From Octopus vulgaris (lineage: Eukaryota): DNA of 64,000 nt. Under the pieces are notes generated by a model. The model was not told the DNA's origin. It saw only the letters and a list, made by a program, of their open reading frames with translations, and made no database searches. This document shows, piece after piece, positions 1 to 64,000 of this stretch. The stretch covers positions 36,828,001 to 36,892,000 of the forward strand of contig OX597832.1 of the NCBI GenBank assembly GCA_951406725.2, in the 5' to 3' direction. The number at the start of each line of letters is the position of its first letter. The first letter of the stretch is position 1. Made by a program: the position numbers and the translations under genes.

Positions 1-150
1 AACATGTAGCAATAATGTATATTAACATGTGGTGTTAGTGGTAGATAACAGATAGTGATAGTAACTATGGACAGGTGATGACAGTGGTTTTCTCAACAAG
101 GTGGCAGTAATGTCTGTTAACAGTTGGTGCTGGCTTTACACTAAGCTTCA

Positions 151-183
<33 letters not shown>

Positions 184-1089
184 GAGCACCCAGTCTATCA
201 ATAATGACAGAGTTCTTGTTGAGAAAGTTACCTAATGAAACTTGATAATTAGAGGATGGGAAAATAAATAAAAATGTCAAAACAAGCGGAAAATAAGAAA
301 ATTATATTTTTCACCTGCAAAATACTATACAGGTATGATTCACTGCAGAAGTCCATGAAAAACAACAATTTTTGTATAAACATGAGGACACACTGACACT
401 CCTTAGCCTTTTGAATTTTCAGTCTGTAATTTCAAAAGGTTCCTAACCCCAACCCAAATGATGTCACTTCAGGGTGAAGGCACAGATATTGTAGTCGACT
501 GCATCCTAAAATAACATTCAAATTTCTTAGGACTATTGCAATGCTGAACAAATCATCTGAATTTATGAACATTAAAACGTTATGAGACAATGAAGGTAGC
601 AGAATGAACTTCAAATACGAAAAATAAGCAGAATTCCTGCAAATAAGTGGAGACCTTGTTTGGAAATTTAGAGAAGGATTTTTATTGGTCTTGGAAGTGT
701 TTGGGCTATAATAATGATGAACTCTCTTGTAAATGTTGCAATAGGCAGAAGATAATCAAAATTTAGGAATACTAAAACAATAGACAAGTATTAAGAAAGC
801 AGAATGAACTTTCAAATACAAAAGACAAACACTACAACTAATTAGAGATGATATTGCAGCAAAAAGTAGAAATGCTGTTGGTTAACTCAGAAAAGTTCAA
901 ATTGTTTCATTAAGGATTATGAGACAAATACAAAAAATAAACAAAACAACACTAGCTTGTGTCGACTGATTTAGAAAGCGAATTTTATAAAGTGAAACAA
1001 ATTCAACAGCTTCAAACACTAAAGTGTTACTCAAAAAAAAAGCATATATACAGAGGCATGTAGTGTATTAGATATATTGATTATTATTC

Positions 1090-1750
1090 AGGGTGGTAAG
1101 CTGGCAGAATTGTTAGCATGCCAGACAAAAAGGCAGAGTGGCATTTCCTCTGTTTCTACAAATTGAGTTAAAATTCCACTGAGGTTGACTTTGCCTTTCA
1201 TCCTTTCAAATTTGATGAAAAAAGTACCAGTTAAGCACTGGGGTCAATGTAATTGACTTACCCCTACCCTCAAACTTTCAGGCTTTGTGCCTATAGTAAA
1301 GACTACTACTATTATTATTATTATTATTATTAAGGCATTGGACAAAACACTTAGTGGTATTTCTTCAAGCTCTTTACATCCTGAGTTCAAATCCTGCCAA
1401 AGTCAGCCTTACCTTTCATTCTTCCTGTCAAGTACTGGGTTGATGTAACTGGCATGCCCTCTTCCCTCGACATTGCTGGCCTTGTGCCAAAATTAGAAAA
1501 AAACACTTGTTGTTAATGGTGGTAGATTAACAGAGTTGGTATTGCCTGGCAGTATTTACTTACGGCACTTCATGTACCAGGTTCAAGTCTTGCCAAGGTT
1601 GTCTTTGCTCTTCACATCTTTAGGGTGACAAATACAATGTAGTAATGGAGTCAGTTTAATTAACTACAGTTTAATTAACTGCAGCCACTTCCTCTACCTT
1701 ACTCTTCTTCAATGTTCCTTATGTCTGGATTAGAAATTATCACAACTATT
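1090..1750 (+). mobile_element. Three head-to-tail copies of an (ATT)n-tailed SINE (family S1)
   Basis: Each copy has GCTGGCAGAA...GAGTTCAAAT...GACTTTGCCTTTCATCCTTT...AAGTACCAGT...GGGGTCAATGTAAT-like blocks and a simple-repeat tail; the same sequence recurs more than 20 times in the window. Confidence 0.85.
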
Positions 1751-2835
1751 GTTGTTGTTGTTCTTGTCTGGTGTTTTGGAAACTTCTTAAATATTATCAA
1801 AATTAATGTATTGTAAAAAAAAAACCCTTCTTTCCTTATTTTTGTATCATTGAAGGAATAATAGATAATGCTAATCTGGTTGTTGTTGCATATGGATATA
1901 TATACTGCTACTCTTCACCACCACCCTACTCCCATTCCCATGTCGTGTGCCTCCTTTTGTCCTCCCATGGTAATTGTAGATCAAGGAAGGCAATTTCAAA
2001 TTGTAAATGTTACAAAATAGAAACGGGTTGTGAACTCCATTACCCACTTCATGAGACAATAAAGTTTTTTTGCATTGGGAGGAAATCTGAGACAAGATTT
2101 ATATAGTTCTTTGGGAAAGAGTCGACTGTTCCGTTAAAAGATAAGCTGGTCTTGAGAATTGGAATTATGACTCTATTGAAATTACTACTGAATAAGAATT
2201 ACCAATTTATAAACTAACCAAGAAAGTTTATTAAAATATTAGTTATAGCTTCCATGTTCCAATTCCCTTCAACTATTTCATTTTGTCTACCTCTCTGTGC
2301 TATTGAGAGAGGCATGAATGTCACACACTCTTAATTACACCTTCCCTTTATCTCTTCTGTAAAACACTTTTGTACATTATCAAAGCCATCATGTAGTATA
2401 TTTTAGTCAAGACACAAGACACACATGTACCTCTATCTATAACTCACTGTCCTAGTTGCAAAATAGGTGATACTCTTTCAACTTAAGTGATCAGGCATAA
2501 AACTGAGATATTTGTTACAATAATCCACATACAAATATATACATTTTTACACTCATTTGACCTACAACAGCAGGAAAAATTCATGTAAACTTAGGAACCT
2601 AAGAAAAGAACAAAACAGTTTTTTTCTTCTTTTTTTTTTCTTTAAGAGAAAGTGGTTCCTAGTTTCCAACCTCAATGTCCCTGACTGTGATTTGTTTACA
2701 TGCCTTTCTAAGTCGGTTACAATAGGGTTTATAAAATGATAGTGGAATGTTTTTATAGAAAACTTAAAAGGTTAATATTTTGAATGAACAGTCATAAAAT
2801 GGCTATGGATATGTCCGTTGTAGTTGCTTTTTAGT

Positions 2836-2973
2836 TTAACCTTTAGCACACTGAGGGCACATCACATCACCATACAAGTTTTCTCCCTTCTCAATGTGAC
2901 ACAATGTGCCTGCAGCTACAGGGAAGAAAACTTGTACAGTGACATGATTCACCTTCAGCATGCTAAAGGTTAA
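2836..2973. mobile_element. TTAA-flanked palindromic MITE (piggyBac-like ends)
   Basis: TTAACCTTTAGCA at 2836 and TGCTAAAGGTTAA ending 2973; imperfect inverted arms of about 53 bp around a short spacer. Confidence 0.85.
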
Positions 2974-4062
2974 TAAACAAATATAACTTTTGTAGAACAT
3001 TTTGGAATATTTAAATTTTAATATTTTATCAAAACAGCAATTATTTCAGAGTCGATTCCTCAGTAACCACATTTCTATGACACCTAAAACCTTTCTGTGA
3101 GCTATAGAATTTTTTGACTTCTAGAACTTATTAACTTTAGTGTAAAGAATTTGTGGACTCTGGGATTTTCCTTGTTCTGTGATACAGAATTCTAGATTTT
3201 AGACCTCACTAACTCACCTTAAGAATGTTACATCATATAGTAGAGGGTAGGCTATGAATAAGCCATGCTCATGATCAAGTTTTGATTCCCTGTTGGGTAG
3301 TATAGGCTAATAGTAGCATTGTGTATGAGACCATATAGATTGTGATAAAATATCTTTGTTGGTGTAGATTGAGACCATAGCTTTGTAGGATAACACACAC
3401 TTATGTGCTGTTTCAACTAACCAGTTCTGTCCATCTCAGTCAAGATGTGTTTCTTATCAGACAGACTCTGTATGCCTCTGATTGCTGGTCACTGAAAAAT
3501 GAACCAAATGCTACTGCATTGCGAGAAGATACATTTATCCATTCCTAGAACAATTTGATATTTCATGGAAATGTGTAAATTTGCAATAATATCTAGCATA
3601 GTAATGCAGGCAATGGCAATGTATGAACAAATGAGGTCAGAAATAATCCAAGATTACATTAGACCTCTGACTTGATGACTTTACCTGATACATTTAAATG
3701 TCATACAAAATGTATAATTCTGAATCGTTGACCATTCTTTGAAACATATTGGTCTCTATAAAGCGCATCTTCCCCTTGTTCTCTATTCGTTCTGATTTTA
3801 AACTGTTAAAGCATTCTATAAATATTGCTGTTCACCCATCTATCATATCTCTCGATCTACATAACAATTTCCCTATCTGTGTATTTATTTATATTTCTAT
3901 CTATCTAACATTATTAAATCTGTTTCTTTATGGATATTTGATTTATTAGTATATTGATTTATTTGAATATATCTGGCTATTGATCTACTTATTGCTAATA
4001 TTTCTATATCTTTGCCTCTAAAATCAATGGCATCAGTTCCCAATTCTTTGATAGATATTGAA

Positions 4063-4100
<38 letters not shown>

Positions 4101-4124
4101 AGGGCATTGGATTAACAGAAGCCA

Positions 4125-4310
4125 AGGCAGTGGATTGACAAAATTGTTAGAGCATTGGACTTAATAAATTGTAATATTTCTTCTGGCTCTATAAGTTCTG
4201 AGTTCAAATCCTGTGAAGGTCAACTTTGCTTTTCATACTTTCAGGGTCAGAGCTATCAACTAACTGCTTTCCTCAAAGCAACTGACCTTAAGCCTAAATT
4301 AGACACAATT
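4125..4310 (+). mobile_element. Degenerate S1 SINE
   Basis: TTCTGAGTTCAAATCC...GGTCAACTTTGCTTTTCATACTTTCAGGGTC matches S1. Confidence 0.7.
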
Positions 4311-5189
4311 GTTCAGTCAGTCATCTATTTTAGGCTACTACTGTTCTGACCTTACACCATACCTGCAACCATTCAGAACTCAAAGACCATCTTTCTTTCA
4401 GATCAAACTTTCCTGTTACGTTCAGTATGTTCTTGGATCAAAGACCTTAATTCTTTAATTAGTAAAAATCAGTTATTTTAAGTTCCAGTGACTGACCCTA
4501 ATCCAAATCTGAGACCTTTACCAATCAAAACTTAAACCATTAATCTACACACCTAATCTCAGCACTACTTTTCCTGTTTGTTGAAAAGATTATTGGCTCA
4601 AATGCGAAAACTTTTATACACAATTTATTACCAGTTCCAATGAAAGAGTATTTCTTCAACTGCTAATCTCTTCTTTATTGTTATTTTATTAATATTCTTG
4701 TTGTTTTGTAAAATCCTGATATGAAGAGTAAAAACCAAAGCTAGAATTTGGAAAAAGCATAAAAAAAAACAATGAAGATGGTCTAAAGTAAATAAAAATG
4801 CTTGAAATTGGTAAAATAAGATAAACTCCAAATAGTACACAAAATCAGAACTCAAATCTCCTCCAAACTTAACGAATCCTCTTAATTTTATGAATATTGT
4901 TTATGATTTTCAACATTTAAGTCCTGTTCATTCTTTGTAAGGTTTATTTTTTTCACTCTTGACTAATGATAGAAACAAACTAAACCATTTCAAAGATGTC
5001 TTGCAATATTTACACACACACACATACAGTTAGTGTTAATGGATCACAACTTTTTCAACATTCCTGATGTATCTTCCATTCCACAATATCATCCATAGCA
5101 ATTTAAAGCTCTTGGATAGAGCACGCCATGTTTTTTTAGCAATTGTTTGATGTAACTTTTTGCTGGTTTTCTTCTTTTCCATGTATGTG

Positions 5190-5229
<40 letters not shown>

Positions 5230-5874
5230 GACTTTTAAAATGGATGAGAACGGATCCTAAAGCAAATAAAGCTGTAGCTAACAGCTGGTAAATATTGGAT
5301 TAAAACAACCTTTCAGCAGTAAAAGTCAGTTGTCCCACAGACAGCTTTTGACTTTTTCTATTCAAAAGGATTTTAATCCAATATTAATAGCTTTATTTGC
5401 TTTGAGATTCACTGTTCCAAAAAAAAAAAAAAAAGACAAAGGTGTGTGTGTGTGATGAAGATACCCATTTAGTGTTGACTGTTGGAAGAAAGAGTACTCA
5501 ATACCATAGGAGAGATTGATAATATACTTTGGGTGATTCAGTCTCTTGCTATTCTGAGTTTTCCGTGCCTGAAGACCCTGTGCATCCATAAGCAAAACTC
5601 AGAGCAGCAACAGACTGACTTAACCAAAATAAAAATGCCTATATTTGTGGAATGGTATGTTTTCCATAACAAAGAAACACTACACAGAATTGGCTCTGAT
5701 GGAGCTGTTAGAAATTGCACTGGCACTCAACAATGGGTGCAGGATTTTTCAGCACCAAATCAGTTGTGAGCGAATGAGCATGATGTCATTCTTTTGTCAT
5801 TTGTTATTTGATATGAGTGTGTGTGTGTGTGAATGTACACACACACACACACACACATATATATACTCATATAT

Positions 5875-6030
5875 ATGGCTATGTGATTAACAAGTTCACT
5901 TCCCGGCTCTGTGGTTTTGGGTTTAGTTGCACTACATGGTGCTTTGGGTAAATGTTGTCTACTACAGACTCAGGCCAAAGAAAGCCTTGTGACTGGATCT
6001 AGTAGGAGGAAATTGAAGGAAGCCTGTTGT
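5875..6030 (+). mobile_element. tRNA-derived SINE with CORE-like centre (family S2), degenerate
   Basis: Aligns by eye to copies at 21464 and 22208 (TGGCT..GTG.TTAA.AAG head, GC..TTGGG.AA.TGT centre, GAAA.TGAA.GAAGC end). Confidence 0.7.
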
Positions 6031-6649
6031 GGGTATACATGCATGATCACACATTCTCTCATGCCCCCCTCCCCACAAATTTATTTGATGTTAATTGTTT
6101 GAGTGCCTTCCCACCATGACAATCACTTTCAATTTTGACTGTTGACAATTCCACACCTGAAGGGATGACGAATGAAAGACAATTGATATTGAACTGGAAT
6201 TCTTCCTTCGTTAGATTATCAAAGCTAATTAACAACAACAACCGTTATAACCTGCCACATCAAACCAAATATCCATCCTTGCTCTAACTGTTGTACAACA
6301 TTAACTAAAAGCTTACTAAAGCATGACCTGAATAACCTCTTTGTCTTTGTTTTACCTATTGCTATCATACTAATACCAAAACGTGTGTATTATTATCCTC
6401 GTCTGGTCTTAAAGTTGCTTCTTAACTGCTGCCTCTTCTTCCAATTCATAGCTGTATTGATAATAATAATAATAATAATAATAATACTTTTAATGATAAT
6501 GGCATTTTCCTATTATTTTAATTAACCCTTCAAACTTTGTTTTTTTCTTTTTTTTATTTTATTTTATCACATTTGTAATAAATTTGGTTTCAATAAAATA
6601 TTTTAACTTAAATGTTTTTTTTTTCTTTGTTTTATAATAATATTTATTA

Positions 6650-6685
6650 TGGTTGTTACTATTATTATTATTATTATTATTATTA

Positions 6686-6718
<33 letters not shown>

Positions 6719-6735
6719 ATTGTTATTGCTGTTGT
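6650..6735. repeat. (ATT)n microsatellite
   Basis: Directly visible; explains the poly-I/Y/L ORFs at 6612-6873. Confidence 0.95.
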
Positions 6736-6879
6736 TTTATTGTTCCTGTTGGTGGTGTTGTTATTTATGGCAATGGATTGGCAAAATCAATAGAAAATCA
6801 AAAATGCTTGCAGTTATTTGTTCTGGCTCTTTATGTTGAGAGTGGTGGGGAAGGAGTAGGTAAAAATGGTTGAGTGGCA

Positions 6880-7107
6880 GATAAAGGTAGTAGATTCAGA
6901 GATAAAGACTGCAGAGTGGTGGCTAATGACAGTAGATAAAGATAAGAGAGGGCTCAATGAAGATGGTAGAACGTTTGATAAAGACTGTCGAGTGCTCGAT
7001 AGAGATAGCAGGGTGCTAGTCAAAGACGGAGGAGTGCTCGTTAAAGACGGCTGAATGCTCAATAAAAGTGGTAGAGTGCTAGGCAGAGATGGTGGAGTAC
7101 TTGATAG
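6880..7107. repeat. Degenerate 21-bp minisatellite, consensus near GATAAAGACGGTRGAGTGCTC
   Basis: Successive units GATAAAGACTGTCGAGTGCTC, GATAGAGATAGCAGGGTGCTA, GTCAAAGACGGAGGAGTGCTC, GTTAAAGACGGCTGAATGCTC, AATAAAAGTGGTAGAGTGCTA, GGCAGAGATGGTGGAGTACTT. Confidence 0.85.
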
Positions 7108-7511
7108 AGAGTGATACTAAAGGGATAGGTAAAACACATGGTGATATTCAATTTATGCCCCTTTGGGTTCTCAGTTGAACTCCTAGAGAATTTAACTCTA
7201 CATTCTTGTTTAACCTTCCGGGATCTGTAAAGTTCCAGTCAAGTACTGAGTTGATTTAATCAGCTTTGTCCTTCATTTGAGATTATGTGAGAAATTGTGG
7301 CAGACTCTGTGACAAAACTGAAGACCTGTCTAAATGGTCGGCAGTGGTTAGTTGTAGTTGAAGTTCTACCAAAGTTTATATTTCCTTCTCAGATGAGAAC
7401 TGAGAAAATCCAGTCAAGAGTTGAGCGATATAATCCACCAAACATAGCAACACTCTCTGTAACTTTGCACCAATGCTAGATATCATCATCATCATCGTCA
7501 TTGTTATTATT

Positions 7512-7832
7512 AAGATAGTAAACTTGCAGAATTGATGCTGCACGGAGCAAAAAATACTTAGCAACATTTCTTCTAGCTTCACATTCAGAGATCAAATTCC
7601 ACTGAGGTTGACTTCCTTTCATCCTTTCAGGATCAGTAAAATAAGTACCAGTTGAGTAATGGGGTTGATTACTGCCCCCATCCCACAGAAAAAGTTCGGG
7701 TAATGTTGACTTTGCCTTTCATCCTTTCAGGGTACAGCACTGGGCTTGATGTAATCAACTAATCCACTCCCACCAAAATTTCAGGATTTCTGCCTATTGT
7801 AGAAAGGATTATTATTATTATTGTTATTGTTA

Positions 7833-7866
<34 letters not shown>

Positions 7867-7875
7867 CATTATTAT
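7512..7875 (+). mobile_element. Tandem S1 SINE copies with long (ATT)n tail
   Basis: Two GTTGACTT...CCTTTCATCCTTTCAGG cores (about 7607 and 7705) and tail GTAGAAAGGATTATTATT. Confidence 0.85.
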
Positions 7876-8439
7876 TGCTGCCGCTGAATATTGGCTAACA
7901 AATTTTTAGAACTCTTTGTATCAACTTTGGCCATTGCAAATGTATACTTTTGTTCTCCATCAATTAGTGCCATCTCATAGCAGAATTGATAAGTGATGTA
8001 GTGTGTTGATTAGCTAATCCCCTCAGCCTTTATTGAGGTTGATCTGAAATTGAAATTTTCAGAAAATATTCTTTAAATATTAAAAGAAATATTTTAATAT
8101 TCAAAGAAAAGGAAACATGAAATGATAAATGAACAGGAAAGTAGAAATTCTCTTTCTTTGATATCCTGTGAGGCAGGGGGGAGCATGTGACTTGCTTCTC
8201 CTCACCATTCCAGTGTTCTGTGACTGTGATGAGGACACAACCACTATTACCATCACCTTTATCATCCGCTACACCTGCACCAGTCATGTTGAAGTGTGTG
8301 GTAACAACAATGTCAGTGAAGAGATGAGGAGTATAATTTTTAAACTATACTCCTCATCCCAACACCCACCATCACTGCAATATCAACAACATGATAACAA
8401 AAGCCACTAATCCTCTCTTAATTAGGGATTGTGTGCAAA

Positions 8440-8870
8440 AATAACCTGGTTCTTGGAAGAACACGAAAGGCAAGCAAAGGCTGAGAACCAGGAATATGGC
8501 ACAAATATGATGGGAGTGAGTTTGATTACCAATTCCTATTGTGCTACCGATAGAGGAAAAGGGGAAGACCACTTTATAAGTGCATCTCTGAGAAATTTTA
8601 ATTAGTTCAAATGATTCCTGAGGTAGAAGACATTGCTTGGGACACAAGAAAGAAAGGCACGGTGGAACTCCTATGTAAAACTGGAGATAATTCGAATAAT
8701 GTCATGCACTCCAAATTTATTTACCCTTTTCTTACATAGACAAGCAAACAAGCATTCAGGATTGTGCTGGAAGAGGTGGACTTAGAGCAGTGTTAATAAG
8801 GAGTATGTTGATGGGACCTGCATCACACCTTCCAGGTTAACTGATCTGGGATAATGCTTGCGTTAGAGCT
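8440..8870 (-). mobile_element. Possible highly decayed CR1/Jockey-like LINE 3' fragment
   Basis: Minus-strand pieces reminiscent of L.P..HRR.V and ..SFLPRT motifs, across frameshifts; weak. Confidence 0.25.
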
Positions 8871-11318
8871 ACAAGGTCATTGTATTAATTTGTATTAATT
8901 TGCTTGCATTATGTCAGAGAGCACAATGTTTCAACTACGGCAGCACAATTCATCTAAACATCCTTCATCCTTTGCCGAAGGAAAAGAATATGCAGTCACA
9001 TACCCTGCTTCTAGCATCTGGAACACAAAACTCTATTGTGATCAGCAGTAATTCTATAAAGCATACCTGTTGCATTGGGAAAGCAGCAGCTGAACATAAT
9101 TATAACCATTCTCAAAAATATCAAATGGGGCAACAACAATACAAGCCCAGAAACCTCTTTTCTTCTTCTTCTTCTTCTTCTTCTTCTTCTTCTTCTTCAT
9201 TGTTATAAATTAGTGTGTTGATGAAATATATTAAAAAAAACATTAAAAAAAGGAAAGAATCTCAAAAGAATAAATGGGAAGGGATTTGAGAAGTTTACTT
9301 CGAGCCATTTGCAAGTAAACTCCTCAGAAAAGGTTTTCCATGTGACGTAAGAATTTTCCATGATAGTGAACCAGAACCTTTTAGAGGAACCTTTCAGGGA
9401 AGGCTTCCTCATCAAGAATGCTGGATTACTCATTCTTTGAGTCCAAGGTAAGTAATTTTTCTCACCTTTTCTCTGCCGGGAGTAGGATTTATAAATGCAC
9501 ATGGCTTGAGGTTATTCTGGAAGCAAGGTCAATTCCTTAATATTCTCACATGGCCTAAGGTCATGGGATTTGGATGTAATGGCCCTAAGTGGCACCAAGT
9601 TTTTCTGCATACAGCCAACCATATACTTCTTTAGTTGGCCAAGATTGAGCAGGGTGGCACTGTTATTTCAGAATGGTCAAAATCTCAAAATACAAACACT
9701 CATCTTGGACCTGGATAGTAAATTGATGATTCTGAGTATGAACAGCAACAGAGGCAGGTGCCTCTAGGAAAGTGGCTGTTTATAACCCAAACTGTATCAA
9801 TTGGAGAAATTCTAGTATTTAATGTAAGAACATAAATATTCTTCTCTTTGGTCAAGTGAACTGGTGAATGGTGTTTACATTGCTCGTTGGCATTATGACT
9901 GGTTGATGTGTGCCTTTGAAAACCTGTGATGATATAAATATTTTACTTGAGAAATAGGTATAGGTTGGTATTAGGAAGAATATCCAACCATATCTTACCT
10001 CAACCGTGTGATTGCGAAGCAAGCTTTTTACCACACAGCTACACCTGCATATATTTAGTGTTATCATTTGTCAGTTATTACCTGTCAGCTCTGATCCAGC
10101 AGACCAACAATCAATGATTCCAATGGCAGCCACCCCCTCCTTTATTTCGACAGACTTTTAGTGTAAAAAGGATTAGATTGACTCCAACTAATGTAGCCTT
10201 CTATTTATTTATAATTAGTTGTGATATAAGGGTGATTTGGTCGCTATGTCTTGTATATGGAACAACCACCTAGAGATTCCATTGTTGTCTTACGAGCAGT
10301 GATGGTGGGGATGGGGGTGAAATATGGCAACTTTAATCTTGGTGCAAAGAAAACATCAAAGGTTTGTGGTTTCTAATCTACATGGAATGAAAGTATATTT
10401 TATCACCATATATCTATTAGGAATCCTTAGTAATGTACACTGCAATAATGGCTTATGACTTCAGCTAAGAATCTGCAGAATTACTTGTGTGGTTGTTGTT
10501 GTTATCATCATCATCATCCTCGTCTAGATTTAGAAAAGGTGAAAGAAATATATACTTGTGTCTTAGCATCTTGCTAAAAATAAACGATTTTGGTAATTAC
10601 TTTGTGAGACTTATGGATCTAAAAAAGTAATATTTTGTGTGTGTATGTATATATCAGCTGTACAGTATATGTATGGCTCACTGTATATATTTGCACATGT
10701 AAGTGTATACATGTGTATTGCTGGATGTATGTATACATGTGTAAGTCAGTGTGTACTTACGTATGCATATGTACAAAGAACACTGGAGTGTTTGTAAGTT
10801 TGTTTATGTATTAATGTATATGCATATGCAGTCATACAGTGTGTGTGTGTGTACATGTGTTTATGTTCTTCAGTGAAAGTTTATTTGTGTGTGTGTGTGT
10901 TGTCAGGTTTTTTTGTAACAAAACCAGCAGACAATACAGCAACAAACATTCAAAGATTTCAAGAATAAATTCCAAAAATATTGATGAATTAAACAAGTAT
11001 TTATCTTCACACATTTTCCTCTTTGTTTTAATTATTTCAACAATAGTTTGCTTTCAATTTTCTTGCAGTTTCTCCTCATATTTGTTATGAATATTATTAT
11101 TGTTGCTGTTTTCTGTCATTGTTATTATTATTATTCCACAACAAATAATTTTGCATTTCATATCTGTCAGTTACATTTCTGACTAAATCTTCCATCATTT
11201 AATTTAGGACTTAAGGCACCTTTCCTTCTTTTTATCTGCCTGTCTGCTTTCTTCATTAATGTGTGTATGTTTGTGCATGTATGTTTATATATATATATAT
11301 ATATGTTTGTGTATGTAT

Positions 11319-12072
11319 GAGGACATGCGTAGGCTTGAAAGAAATGAAGCTAGTATGTTTCATTGGATGTGCAATGTCAAAGTGCATGCATGACAGAGTG
11401 TAAGCATCTTGAGAGAAAAATTAAGCATAAGATGTAGTGTGTAAGAGAGACGACTGCATTAGTATGGTCATGTGATGCATATGGATGTGGACATTTGTGT
11501 GAATAAGTGGAAGGAAGCTGTGGAAGAGGGTGACCCAGGGAGACATGGGATGAAGTGGTGAGGCATGAGCTTCAAACACTGGGTCTCATGGAGGCAATGA
11601 CTAGCAATATGCTGTGCTTGCAAAGACCTGTCAAGTCAAATGAGATCATAGTTGTGGCTGTTGTTGGTGTCACGTAACAGGCACCCGTGCCGGTGGCATG
11701 TAAAAGGCACCTTTCAAGTGTTGGGCCTCATAGAGGCAATGTGGCCAATGCTGGTATTGTGGAACTAGGGCCTCTTAGAGATAATAACAAATGACCAAGA
11801 CCTTTGGCAATAAGCTGTGCTTCAGAAGGAAGATCCATCAAGCCAAATGAAATTGTAATCGTTGCAGATAATAGTGTCACGCAACTGGCACCCATACTGG
11901 TGGCACATAAAATCACCCATCTCGGAGTGGTTGGAGTTAGAAAAGGCATCCAGCCATAGAAACCATGTCAAATCAGACTGGAATCTGGTGCAGCCCCTCA
12001 GTTTACCAGCTCTGGTCAAACCATCCAACCCATGCCAGCATGGATAACAGACAGTAAATAATGATGATGATG
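11319..12072 (+). mobile_element. RTE-clade LINE, 5'-truncated: ORF C-terminus plus 3' UTR
   Basis: Translates EDMRRLERNEASMFHWMCNVKVH..QSVSILREKLSIR...YGHVMHMD with stops and frameshifts; homologous to 27794-28813; ends GGCATCCAGCC...CCATGCCAGCATGG...(GAT)n. Confidence 0.9.
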
Positions 12073-12781
12073 TGTGTATGTATGTGTGCATGTATCTAGA
12101 TGTATGACTGTGTGTGTATGTTTGTATATGTATATACGTGTATTTGTTAATATATTTTTACAGCCAGATGATAATTATGTAGCACAGGAAGGCAACCAGC
12201 TGTAAAAATTGTACCAAACCAGACAATTCAGCCTGGTGCTGCTCTCTGGTTTACTAGTTCCTGTTGAACCATTCAACCAATACCAGCATGGGAAACACAT
12301 TAAATGTCAATGGTAATGATGAGAAACATTTTGATGAATGAGAAGCTATAGTTGGCAATAGTTGACTCCAGAATATAACAGGTACTCAGGTTATCAACTC
12401 TTAAAGACAAGATTTGAACTCATAAAGAGTCGTAGCTGACTGCTGCAAAGTGCTGATTCTGCCAAATATCAGTGGCAGGATACCATACTAAAATGTTTTG
12501 TAGAGTTATGAAATTGTGTGTGTTCAAATCAAATCTTGTTAGGGCTGACTCCTCAATTCTATCCCACCAGAGTCTGATAAATAACTCTTTGCTCTCTTCT
12601 CTTCCATAAATCTGTACCTTCTGCTAATGTTGGAAATAATCATCTAAAGTGTTGTTCAATGTCTTGTCAACCGTTTGAGGAGAAATATGACTAAGCAAGT
12701 CCAAGCCATGGCTATTTGTCTGTTATTTAGCCACCATGTATCTAATGTAAACTTGTACATTTTAAGATTGCAGAGTGTAAT

Positions 12782-12989
12782 TTAACCTTTTAGCATTTAA
12801 ACTGACCATCTCCGGCCCAAATGTTCTATTTGTTTTATGTTGAAGTCAGCCAAATCACACCAACCCTGCAATGTCATTCTAAAAATAAACAATTGCATCA
12901 TCAAAATTTCAATGTTCATACCTGATTAATTCAAAACAATTTGAATAAATATTACATTTGACAGAGTATTCAGAAAGCTAAAGGGTTAA
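12782..12989 (+). mobile_element. TTAA-flanked MITE family A
   Basis: TTAACCTTTTAGC...GCTAAAGGGTTAA termini; internal CAATGTCATTCTAAAAATAAACAAT shared with 14163, 16933 and 17915. Confidence 0.85.
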
Positions 12990-13217
12990 CACTTTTACTG
13001 CAGAAAGCAGATAAATCCACTCAAAATTTCATTAGCTTTAACTGCTGAAAGTAGTTCTACGTACCAACCTTTCTTCCAATGCGGAATGTCATCTTTGAAA
13101 CTATTTTCTATTGAGATATGTCAAGTTTATTGAGGCAACATGACTTGCGGAAAATACCAATATTTTTTGTAGATACTAGAATAGCCATAACATTTAATTT
13201 TGCAGTTAAAGGATTAA
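12986..13217 (-). mobile_element. TTAA-flanked MITE family B, sharing a TTAA with the family A copy
   Basis: TTAACACTTTTAC...GTTAAAGGATTAA; reverse complement of the copies at 47645 and 56577 (GCAAGTCA.GTTGCCTCAATAAACTTGACA). Confidence 0.75.
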
Positions 13218-14162
13218 AGAGAACATAGCTGCTATTTCTGGCAAACCAAAAGGCTTCATTGTCCGAGGTGGAGAGGTTGCAATAAGGGAGAGAACCAGCA
13301 TGGATGTTTCTATTGTAACTGAAGTTTAATATCTCCCATGTTCTGCATTCCAGAATTCAAATTATGTGAAGGTTTACTGTCACTCCTCGTGGTTCAATAA
13401 AAATCAAACGTTTGAGAAAAATTACTAAAAATAGTCAGATGGATTTGAACTGAAATTGTAGATATTTACCAAGAGCTTTACTCCCTGTTGTAAAGCTTTA
13501 ATTGTTATTTCTAAACCTACATCAATAATTCCACCTCCTCCCCCCTCCCCCCATGCACACCCACTTCAGATGGTTTCTGAAATTTTATTCCAGTTTCTTC
13601 CTTTCCCAAATCCTTCTCATTGATTTATTGAGTTAACTTAATGTCATCGTCTTTGCACACATCCACACAATGCGCATTTATGAATAGAGTAATACTTGCA
13701 CATACATATACACACCTATCTATACACTTGGGGTGGGGGACAGACACACGTAACATTTAGTTGTTTATGAAAGAGGATCATCAAAAATCATTTGTTATTT
13801 CTAAGTCGAAGCTATAAAGTCACCGAGTCTTATGAATTTCTCATCAAGCAGAAGGTCAGCTATGCTTGACAATAAAGAGGAAAGAGATTTTTGCTTCACT
13901 CCATTTTTCTTTGTATCCAATATAATATTTTAAGTAAAAATCTTAGAAATTGGTGTCTCGAGAGTAAATACATTGTTTATATTTCAAAATAAGCAAATGG
14001 AATATCACATTTGGTATTATTTGACGTGTGTTTGTGTGTGTTCTTCTTCTTCTTCTTCTTCTTCAAGCGGCCACAATAGAGATGCATTTCACCATATTGT
14101 GCCTGAAATTTCAATCTCCCTTTAATTTGATGCTCCCTCAGTTTCATCTTCTTCCTCCTCCA

Positions 14163-14390
14163 TTAAACCCTTCAGCATTTAAACTGACCATATCCAACCC
14201 AAATACTCTACATATTTTATGTTCAAACTGGCCAGATCTGGTTTCTCACATCAACTCTACAATGTCATTCTAAAAATCAACAATCATCATCATCATCAAA
14301 ATCTCAGAACCACGAGATATGCAGGATTAATTAAAAACAATGTGAATAAATTAGCATCACATTTGACAGAGTAATCTGAATGCTAAAGGG
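14163..14390 (+). mobile_element. MITE family A
   Basis: CCCTTCAGCATTTAAACTGACCAT...ATTTGACAGAGTAATCTGAATGCTAAAGGG. Confidence 0.85.
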
Positions 14391-16699
14391 CCAGGGTGCA
14401 AAATTCTCCAGATTATAACATCTGATATGTTTGGTGTTCAGCATGATGGCAGTGACCACAAAGTCTACCCTGGGACGAGCAACAGTGGTGGAGATAAGTT
14501 GAATGTGGCCATAAATCTCATCGTTAATCTTGTGCTCGTATGTAGACCTGTTTTGAGCCCTCATGAAAAAGTTGTACTATCAAAACTATTCTGAAGCCCT
14601 TCTTCATTGCCCAGCTTTAAACTCCATAAAGAAGAATGCCTTCTACTCTTGCCCTAAAGAAGGCTCACTTTGTTCATTTGGTTATACTTGATTGCCAGAT
14701 GTTTTGAAGCTTGTTACAGTGTTTAGCATAGGTACATCATGTAGTTCTATGTCATAAGAGAAGGCAAAAAAAAGAAAGAAATCAGCTACAAAAAAGTGCA
14801 ACCAGTCCTAAAAACACTGCTCAGAATCTCCTGACCAACCTATAACCAGCAAGGAAAAGCAAACGCAAAATCAATGAAACTGATGATGGTAAATGGAAAT
14901 TTCCAATCTTCTAAAGTCCACAATAATGAAAAAAGACTCTGAATGCAGTATTTGATGTGTGTGTGTGTGTTCAAATGTGATATTCTTCAGCATAAGTAGG
15001 AAGACAGGGACTCTTACTTGGGACCAACTTGGACCATGGCAGTCCATTCAGCTGATGTTAGCATGAAACTCAAATGTATACACACACACACACACACACA
15101 GACATGCTTGTACTTACCTTTAAAGACTTAGTGGTGTTCAATATTCACAATTGAAGATGAGGGAAGCATCCTTTAATCGTGTCAGGGATACAGAATTGTA
15201 GGGTGGTAAATATAGCATTGTGTGTATGTACACACACACATGCAAACATAGACATACACACTCATACAAACATACATACACACAAACAGAGGCGTATATG
15301 CACAAACAAGGCTTTAGACATAATGACTAAAAGAAACTAAAAAAACCCATCTCAAATATCCAAATATAAGACATTTTCTACACACATCTGACATTTTGTG
15401 CATCACCAGCACCACCACTGCTGCTTTCCTGGCATTGCATCAGCACCGTCATCAGCAGCAGCAGCAGCACCAACAACTTCTAGTAACTTCCACTTCTCCA
15501 AGACCCAGTTGTTTCCATAGCTTTAGGCTGGTCTTCACAGGAGTCTTTGTTCCTGGCTTCCAATTGTCACGGTTCATGGTTCATTTAGCAATTTGAAGAT
15601 TAGCATTAAGTTGTAAAATATCTTTTATAAGATGGTTACTCACGCTGCTGGTACTGATGGGTGTGGCAACAGGGTTTGTTAGTTGTTGTGGTTGTGGTTG
15701 TAGTGTCAGGCTTTGTTTATGGTGGTGGTCTTGGTAGGATGTGGCAGAGGTAGTGTGGTGGTGGTAGCGGTGTTGGTAGTTGGAATGTTAGGATATGTTG
15801 CAGTGGTAGTCATAATGGCGTATAGTAGTTGTAGATCCTAATTCTGTTGTTTAGCCATCCCAGGTTTGCCCTGGGGTGGCTGACCTTTAATCAAAAACAT
15901 TCCAGTGCTCCTTCATTCAATCTTTTCAGGACTGCATTATCTAATGCATTTTTCCTTCCCCCCCCCCCAAGTTGGTAAGGTATATATATGGAGAAAGATT
16001 TGGTTGTTATTTCTAGCAACCTTCCTTCTTGGTGGAGTGAATACTATTGTGAGTAGATAGGTGAACAGACAGACAAATAGACGAGCATGAGCACAGATGT
16101 ACATATTTTTGCTCTCACACATGATTACACAATATGTATTTCTGTACACAGGGACAGACACATACAGATATTTATGCATAGGCTCTCTCTCTCACTCCAC
16201 TGCATGTGTCTGTGTATATGTGTGTACATGGCTGCTTGTGCAAAGATTTGTATCTCTGCTTTTACATTGTAGGTTTCTTCTTAATGAAATAATAATAACA
16301 GCTATAATTATGATAATGCTAATTTCTCAGATTCTAGGCCAATTTCTCAGCATGCGAAGGGAGCAAGGAGTAGAGATAATATAGATTATTAAATCGATCA
16401 CAGTTCACAACCATTGGAAGGAATTTGGGAGAAGAGACTGAGAGAGAGAGAGAGAGAGAGAAATAAAGAGATGGTTGAACCAATCTCGATTCACAAGTGA
16501 TTTGTGATTTGATTGGTCTTCAATGAATGAGGAGAAACTAGTGGTTGACTTTGGTAGAATTTAAAGTGAGAAATATGAAATACCAAATTTGATACTGGAA
16601 GATATAAACTTATATCAACCTACCCTTTGTTGCTGTTCCTTTAATGTATATAAATTTGTAGTGAATTTAATCCAGTCTTGGGTATTTATGTCATGTGTA

Positions 16700-17560
16700 T
16701 GTTTACAAATCCTTCTAGGTGAGTAAAAGTAATGGTAGAGTAAGGTAGGCATACGCGAGCTGAAAAACAGGTAAATCAGGTATTTGAGGTAATCAGGTTG
16801 TGTGATGGGATAATTAAGCTGGGTCTAGTTATAGGTGCCTCAGCAGCACCATTTATGTCTGCATACATGCCACAGTCTAGAATTACCGATGAACAGAAGT
16901 AAACTTTCTACAAGACCTTTCTGCAAACTCCCTTAGCCCCTTGGCATTTAAACCAACCCTATCAGGCCCCAATATTCTACATGTTTTATGTTCAGGCAAG
17001 GTAGATCTGGTCTCTCACACTTATCCTACAATGTCATTCTAAAATCAAACAATCACATTATCAAACCTGAAAGCTACAAGATAATACATAATTAATTTAA
17101 AACAATGTGAATAAATAAGCTTAACAATTGATTATGATTTGAATGCTAAAGAGTTAATGATGATGGACAGCATCTTTGTTATTGTATGTGGTGAAATGAA
17201 TGGATGTGTGGTAGCTGTGGAGCCTGAGACTATTTTGCAAGAGTGGAGGGTGTAAGGCTTCTTGAGTCCTGTGATTCAACTAATCCTAACAATTTGCAAC
17301 AACACATAAAGAAACCAGCCAACCATCTCATCACCTACAAATCTGGCTACAAACATGTCAAATAGATTTCATTCACACCAGGAAACAGAATAGACAGGCC
17401 ATTGTAAATACCAAAACATTTCCTAGTAAAAATATGCCATACCATCATAGATTTATGGCTAGACAGACTGAGAACTAGATGGTATGTTGATGGCCAAAAT
17501 CAAATACAATAAAAGCAGTTAAATCTATCAAATTGTGGAATCCAGGTTTTAGTCCATGAT
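16700..17560 (+). mobile_element. Old RTE-clade LINE endonuclease-domain remnant, split by a MITE
   Basis: Piecewise translation: EKQVNQVFEVIRLCDGIIKLGLVIG...MSAYMPQS...EQK.TFY, then G.MNGCV, EGVRLLESCDSTN, KKPANHLITYKSG, QIDFIHTRKQ: APE-type endonuclease motifs. Confidence 0.75.
16933..17157 (+). mobile_element. MITE family A nested in the RTE endonuclease remnant
   Basis: TTAGCCCCTTGGCATTTAAAC...GAATGCTAAAGAGTTAA; endonuclease homology resumes on both sides. Confidence 0.85.
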
Positions 17561-17914
17561 GGAAATGTGTATTAAAATTCTTCTTTTTCAATACAGTTTT
17601 CCAGGATTGAACCTCTTGCTAAGAATCATATTTCTGGTAGTGTTTATTGATATCACAATCTCTTCTGTGTAGATTTTCCTTTTTAGGTTTATATTTGTTT
17701 TGCATTTATATGTGTGATTCATTTATAAGATTAGGTATATTCTATTCATCTTACACTCAGCACAATGCTTTAGTATTAATTTGTCTTTATTTTATCTGGG
17801 TTCAGTAATTAAGTATTATATTATATTGCAACTGCCTGGCATTCATGGCTTTTATATAAATTAAGACAAACCACAGAAGGCCACAGTTGATGACCATAAA
17901 GCCTGCATGAAACC

Positions 17915-18139
17915 TTGACCCTTGGGCATTCGGATTATTCTGTCAAATGTAAAACTTATTTATTCACATTGTTTTGTATTAATCATACATTATTTCATAC
18001 CTTTGAGATTGTAATACGATTGCTTGTTTTTAGAATGACATTGTAGGGTAGGTGTGAGAAGCCTGGCCTGTCCAGTTTAAACATAAAATAGGTAGAATAT
18101 TTTGGCCAGATATGGCTGATTTAAAGGTTAATGGGTTAA
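17915..18139 (-). mobile_element. MITE family A, reverse orientation
   Basis: CCCTTGGGCATTCGGATTATTCTGTCAAATG...TTTTTAGAATGACATTGTAG...GGGTTAA is the reverse complement of family A. Confidence 0.85.
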
Positions 18140-18999
18140 GGCCACACGTTCCCCAATATATTTTTAGAAATGAAAGTTTCATCTTTGAAATTCCTTTTGT
18201 CTGCTATTTGATGGGTAAAACCAAAGATAAAATTAACTATAATCAGCCTACAAGTTACAGCAATAACACTTTACATATGAAAGCAATTTATAGATATCTT
18301 GTAGCCAGCAAATTGACTTGTGCTGTCTGTTGTAGTACTTTACACTCCCAGTTCAAATCCCACCAAATTCTGTTTTACCTTTTATCTTTTTAGAGTTGAT
18401 AAAATACCAGCCTAAGGTGGTAGGTGGGCATTGGACAAGATGCCTTAAATTCTTATTAGGTTTTCATGTTCCAGTAACATCGACAGTCTATGAAATAGCA
18501 TTTACTGAAATACCTACTTCTAACAATAAACTTTAAAATATATTTTCCCTAGAATTTTCTTATTTGCAAATCTCTGAAGAAATTGTTCAAAAATCAAAGA
18601 CTCAATTTAAAAACTGAATAGTCTAAATTAACAAAAATATGTAAAAACTTATAATTTCAGAGTACAATCCTTCCAATTTTCCTACCCAATGGCAGTTGTT
18701 ATCATTTAGAAAAAGCACAGCTTGAAAGAATTCTGATAAAAATATCCAAATAAATTTTGATATGTTTTGTAGTATCAACTGAAATAGTTGACATCAAATA
18801 CAGTAGGAACTGGAGTTTTTTGTTGACCTAGCACATGGTTTTCTTTTGAATATTGTTTAGGATGTTGCAGATTGAATTTCCAAATTATGTACCCTTTTGT
18901 TTTTTCTCAACAGTTCCTGGTTTACTCAGCTTTTAAAATCTCTGTTTTATAAAAGCATAAAAACAAAGATATAATGATATATAGAAAAAGGAAATGGAA

Positions 19000-19650
19000 T
19001 TAGATTACAGCATTTCCTTTCTCAAGTTAAAGTCAATTAACTTCAGTTGAGAATTGAAACCAGCTTGCCTGTCTTGATTTACTACCAGCTTAGCACTGGC
19101 TCAACAGTATTCATCATTCTTTTTCTGTAATATTATCTCAGAAAATTATTTTTCAAAATTCATCTGTTCAGATTCCATCATCTTATTAATGGCAACACTC
19201 ATCCACAGCTTACGTTATTTCCATGTTACAAAAACATTGATTTTAAGTTTAATAGTATAGAAAGGTCTTCCTGTGTAGTAGTAACCTAATAAAAGATGAT
19301 TTCTTCTCGGAAGATTTTTGCAAAATACATAATATACATTGAAATGGATTTATAAATGTTAAGATTAAGAAGTCTGTCTGTGTAAAACTCTTTATGAAGT
19401 ATATGTCAAGTGGATAGCATCAATAAATCAGACTGTACTCAACCTGAAGTATAAGTATCCTTCTGTGTTCGAAGCAAGGAGGTTGGCATTGTAAAGAGCA
19501 TCCAACTGGAAAGATTGTTTCATGCAAAAGTTTCTACAGCAGTCGATACCAGAAGACAAATTCCGGTGATAAAAACACGGTGCTGTATGGTTAGAGCAAT
19601 ACGATAAAACCTGCCTTAACATGTTTATCCGGTTTTTGTGAATCGTCTAA
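19000..19650 (-). mobile_element. Possible decayed DNA-transposase remnant
   Basis: Non-microsatellite AT-rich block; the minus strand near 19170-19240 gives HGN...INKMME, reminiscent of the HG.A.VERGFS.NK C-terminal motif of some DDE transposases. Weak. Confidence 0.25.
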
Positions 19651-20914
19651 TATTATATTGCAAAAAATTTTTAACAATCTCTTAATATAATTTCTTTCTT
19701 TCAGTGGAAAGAATTTCCATATAATTGCAAGTCTCCATGTACAAGAAATCCCTGATTCTTCTTCAGTCTTCTTTTCCTGATAGGTTCCTCTTTCTCTCAG
19801 TAATTTGCCTGCATATGAGAATTAGTTTGATGGGTGGGGACAGGTTTGTGTGTTTGTGTCCCACATCATTGCAGAACTAGCTTCCAGAATCTTAATTTGT
19901 ATATATTTGTGTGTGTGTGTGTGTAATTCTATTTATATGTATTCACAGGTATATATATTTAGGCAAGCATCTCTCTATTTATCTATCTATTTATCTACAC
20001 ACATACACATGTATGTATATCTAAGAAAGAGTTAACCAACAAATGAGATGTGGTCCCCTAACCCATCTTGCAGAGTCTTAACTCACCAAAGAAGTGACTC
20101 AGATCACGACAACCTGTTCCGTCTAAGCTAGCATGAAGTGCAGATGCAAAATGGTTATGGTGGTGGTGGTGGTGGTGGTGGTGGTGGTGGTGATGATGAT
20201 GGGAAATTGGTAAATTCAAGATTAGTGGTGGGGAAGAGATTAAATTCTCTGTGAAAGAGTGGCAGCAGCAGCAGGGGCAGTAGTGTGTTAAACCTGTAGA
20301 CGTAATGGGTTTTCTGCCTTCACTGACTCTCGTTATCCCAAAGCTTGTGAATGTATGCATTAATATTTTGGTACATGTGTAGATAGAACACAGAAACATA
20401 GACACACACACAGTACATTCATACACACATACATACACACACATTCACATGGATACACACATGTACTCACATACACACACATGTATTGTGTATGCGTAGT
20501 TTATATGCAGATGTAACAATTCATACACGTAGGGAACTTTGGCAACAATTTACGTAGGTTGGAAATTTTTTTAAAAAAAAGCTGTGTGACAGGCAATTAA
20601 TGGGAAAATGAAAGGAAAAGTAGAAGGTCTGATATGGCAGAGAATGGTGTTTCCTACATGCAAGTTGTACAGGCAAAAGTTTGTATTTTTGGACAGTTGC
20701 CATTTCTTGCAATGTTTTCATTACATTCTGGCAATACAAATGCAAATTTACCATCTTTATGCCACAAGTTCTCTAACTCCACTTAAAGGAAGTTCCTGGT
20801 GAGGAATTAACAGACATGGCAGGGGTGAATTAAAAGATTCAGTCCCTTGTGATGCAATAAGGATTTCTAACATAAAATCAATTTCATAAACATTGCCGGA
20901 GGAACAGAATTTAT

Positions 20915-21185
20915 CAACCAAACACCAGTATTTCACTGGTACTTGTTCTATTTATAGCCTGGAAGGATAACAGGCAAAGTCAAACATGGCAGTAGTTGAA
21001 TTCTGGATATGGAGGGAAAAATAACTAAATTGTGATTTCCAATTTTAGCACTACGCTAGCAATTTGGGGGGAATGGGCAGGTAAGTTGATTAAATCAACT
21101 CCAGTACTCAACTGGTATTTATTTTATTGACCCCAAAAGGAATTTGAACTCAAAGCCTAGAGATGGACAAAATTCCCTTAAGCAA
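20915..21185 (-). mobile_element. S1 SINE fragments, reverse orientation
   Basis: ACTGGTACTT..., CCAGTACTCAACTGGTATTTATTTTATTGACCCC...ATTTGAACTC are reverse complements of S1 blocks. Confidence 0.7.
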
Positions 21186-21463
21186 ATTTGTCCAACCCAT
21201 GCAAGCATGGAAAAGCAGATGGTTAAATGGTGATTATGATAGTAAATCTTGATACTCATGTAATTCTTCTCCATCAGCCTGGCTCGCTAATGATTCTGCC
21301 AGTTGCAGCTTTCTGAATCTCATGCACTGCAAAATAATTACCTTGAAATTTTTTTATTATTGTGGCCCACCTAATTATGAACCATGTCTCATGTAGCCTA
21401 CTCCTCCAAGAAGATTGCTTATGCCTGATCTAGTGCTTTACCAATTCTGACACACACATATAT

Positions 21464-21635
21464 TGGTGCAGGCTGGTTGTATGGTTGACAAAATGGCTTC
21501 CCAACCACACAGTTCTAGGTTACCGGTTCAGTTCCACTCCACGGCACCCTTGGACGAATGTCCTCCATCATGGCTGCTCTGAACCGACCAAAGCTTTACG
21601 AGTCGATTTGGTAGACAGAAACTGAAAGAAGCTTG
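21464..21635 (+). mobile_element. S2 tRNA-derived SINE, 5' part
   Basis: A-box-like GGTTGTATGGTTGA, B-box-like GGTTCAGTTCC, then GCACCCTTGGACGAATGTC...GATTTGGTAGACAGAAACTGAAAGAAGC. Confidence 0.8.
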
Positions 21636-21645
21636 TGTGTGTGTA

Positions 21646-21689
<44 letters not shown>

Positions 21690-22207
21690 TATATATATAT
21701 ACTTTTTTTTTTCTTTAGGGGAATTGTATATCCACCAATGCGGTGTTGAGCACTCATTTCATCATTTGACATTTACATATATACACACACACACAAACAT
21801 ACACGTTTGTGTGTGTGTGTGTGTGTGTGTGACTTAGTGTCACCCTTATACAAGTGATGTCTATTGTTTCTTGTATTCCATGAAAGAATGTCCAGCCATT
21901 GGGGAATATTACTTTACTTAGTAACAAGTGAGAGTGGATGACAAGAAGGATATTAGACTATGGAAAAATCTGCTTTAACAAATCCCATCCAACACATGCA
22001 AGCATGGAAAAACAGATTATGTTAAATGATGATTGTGATGGTGTATGTCAGTATTCTTGTAATTATTGTCCATCAGTCAACAACATGGTGTTATGGAACT
22101 GAGTGTGTGCCTAGAGAAAATATGCTTGTTTAAATATTGATAAATAACCTTCAGCTAATATCATCAATGGATTAAGAAGGACAGGTGAAAGAATTTTGAG
22201 TAATTGC

Positions 22208-22590
22208 TAGTGTGGCTGTGTGGTAAGAAGCTTGCTTCCCAACCACATGGTTTTAGGTTCAGTCCCAATGTGCAGCACCATGTGCAAGTGTCTTTTACTA
22301 TAGGCTGAGGCCAACTAAAGCCTTGTGGATGGATTTGGTAGACAGAAACTGAAAGAAGTCCATCATGTTTGTGTGTATGTGTTTGCCCCCAACACCACCA
22401 ATTGATATCTAGTGTTGGTGTGTTTATGTCCCTGTAACTTAGCAGTTTGGCAAAAGAAACTGATGGTAACAAGTACTAGGCTTAAAAACCTAAAAGAAGT
22501 ACTGGGGGCCAATTCCTTTGACTAACGAATCTTCAAGGCAGTGCCCCAGCATGGCTGCAGTCTCATGACTGAAACAAGTAAAAGATAAAA
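22208..22590 (+). mobile_element. Near full-length S2 SINE
   Basis: GTGGCTGTGTGGTAAGAAG (A box), GGTTCAGTCCC (B box), CORE-like GCACCATGTGCAAGTGTCTT, and 3' end CCCCAGCATGGCTGCAGTC...GACTGAAACAAGTAAAAGATAAAA. Confidence 0.85.
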
Positions 22591-22599
22591 AATAATTGG

Positions 22600-22644
<45 letters not shown>

Positions 22645-23367
22645 GATTTCAGGATGGTCATTTTCTTTTTGCCAAATAAACACATGCACTATATATTTTT
22701 CTTCATTCATTTATTACTGTTCTTATTTTATATAAGAACAGTACATACATATATATATATGTTTAAGAAGGTTTGAAGGTTATATATATATATATATATA
22801 TATATGCATACATACACAATCACTAATATATTAAAACAAAACTGTTTCCACATGCACACTTCTCTCCTAGGAAAATTCCATTAATCTTAACCAAAGCAAA
22901 GAAATTCCTTGGATGAGGGTCTCAGTGTTTATATTCAAACCAAATCCTTAAATAATAGTGAAGCTAATTATGACAATAACTGTAATGATGAAAATAATTG
23001 TCATAATTAGTAACGATTGGATTATTGTTGTTCTGTCATTTCCTATGTTTTTGAAAATTCTTTTCTAACTCCAGTAATCCTTGTATTCATTGGATTTGTG
23101 GGTTCCCATAGCGACATTCTTCCTCAGCATTCTACTGTTCCAAGAAATGTTACCGTTCCACAATGATTCTTGTACTTGTTGTCTCCAACAGAGTTTTAAG
23201 AGCGTATATGACACCGTGTGTCTCTTTACCTAGATTGTTCCTTCTCTTTCTTCTTCTCCCTCCTTCTCTCTCTCATTTCCCCCTCTCCCTCTCTCTCTTT
23301 CTCTCCCCCCCCTCTCTCACTCTCTAAGAAATATTGATTATTTGGTTTTGTAGATATGCAGGCATAC

Positions 23368-23686
23368 ATACTCATGAATACACACGATGTGTGTGTGTAT
23401 GTGTGTATATGTGTGTGTGTGTGTATATTGCGTGTGTGTATATGTATATATGCATGTGTATATATGTATATATGTGTGTGTATATATGTATATGTGTGTG
23501 TACGTATATATATATATATGTATATACGTATATGTGTGTGTATGTATATATATATATATATATATATGAATATGTGTGTATATATACATCTGTGTGGAGG
23601 TGCAATGGCCCAGTGGTTAGGGCAGCAGACTCGCAGTTGTAGGATTGTGGTTATATATATATATATTTAAAAACATATATATATAT

Positions 23687-23719
<33 letters not shown>

Positions 23720-23960
23720 AACATATGTATGTAAGCATATATATACATATATGTATGTATAAATATTTTTGTAGAAAAAGGAAATAGTAGTCTTTTAGCT
23801 GCTATTTCTAAAATTTTCGGTGTGTGGTCAAGCAACTTGTTGCAAAGACCTTTTTTGTTATAATTATATGTATGTATGTATATATATGTGTGTGTGTATA
23901 TATATATATATATAAATGTATATGTAAGCATGCATACATATATATTATTTTATTCTTTTA
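23368..23960. repeat. Compound (TG)/(TA) microsatellite field containing a 5' stub of SINE S3 at 23593-23652
   Basis: Directly visible; stub TGCAATGGCCCAGTGGTTAGGGCAGCAGACTCG matches 41852. Confidence 0.9.
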
Positions 23961-24345
23961 CTTGTTTCAGTCATTTGAATGTGGCCATACTGGAGTGCCA
24001 CCTTTTACAGTCAAATAAATCGACCCTAAGTCTTATTCTTTTTAAGCTCTATATACTTATATATATATATATACTTTATATGTATGTATGTAAGCATGTA
24101 TACATATATATAGTTATATATATTTGTTTAATGAGAGAGACAGAAGGTGGAAGATAGAAGAATTTTTATTAATCACTACAATTGTTTTGCCCCATTTAGC
24201 ATTGATCCCTCATGGGTGGAGTACTTAATTAATTTAGAAGTATCTCTCATTAATCAAGTACCTAACACACAATGTGAAACTGAGCGTGCTTTATTGATAA
24301 GCTACCAGGTGTTTAGCATATGATTTATTATCTAATAATATATAT

Positions 24346-24482
24346 CATCATCATCATCGTTTAACGTCCGCTTTCCATGCTAGCATGGTTTGGTTCAACT
24401 GGGGTCTGGGAAGCCAGAAGGCTGCACCAGGCCCAGTCTGATCTGGCAGTGTTCCTACAGCTGGATGCCCTTCCTAACGCCA
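24346..24482 (-). mobile_element. RTE LINE 3' tail
   Basis: (CAT)n-CGTTTAACGTCCGCTTTCCATGCTAGCATGG...GGATGCCCTTCCTAACGCC, the reverse complement of 56427-56570. Confidence 0.9.
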
Positions 24483-24514
24483 CACACACACACACACATA
24501 TATGCTCAAGTAGC

Positions 24515-25366
24515 AGGAAATTCCTACGGGACAGCTTGCTGAGTGCCACAGACCAAGTCTGTGGATGGTACAAAGTCCCTTCCAGACCTAGAGTTACGTG
24601 GTGGTGGAATTGAACGGTAGGCAAAGCCGTTAGGGCAAAGAAACAGGCCTGGAAAGCCAGGAAGGATGGTGGTAGCATGGAACGGTACCAGGTAGCTAGA
24701 AGGGAGGCTGGGCGGCAGGTATACATAGCCAAGAGTGAAGCGGAAAAGAAGTTTGCCAATGTCCAGAGACGTGAGGACTAAAGAACTGAGGTATTTCGGA
24801 TTGCAAGATATTGTGCGAGAGAAAATTGTGATGTCACAGGAGAGAAATGTGTTCGAATGGATGATGGTGCACTTGCTTTTAGTGATTCTGAAAAGAAAGA
24901 GGCTTGGAGAAGCCATTATGAAAGACTGCTGAATGTGGGAGAATGAATGGGAGGAGGAGAGTCTGCCAAATGTTGACCCAGTAGAGGAACCAGCTATCCC
25001 AATAGACAGCTCCCTAGTAGATAAAGTAATTAAGGGTATGAAGCCAGGAAAAGCCCCTGGCCCATCAGGAATCACTGTTGAGATGCTTAAAGCATCTGGT
25101 GGTGTGGGCTATGGCTTAGTCACCCGCATTGTAAACCAGGTAATACATAATGGAGTCATACCCAATGACTGGTGTAGCAGCATCATAGTCAACTGCTACA
25201 AGGGTAAAGGTGATGCTCTAGATAGGAATAACTACAGGGGTATTAAACTGTTGGATCAGGTGATGAAGGTCACAGAGAGGGTCATAGTCTAACTCATTAG
25301 GGAGAGAGTCTGCTTAGATGAGATGCAGTTTGGTTTTGTTCTGGGTAGAAGCACCACTGATGCCAT
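24515..25366 (+). pseudogene. RTE-clade LINE ORF fragment (EN-RT linker and start of reverse transcriptase)
   Basis: KFLRDSLLSATDQVCGW...TWWWN...AWRSHYERLLN...MKPGKAPGPSGITVEMLK...IPNDWCSSIIVNCYKGKGDALDRNNYRGIKLLDQVMKVTERVI...EMQFGFVLGRSTTDAI; a few stops and one frameshift. Confidence 0.95.
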
Positions 25367-25379
25367 TAATTGAATAGTT

Positions 25380-27190
25380 ACTCAATACTGTTTCGTAGAG
25401 TGCATGTATATTAAATTCTCATCAGTGAAAGATTGACAGTGACTTCGAAGTTCTAGCTTTCTCACCTTCATCATATGTGTATGTATGTATGTATGTTTGT
25501 GTATTATGTACTTGTATATGTGTGTATACATCTACTCTATAAATGCGAATATATGTCCTGGAGGCTCTGAACCGTTGTGTCTTCTAGAAAAAAATGAATT
25601 TGATTTTCAAAATCTGTGTCCCGATGAGAAGGTTGTAAATAATAATAATACAAGCAGTTCAATTTGCTGCATGAAATAACTCAATTTTTAGATCAACAAG
25701 TCTCCTCCTAATTGTCACCATCAATTTACCATTTATATTTACCATTCTGTTTATATTAACTCACACACATTGCTTTCATTTTGTTCAAAACTTTGTCTTC
25801 TAATGTTTGCTTTCATTCTATCACAACTCTTACATACAAATCCTGTTTTCTGGTTGGGTGAAAATGATCAAACTTTAAACCTCTGTAACATTTTTCTAAC
25901 AGTTTTATGGAATAAATGAATCACAAACTGGAATTCTCTGCCTGTGGTTAGATACAAGTATGTAACACATCTTCATCTTTTGCATTTTGTAATGAAAGGA
26001 TTGGAAACTTGGTAACAAAATTTTATCCTCATTTCTATATTCTTCTGCCTTTAGCTTCTAATGATTCATTGGTTTTCTAGAACTTTTTCCATTTTCTTGA
26101 TCATTATATAAAATCAGTAAGTTTTTACAAATATGTTTAAACATTCTGGCATTTCTAGAGTTAAATGCAGATAAATGGGGGAAAAAAATGTTCTCAGTCC
26201 TACTTTTAACTTTCCTAATATCTGGAATATTCAGTTTTGCTCTGTCTGTTTCATTTGTGATTAGACTTGGTGGAAATGCCTTTTGAATAAGTGTTTTTCA
26301 ATTCATCCACCCTAAAATCCAGTACTATAGTGCAAATTCTTTTTGCAAGGCTGAATGGAATGTTCATTCTTGTATGTTTGAGATGATGAGATGTGAAGAG
26401 AAGATTCTGCTTTGAAACTGTAAGTTTATAGTTGATGTCTGTTTCCATCTCCCCACATGTTTTCGTAATTAAAATGTCTAAAAATATCTGTTCCTTTTGG
26501 TTGAAATCCATCTTGAATTTAATATTATGGTTGATACTGTCCATAAGATTTTCATATTCTCTAAGTCTATCTAGATTATCCTGTCATGGAATCGGTCACC
26601 TCAATCTCTTTCCCGGTTGTCTTTTAAGTCTGTACATGTGTTTCTAAATGTTTATAGAGATTCATCATACATTTACTTCTCATTATAACCCATCTTTAAG
26701 TTGGCATATGGAGGGGAAGCTACAGGGCCTGGCATTGTCCATAATATTTATTGTACATTAAATCGCTGAATATGAATGAAATAATTTTATGATACAAGTC
26801 TCAGTCTACCAGTCTCCTTTCAATGCCTTCTCAAACTCAAGCTGGTATGTACGAAGCCAATATTTAATTGCAGTGATTCCATGCTCATTAGGCGTGTTTG
26901 TGTGTTAACATGAAAGGGAGCAAAAGTATTTTGGTTCAATGCTTATGATAAAGTGGTTATTTATTTGTAGATCACTAACAATATCAAATCGTATATGTAT
27001 TAAGTAAGCCTTCCATAGGATATCCAAAAATTACTTGGCCTGTGTGTTTCAGATGACGGATGTGCTCTAAACAGTCATAGTTTCAAATCCTGCACAGATC
27101 ATATTTCAACATATTTAGTTTTAGTGATTTTTTTGCAAGTATGACTAAAAGCTTAATTTTCATGTTTTGAAGTTGCAGTTGCTTATAAAA
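25380..27190 (-). mobile_element. Decayed Penelope-like element (RT, thumb, probable GIY-YIG end and terminal hammerhead remnant)
   Basis: Minus-strand pieces TNTPNEHGITAIKYWL, PPYANLKMGYNE, and ORF 26251-26544 IFLDILI...ETDINYKLT.SKQNLLFTSHH.KHTRMNIPFSLAKRICTIV are characteristic PLE RT/thumb motifs; CTGATGAG...CGAAAC at 25425-25390. Confidence 0.85.
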
Positions 27191-27197
27191 CTACGCA

Positions 27198-27735
27198 CAC
27201 ATTCGAACAATATGGCCACACCACCTCATTTAGTTCCTCAAAATCATAGCTTTAATTAAGGTGATGCCTGCAGAAGCAAGGACATCTGTGTTTGGAGTAA
27301 AAAAACTCCATTTAATTTTTAAAATGCGATGAAGGCATTTTTGGTGGAATTGTTCTAACAGTTTAAAATGCCTTTCATAACAAGTTCAAGTTTCCCAGGA
27401 ATACAACAGGGATGGTAAGACAAATGATTTGTAAAGAGCCAGCTTTGTATTCTTATTTATATGTCGCTGGCACCAAATACGTGACTCCAAGCCACCAAAT
27501 GCTTTTGCTGTCCTTCGAATTCGCAGCTATATTTCTGTATCAAGATTTCCATCATTTTGGACAGAGCTTCCAAGGTAGACAAATGAATCAAGAACCTCAA
27601 GTAACTTTCCCTTAAGAAAAATTTTAGGGAGGTTCCTAACAGCACCACATGCAGGTTGATACAATACAACTGTTTTATTCAAGTTGATGGTCAAGCCAAA
27701 ATCATCACAAGCTGAGTCAAATGCAGATACAAGAG

Positions 27736-27738
<3 letters not shown>
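27198..27738 (-). pseudogene. Second RTE family (BovB/RTE-1-like) RT C-terminal fragment
   Basis: One frame with three stops: FDSACDDFGLTINLNKTVVLYQP...LEVLDSFVYLGS...NLDTEI*LRIRRTAKAFGGLESRIWCQRHINKNTKLALYKSFVLPSLLYSWET*TCYERHFKLLEQFHQKCLHRILKIKW...MRWCGHIVRM. Confidence 0.92.
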
Positions 27739-27783
<45 letters not shown>

Positions 27784-27793
27784 TACACATGTA

Positions 27794-28813
27794 TCATCAT
27801 AATCATCATCGTTTAATGTCTGCTTTCCGTGCTAACATGGATTGGAAGATTTGACTGAGGACTGGCGAACCAGATGGCTGCACCAGGCTCCAATCTTGAT
27901 CTAGCAGTGTTTCTACAGCTGGATGCCCTTCCTAACGTCAACCACTCCAAGAGTGTAGTGGGTACTTTTACGTGCCACCTGCACAGGAGCCAGTCCAGCG
28001 GCACTGGCAACAACCTTGCTCGAATGCTTTTTACATGCCACTGGCACAAGTGCCAGTAAGGTGACGCTGGTAATGATTTCGCTCGAATGGTGCTTTTTAC
28101 GTGCCACCAGCATGGAAGCCAGTTAGCCGCTCTGGCAACGACCACGCTCGGATGTTGCTCTTAGCGCTCCACTAGCATGGATGCCAGTCATCAAATTTGA
28201 TTTCGATTTCACTTTCCTCAACAGGTCTTCACAAGCAGAGTTTAGTGTCCAATGAAGGAAAGGTACGCATAAGTGGGCTGGTTACACCCCTGGCATAGTC
28301 CACGAGGTTATGGTCTCATTTGACTTGCCGGGTCTTCTCGAGCACAACATATTTCCAAAAGTCTCGGTCACTGGTCATTGCCTCGGTGAGGCCTAATGTT
28401 CGAAGGCCGTGCTTCACCACTTCATCCGAGGTCTTCCTGGGCCTACCTCTTCGACAGGTTCTCTCAACTGCTAGGGTGTAGCACTTTTTCACACAGCTAT
28501 CCTCATCCATTCTCACCACATGACCATACCAGCACAGTCATCTCTCTTGCGCACCACATCTGATGCTTCTTAGGTCCAACTTTTCTCTCAAGGCACTTAT
28601 ATTCTGTCTAGTATGCACACTGACATTACACATCCATCGGATCATACTGGCTTCATTCCTTGTGAGCTTACGCATGTCCTCAGCAGTCACAGCCCATGTT
28701 TCACTGTCATGTAATATGGCTGTTCATACACATGCGTCATACAGTCTACCTTTTACTTTGAATGAGAGGCCCTTTGTCACCAGCAGAGGTAGGAGCTCTC
28801 TGAACTTTGCCGA
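27794..28813 (-). mobile_element. Young 5'-truncated RTE LINE with 3' UTR of internally repeated TGGCACGTAAAAAGCA units
   Basis: KFRELLPLLVTKGLSFKVKGRLYDACV...SETWAVTAEDMRKLTRNEASMIRWMCNV...WYGHVVRMDEDSCVKK...RGRPRKT; (CAT)n tail at 27794; many CpGs retained. Confidence 0.95.
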
Positions 28814-28816
28814 GGC

Positions 28817-29059
28817 TAAATTTTCCTGTTAACACATGCCAAGGACATAAAATAATTTTTACACGAGATATCAAAATAGCTAAATGTCTCAACCCAACAT
28901 ATATACTGGTATTAAATGGCTTATATAACCATTCATAAATACATACATATGTGTGTGTGTTTGTATATATATATTTATAAATATATATGTGTGTGTATTT
29001 GTATATATATATTTATAAATATATATGTGTATATATTTATAAATAAATATATATATATT

Positions 29060-29093
<34 letters not shown>

Positions 29094-29516
29094 TATATAT
29101 TTATAAATATATATATATATAAATAAATATATATATTTATAAATATATATATATATAATAAATATATATATTTATAAATATATATATATATAAATAAATA
29201 TATATATTTATAAATATATATATATATAAATAAATATATATATTTATAAATATATATATATATAAATAAATATATATATATATAAATATATATATCTTTA
29301 TAAATATATATATCTTTATAAATACATATATATATATAAATAAATATATATCTTTATAAATACTCACACACACACATGTATGTATGTATGTATGTATGTA
29401 TGGTTATATAAACCAATTAATCCATGCATGTATGTTGGGTTGAGGCATTTAGCTATTTTGACAATCTTGTGTAAAAATTATTTCATGCCCTTGGCATGTG
29501 TTAACAGGAAGATTTA
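28817..29516. repeat. About 130-bp inverted repeats enclosing a TA-derived ~36-bp higher-order repeat
   Basis: TAAATTTTCCTGTTAACACATGCCAAGGACAT...AAAATAGCTAAATGTCTCAACCCAACATA pairs with TATGTTGGGTTGAGGCATTTAGCTATTTT...CCTTGGCATGTGTTAACAGGAAGATTTA. Confidence 0.9.
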
Positions 29517-31256
29517 AGTAGCAACATTATGATAGACGTGTTTATAGTTAAATAAATAATGAGACCCAATTCTGCTGCTGCTGGTGGTGGTGGTGGTGAT
29601 TGTGACAGTGGTTGTGCAGTTGGTATTCATTGTGGTGGTAATTGCGAGGGTTATAGTGCTGCTACCAGTGAATGTGATGATATCGCTGATGATGTTGATT
29701 GATACATTTATAGTGTTTCATCTCCTGCACTAACCATAAAAGCTATTTCACATTCTGTTTTGTTGGTTTTTCTATATTTTATTTCCATCTCACATTTTAT
29801 ATTACTGGCAAAAGCAGCAGCAGCAGCATGTTTGGGGAGGGTTAACATAGCAGTTATTATTTCTGTTTGTCTGTTCATGGACTTTAACAGTTCCATCCAG
29901 GAAAAAAGTGTTGAAATTTCAAAATATAATCAAAAACCTATATCAGAACGGCTTTCATACATAAAACTCTCACTTGCTGAAAAATAAATGTTTTATGCCA
30001 TTATTTTCCATAGAATTTGTGTTTCGTTGCATGCTGTCGTTGTGTGGCTGAGCACTGCTTTAGGTGTGTCTTGGGTTCCTGCAGCATTTGTTTTCTTTTT
30101 TGTGTGTGTGTGTTTTGTCCAAATACTACATGTATAGTAGCTAATAGTACATTGTGTGCATATAAGTCCATCTGTTTTGGTTATGCGTCTGTTTGCTGTT
30201 TTTTAATCAGTCTCATGGTAACCATTTATATGACGATAGCTTTTGTTTGCAACCCTCATGTTCCCATTATCTTTTTTCCCATATCTTTATATTCAGAAAG
30301 ATGGGCTTTTTTTTAATGTAATTCATTATCATGTGTTGGGGTTGATACATCAAATGGGAGGTATTTCCTTTTTTTCTATATTCTTGTATTTTGGTTGTCC
30401 TTGACAGCAACATCTGGTCAATTCGCTTTCATCTTTCCAACTACAATGTTGCATGTCCTAAATTATGGTCAGATTGTACTTTTCTGGCATTTCTACTATA
30501 TTTTTTCTGTTGGTATTTTACAATACTGACATAATTTCCAGAGTATGAAAGTCCAAGCTCTGTCATTCTTGTGTGTGTGTGTGTGTGCGTGCATGTACAT
30601 GTGTGTGTGTCTGCCTCTAGTGCCAAAAAGTACTGTCCCCAAAAGACATTCAGTCCTGTCAGCCATGCCAAATAGTCTCATTCTGAAATAACTAATGACC
30701 ACCACTACTCTCTCAATCCAGTTTCAAATAACTACTGGCCACTTCTACTGCTCTGACACTCTTAATGGTTTGATGTAATCCAACTGAATGTGATTGATGA
30801 TTCTAGTATCTGTGTGAGAGAGAGAGAAGGATGTGGAAAGAGTTTGTGTGTTTTTGTTTGGGGGGACAGGTGGAAAGTATGTTTGTATGAGCAAATGTAA
30901 AGGAGAGATGTGATTGCATGAACAAATAGAGAAGCTGGAAAAGTTTGTCTTTGTACGTTTTCTTCCAGGACTATTTTCCAAATTTCTCACCAGTGGCCAA
31001 AGAACCAAATTTTAACCCTAAACCAAAGCTCTTCCATTGAATTTTTGACAACATACACATGATGTTTGTATGTATGAATGTCTACATATATATATATATA
31101 TTTGTTTCTTGTTTTCTTTTGTTTCGTTCACTTTCCTTTATTTTCCCTTTCTTTTTTTTCATTTTACCCTTTTATCATATTTAGTCTCTGCCATCTCAGT
31201 CTATCACAGCAAATCTATATAAATGTACAAAGTCCATCATTTTCTTCAGTTATAAC

Positions 31257-31302
31257 TTGCCTGAAGACCTGGTGCACCTATAGACGAAACTCGGAGTACC
31301 AT
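31257..31302 (+). ncRNA. Hammerhead ribozyme remnant (core intact, stems decayed)
   Basis: CTGAAGA (31261-31267), 18-nt stem II region, GAAA, CTCGGAG, TA: canonical core order with a self-complementary stem III; closing pairs of stems I and II are mismatched. Confidence 0.55.
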
Positions 31303-31412
31303 GAGACTAACCCAATCAAAATAAAATATGTTGTTAATCTCTAATATGGTCAACTTTTATACACACACATATATATACATACATACATATATATATATAT
31401 ATACTTTATATA

Positions 31413-31568
31413 AAGCAGCAGAAAATTCTACAAAACCTGTTACTCTGAGTTTCGCATTGCCGTCCGATGAACGGCAACGCAACTCAAGCGTTTTGTAAAT
31501 TTTCTGCTGCTTAAATAAAGTATTACTTACCACTGGTATTTGAGTTTTTTTCCACCTTGTAGTGTTTA

Positions 31569-31612
<44 letters not shown>

Positions 31613-31764
31613 TAAATATTAGGAATAAATCTTTACAGGAAAAAATCTTTAGCCAATAAAAAATATTAAAATATTATTAGCATATTACTCTACCACTGGT
31701 ATTTGAGTACTTCTTTTTCAAATTATGACCACCTTGTTTCACATTATGTGTTTACTCCGTTTTG
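31413..31764. mobile_element. Penelope-like terminal-repeat fragments in (TA)n: 100-bp inverted duplication with hammerhead parts, plus two copies of the downstream tail
   Basis: AAGCAGCAGAAAATTCTACAAAAC...TTGCCGT-CCGATGA-ACGGCAA...GTTTTGTAAATTTTCTGCTGCTT; the minus strand reads GAAA-CTCAGAG-TA-ACAGG; TATTACT.TACCACTGGTATTTGAGT recurs at about 31521 and 31683. Confidence 0.7.
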
Positions 31765-31834
<70 letters not shown>

Positions 31835-31929
31835 ATATATTATATATATATATATGATATATACATACGCACACATACAGAGAGAGAGAGAGAGGTGTAT
31901 ATGTATGAAAGCATATTTTGTATGGATGT

Positions 31930-32560
31930 GTGTAGTATGCGCGCACGCGCACCACAGAAAGCGGTGAGAAGTGCTTCTCGGAGTGTGTAAACGATCAATG
32001 GGAAGCGTTAGTGTGTGTGCGCATATGCCCCACCCCCCCGAAAAAAAAGAACAACAACAACAACATTCTTTTGCTTCCCATTTCAGTCTTGATATCTAAA
32101 ACTATAACGATTATTTTCTGCCTTAGCAACGGTAAATCCCACCGTAAACACGTTACCTAGTTACCGACAGATGTGCTTTGCTAGCAACAATAGCAGCTAC
32201 AACAACCGGCGTGTTTCGTAATCGTCAGCCTCACCACCAGACTACTACTACTACTACTACAGCTACTACAGCTACAACCACGTACTTCAATCAGGGAATG
32301 GCACCGTTCACCTATTGTTGTATGTATGGGTGTAGAAACTAACCACGTATAATTTCACTATTCCTTAAGACTCGTTCTTCCTCTCCCTCTGTATATATAT
32401 AAGATGTTGAATATAAATGATGGTATTTAATAACTATTCCCTCATGTCAATATTGGCCTGAACAATAGAGAATCTGTGTCTGCCAGCCTATATTATCTCT
32501 TCGATTTACCGAGCAAATTTGCTATATTATCCTGAAATTGGCCCCGCCGTGGTCTTCCTC
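31930..32560. promoter_or_regulatory. Left edge of CpG-retaining domain with NRF1-like, RFX X-box-like and GC-box-like motifs
   Basis: CGCGCACGCGCA 31940-31951; CTGCCTTAGCAAC 32118-32130, GTTACCTAGTTAC 32152-32164, TTTGCTAGCAAC 32177-32188; ATTGGCCCCGCC near 32537; abrupt rise in CG dinucleotides. Confidence 0.45.
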
Positions 32561-33139
32561 TCCTATATTAAAACACTTTCACACACACCCTTAAATCTTT
32601 AGGTACGCACACACACAATGGGTGCGTGGGGGGAAATGAACTCGATATTTTCGAAATTGAAGTAATTAGGGAAACTGTTTGATGTTATAAATATAGTGAT
32701 TGAATAATGGAAAGGGGGGGATGAGGAGACGGTACACATGGTAACTATTTAAGCTAACTGATGGTGATGATAGTGATAAGATCTGAGAGAATTCTATACT
32801 TATATATTTACTACTACTACAGTTTAGATTATTCTTATCTCTGCCATCGGAAATCTTGTACTCGCCAAATTTCCTCGTCTTGTTTTTAAAAAAGTGCATG
32901 TGTGGACGCATGCATATACACACATATCCATATTAGCACTAAAAACACTGATCACGCACCAGATGTAAATCTTTAGATGTTATACAACGGAATCTAGAAT
33001 ATCTTGATGGTGGAGAATTATGTTAAATTGATTTTTCTTTCATCGATATCTCTGTCATTTGTCTATCTATTTCTCCATATATCGATAACTAAACCAAGAA
33101 CCAAAGAATTTTTTCTTCTTCTCTCGCACGTCACGGTAA

Positions 33140-33815
33140 CCACGTATTTCTATGTATGTGGTCGCTCGAACTGCTAGAAATTGTAGCCAAATGTATAATC
33201 ACACTTCACCATCGCAATCTTACATTCTCATTAAGATTGAATGGTCAAGGTTTAAATACTTTGTGTCGTAGATCTCTGCTCAATCGGATTTCACCTAGGG
33301 TTGAACTACAATTACAACTATTTGTCTATTTTTGTGTCTGTATTTCCCCATCATTATGCCTACACTATGTAATTATAGGAATGCGTCTGCGTATATTTGC
33401 AGGTAGAGATATATCGTCTTCGTAACAGTCTTTTATAATTTCTGATTATTAATAAAATGAAAGTAAAGGTTCGATCTTTAATCGATCGCTAAGGTTTTAT
33501 CATAGTTTCCTTAGAAGTGGGGGGGGAGTAGACTATAGTTATGGGTGTTTGGTGAAGGAGCTGGAAGATGAAAGGCTGACCTAAATGACAACTGACCCTT
33601 AGTCTTTGCCTCCTCGTAGCTACACAAGTTTACATCAACCCCAACGAAGAAACCTCTATGTGGTCAGCCGACTTGCTAGAGAAAGCAACTAAATTACTCT
33701 CAAACCATAATACCCAACTGTCTAAAATGAGCGGAAGACGCATTCGATAATGCTGTCCTGCAAACCCCTATAAGGTTTGTTCAATCAAGATTGGCCTGGG
33801 TTTAAGCCGTATACA
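33140..33815 (+). repeat. Two copies of an unclassified ~180-bp interspersed repeat (others at 36755-36915 and, reversed, 58568-58762 and about 10080-10280)
   Basis: Shared CTATGTGGTC.C..GA.TGCTAGA.A..GC..C.AAAT...CAAA.CA...C start and ...GA..T.ACCT.GGG.T.AA end. Confidence 0.6.
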
Positions 33816-33849
33816 TTACCATCCACCCCAGTATGTGTGCGTGTACACG

Positions 33850-34019
33850 TAACATACCCAGGCACAACACGAAACCCCTTAGAAACTGTAAACGATCTCC
33901 GCCATTGCAGTGAATAGAGGAAGTGGTATTTCTACCTCTGTTTTGTGGAGAGTGCATCCAGCGACCAACACGACTCGTTTTTTTTCACCGTTCACCCCTC
34001 CCCCCTTTCTCCCTCCTTC

Positions 34020-34050
<31 letters not shown>

Positions 34051-34592
34051 CTTCTCTCTCTCTCTCTACACATCGTTCATGCTTTTCCCCTTCGTTATGT
34101 CTCTCGGATTAGCGATTCGGAGTGCAGGGTTCTCTTTCATCTGAGACCAAAACACTTAGATATACTCAACACCAATAATTCAAATCCTGCCACCACACAC
34201 TCGCACTGCTCTCTTAATTGCTGTAAGCCGGCATCATGATTGGTATCGATTGAGTTATTCACATTTCATTTCCTACAACCGCTCCCTCTGTTTATATATA
34301 TATACACATATATACATATATATACGTCTGTCTCCCTTTGACTCTTACTAAGAAGTTGTCACACCCTCTGTCACCAACAAACCTCTCCGACCACACCAGG
34401 CGCGACAAATAAGTGGTGGGGGTTTCGCCTCCGTCGATGCCCCCCCAGGATCTAATAATAAATCTACCGTGGAGCTTTATAAACTTGTATCTACTATTCT
34501 CCATGTTTTATTATTCCAACTATGTATAAGTCAGTTAGAAACACTAAAAAAAAGGAACCTTACTATTACGATTCCCGAATTCCTAGGTAAGA
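33850..34592. promoter_or_regulatory. Candidate divergent promoter / non-coding first exons around a (CT)n tract
   Basis: CpG-rich unique sequence; (CT)n at 34023-34066; minus-strand donor TGG|GTATGT at 33857 and plus-strand donor TAG|GTAAGA at 34587, facing away from each other. Confidence 0.35.
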
Positions 34593-35531
34593 CCGACTGT
34601 CTCTTCACTTTTTGCATCATAATGTTTTGATATTAAGTAATGTTTGTTTATTATGTATTGTGGTTGTCCAACCTGATCTTGGTTGTCGTAATTGAAACAA
34701 ATTAAAGGCCTTAGACATGTGTCTATTTAGCCATCTCCCCCATCTGTTTGTCTGTTTCCCTCTATTCACTAGAAACACACTTTATATCCATGTATTGATA
34801 AAGCTAGACACACGTCTGTCCCCTCTGCTTTACGAAACTCCAGGTCTCTGAGTCACTGTTTATGGAAATATAAATATTCCACTTTATGTCTTGAGTTCTG
34901 TGTGTGTGTGTGTGTGTATAAATCTACACGTGTTGTTTAGTAGTCGTCTCTAGCCACGATCCAATTTTGAATCTCGGCTGGACTCCGCTTCATTTAATTC
35001 AAATATGCCGTTGGCAATAAAAGGTATGCAAGGGACTTGTGATCTCTCTCTCTCCCTGTTATGTGTGGTTTCGATGGAAGTACCCGCCCTCAGTGTGTGC
35101 GTGTATGTGAGAGACAGACAGTGAAGCAGGGGGGTATCAGGTGTAGTAACCAACATTTTTGTCAGTGTCAAGTTCAGGCTGGGAGAATGAATGCACATTA
35201 AAACTAGTTTGCTTAGTGAGTAGTTAAAGTGACTTTCTCCACCTGATTGGGCCACATACCTACCTATCCACCTACAAAACTTACCGACCGACTTTAACCT
35301 ATATATTACATGTAGTATAATATACAGATATTCATGTGTGTCTACGCTCACATACTTAACACGCACCTAGCAACATAACTGTCGACTTTAATCGCCAACT
35401 ACACATGTAACATAACGAATACATTTTATTCTCTACTTTAATATCCAGTTATATCTATTTATTTTTGCTGTTGATCTGTCTGTCCTTCAGTGGATAGGAT
35501 CTGCCTATTTATCTCTCTCGCGCTCACTATC

Positions 35532-36264
35532 TAGGGAGTGGGGCAAAGTTAGTAATTTATGATTTTTTAAATTCTTTTCTCGTTTAAAACCATTACATTG
35601 CAAGTTTTGATTGTTTCGTTATTTTGAACTGTTACATCATCTTTAAAGTTAAAAATTGGTCAACATAGTTGTTGAAGTTGAGAGTTTGCGACTGTCAAGG
35701 TACCCCTTTTTTTTTTTTTGGTTTTTAAGAAATTTTCCCTCAACTTTGACCCGTTGGAATTAAGGTTGCGAAAAAATATCCGGAGAATTTTTTGGTGTTT
35801 AACAACCAATATTCGTTTCTCTGTTGGATTCGAAGTCATACGCATGTCTTGTTTGATCATTTTCAATTTTCTGGAAAAAAAAGAAAAGATAGGGTCTAAA
35901 CTGGGCCAGAATGAGTAATAAACTAATTTCAATAATCTCTTCGCTTGAACTGCTTGGTGTGTTATCATGAAGAGTGCTACTTGAGCAGATTGTGAAGAAG
36001 CTGTCGTGTACCATTTTTCCCTGAACCTCTTTCATTTGACCTAGTTCTTTTAAACTTCTGTTGCATCTCTTTTGATCTTTTTCATGTCTAAGAATGGATA
36101 TTAATGTTGGCATTCTTTCGATAAAGGTTAATAGTGATTTAGTACATTTAGAGAAGGTCGTTCGCTTAGTTGATACGGTTTTTGTAAGGTAGTGAATATT
36201 TGTAAAAGATATTTTCTCAAAGTTAAAACTACAGTAAATCTTACTCATTGTGCCCCACCCCTTA
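35532..36264. mobile_element. Non-autonomous TIR DNA transposon, TA-flanked
   Basis: Left TAGGGAGTGGGGCAAAGTTAGTAA versus reverse complement of right end TAAGGGGTGGGGCACAATGAGTAA. Confidence 0.75.
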
Positions 36265-36590
36265 GCCACCCGTCTGTGTTGTTTAATAAAATGTCTATGG
36301 GGAAGGTCTATCTCTGCTCTCTAATTTAATACTGTAGCCATAAAAAAATACTTTAATCTTTAAAATTGCTTTTATCTTCCTGGTAAAGTTCTGAGTGAAG
36401 TATATAGTATTACAACCGTGTGTATGTAATGTGTTATGTATATTTGGTGTTTGTGTGTGTATTATACTGTGAGGATATATCACAGTTCTTATGATCACTT
36501 TTTAATGTGTACAAATATAGGATGGAGCATTAGTGTGTCTGTGCTTCTAAGTCTATCTGTTTGTATGTGTTTTATATTGTGACACTCAAA

Positions 36591-36621
<31 letters not shown>

Positions 36622-38869
36622 TTATTGTTACGTGTATGTATTCATATAAATGAGGATATAGGTATAGCCTTGTGTATATTGAGTGAGAGATTTGGGAGTA
36701 GTCTTCCTAACTGAAGACCCTCTAGATACAAATATTTTCGACAGACACTGTGCAACCTCTGCGTGGTTGCTCCAGAAATATTTTCACTCAAATCACAACA
36801 TACCGAAAAGCATTAAATAATGTAGTCCTACTTATCGCTATAATACAAAAAAAAACCCCAAAACGGCTGCTTCTGACTAGATTGCCTTTAATCATAAGGC
36901 TGACCTGGAGCTAAACAAAAACCAAAAAATCCACCCAACGATCACCACCATCACCACCAATGTTTTTGTTGATGCTTCTGTAGACTGTATATTGAAATAA
37001 TACACCACATGATGTTTTCACGGTCATCGATAGTAAATCATTCACACATGTTCTCATACATTCTTCTCTGCGTTGAATTAGATCGATGCAGGCTTCCGTT
37101 GGTGTCTCTAGCAACCACGTGTTTACACATACTGAATTTCCATGTTGAAATTTTGGCAAATACTTTTTCATCCGTGCCGCAAGCAGGCTTCTACATAGTT
37201 CTGTAGTGCCCCCTTTTCTTATAACCCCTTTTATTACACTTCAAACAGGGATTGCACGAAGACATCATGTGAGTTTCCGCATAGTCTTTTGATTTGGTCG
37301 AAATATCACCCTGTTGATTCCTGATTCCTTTATATTTATAAGGTAGAAATCACACTCTGTTGGCAGCCCTCAGTATTGGGGGCAGCATTGTTTCTCCTCT
37401 CTCTCACTCAGCCACTCAATAAAGACACGATGACCTCGGCCAATTTATAGATCGAACAGTTTTTTCAATCGGTTTTTACCAGCCATAAAGTGAACTCTTT
37501 CACAGCTGACTCAGCTCACGCGCGCGTATTACAAACTGTGTGTGTGTTCAATATCCTTTTGAAAATATCTTATGATGAATCACTACCGTGACTATTACCA
37601 AATCAATATATTCTCACCTGTTAATGAACTGGACGAATGAATTGTCCTTATTAACTTCTCTCTCTCTCTCTTTCTCTCAGTAAGACAATTTAGTCAACAA
37701 TATCCTTCCCGTTTGACTATATTTTTGGACGGGATTGTTGGAACATTGGATAAAATGTATCAAGTTAGAACTCTTTGTCGTTAATGAAATCATTATTGAG
37801 ATCACCTTTTATTTTTTATTCTTTCAAGGTCATTAAAATAAAATACTAGTCAAGTGCTGAAATTAGTTATTTGACTAACTCCTTTTATTAAATTTTAGGT
37901 TTTATACCTGTTAGAAATAATGATATTATTATTATTGGTCAAAATGCATTGCAGTAATTATTTCAGCTCCATTTGTTCTAAATTAACCATGGGCCATTTT
38001 TGTGACCTATGGCATGTCTAAAGAAAAATTAACTTGAATTTTATTAGTAATACAGCCCACCTAATGATGACCCATGGCTCATACAGATTACTTCTTGGAA
38101 AAGGTTGCCCCTACCAGTACTAAATTAAAATCCTGCTGAAGTTAATTTTGCCTTTAATCTTTTCAAGGTATATAAAATAAAAGTACTAGTCAAATACTGT
38201 CCCTTTGCCTTAAAATTGAAGCCTGGTGTTGATGTCAGAAGTTAGCATTTCCCTGAGAGGCAATGGACTGAGGATGAAGTTGACTTCACGTGAAAAACTG
38301 GGAAGTGGTCATGGCCAGAGTCACCAGTTTCAATCAAAAATGGTTTAAGAGGAAGTAGAAATTAGGTTGAAGTGGATAATATCTACATTATTTTTATGAT
38401 GTACTGAATGACTCTTGTGTCTTGTCTCGGAAAACATCTGACCAGAAGTTTTGCTGTTTGGCTTCTTGTGTTGATAGTGACAGGCCTCACTGGCCCAGGA
38501 GGACCATTTCTCATTTCAGAATAGTTTGTTTCTACTTTGTACTTAATTTTTTCTTTTGACACTCACCTCCCCAGCTGACCAAAGCCTTTCAGAGGACTTG
38601 GTAGATGGACAGAAAGATGAGTGTCACAGTCATTCATACAAGAAATGTCATTCATTCTGTAAAAATATTTCAGGAAATAACGCCTCACTAAGTTGTAAAG
38701 GTTGATTACAGGAAGGGTATCCAGTCATAGAAAATCCACCTCATTAGACTTTGTCTGACCCATGTAGGCATGGAAAAGTGATCATTAATACAATAGTGAT
38801 GATGATTTCCTTATTATATTTATCAAGTCCAAGTGTTGTTATTTTATAGTAGTTTCCTATTTGCATATT

Positions 38870-39127
38870 GTGCTGGTGGCACGTAAAAAGCACCAAATGA
38901 TTGTGACCATTGCCAGCCTCCTCTGGCCCCTGTGCCAGTGGCATGTAAAACACACCCACTACACTCATAGAGTAGTTGGCGTTGGAAAGGGCATCCAGCT
39001 GTAGAAACACTGCTAGATCAGACTGGAGCCTGGTCTGGGAAGCCTCAGGCTTAGGCTTCCCAGACCCCGGTCAAACTGTCCAATCCATGCTAGCATAGAA
39101 AACGGACGTTAAACGATGATGGTGATG
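38870..39127 (+). mobile_element. RTE LINE 3' UTR/tail
   Basis: GGTGGCACGTAAAAAGCACC...GGGCATCCAGCTGTAGAAACAC...CCATGCTAGCAT.GAAAACGGACGTTAAACGATGATG. Confidence 0.9.
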
Positions 39128-41443
39128 TAGGTATATTTTGTTTGGTGGTGTTGCAACTGTTGTGGCTGTTAAATGGAAAGTTAGATTTTATGGGCTGAAT
39201 ATGGCAGTATACTTTTGATTCTTAGTCAATCCTGTTTTACTTAATCATGTTATTGTTAGAGGGAGGAAGTGGGAAATACCTGAACAAGGGTATTGAAATA
39301 TATCTGTCACATATCTATGCCTGCCACCTTTGCTAAAGGTGAGTGGGGAGGGAAGGCACTACCGGCATGTGATTGCATTACTCTCTGAGCCATGACTCAT
39401 CATTCGTTTCCACTTGATGTAGGAATTAACCCCCCCCCCCCCCCCGGTAACCGGTTGTTTCTTCTTGCCTTCTTTGAAGTTTGAAGATCCCTGATGTAAT
39501 CTATGGAAGCAGTTATTCTCTCAATGCCTGGTGCATTTCAGAGTTAAAAGTATTTTAGTCGGCACACAATAAGGGCCAGTGCTCACCCCTCATGGACTTG
39601 GTGTAATTGTGACTCCAGTATTAGACAATGGTTTCTGATACTGACTTGATTTTTGAAATGGTGAAAAAATTCTTCAAAGTTCTTGTTCTTTTTTCTGGCA
39701 ATTCTTACACAGACACATGGCTTTTCGTTTTATAGAAAATTAATGATGGAATTTCTATGATGTTCTTGCCTTTACCAAGCTAATACCTGCTTATGAATTC
39801 TTTGTATTCTTCCCTCGCATTAAACTTAATGCAATTATTGTTCTTTTGTCCTAGGTTAACATTGATAGATCAATGATATTCCAGCCATGACCATCTGGTT
39901 GATGTGATCACTGACAAACTGAAGCTCACAGGGCTTTCTGAATGACATACCTAAATGTGAAAGTACCTTGATTTGTTTTTCAGTCGTGTGGCTCACCTGA
40001 TGATCTGCCATGTCTCGTGAAACCTGCTTCTTGGGAAAAGGTTGACCAGGCCTGGTCAGATGTGTTAAATGTGTCCATCATTGTTTAAAACAGTAGGAGT
40101 GTAATTTATTCACATCTTGCTGCTATTTATAGTAAAATGGCTGATATACAGATTATTCTGTGTGGAAGCAAGAAAAGTACTGTGTGTCTCTGTAAAGAAA
40201 CTTTGCCATTTTTCAACAGAAAACAGCAGAAATACTTAAATGTCTTCTCTTTCTCTCCTACAAATCCTGTATTTCTCTCCCTTAACTCTTTCATTTTCCT
40301 TCCTTTCTCTCATCACTCAATCCACGTCTCTTCTTCCTCTTTCTCCCCTTCTCTTCTTCCTCTTTCTCCCCTTCTCTTCCTCCTCTCTCTCTCTCCCATG
40401 CTGATTTCCACAGAAGCCATTAGTAGCAAATATGACATTGCCAATGTTGCTCTGTGTTGCCATGACAACCATATTCCTCATCACCCCATCCATTCCAGTG
40501 GCCAGCTACTGTGGCACACTGGGGGACTGGCTGTTATTCAGGTTTACACCTGTTATCAGTTTATTTGTTAAATAACTCCTCCCTTTTTACTGGATTTTCT
40601 TCATTATTCTTTTTTCTTATTTTCGCAAATAAGTCTTTCATTTTCAGTCAAATCAATCATTAGCCTATTCTTTCTGTGATCTTAAGAAAAGCATGACCAT
40701 CACAGCCTCCTATTCGTATTATCTAGGGTCTCTTATTAATTCATAATAAAAAAGATTTTGGGTCCCCCCCCCTCCCCCGTTTTAGTATTACTTCTCATTC
40801 TGTAACTCCACTTTGGAAAGCATTAATGTTACCACACAGAAAAGATTCCCTTCCTCTCTGCCTATGTAAAGAAATATGAGACTTAATGCTTAAGAAAAAA
40901 AAAAAATATCAATTTTTATCACTTTTCTGTTGCCACCCCCCTCATGTTTCCTTTCATATCTACCTTCCCCTGCCTCCATTTAATCCCTCTCTCTTAATCT
41001 TATCCGGCTCTCACTGTGTTATTGGAAGAGGAATTAGTGCCACATTCTGGCTGAAGAAGTTGACGCCTCTCGTTCAATGTTTTTCCTGTTCTTTGAGAAG
41101 AGACCCGAGCTTTTGCTCTGCATTTATGGAGATCACGTAACTGTGTGTTGGTAGGGATGATTCACAGGATTGATTTAATTGATTTACTAGAAATTTGATG
41201 CAGAAGAATCCCAAGAACTGGTCTTCAGAGACGGAACAGGGCTAATATTAATAACAATGGTTTCAAATGTTGGCACATAGCTGGCAATTTTAGGAGGAGG
41301 GTATCGGTCGATCACATTCACCTCATTGCTCAACTGGTATTCCAGTTTGAGAACTCCGAGGCAAAGAACTCTGAAGGCAAAGTTGATCTTGGCAGAACTG
41401 AAACGTCACTAAGCATTCCGTTTGACATGCTAAGGATTCTGCC

Positions 41444-42028
41444 AAAGATTGAGAGAAAGTTACGGCGAAAGAGTACAGCAGGGATCGCCAGGCGTTCCCG
41501 CTCAATAAACACTCACAACGCCTGGTCTGGGAATCGGAACTGTGATCCTACGACCTCGAGTCCGCTGCCCTAACTACTGGGCCATTGCAAGAGCATCTAA
41601 CCATAAAATCCAGGCCAACACACAGTGGAGCCTGGTGCAGTCCACTGGCTAGCAAGCTCCTGTCAAGATATCCAATCTATGCCAACATGGGAAACAGACA
41701 TTAAGCGATATTGATGATTTTCATCATCATCATCGTTTAGCGTCTGTTTTCCATGCTAGCATGGGTTGGATGTCTTGACAGGAGCTTGCTAGCCAGTGGA
41801 CTGCACCAGGCTCCACTGTGTTTTGACCTGGATTTTATGGTTAGATGCTCTTGCAATGGCCCAGTAGTTAGGGCAGCGGACTCGAGGTCGTAGGATCACA
41901 GTTCCGATTCCCAGACCAGGCGTTGTGAGTGTTTATTGAGCGGGAACGCCTAAGCTCCATGAGGCTCTGGCAGGGGGGGGGGGGCGATCCCTGCTGTACT
42001 CTTTCGCCGTAACTTTCTCTCAATCTTT
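41444..42028. repeat. 585-bp near-perfect palindrome built from an RTE tail joined to a SINE S3 head
   Basis: 41444-41718 is the reverse complement of 41721-42028; outer portion identical except for a ~30-bp deletion in the left arm. Confidence 0.97.
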
Positions 42029-42146
42029 CTTCCGTTGGCCTGTTCACTTAGCCAGCGGAGTGGCATCATTTGAAGGCTAAAACAATGCGAAGCGCATTGT
42101 GACCTGTGATGTGTAGCAACATCTGATAGCCTGGTCAGTCACATGT
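41852..42146 (+). mobile_element. tRNA-derived SINE (family S3)
   Basis: A box TGGCCCAGTAGTTAG, B-box-like GTTCCGATTCC; head matches the stub at 23593; CpG-rich, so young. Confidence 0.85.
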
Positions 42147-42194
42147 TATATATATATGCATGTGCACACTCACACATATTTATACACATATATA

Positions 42195-42807
42195 CTAGCA
42201 GCTAAACCCTGTTTTATCCGGTCGGTTTGGATGATGTGACTGTAAAACCTGCTCTGTGTAAGCATTCGACTTGTTTGGGCATGCTTATGTTAAAAAACAA
42301 TTTTCAAATGACTTTTTTCTGTCAAAACACTAAAAATAACTGACCAAATCAGAAAATAAACCCAAATACTAAGGAAACAAAAGAAGAACCATCCCACTTC
42401 TATTGTGCACACACACACAAACACATATATATTCACACAGAATTGAAACGCTGTTTGATTTATTTTTTTCATCATACAATTTTCATCATCCCACTACCAA
42501 GTAGGACATCACCCTTCCTTTTTCGTTCATAAACCACAGGAGTATTATTATAGCAGATTATCTCAGTAACCATGGGAGCTATGAAAAAATATGACATCAC
42601 CCCTTCCTTTCTCATTCATAAACACAAGAGTATTTTTATAGTAGATTATCTTGGTAACCATTGGAGCTATGAAAAAAATGCAAAGCCCAGCATCACCACC
42701 AGATCAGTCTACACATCTGTGTAATTTTTTGTGCAGTTCCACCCAGCCGTTTGACTGTGAATCCCAAGACAAGAAAGAATTGCCCATGTCAAATTCATAT
42801 GTATAGA
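42195..42807 (-). mobile_element. Non-autonomous Helitron with an internal ~88-bp tandem duplication
   Basis: The minus strand begins A|TCTATAC and ends ...GCTGCTAG|T, with a decayed subterminal hairpin (ACCGG-ATAAAA-CAGGGT); duplicated GACATCACCC...GGAGCTATGAAAAAA at 42505 and 42593. Confidence 0.75.
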
Positions 42808-45437
42808 TATATATACGTGACGTAACTTTCATTTGATTTTTAGGTGTATAATTCTCTATTTGTTGCAGTGATCTTGTCTTGCAGTACTTTCATAAAAAGA
42901 AAAAACCAAAGGAGGGAGAGTGCACACAATCAGTGTCAGTTTATTGTTTGCATTCCTCTGCCGTATATGTTTTTTTTCCAATTGATGCTGAAAGTTCTTC
43001 AAACTCCCCGGCTGTTCTCCATCTCAGCGAGGCCAGTCGTCTCTCAACAATACAATCACACACCTGATGCATTATTGAATTTCTATAATAACTCACTTGT
43101 CACAACCGCTTATATCATATTCAAGTAAATACTGCTTTTGAAAGCAAGCTCCGCTTAAGTTAACAAGCATTACGACAACAACAACAACAACAACTTAGGG
43201 TCTCTTCTACCTCTCCCTCTCCCTCTCTCTCTCCACTGATTTATTGCTGCTATGTAGCAGCTGTCTTAACCACTCTGTGCATTTCTGCAATTATTCCTCG
43301 ACAACAACTCATGCCTAGTCTTCAGTTCCTTCAGCAATTATTACAGCTCTTCAAGAACTAGCTTGAGCTGGCTTTGCATTTAGCAATAAGCCTCTTGTGC
43401 TCTCTCTCTGTCTTTCTCTCTCTCCTCTCTCTCCTCCCTCTCCTCCCTGTTAATTTCTCCCTCGTTATCAACTTCTCTCTGTTGAACTAATGATGTCGAT
43501 GTTTTTATCTCAGGTGGCTTTGACAGATAAGTCATAGAACCATGCCACAGGAAATAAAGATAACTTGTCTATTTGCTTATTTGTACTTGTGTACACACAC
43601 ACACACACACACACACATTTAAACTACACATGCACATACATACATTCACACGCACACAAACTACATACATATGTAAACACATGATGCACATACATTCACA
43701 CACACACATGCACACGTGTGTGCGTTTTACAATATTGTTTAATATGAAACGCAATTTTTCCTTCTCTATTTATAATGTTCATTTGCGATTACAGTGCCCT
43801 ACATTTATCATCATCATCATCATCATCATTATTATTACTTTAGAAAGACAAGGAAAAAAAAACCCAAAACAGACAAATGCATTAACCTTATTTCTTGTTG
43901 CTTCAGGATTTTTGCCTGTTGATTGTGTGTTTTTAATTTTTGTTGTTTCTTTTACATGGATATTTTTTTAAAAAGTAATAAAATATCCCCAGTCTCTCCT
44001 CCCTCCCTTGGTAACTCCCTCTGCCCATCTTTAATGAAGTTGTGCAAAATGCTTCAATTCGATTTTGCTATGTATGGAAGCTTCAGGGGCCAGAATCTCC
44101 TCTCCCTCAACCCCACCTTCCCCGTCCCCTTTTTCATATTGAATGCAGTTGTGGTGGTGGTGGTGATATCTTCTTTTTCTTTTTTTGTGGTCTTTTTTGT
44201 AAATCTTCACACATCTAATAAGTTTAGTTCTAGTTATGCTTAGGCACAGGTAACAGCATTCCGTAATAGTCTGCTTCCTAATAAATAGACTTTTTTTTGT
44301 CTTTTTTTAATTTGTACAAAATGCCAAAAAATAAGTAATAAAAGAAGAAAAAGGAAAATCTATTGATTCCAGTAATTAAGTTTCTGGTCATGGATCTCTT
44401 CAAATGTTCTTGTGTTGTTAATAATAAATGTCAATATATTTTATGAATATACCATGAACAGACTGTTGCATGTGAACACAAACACACACACACACACACA
44501 CACATTCCTGCCTGCTGCCACTCACCCTCCAACCCTCCCTCTTTTCTAGTCTTCCTCTCTGTCTTTTTGTCTATCTCTCTTTTCCCTGCATTTTCTCTAA
44601 AAGTAGTTACAGTAAAATGTCTTGATATTTTCATTGTATGTTTAAGACAATTTTAATTTAATGTGTATTATTTCAAATATCATTTGCTTATAGTTAAAGT
44701 TGGTTGGATTCCAAAATGTGGAAAATGGTGACATTGGCATAAGTTTGTTACAAAAAAAGTAGAAGAAGAAATAAAAACAAATAATGGTAAATGAAAGCAG
44801 AAACAAAAGTGAAAATAATTGACATTTAAACAAGTGTTGGGCAGTGACATTCTTTGAAGAAATATTTCTCTTGATAAAGAAAACCTTCACTGACCTATAT
44901 GTGAGGCAGCACTTAATCAGCTGGACAAAACAACTCAGATATTTCTTTAGATGGACAAGATAAAGTGAAGATTGTCTATTTAAAGAATTACTGCCTTTAC
45001 CTGCTCATTAGTGGAGTTCTAATTGAGCAGTTTTAACCATTTCAACTCCTCTGGTCTACATTTTGTTGACATTTTTTCTTATTATTTGGTTTTTGGTTTT
45101 ATTGATTTATTTTGTTTCTTAACAAATATAAAGCCATTATTTAACTCCCTGTCATTGTTTTACAAATATCTTACAATTCTTTAATTCCCTTTTGTCTGTC
45201 GATATATGTAGAATCGTCATCACAATACAGTGATAACATTCTCTTGCAGTTTCAGTTAATCATTGAAATGGTTTGGTTAAATAACGGATATTTTCTTATT
45301 TATTGATAAAATAAAATGGTGTTTGGAATACAATTTTAAAAGAAACAAGATTCTTCCATAATTCTGTAACGTAAGTTGACATTTGGATCTAAATATACCA
45401 TCTCACTTGAAACTGCACAGGAATATGGGGAATTTTA

Positions 45438-45665
45438 GGTGAGATGGTAATTGAAGACCAGAGGTGGTCTCAGATGAATTAGTAACTAAGAAACAGAGGT
45501 AGTCTCAGGTAAGTTGGTAATTTTAGACCAGAAGTGGTCCTTATTTGGTAACTTAGAACCAACAGTGGTTTTAGGTAAGTTGGTAACTTAGGACTAAAGA
45601 TTGTCTCAAGGGTATTAGTAACTTGGAACCAAAGGTGGTCTCAGATGGCACTGTAACTTCAGGCT
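45438..45665. repeat. Degenerate 35-bp minisatellite
   Basis: Units near GGTAAGTTGGTAACTTAGACCAGAGGTGGTCTCA, six to seven copies. Confidence 0.85.
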
Positions 45666-45809
45666 AGGGTATGTTGGTCACTGAACCAAGCATGGTTTGA
45701 GGCATATTGTTGTTGCAAATGTTAAGCATTTCATATAATATTGGAAGAGATAAGGGAAGAGCTACTGGGTTATGGTACCTGAGCTATGTCCAGTAACACT
45801 TGTTTATTC

Positions 45810-46040
45810 GTGTGTCCTTGCAAAACGTGACTAATACTATAAATCCCTCGCAATACATAATTAATGCTACATGTCCTTGCGAGACATTGATAATGCTACA
45901 TGGCCCCTGTAAGATATGACAAATGCTACATACCTATATGACTAATATTACATGTCTTTTGTAAGAGACACAACTAATGTTTCAGGTAACTTTACAAGAC
46001 ATAACTAATACCTCATGTCTGTTGCAACACTGATGCCACA
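45810..46040. repeat. Degenerate ~30-bp minisatellite
   Basis: Units near CATGTCCTTGCAAGACATGACTAATGCTA, seven to eight copies. Confidence 0.85.
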
Positions 46041-46943
46041 GATGCTGACAGTAGGCATCATTTTGAGACAGATTAACTGAGGAATAGAAAAAAAAAATGT
46101 TACAATATATTTATTTATTTAGCTAACCTGTCTGAACAGATTTCGCTACCATTCCAAGTTGTACTTAGCTTTCCTCAAGTCCATACAATGGATCTAATGA
46201 TTTCCTGCTTCTGCTACTCCTGGTATTTCGCTGTGGTGCCCCAAGGGTGATAATAGAGCACAAAGCCAGTTGAGCTTTAAATATTTATTATCTCCCCTTT
46301 ACTGTCTTTTTTTTCCTTTTTTTCTTTTTTGTTAGGTTGTGTTGTAAGCACTGAATCTACCAATTACACATCTATTGTTTATTGATAGTGGATTTAACTT
46401 TCTATTTGTGATTGTTCCAAATATCAGTTATTCTGCTGCTGCTTACATCATGGCAAGAATATGTTCACTAAACCACAATAGCAATATTCTGACAGCACTA
46501 GTAAAAAGAACCAAAATCTTACCCCGAGAGTTAAAAAATATACAAAACATCAAGCCAGCTTCCTCCTCTCGTGTAACAACGAACTTGATTTCTTCAAAAT
46601 TTTCCATCATTTGTTGTCCTCATCTTTTTGTCAGGTTCATTCTTGTGAGGGTTTGATAAGTTTGGTTTATCAAATTAATGTATCCAAGATAATGTAGTCC
46701 TTGCATTTTTAGAATGTAAGGTATAATTTGAGGGCAATTTTGTTACTATTTTTAGCTAGTCAAGTAACCGAGTATATCCCCCCCCCCGTCTCTGCTTTAT
46801 TGGAATCATTGTTTAGCAATTAGTATCTCTTGAAGTAATGTTTCTGACATGTCAGTAACTGTAATCATAGAGATAAACAGCAGTTTATTGTATTAGCATA
46901 GCCTCATACATACTGTGTATAAGATAACCTCTTAGATACTGTA

Positions 46944-46985
<42 letters not shown>

Positions 46986-47167
46986 ATAACTATACAGATA
47001 CTGTATATAATGCAGTCTTATAGATACTGTATATACAACATAACCTCATATGTGATCTATATAATGTAGCATCAGTTGTTAAGGTGGAATATTCATAGAT
47101 ATTTTTTATATAACAACACCTCATAAATATTATATGTAACATATATATATATATATATATATATATA

Positions 47168-47582
47168 GGTGAATTGAAGAAATGGAGCTGAACGCAGATT
47201 GAACAGAAATCGTTTTATTTCATTCTACACGTGTTTCGAAAGGCACAAATTACCAAAATCCGATTGAATAATGGGACCATATTGTGTCTTTCTCTTCAGG
47301 AAGAAAAAGGAAATCCGTTAGAGAAACAAAAACAGAACAGAGCGGAGCAAAAACCAAATCGAACTGTAGAATGAAATAAAACGATTTCTGTTCAATCTGC
47401 GTTCAGCTCCATTTCTTCAATTCACCAATAATGTTTTAATTTCAATATCCGCACCAACGCAGTTGCAACGCCAGATGGTTGTACCTCCAACCGTGCTGTT
47501 TACTGCTGTGATTTTTGCTACTAAGGTATCGGTTAACTTTTGATTAATCTACAACAAGATTATTCATCTTTCTATTTCACAT
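47168..47582. mobile_element. Small Penelope-like terminal-repeat element in (TA)n with a perfect 62-bp inverted repeat
   Basis: 47168-47229 is the exact reverse complement of 47365-47426; (TA)n on both flanks; contains the hammerhead listed next. Confidence 0.85.
47218..47307 (-). ncRNA. Type I hammerhead ribozyme, apparently intact
   Basis: Minus strand: TTTTCTTC-CTGAAGA-GAAAGACACAA...TTGTGCCTTTC-GAAA-CACGTG-TA-GAATGAAA. Full CUGANGA/GAAA/UH core, stem II 10 of 11 pairs, palindromic stem III, stem I 7 of 8 pairs; predicted cut after GUA between 47226 and 47225. Confidence 0.88.
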
Positions 47583-47644
47583 AATATATATATATATATA
47601 TATATAACATAGACTTAGAGATATTGTATATAACATTACTTCAC

Positions 47645-47883
47645 TTAATCATTTAACTACAAAATTAAATTTCATGGCTATAAGGATGTTAAGAATCTAC
47701 CAAAAAAAAAAGAAATAGAAATGATATTTTCTGCAAGTCACGTTGCCTCAATAAACTTGACAAAAAATAGTTACAAACATGACATTCCTTAACAAATGAT
47801 AGAATGGTATATAAAACTGCTATCTACAGTCAAGGATGATGAAATTTTGGGAGTATATCTGATTTTTGTAGTAAAACAGTTAA
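47645..47883 (+). mobile_element. MITE family B
   Basis: TTAA at both ends; AATAGAAATGATATT.TCTGCAAGTCA shared with 56577. Confidence 0.75.
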
Positions 47884-50229
47884 AATGTGATATTGTATAT
47901 AGCATATCCTCAGTTAAGATGTGGAATTCGTAGATAATACACGTAACATATAGCAACAATTAAGAAGTATTCATGGATAATCTTGCACACCATGTGAACT
48001 TGTATAATAATATCCAAAGTTGTTCTTTGTGACACACTGTTGCTGTAGATCGGTGTTGTATGAAGGGAGTGGCACTGTTTATATTAGTACAAGACTTGTT
48101 AGTGACATGTTCTGCACAAGGTCTCAACAAGGAAATAACTTTCATTCTAGCCATTCCTAAAGTAACTCTGTTCTATTGAGATTCAACTAAGTAGGAAATA
48201 CTTATGGATTCTCTACTGAGTCTATATTGAGCTGTATGATTGTGTGTGGGGAACAGGGGTTATGGTATTTAGATTGCTATTGTTTGTAGCATCCAGTACT
48301 ACATTAACTTGGAAGGTATTGGCCCTGGATGTAGAGAGGAGTTGAGTCCACCTACACTGGTTCTTGTAGCATGTCCATCCACCGCTTGTTCTTTGATGGG
48401 TTCACAGTGAATTCAACTTGTTTAAATGCTGATGTCTGTTTCTGAATATGTCATATGAAGTTAGTGAAATAATTCAGTTTTAGCTGTGTTTTCTAGCCTC
48501 AACATCTCTCATGCTTTCTGATTAAAAGTAGAACATAACTAATTCTACTCCTTTCAATATCGACCTAGTTTTTCTGTCTCAAGTTCCACAACACCCTGTT
48601 TTAACCTTATTCTTCTTTCTCAAAATATTATTTTTCAAGCAACGTTTAAGGTTTGCTATGATTTCACTTCATGTGTTAGTTTTCTGACCATTAACAACAC
48701 CTTTACAATCTTTGTTGACAGAAACTTACAATCATTATTTTATCTAGACACTAATATATGTATTCAGGACAATTTCCTGTAAGCTTTCATATTTCTTATC
48801 CACTCTATATTCTGGGAATGGTGCAGAGTTTGTGTTAATTTTCAAGAGGTTTTTGAGGACCAACTGGATGTGTGAGAGAGAAATCTCACTTTGAATATGA
48901 CAGCAGTCTATTTTGCGTTTCCTTTCTAAAGGGTCTGTTACCTATTTTTCATAGCTTCGTAAACAAAGACATAGAATGAAGTGTAGCAGAATGAAATACC
49001 TGCACTGAAATTGAAGTGAAAATCTGTGAATAAGAATTGAACTCATGTTCCTATGATCCTAGGCTGAATTCCATTGTCTGTTTCACTAAAGTTTATTCCT
49101 TCTACCAAAGTAACAACCAAACATTCCACTATGTTTTTATATGATAACATTTAGGTGGTTGTTGTGTAATAAGTTATCGCTGCAACATTTTAAACATCAT
49201 ATTTTATCTAACTTACAGAAAGAGCATTCTTCTTGTTTCTGTCTTTCTTGCACAATTCCAGTCAATCTTCTTTGCCAGTGTCTGTAGTTCTACCCTTTCT
49301 CGATAAGCTGATAGAAAAGTTTTCTGGCATTATCTGCTATCTCTTTATGGACAAACCTGTCTTTTGTTTGCATCACAATAACTTAAGCTCCTACTTTCAC
49401 TCATTAAACATCTGTTCTACTTTCACATTTCTTTGTTTTCCCTTTCTTTGCTCATTTACTACCCTCCTCACCCCCCCCAACTCTATGGCAGTAATGTACA
49501 TACAAATGAATATATGATAAGGCCTTCACTACCACATAACAGCACATGTCCTTACCTCTGCACATTAAGGGCTCACTCCCACCCTATATTGCCAAACATT
49601 TTAACCACCACACTGCAAGTCCTCACCACCTGACTCTGCCCACATCATATCTCCTCTTCCAAGCTACAACGTATGTCTAATTGCAGCACAATTTATCACC
49701 ACTGCTACGTTATGCCACCATGCAACATGCTCTCGCTACAAAACCTTACAACATTCATGATGTGTGTAAGTTATTTATTCTCTAAAAATCATGTCAACCA
49801 CTGCACATTTATTAAACATTAAAAGGTAGTAATCTCTCATAAGTTTAGTGAAAGATGAGGATGTCAGTATAATATTGAAACATGTCTGGAGTCATCTCAT
49901 TTACTGGTTGTATGCAAGAAACGTTATTAGCCATTGATCAATAATATCTTTTCTCCTCAGTACATACTTACACTACTAGTTACTTATTTTAATGCATTAT
50001 ATTTTAAATAAGTTAATATTAACTTGCTGATGATAGAACACCTGATTTGTATGTTTATCAAACTATTGTTTTTGCTAATTAGTCCCTCCTGAATTAGCTA
50101 TTTCATTTTGTCAACTTGGCATCAGGTGTTGTATATTTATCTCATTATTTAGCCTATTATGTCTTTATTAGGTTCTCTTGCAATAAATATTAACCTCATC
50201 CAACTGATGGAAAGAGCAGTTATTATTAA

Positions 50230-50825
50230 TAAGGCGGCAAGCTGGCAGAATCGTCAGCACCCCGGGAAAAATGCTTAGTGGCATTTTGTCTGTCCTTACG
50301 TTCTGAGTTCAAATTCTGTCAAGGTTGACTTTGCCTTTCATCCTTTCTGGGTTGATAAATTAAGTACCAGTGTAATACTGGGAGCTATGTACTCAACTAG
50401 TCCGCTCCCCCAAAATTTCAGGCCTTGTGCCTTTTGTAGAAAGGATTATTATTATTATTACTGAAGGCAGCAAGCTAGCAGAATCATTAGCATGCCAGGC
50501 AAAATGTTTAGTGGTATTTCACTCATCTTTACATTCGGAGTTCAAATTCCACCAAGGTCAGCTTTGCCTTTCATCCTTTTGGGGTTGATAAATTAAGTAC
50601 CAGTGAAACAGTGGGGTCAGTGTAATTAACTTGTTACTTCTCTCCTCAAATTTCAGCCCTTCTCCCTTTAGTAGAAAAGATTATTATTATTCTGCCGAGG
50701 TCCACTTTGCCTTTCATCCTTTCAGGATCAATAAAGTACCAGTGAAATACTGGGGTTGATGTAATCGACTTCTCCCCTGACCTAAAATTGCCTATAGTTG
50801 AAAAATTAGTAGTAGTAGTAGTAGC
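50230..50825 (+). mobile_element. Three head-to-tail S1 SINEs
   Basis: Copies start at about 50231, 50464 and 50691, each right after the (ATT)n tail of the previous one. Confidence 0.9.
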
Positions 50826-51126
50826 AGTATTTGGTGGTGCTTTGTTTCTTTAATAAAAACCAACTTTATATGAAGGACCTGGTTCCTAACAAAGAAATAA
50901 GTCTCCATTGCTAGATGTGTGTGTGTGTGTGTATACATACATTGTATGCATGCATTTGTATGTGTGATATTGAATCAGGAATAATGTGTTGATAATGAAC
51001 GATATAGAGAAATGTTTTTTTTCTTTTGTTTTTCATTTTGTTAGTTTCTTGCAAGTAAGTCGAAGTTTTAAAGGAGATATTTCTTATTGAATCAAAACTG
51101 AAATCGATCTGTGCATGCTCACATGT

Positions 51127-51164
<38 letters not shown>

Positions 51165-51903
51165 ATCGTATATGTAAAATATCACACACATTGAAATAGA
51201 TTCTTGCATATATATTTTGACTGGAATAATCTAATCTCTCGCACTCTCATTCTGGCAGACATACATATGCAGTATCACACACACACACACACATTCACAC
51301 TTGTTCTTGCAAAGATACATATGCAACATCTCTTTCTCTCTCTAATGCACACATTTGGTTTTTCTTATAGTGACACACACACACACACGTCCAACATTAC
51401 TCTCACACACACACGCAAGCTCCCCCTCCTCCCTTCTCACTTACCAATATAGCATCTATCGATCCTCTATTGGTTATTTTGTTGAGATATGATGGATGAC
51501 TTCACGCTGCCCTGCCTCTCACCACTCCCATCTCCTCCACCACCACCACCACTGTCTATCACTATTGTACACTGATCTCCGCATCCATCTGCCAGCCTCC
51601 TTCTCCCTGGGTCTGTTGTCATGGTGTTGCCCGTCTGTGAGTTCTTCACATTAACAACAACCACAATACTGATTTACATAATGGCTTAAAAGCAAGGTTC
51701 CAACCTCCCTCCCTCCCCTCACACCACTCTTTTATTGCTTTTTACCCTTTGTCTTATTATCATTATTATTATTATTATTATTATTATTCCTACTAAGTTT
51801 ATTGTTATTATTATTATGATGTTTATGGTTATGGTTATTGTGGACTTTATTGTTATTATAGTTTTTTATTACTATTTATTGTGCCTAAAATTAGAAGCAA
51901 TTA

Positions 51904-51932
<29 letters not shown>

Positions 51933-51934
<2 letters not shown>

Positions 51935-52450
51935 GGCTAGTGGATTGGCAGAATTGTTAGATCATTGGACAGACTACCTTGCAATATATGGTTTTGCCCT
52001 TTATATTTTGGATTCAAATCCTGCAGAACTCAACTCTGCTTTACTTCCCTCCACCACTCAAATACTCAGGTTGCCATAATTGACTTCTTCTTCTTCTTCT
52101 TTCCTTATGCCTATGTTTGAAATTATTATTATTATTATTACTATTAATATCAAGTTTGCAAACTGGAAGAAATACTTAGCAGTGTTTCTTCTTCTAAGTT
52201 CAAATTCTGCTGAAGTCAACTTTGCTTTTCATCCTTTCTAGGTCGATAAAATAAATACCAGTTGAGTACAGGGGGGGGGGGAGCAATGTTATCAGTTTAC
52301 CCCTCCCAATGAAATTGGTGGTCTTTTGCCAAAATTTGAAACCATTGTTACTATTATAGTACCAGTTGAACACTGGGGGCGATGTAATAGACTCCTCCCC
52401 TCCCCCAAAATTGTTGCCCTTTTGACAAAGTTTGAAATCATTATTATTAT
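51933..52450 (+). mobile_element. Head-to-tail S1 SINEs
   Basis: TTGGCAGAATTGTTAG, GTCAACTTTGCTTTTCATCCTTTCTAGGTCGATAAA and GTACCAGTTGAACACTGGGG blocks separated by ATT tails. Confidence 0.85.
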
Positions 52451-52499
52451 GATGACAATGGGAGAATTGCTAGTGCTGTTAGCCGGGGTGGGGTAATAC

Positions 52500-54100
52500 T
52501 GTTGGGGAAGTATGCCAACAATGGAGATTTTCTAGGGAATTTTCAGTCCATAACTCTGCTAAACACAGATTTAGGCCAAGGTGTTCATGAAAAGGTGGCG
52601 CTTATCATCAGTAGTATGGTCAGGGAAGCACAAACGTGTGCAATTCTCAACAGGTCTATCCATGACGACCACCACCATCTTAGAGAGGGCTGGGACTAAA
52701 GCTGGCTTGGTGGGGTCTTGGTCAATGTGGATCAGTCCAAAGCATTCAATAGGGTTGATCATGGAAGCTATCCTCAAACTGGGTCGCTGCAATGCACAGC
52801 AACACCAAATTGGCAGTCAAAATAAACTGCTACCTAATAGACATATTTCATGGTCTATCAGGGCTGCCCACCGTCACCTCTTCTGTGTGTGCTGGCTCTT
52901 GAGCCACTGCTGCCTGCAGAAGTCGGAACTGTTAAGGAGCATCCCTTTCAAACTGGGAGGACAAAGGAGGGCAGTGTCAGCATGGGTGGATGACATCACT
53001 ATCATGGTGTAGGATGCATTCTAAAGAAACATGTGTTAGTTGTAGGGGTCAAAATCAACCCCAAGAAGTCAATGGGCTGGCCACTGGGTACCTGGAGAGG
53101 CAGGTCAATGCTGTCAGAGAGTGTCTGGTTTGGTCCCAATCTCCAAGTGGATAAGAACTGGGATGAGGTGATGAACAGAGTGGCCTGTCTTACCCAGAAA
53201 TGGGCAGAGAGATGGCTGTCTCTGAAAGGTTGGACAAAGGTGGAAAATACCTCCATTGTCTCCATCATCATTTATTGCCTCATCATCATGCTTTGCCCCA
53301 GTTACTGCTTGATCAGATTAGAGCCATCTCTTCTCTTCTGGTGGAAGGCACACATTCCAATGGTGAGGCAGTCAGTCTGCTGCCTGGAACAATTTCTGGA
53401 CAGTGAACATGTGTGAGCTCTATTTGTGAGGCCCATCTTTCTGCAGATCCTCTCTTTTATAGAAGTGCTGTCCTTAGTGAAGGACAGACTGAGACTGGGC
53501 GCTGGCACTTAGAATGTTGTCAGGCAGTGAGATTGGTGAATGTTCCACTCTAGCAATATATAGAGGATTAGTCATGAGGAAGTGTGCCAATGTCCTCAGG
53601 GAGATCTGGCTAGTTTGTTCAAGAGCACTTTCTGGTCGGGGACGACCATAGATAATTTCCAGATGTTCATGGCCTTCTGGTTTGAGATAAACTCTACAGG
53701 TATGGATGTGCTGTCAGACGGGCTTGTTCTACTAGGTGTGTGCAGGCTGATGAAACCATTCTGCCCTTTTGGAGTTATGTTGAACACCTACTGTCGTGTG
53801 TGGGGCAGATCCATCTATCAGCTGAGTCCATAGTGATGGTTGCTCTGCTAGCCTCCTTTAATTGGACAGGTAAATCAGATTTCCTTTGCCTGGTGGCAGT
53901 GACAAAAGAGCTCATCTGGTGTGGAAGGCATGAGAGCAAAGACATTCCTCTTTGGTTGAATGAGTGTTCAAGTTTTACTTTCAAAGGAAAGTGAGAGTAG
54001 ATAGAGAAGTGCTGTCCTTGAATGAATTCATTGAACGGTGGGTGAAAGTTGTGAAAATGGCAAGAGCAGATGGTACCGCTCTAAGTGTAGACCTGTGAAT
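52500..54100 (+). pseudogene. Decayed L1/Tx1-clade LINE ORF2 (RT and C-terminal zinc-knuckle region)
   Basis: NFQSITLLNTD, QTCAILNRSIHDD, DQSKAFNRVDH, GCPPSPLLCVLALEPLL, VSAWVDDITIMV, GVKINPKKSMG, NWDEVMNRV...KWAERWLSLKG, C.RC.QADETI; multiple frameshifts. Confidence 0.9.
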
Positions 54101-54375
54101 CAGAAAAAGAACTAGAAAGGGTGCTTGTCTTTGGTGTTCAGAGAGGTCTTGGGCAGTGGGGTTCCTCTATTATCTCAGAAGTCCTCCTATATCAGGAAGA
54201 TCCCATCAGCACCATCCTTTTTTTTTTCTTTTACTGTTGTATTCTATGTATATGTCCCTTTAGTTTATTCTATACCATGTATACTTTTTTTTTTAAAATC
54301 ATTTTATTATATGTAAACCCCCACGTTTTATGTCTGTCTTTCTAAGTGTCTCCCTCATCCTTCACCATTATGATT

Positions 54376-55660
54376 AAGGCATCGAGCTGGCAGAATCATT
54401 CCTGCACCAGGCAAAATGCTTTGTGGCATTTCATCCTACTTTATTTTGAGTTCAAATTCTGTTGGGATCAGCTTTGTTTCTCATCCTTTTGTGTATGTGG
54501 TGAGGCTCAATAAAATAAGTACCAGTTGAGCACTGAGGTCAATGTAATCAACCTAGCCCCTTGCTCTTGAAAAATGCTACCCTAGTGGCAAAATTTGAAA
54601 CCATTAGCATGCCAGGCGAAATGCTTAATGGTATTTCATCTGCTGCTACATTCTGAGTTCAAATTCCACCAAGATTGACTTTGCCTTTCATCCTTTCAGG
54701 ATCATTAAAATTAGCACCAGTTACACACTGGGGTCAATGTAATCAACTTAATCCCTTGCCCCAAATTTGAGGTCTGGTGCTTCCAGTAGAAAGGATTATT
54801 ATTATTATTTCAATTTTTAGCACAAGGCCAGCAGTTTTTGTGGGAAGGGTTTAGTATATTACATCAACCCCAGTGCTCAAATAATATTTGCTTTATTGAC
54901 CTGGAAAGGCGGCATTAAGTACCCATTGATCGCCAGGGTTGATGGACTAACCACCTTCCCATAAAATTGCTGGCCTTGTGCCAAAATGTAAAACCATTAT
55001 TATCATTATGAAGGCCACAAGATGGTAGAACTATTCACACACTGGACGTAGCAGCATTTCTTTCAGCTGTACATTCTTTGTTTAAACTCTGCCAAGGTCA
55101 GCTTTGCCTTTTATCCTTTCTGAATTGATAAAATAAGTACAACCAGTTGAGGACTAGGATTGATGTAATCCACTAACCCTGCTCCCGTATAAAATTTCAG
55201 GTCTTGTGCTTATAGCAGAAAGGATTGTTATTGTGGTGGTGAATGAGAATCGGTGGAGCATCACATAAAACACCTAGTGATATCTGGTGGCTTTTTTAAA
55301 GCAGTGGAGCTGACAGAATCACCATCATGCCAGGCAAAATACTTAGTGGCATTTTATTTGTCTTTATGTTCTGAGTTCAAATTCCATCAAGATCAACTTT
55401 ATCTTTCATCCTTTTGGGGTCAATAAAATAAATACCAGTTGAGCACTGTGACCAATTTTACTGACCCCACCCCATCCCCTGAAATTTCTGGCCTTTTACA
55501 AAGATTTGCTATTAGTATTTAGTTGTTTTCTTTAACTTGTTGAGTTCAAATCTTTCTGGGGCCAGCTATGCATTTCATGCTTTTGTGGTTAATAAAATAA
55601 GTCCTGGGATCAATTTCATTGCCTATTTCTTCCTCGCAAAATTTGAATTCTTGTACCCCT
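54376..55660 (+). mobile_element. Array of about seven S1 SINE copies or fragments (one reversed at about 54810-54905)
   Basis: Repeated GAGTTCAAATT...CTTT.(C)CTTTCATCCTTT...ACCAGTTGAGCACTG blocks. Confidence 0.9.
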
Positions 55661-56349
55661 TTCGGAAATGTTTATCATGTTTACAGACTCATGTTCTGAT
55701 TCTCACAGGATTTGTAGCAGACTCTTTCAGAATGCATGATTTTTTTCTGCAAATCCATTATCATCCAAATTTCAGTTCCGGTCTCTCTCTTTAACATTTC
55801 TTTGTTTTATAGAAATTTTCTTCCATATGAACAATTGCTTTGTTTCGATGTAGAAAATTATTAGCATTGGTGTTTATACACAGGGCTAACTTGGGTGGGG
55901 TGGGGTGCATCTTGAACATTAGAACTTCCTTTGTCAATGGTATGTTTTATCTTCTTGTCTCAGGTAGCCAAATTCCTTACAATATATTGCTAAAGCTAAT
56001 TCTTAGCTGACATTACAACAAGCAAGGCCAGTGGCTCTGACAGTGTCTCTTGCAATACTTTCAAACATTGTACCATAGAGTTAGGTCCTGGTCCTGACAA
56101 CCCTCAAATATTGTATCATAAAGCTTGTCCCTCTGAACTTTTTAATTCCTCCCTTTCTACAGGAAACTTCTGCTGACTCTCCTGAAGGACAGATCTTAAA
56201 ATAGTCCTCCAGTGAAAATCTGCTAATTTTGTGTCTTTCAACAAGAAAGCACTACTCAAATAAGGAAATATCGTTGCATCACACAACACCTTAATCATGA
56301 AAATCATTCATCTAAAGCCCTCACAGTTGCTACTTGTTGGATCTCAGAC

Positions 56350-56570
56350 CGTGGCCGTTTGCCAGCCTCGTCTGGCACCTGTGCTGGGGGCACGTAAAAA
56401 GCACCCACTACATTCACGGAGTGGTTGGCGTTAGGAAGGACATCCAGCCGTAGAAACATTGCCAGATCAGACTGGGCCTGGTGCAGCCTTCTGGCTTCCC
56501 AGACCCCAGTTGAACCGTCCGACCCATGCTAGCATGGAAAGCGGATGCTAAATAATGATGATGATGATGA
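56350..56570 (+). mobile_element. Young RTE LINE 3' UTR/tail
   Basis: GGCACGTAAAAAGCACCCACTACA...GGCGTTAGGAAGG.CATCCAGCCGTAGAAAC...CCATGCTAGCATGGAAAGCGG...(GAT)n. Confidence 0.92.
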
Positions 56571-56576
56571 ATCTCC

Positions 56577-56809
56577 TTGACCCTTTAACTTTAAAATGAG
56601 ATTTAATGGTTATTCCAGAACTGATGTTAAATCTCTACCAAAAAAATAGAAATGATATTCTCTGCAAGTCAACTTGACATATTTCAACAAAATATAGTTT
56701 TGGATCCGATATTCTTAGATAAAAGACAGATTGGTAAATAACATTGCTTTCTGGTAGATGTAATCAAATTTCGATTGAATATCTCAGATTTTCATCGTAA
56801 AAGGGTTAA
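56577..56809 (+). mobile_element. MITE family B
   Basis: TTGACCCTTTAAC...GTAAAAGGGTTAA termini; internal match to 47645. Confidence 0.8.
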
Positions 56810-57340
56810 TCTAGCTCAGACAACATACTATCAGTTGGCCCTTCTCTTCAGGGCCAGAAGGCACATCACATACACCCCAACAATTATTGACAACCCTCCT
56901 CCCCCAGGTGAGGCCAACAATAGAATATTGCTCCTACATCTGAGACCCGTACTACACCTGCACATACTGATGTCCTAAACTTCATCCAAAAAAGGACCAA
57001 CTGACATAAAATCGTCCTTAGCAACATCTTTAGCCTCTGCTTTATAGACTTGCCCTCTCACCCCTCTGCTTCTTCTATTGTTACCGTAATGGCCTCCACT
57101 CCTTGGCTCTACCTAGCCTTATTCTATTCTCACTCAAGCATTCCTGACTCACTTGTTTCTCCTCCTCCTCCTATCACCCTTGTATCCACCCCCACTCCCA
57201 GGCCTCACATTTATCAACTACACCAAGTCCTGCCTTCCCAGAACAATTAGCTCTGTGGAACTTCCTTTCTGCTCAGGTGTCTTTCCAGCAGGTGTTTTCT
57301 TAGAAATGCTCCAGAACATTAATGCTATTTATCTCACTGT
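56810..57340 (+). pseudogene. CR1/Jockey-like LINE C-terminal fragment
   Basis: LALLFRARR...QVRPTIEYCSYI*...L.FIQKR...WN..VFP across frameshifts. Confidence 0.7.
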
Positions 57341-57599
57341 TCTAAGGGGACTTGCAAAGATCATGGACGTTACCTCTTCCTCCAAACCCAGCAAAAAACC
57401 CCCAAAAAAACATGAGCAGAGTAATTAGCATTTATGAAAAATTAGCCTCAGAAGGCTTAGGAGACAAGTCACTAGACAAAAAATGACAAAAAAGTTCACT
57501 AGACAAAAAATGAAATTGTCTGAGTAGGATTTAATCCCTTGTAGTTATGGTGACAATTCTTCGTATGTTTCAGTCTTATTTAGATCTCTTCAGTGAGAC

Positions 57600-58197
57600 A
57601 TAGACAGCATAATGCTCTCCAATCAGAAAGCAACTCAAAGAATAAATGGTTTCGTACAGAAGTCTAGCATCTCATAAAACAAAATTCTTTTCTTTTAATT
57701 TTGGGGTAGTTTAGTTTACCCATGTTTTTAATATTGTGCAATTTTGTGTACACACACACACATCGTTCCATGTATCTAAATGTCGATGTATAAGCGTTGC
57801 CTGTGACTAAGTTTCTACCTGTCTCAAAGCTTATCCAAGCGCTGTGAACAAGACGAGTTTCACAGTCCATTTTTATATACTTGGCTTATCGCCAGTATTG
57901 AATTCTTTCGTCAGTAAATATTTTGTTATCCTATAACGTGAGTTCACAACTTCTTACACGTGCATATTATAACTGTTGGTTAGTTTCTAGGCGTGTATGT
58001 GTAGATGTCTCTCTACTTGTACGAAAGTCTATGTGCATTTGCAAGGAAGTGTGTGTATGCGTGTATGGAAGGGTGTGTGTGTGTGTGATTAGACCTCAGC
58101 GTAAGAATACTCGACATTGTGTCACATAATACGTAGATATTGCCACAATTGGGAAGGCTTTACTTGTGCTACACACGCATATGTGTGTGTGTGTATG

Positions 58198-58263
<66 letters not shown>

Positions 58264-58447
58264 TATACACACGCACGCACACGCATTACAGAGTAAATTC
58301 CATTTCTTGATGGGTATGTGTTTTATATGCTTTAACTGCCTGTATAGCAACTACCTGTGGCTGGTACTGAGAACACACACACTCACACACACAGGTAAAA
58401 CGACCTGTAGTGATAACGAAAGGAGTATATTACACACACATTTATAT

Positions 58448-58485
<38 letters not shown>

Positions 58486-59544
58486 GTATCTCTAGCAGCA
58501 GCGCTGTTGTAGAGGACACTGGCAGTTAGTGCTGCTGCTGCTGCTGTTGCTGAGGTGGTGGTGGCGGAGCTGTTTAGCCCCCGGTTAACCGATTCAGCCG
58601 ATCTCTGAGCAAAGGCATTCCAGTTGTGACTATTTTCTGTTTCTTAAGGGTAACTAAGATTATTTTACCTAATGTGTCGTTTCGTTCTATTTAACGCGGT
58701 ATTGTGATTTGAGGGAGATTCGGCTGTTGTTTTTAGCAGTCGAGCGAACGCATAGAGGCTTCTTCCCTCTTTGTTTCAAGCTGATGATGGTGGTGGTGGT
58801 GGTGGCAAGAATGTTTAACCTGATGCAAGTGCTGGGGGAGTGGGGGGGTTGTGGTAATTTGCACCGGGAAGACAGCAGCAGCAGCAGCAGCGGAGTCGGC
58901 GGGTCGACGATAGAATCGCGGGAATAAGGAGGAGGAGGAGGAGGAGGAGGAAAGAAAGAGGAGGAGACGGAGGATGAGGTGGCTACCAGTGGTGAATAAA
59001 CTGCAGACGTTGTGGTCGCCTACCAGCGACTGACTTACAACACATCATTATCAACAGTAGCAACAACAAAAACAACTACAACAGGTTACCAAGATGAAAC
59101 AAACCTCGGACTGCTGACAACACCCTCTCCACCCCTGGGGGGAGGTCTCTCTTTTATATACACATCTCTCTCTCTCTCTCTTTCTCCTTCTCTCTCTCTC
59201 TTTTCATTTGGACAATTAACCTTAATTTTTATTAATCTATATACATATATATACACACAATTCATATTACACAGACGCATATACATATTAGCTGCACACA
59301 TATATATGTGTGTGCATGCGTATATATAATTTATATACACACAGTCAGTAATATATATATGTGTGTGTGTATTGTAGTCGAGTTGGGGAAGGCGCCCAAC
59401 ATGATTCGTCAGCGTTGACTTCTACACTGCAACAGATAGATACATAGATAGGAGGCCTCTCTATCTACCTCTAACACCCTGATAGGCATAGAAATCGCAT
59501 TCTCTGCTTCTCTTTATATATATATTTTGCTCTATCTATTTTTA

Positions 59545-59581
<37 letters not shown>

Positions 59582-60113
59582 GCCTAACTATCTGTATATC
59601 TATCTGTGTCTGTCTCTCCGGGTGAGACTGGTTGTTTTAAAAATCTCTTTTGGAAATGTTTTACCTGCTGCTGTTTGCTGCCACAATTACTTCTTCTACC
59701 ATCGCTACCACCAACCGTACCTACCTCTAACCAAACAACAAATACTACAAAAGCAGTCTCTGTCACATAATATATATATATAAGACATCTTTCTCTCTCT
59801 CTCTGTCTGTCTGTCTGTGTATGTCTCTCTCTCTCTCTGTTGTGTGTCCCAAACCTCGGCATTCCAATTCTACAATCTGTCGCTAAACAATTTCAACAGT
59901 CGGCTTTAAGAAGAGACTTATTCCAGTCTCGGCAGGCTTATGACACTACCGATGAAGGCCGTCACGAGGTAGGTGAACATCTCTCTCTCTCTCTCTCTCT
60001 CCCTCTATCTATCTCTTTCTATATCTATCTCTGTCTCTCTCTCTCTCTACCTATCTATTTCATTTCTTTTCATCTCGATCGCATTGCTGCAGAACTACAC
60101 TTACCTTTGCTCC

Positions 60114-60154
<41 letters not shown>

Positions 60155-60240
60155 AATCCCGCCTCTATTTTCATTACCTTAACCGTCTCTCTCTCTCTCT
60201 CCTCCACAAACTATTCCTGCACCGACTCATTGCAAACTAT

Positions 60241-60273
<33 letters not shown>

Positions 60274-60618
60274 CTACATTTATATTTTTATCTCTCCATC
60301 TCACACACATTTTGCAACTGAAGCTTCTTCCCTTACAACTGTGGTACTTTGTACTTCGTAAATTTCACAGACTCTCAATTATATTACTACCACTGTTACT
60401 ACTCGCATAGTACTCTATAGTAGTTCCATGGCTAATCCAAACACGCCCACGTTCCATTCTCTCAACCATTTGCATTGTTTTTCTTCTCTTTGCCTTCTTT
60501 CAATTCTCGATGTCAGTTTAGTAGAAAATGGAATTTTCGTTTTCCTATAATTTTGTATAAGTTAAACAACCTACGATGCGTGTGTGACATTGTCAACACT
60601 GCTCTCTCTCTCTCTCTT

Positions 60619-60653
<35 letters not shown>

Positions 60654-61600
60654 CACAAACATTTCTCTCTCCAATTAACCAGTCTTTGGAATTGGTTATT
60701 CTTTTATTTGTTTCTGTCATTTGACTGCGAGAAGAAAATAAATAAATAACTGTCTTCTACGAGTGTTTGTTTACCCATGTTGGGTGAACTTGGTGTCTAA
60801 TAATAGCATTTAATCTAACCATTCTAAATTCCTTGCCAGCCCAGTCATAACCATCGTCTCCAGGAAGGATTCCTGTCTTTTATGCAGTGGTGGTGGGGTG
60901 GGTGAAGTGTTAATCACATCTTCCTAACATGTTGCATGATCAATCCATTTCCTTAAAAATAATACTTTTGGACCGTATTTTTCTGTTTCGCTCTTATAGA
61001 ATTCTAGGTTGTTATTTTTGTTTTTGTTGTATTTTCATTTTCTCTCTCGGGTAGCTCTTGTCTGGATTGTAAGAACACAAGAACTCTTCACTCTGAGCAT
61101 TTTACTTGGGGTACTGCTGAACAAAATGGCGAAGATTTCCAAATCCAGTAATATATAGTTTGGGATTTATTTTCATGTTTTATTCTGATTCGTCATCATT
61201 GGATCTCGCCTTTTTATATTTCACTAATTCCATTTCATCTAATTGCAATTCGATATATGTATTTCAAAGCCTGCGTATTGTTATTATTAGTATAACCATC
61301 ATCATCATCATCATCATCACCATCCGCTACCACCCTGCCTCTCCATCCACTGCACACTGCAATAAAATTTAGTGTAATATTGGTTTCGGTGCGAATGATA
61401 TCCATCCTGTAGTTCATGTTTATCTGTAACACACAACGACGATAGACTTTTAATTAATATAAAATATACTGAAATTTATTTTTAGTTTCCGTGGCAAATG
61501 TTTTTTTTAGTTTTTCCTCTTTAAGTGGCACCAACTTGTTATAAGAACATCTGATGGCTTCTTTCGGTTCCAATCTAACGATTAATAGAAAAAGAAAACA
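57600..61600. promoter_or_regulatory. Second CpG-retaining domain with many (CT)n/(GA)n tracts; candidate promoter / first-exon region
   Basis: CG dinucleotides frequent in unique sequence relative to the flanks; plus-strand donors CGG|GTGAGA (59622) and GAG|GTAGGT (59969); YY1-like AAAATGGCG at 61123. Confidence 0.4.
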
Positions 61601-62044
61601 TTCACTTTATGGATCTGGATCTCTCTAAAAATGAGCCTGAAAAATCATAGTGGTAGTTGTAATAATAATAATAATAATAATAATAATTGAATCTGGTTAT
61701 AATGTACTTTTCGTGACTTATATACTTCCCTACTTCAGGCATGGAAGAGAAGATACTCAACAGAAGTGTATAAGATTTCAGCTATTTTCGGCCACTCCCA
61801 GCTCTTCAGACTCTACATTTCTTACTCAACCCAGCATTTATATTCTCTTACAGAACTGTTTCTTATTCAAAACTTATCATAGCCAGATTTTTTGCTTCTT
61901 GCCATTGTTCTTCTTGCAACCTTCTTATAACCTGTTCAACCCCTGCCATCACCATCACTGTTAAATTGTGTGTAGGTGCTTCTAATAGTACAAAAACATT
62001 TGCAATGCTTGTGATGAAAATGTAGGGTTTAATGTGTATGCTTA

Positions 62045-62094
<50 letters not shown>

Positions 62095-62156
62095 AAGAGA
62101 GAAAGAGAGGGGTATGTGTATGTTTAGATATACATATACATACCACTCTCTCTCTT

Positions 62157-62204
<48 letters not shown>

Positions 62205-62254
62205 TAAACAGCTATACTCTCTTCCCTCGTCAGAGCTTCTCATAGCATCAAAAA

Positions 62255-62950
62255 ATAGAGACTGAGTTGTTACTGTGTCACAATCTAAGCTGGAGTGTAC
62301 GTATGAACAATAAAGTTGACATGGCCTACAGAATGTGCTCCTGGATCCTTAGAACTTTCCAGCCTCGAGATCCTGGTATCATCTTCCTCTTTTCCACATT
62401 TGCCAGGTTTCACCTTGAATACTGCAGCCCACTATGGTCTCCCTACACATAACAAAACATTTTGAAAGTTGAAGCTCCCAGAGGTTGATTACAAAAAGAA
62501 ATAAAAACAAATGGCACAACAGGCCTTGATTGCTAGGATTACTTATAAAAAAACAAAATATTCAAACTCTCTTCCTCTCCAACACTTCTATGAATGCTTC
62601 ATCATTTGTACAATTAGAAAATATTTCATCAGCATTGTCCAAACAGTGATGGTACCAAATTCACAAGTTACCCAAAGAAGGCTAAGGTCCTGTGTTGTAT
62701 GCCTTGCACAAAATAAAATTAAGAGCTCGCATCACAAAACATTGGAACACAACTTTTTCTTAAAATTCTTCTGGTCCTGCTTTATTCAGAATTATCCAAA
62801 AAGAAATCAAAGAAAAAGATCTTATAACACTCAAATAGTACCTGGAGAAATTCCTCCAAGAAATATTTTAAAAACCCACCAACACCTGGATACATTTCAG
62901 TAAACAACAACACCCTGCTGAAGTTGATTGCAATAGTTCAAAACATGACT
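62255..62950 (+). pseudogene. CR1-clade LINE C-terminal fragment
   Basis: NLSWSVRMNNKVDMAYRMCSWILRTFQPRD...LFSTFARFHLEYCSPLWSPYT...ILKVEA: typical CR1 post-RT motifs. Confidence 0.85.
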
Positions 62951-63311
62951 GATGGGCTGCTCCTGGTGCTGCTGCTAAGTAATGATCCAGAGAAGTACTC
63001 AATGCAAACTTAATGGTGGAGTTTATTTGGGTTGATCCTGTTACTTGCTGCAACTATTTGTGTGTGTGTGTGTGTAGTTTAAATGTTTTGTGATATAAAT
63101 TGTGTACTTATAAATGATTGGGTAGAGTTAGTGTATTATAAAGTCTCAGAATTTGAGGACTCTGGATGTTTAGGATATCATAATAAATACACACACACAC
63201 ACACACACACCTACATATTAGCAGAATTCAGTTTTGGACAGTGTAAATGCTCTGTCATCTTTGTCATATATATGGAAGGTAAGACACATACAAGTGTATT
63301 TGCCTACCCAC

Positions 63312-63347
<36 letters not shown>

Positions 63348-64000
63348 AGAGAGAGAGATAGATGAGACAGAAATACGAGGTGGTTGTGGCTTTGAAGTTT
63401 TGCTGGCAGTTGTTTGTCTGACAGAAACTACTTCTCTATTGAATCATTTTGTTACCTGTATGTTGTAAGGGGCTAGGAATAACAAATGCTTCAGAAAACT
63501 TGCTCAACCCATACCAGTATATAAAAGAGGACATAAACAAATGAACACATTTAGCATACTTCAGCTGTTAAGCTGAAGCCAGTGGTGTATGCTCAATTAT
63601 ATACAATTTGGTGGAGGGGTTTCTTTTTAATGTAAATCATAGAAAATTGTTTTTTTTTTCACATTTAAATCCCTATAATATCCCATGTAATTAATTCTTT
63701 GGGTTCAGTTATTACTCCAGTAGACAGTTGGATCTTAGTTTTGGTTGGCCATTCGCATTGTATTCACAGCTCTATTGGAATTTCCCGCTGACACAACATT
63801 TGTATGCTGTGAATCAATAAATATATATCTTTTTGTTTGCCCACTTTCTAGTTGCCAACTATAAAGTTTGTTTGAGAACCAGTAACTTTGAATTCTACTG
63901 GCTTCTCTATGTTATTCTGTGTCACTGTAGATGTTGTTGCCTTCCTTTGGCATCACAGTCGAGACTTTGGCCTTTATATTGCAGTGAAGGTGACTGCTTT

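What the first reader, a model, noticed from the sequence alone, without database searches (positions are those of the whole stretch)
47168..47582. Intact hammerhead ribozyme clamped by its own perfect antisense arm in a small TA-embedded element
Seen: a complete hammerhead core on the minus strand (CUGAAGA, GAAA, GUA) with a long stem II, palindromic stem III (CACGTG) and a 7/8 stem I, inside a 415-bp non-coding element flanked by (TA)n. The element has a mismatch-free 62-bp inverted repeat whose inner edge stops 4 nt from the predicted cut and covers the GUA triplet and the 3' strand of stem I. Established: Penelope-like elements carry minimal type I hammerheads with palindromic stem III that cleave as dimers, often show inverted terminal repeats, and non-autonomous hammerhead retroelements (retrozymes) exist. 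Inference: in a minus-strand transcript the upstream arm would out-compete the ribozyme fold, giving a built-in off switch or a long dsRNA (ADAR or small-RNA substrate). Perfect arms imply a recent origin, so this may be an active, possibly undescribed non-autonomous ribozyme element family.
Basis: partly seen in the sequence, partly recalled or inferred. Interest (0 to 1): 0.85.

Follow-up and report, generated by a model that had tools for sequence, protein, structure and literature searches.

The report
Truncated Penelope-like retroelement end with hammerhead
The hammerhead-ribozyme motif and its perfect 62-base inverted arm are real, but they are two truncated, head-to-head pieces of the tail end of a common Penelope-like jumping gene, joined at a breakpoint found only once in the genome, so the 'clamp' is likely an insertion by-product rather than a switch.

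Summary
Observation confirmed; interpretation mostly not. The type I hammerhead core (minus strand, predicted cut 47226|47225) and the mismatch-free 62-bp inverted repeat are as described. But 47168-47582 is the 3' end of an autonomous Penelope-like element (PLE): it matches an intact 3.63-kb copy (L031; 895-aa ORF, telomerase-like RT plus GIY-YIG fold) with no substitution and three small deletions. A 34-mer occurs 1,183 times in the genome; the window's junction occurs once, and 64 of 64 two-armed loci have different junctions. Inverted 5'-truncated copies, (TA)n targets and pLTR hammerheads are published PLE traits; the protein is closest to the Hydra clade. Worth keeping: two-armed insertions pair one short end (+58..70 from the cut) with one long end (+217..221) in 46 of 46 unbiased loci, giving a ~150-nt tail (30-40 nt is typical), which fits two-site priming on uncleaved RNA. 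Cleavage and transcription of this locus are untested. The scan noted the same kind of structure before in another genome (e1-7882047).

The parts
47141..47167 (.). (TA)n target tract, left side
47168..47365 (-). Short-end (S) arm: PLE 3' region from -140 to +58 relative to the hammerhead cut, sense on minus strand; 198 nt, one 1-nt deletion against intact copy L031
47218..47306 (-). Type I hammerhead motif: stem I 5' strand 47306-47300, core CUGAAGA 47299-47293, stem II 47292-47238, GAAA 47237-47234, palindromic stem III, predicted cut 47226|47225, stem I 3' strand 47225-47218
   Evidence: cleavage inferred from the consensus, untested
47168..47229 (+). Left arm of the perfect 62-bp inverted repeat (= positions -3..+58 of the S arm)
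47350..47381 (+). 5'-to-5' junction of the two arms, 1-nt microhomology at 47365; unique in the genome
   Evidence: (1 hit with up to 1 mismatch)
47365..47582 (+). Long-end (L) arm: PLE 3' region from -3 to +217, sense on plus strand, lacks the hammerhead core; first 62 nt are the right arm of the inverted repeat (47365-47426), the remaining ~156 nt are the 'tail'
47583..47606 (.). (TA)n target tract, right side

Best explanation
The 415-bp element is one heavily 5'-truncated insertion of an autonomous Penelope-like retroelement, made of two short pieces of its 3' end joined head-to-head inside a (TA)n tract, and the inverted repeat is likely just the stretch that both pieces happen to share. 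Shown: sequence identity to an intact 3.63-kb coding copy, about a thousand related insertions, a unique junction, and two fixed 3' ends (S at +58..70, L at +217..221 from the predicted cut) paired one-of-each. Inferred: the element's RT/GIY-YIG protein nicks both strands of a TA microsatellite and primes two cDNAs on RNA from one source element, one at S and one at L; both stop early and their ends are joined by microhomology, preferentially near short palindromes such as the two inside the hammerhead; the template is mostly uncleaved RNA. The hammerhead is the ordinary pLTR ribozyme, predicted to need a partner copy or protein to cleave.
For: Window arms = L031 with 0 substitutions and 3 small deletions over 416 nt. 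L031 ORF 895 aa; 5 of 7 ORF starts examined give the full 895 aa; best structural matches TERT (Foldseek E 4.9e-9) and, for residues 774-877, the I-TevI GIY-YIG domain (Z 9.7, rmsd 2.5, 89 aligned). 34-mer: 598+585 exact hits; ORF-start 27-mer: 32 hits; 3.62-kb head-to-tail units. Junction unique; 64 of 64 junctions distinct. 46 of 46 two-armed loci in a sample of 60 are L+S; 63 LS, 1 LL, 0 SS of 64 overall. Arms of one locus differ at 0.62% of sites against 1.6% between loci. Junction overlaps in 25 of 45, 1-20 nt inserts in 16 of 45. Only 2 of 130 arms start at 0..+2. Literature: inverted 5'-truncated copy and one-sided tail (PMC8557442); both-strand nicking/extension, two RT start sites, uncleaved RNA as substrate, predicted dimer (PMC11167929).
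Against: The mechanism steps are inferred from insertion anatomy and from an in vitro study of a different clade (Poseidon). 14 of 60 loci have one arm only or a pure tandem, and one LL locus exists (L030). Both arms stop at nearly the same position more often than chance (within 10 nt in 6 of 45 against 1.4 expected), which also fits fold-back. The hotspot windows were chosen after seeing the data, and the hammerhead hotspot is not significant in the independent subfamily sample (3 vs 4, p=0.15). No Pfam family hit the ORF in the library copy held.
Confidence: 0.92

Rival explanations
1. One reading: a self-propagating non-autonomous ribozyme element whose upstream antisense arm is a built-in off switch.
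For: The arm does sequester GUA and the stem I 3' strand in the predicted fold. Three of 46 unbiased loci have a similar geometry (one arm with the hammerhead, the other starting at -25..0), and 5' junctions are enriched at -20..0 (15 vs 13 in four-fold longer flanks).
Against: Junction unique in the genome; no two of 64 loci share a junction; intact coding parent present; the arm-less RNA is not predicted to fold as a hammerhead either; an equally strong junction hotspot lies at -172..-156, far from the ribozyme.
Confidence: 0.02
2. Same identity (truncated PLE insertion), but the second arm arises by self-priming/fold-back at palindromes or by later gene conversion between arms, not by a second target-primed cDNA.
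For: Junctions enriched at palindromes of 6 bp or more (24 of 91 vs 12.8 expected, p=0.0008); symmetric junctions in excess; arms more alike within than between loci. Self-priming was proposed for rotifer Penelopes on the same grounds (PMC3846280, passages).
Against: A fold-back copy must lie within the first arm, yet either arm can be the longer one (e.g. L068 S -627 / L +136; L109 S -56 / L -2239), and some arm pairs do not overlap at all (L +134 to +189). Fold-back does not explain why the second arm ends at a different fixed site abutting (TA)n.
Confidence: 0.2
3. The insertion is a by-product but has an incidental effect: read-through RNA across it forms a 62-bp perfect hairpin that is edited by ADAR or diced.
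For: Predicted hairpin of -159 kcal/mol overall; hundreds of such inverted pairs exist.
Against: No evidence that this locus is transcribed; nothing singles it out, as most family insertions carry equal or longer inverted repeats.
Confidence: 0.1

Closest known systems
Hydra-clade C-terminal EN+ Penelope-like elements (Craig et al. 2021, PMC8557442; e.g. Hydra-1_Obim, Penelope-13_HM)
   Same: Single RT + C-terminal GIY-YIG ORF; DKT motif; CxxC before the conserved E and CxH after the conserved N; no CCHH; (TA)n targets; hammerhead near the 3' end with a tiny stem III; Penelope-13_HM is listed with a 5'-truncated inverted copy and a hammerhead on both strands. RT motifs match the published alignment by eye.
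   Different: RWK reads RWL; the CxCX5C linker is absent (present in 63 of 106 homologs); unit is 3.63 kb rather than under 3 kb because of two disordered inserts; hammerhead sequence and its much longer stem II differ from all listed Hydra motifs, including Hydra-1_Obim.
Minimal/atypical type I hammerheads of metazoan PLEs (Cervera & De la Pena 2014, PMC4209133)
   Same: Intact core, long helix II, short palindromic helix III, located in the pLTR; that paper already notes pairs of motifs 100-700 bp apart on opposite strands and solitary motifs from truncated PLEs.
   Different: No extra unpaired nucleotide between A9 and G10.1 here; stem II is ~55 nt.
Poseidon from Anolis (PAc; Frangieh et al. 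2024, PMC11167929)
   Same: Two fixed insertion ends separated by a 'tail'; AT-rich target; uncleaved RNA as the apparent template.
   Different: There both start sites lie inside the ORF and the tail is described as 30-40 bp; here both lie upstream of the ATG of the next unit and are about 150-160 nt apart.
Non-LTR retrozymes (bioRxiv 10.64898/2026.07.22.740005; PMC7229834 seen in listing only)
   Same: Non-coding, type I hammerhead, PLE-derived.
   Different: No short head-to-tail hammerhead tandem and no re-amplified monomer here; the only tandems are 3.6-kb coding units.

Membership tests
Penelope-like element (C-terminal EN+) | Single ORF with telomerase-like RT | tested here: met
   895-aa ORF in L031, YRDD; top Foldseek and VIA matches are TERTs
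Penelope-like element (C-terminal EN+) | C-terminal GIY-YIG endonuclease | tested here: met
   Residues 774-877 match I-TevI catalytic domain, Z 9.7, rmsd 2.5, 89 aligned; Atlas clusters named GIY-YIG at 0.94-0.95
Penelope-like element (C-terminal EN+) | Partial tandems forming pLTRs; 5' truncation; inverted 5'-truncated copy | tested here: met
   L094, L103, L118, L121 tandems; 46 of 60 loci two-armed and inverted
Penelope-like element (C-terminal EN+) | [quoted passage not shown] | tested here: met
   One-sided tail present, but about 150-160 nt long
Penelope-like element (C-terminal EN+) | Hammerhead motif in the pLTR | tested here: met
   77 motifs extracted from 60 loci, L031 and the window (the search required the core, so this does not measure core conservation)
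Hydra clade | DKG changed to DKT; CxxC and CxH around the conserved E and N; CCHH absent | tested here: met
   DKT, CNLCVSE, CPH
Hydra clade | N-terminal RWK motif | tested here: inconclusive
   RWL at the aligned column; RWK/RWR in 66 of 106 homologs
Hydra clade | CxCX5C linker between RT and EN | tested here: not met
   Reads GCRSRNEYS in all 6 ORFs long enough to show it; motif in 63 of 106 homologs. Hence filed as Hydra-like, not as a formal member
Hydra clade | (TA)n insertion preference | tested here: met
   Nearly all terminal arm ends abut (TA)n; 417 S-end and 517 L-end forward-strand hits followed by TA repeats
Hydra clade | Placement in the RT tree with reference PLE clades | not tested
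   Reference proteins were seen in a supplement only and compared by eye
Non-LTR retrozyme | Short non-coding head-to-tail tandem units each with a type I hammerhead | tested here: not met
   Pairs are head-to-head; tandem spacing is 3.62 kb and coding
Non-autonomous element family | Dispersed copies sharing one internal structure | tested here: not met
   1 hit for the junction; 64 of 64 junctions distinct
Type I hammerhead ribozyme | Conserved core CUGANGA / GAAA / NUH with three stems | tested here: met
Type I hammerhead ribozyme | Match to an Rfam hammerhead model | tested here: inconclusive
   No hammerhead family listed at gathering or E<=10
Type I hammerhead ribozyme | Self-cleavage | not testable with these tools
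   Needs in vitro assay or RNA 5'-end data

The most novel reading that the evidence does not exclude
This recently active Hydra-like PLE family obeys a near-strict 'one short end + one long end' rule: each insertion is built from two cDNAs primed at two fixed RNA sites about 150-160 nt apart on opposite strands of a TA tract, from one source RNA, with the uncut hammerhead and other palindromes acting as joining or stall points. With about a thousand insertions and intact ORFs it would be a genome-scale in vivo read-out of the two-site, dimer-based PLE integration step, with a tail four times the textbook length and (TA)n targeting despite loss of the linker zinc finger proposed to mediate it.
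Probability: 0.5. Interest if true: 0.5.

Novelty: new member of a known kind. Interest (0 to 1): 0.24.

Why it matters
As found, it matters little: a truncated inverted PLE end is ordinary. The family behind it has some value. How PLEs make their tandem/inverted insertions is stated as open (PMC8557442; PMC11167929). This family offers intact ORFs, two well-separated fixed ends and hundreds of clean junctions, so the two-site priming model, the role of the hammerhead, and the proposed link between the linker motif and (TA)n targeting become directly testable.

Tried and rejected
Rfam, whole window at gathering and 46900-47900 at E<=10: no hammerhead family; the miRNA hit reflects the hairpin only. 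Pfam on the intact ORF, eight window ORFs and three homologs: no family. PDB sequence search with an 8-sequence profile: 0 hits. Sequencing runs: no RNA holder listed (19 of 24 rows hold part of the stretch, none on record as RNA); contigs of four guessed-RNA runs laid on a tandem junction showed no joints and cannot show ends, strand or circles, so cleavage, circular RNA and expression stay open. A second fold of the endonuclease domain alone was submitted and not collected, as answered the question. Genome-wide S/L-end patterns over-count on the reverse strand because of the variable gap; only forward counts are used. Rejected: cleaved RNA as main template (2 of 130 arms start at 0..+2; the window's L arm starts 3-4 nt upstream of the cut); segmental duplication (left flank single-copy); correlation of the two arms' lengths overall (Spearman 0.15, p=0.31). 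Earlier-findings search by sequence: nothing. PMC9977147 passages added nothing specific.

Full report
OBSERVATION. On the minus strand CUGAAGA lies at 47299-47293 and GAAACACGUGUA at 47237-47226, so the predicted cut is 47226|47225. Stem II folds at -13.0 kcal/mol, stem I has 7 bp with a bulged U, and the stem III strand ACACGUGU is self-complementary. The inverted repeat is perfect over exactly 62 bp, 47168-47229 and 47365-47426, with (TA)n on both sides. Rfam lists no hammerhead family here; that is inconclusive for a motif with a 55-nt stem II.

WHAT IT IS. A DNA search of the window's own genome (2.8 Gb) gave 1,935 candidates, 40 scored. Following copies upstream led to L031, with an open 895-aa frame (4754-7438) followed by a 3' region containing the hammerhead. 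Its model (mean pLDDT 80.6, 107-sequence alignment) matches telomerase RTs best and, at residues 774-877, the GIY-YIG domain of I-TevI. The window element is two pieces of this 3' region: -140..+58 on the minus strand and -3..+217 on the plus strand (positions from the cut), with no substitution and three deletions of 1, 1 and 2 nt. The 62-bp repeat is the overlap of the two pieces (-3..+58). An internal 34-mer has 598+585 exact matches, the ORF-start 27-mer has 32, and the window's own subfamily marker has 21. Of 7 ORF starts examined, 5 give 895 aa, one 763 aa and one 32 aa. Head-to-tail units are spaced 3.62 kb.

IS THE CLAMP SHARED? No. The 32-mer across the junction has one match in the genome with up to one mismatch allowed. 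I fetched 60 of the 61 clusters formed by the first 100 listed 34-mer hits (all on contig C1). 46 are two-armed and head-to-head, 7 show only a short-end arm, 6 only a long-end arm, 1 is a pure tandem. Over all loci held with an adjacent junction (including the similarity-biased first search, duplicates merged by hand), 64 loci give 64 different junctions. In 30 of the 46, one arm holds a whole hammerhead and the other covers the cut; in 19 both hold it; 3 resemble the window. Zero differences between arms is common (13 of 35 loci, window included). The arm-less RNA is not predicted to adopt the hammerhead fold either (-13.5 vs MFE -16.3 kcal/mol).

HOW IT LIKELY WORKS. Shown: arm 3' ends fall in two classes, S (+58..+70; 53 arms) and L (+217/+221; 50 of 52 arms), nearly all followed by (TA)n unless they run on into the next tandem unit; genome-wide forward-strand counts are 417 and 517. 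All 46 unbiased two-armed loci pair one S with one L, though the anchor 34-mer lies in both arm types; overall 63 LS, 1 LL, 0 SS. Either arm can be the longer. Arms within a locus differ at 60 of 9,667 sites (0.62%) against 1.6% between loci. Junctions overlap by 1-10 nt in 25 of 45, carry 1-20 extra nt in 16, longer inserts in 4. Among 130 arm starts, 15 fall at -20..0 and 16 at -172..-156, each above flanks, and 24 of 91 lie at palindromes of 6 bp or more against 12.8 expected; these windows were post hoc, and the -20..0 excess is not significant in the 26-arm subfamily sample. Only 2 of 130 start at 0..+2. Inferred: both strands of a TA tract are nicked, two cDNAs are primed at S and L on RNA from one source, mostly uncleaved, and their ends are joined by microhomology. 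This follows the in vitro results for Poseidon (both strands cut and extended, two start sites bounding the tail, uncleaved RNA used, predicted dimer; PMC11167929, parts 1-2 of 4 read). Fold-back self-priming (PMC3846280, passages) is the main rival; it fits the palindromes and the excess of symmetric junctions (6 of 45 vs 1.4) but not non-nested arms.

COMPARISON. Inverted 5'-truncated copies, one-sided tails of 30-40 bp and pLTR hammerheads are described PLE traits (PMC8557442: passages, section 11, supplement part 2 and searches; PMC8969392, passages). Opposite-strand hammerhead pairs 100-700 bp apart were noted in PMC4209133 (parts 1-2 of 4), which also reports low in vitro activity for such motifs. 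The protein carries Hydra-clade marks (DKT, CxxC, CxH, no CCHH, (TA)n) but lacks the CxCX5C linker and is longer, so I call it Hydra-like; no tree was built. It is not Hydra-1_Obim (different hammerhead and protein). The 106 homologs found are 27-43% identical by local alignment. It is not a retrozyme as defined in bioRxiv 10.64898/2026.07.22.740005 (part 1 of 5; its supplements are closed).

NOVELTY. Six paper searches showed no description of this family, of a ~150-nt tail or of a counted one-S-one-L rule; subscription papers and Repbase entries are outside the library, and the published 'tail at one end only' is the same rule in words. Verdict: real feature, ordinary origin, new member of a known kind; interest 0.24, mostly for the family as a test case of PLE integration.

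Noticed in passing
window 46884-47138 and 47595-47632: A degenerate 26-bp minisatellite runs on both sides of the element; the insertion sits in a TA tract inside it and the left flank is single-copy.
   Followed up: partly
L031 4754-7438, residues ~755-775: The CxCX5C linker of Hydra-clade proteins is degenerate in this family, yet (TA)n targeting is strict; this argues against the linker being needed for TA targeting.
   Followed up: partly
L031 ORF residues 497-557 and 633-763: Two disordered S/N/T-rich in-frame inserts (pLDDT<50) absent or shorter in homologs, resembling the N-rich inserts reported for rotifer Penelopes.
   Followed up: no
L069 and L118: Two L arms begin exactly at +62, i.e. 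at the S site, as if the L cDNA stopped where the S primer sat.
   Followed up: no
L011 and L114: Mirror junctions: S -167 / L +19 in one, S +19 / L -167 in the other, suggesting sequence-determined joining points.
   Followed up: no
L075 708-984: An older relative (80% identical) of the hammerhead region lies next to a young insertion.
   Followed up: no
window 52575-53416 (+): Two overlapping open frames with an RT-like 'WVDDIT' motif (motif recalled), probably a decayed LINE; no Pfam hit.
   Followed up: partly
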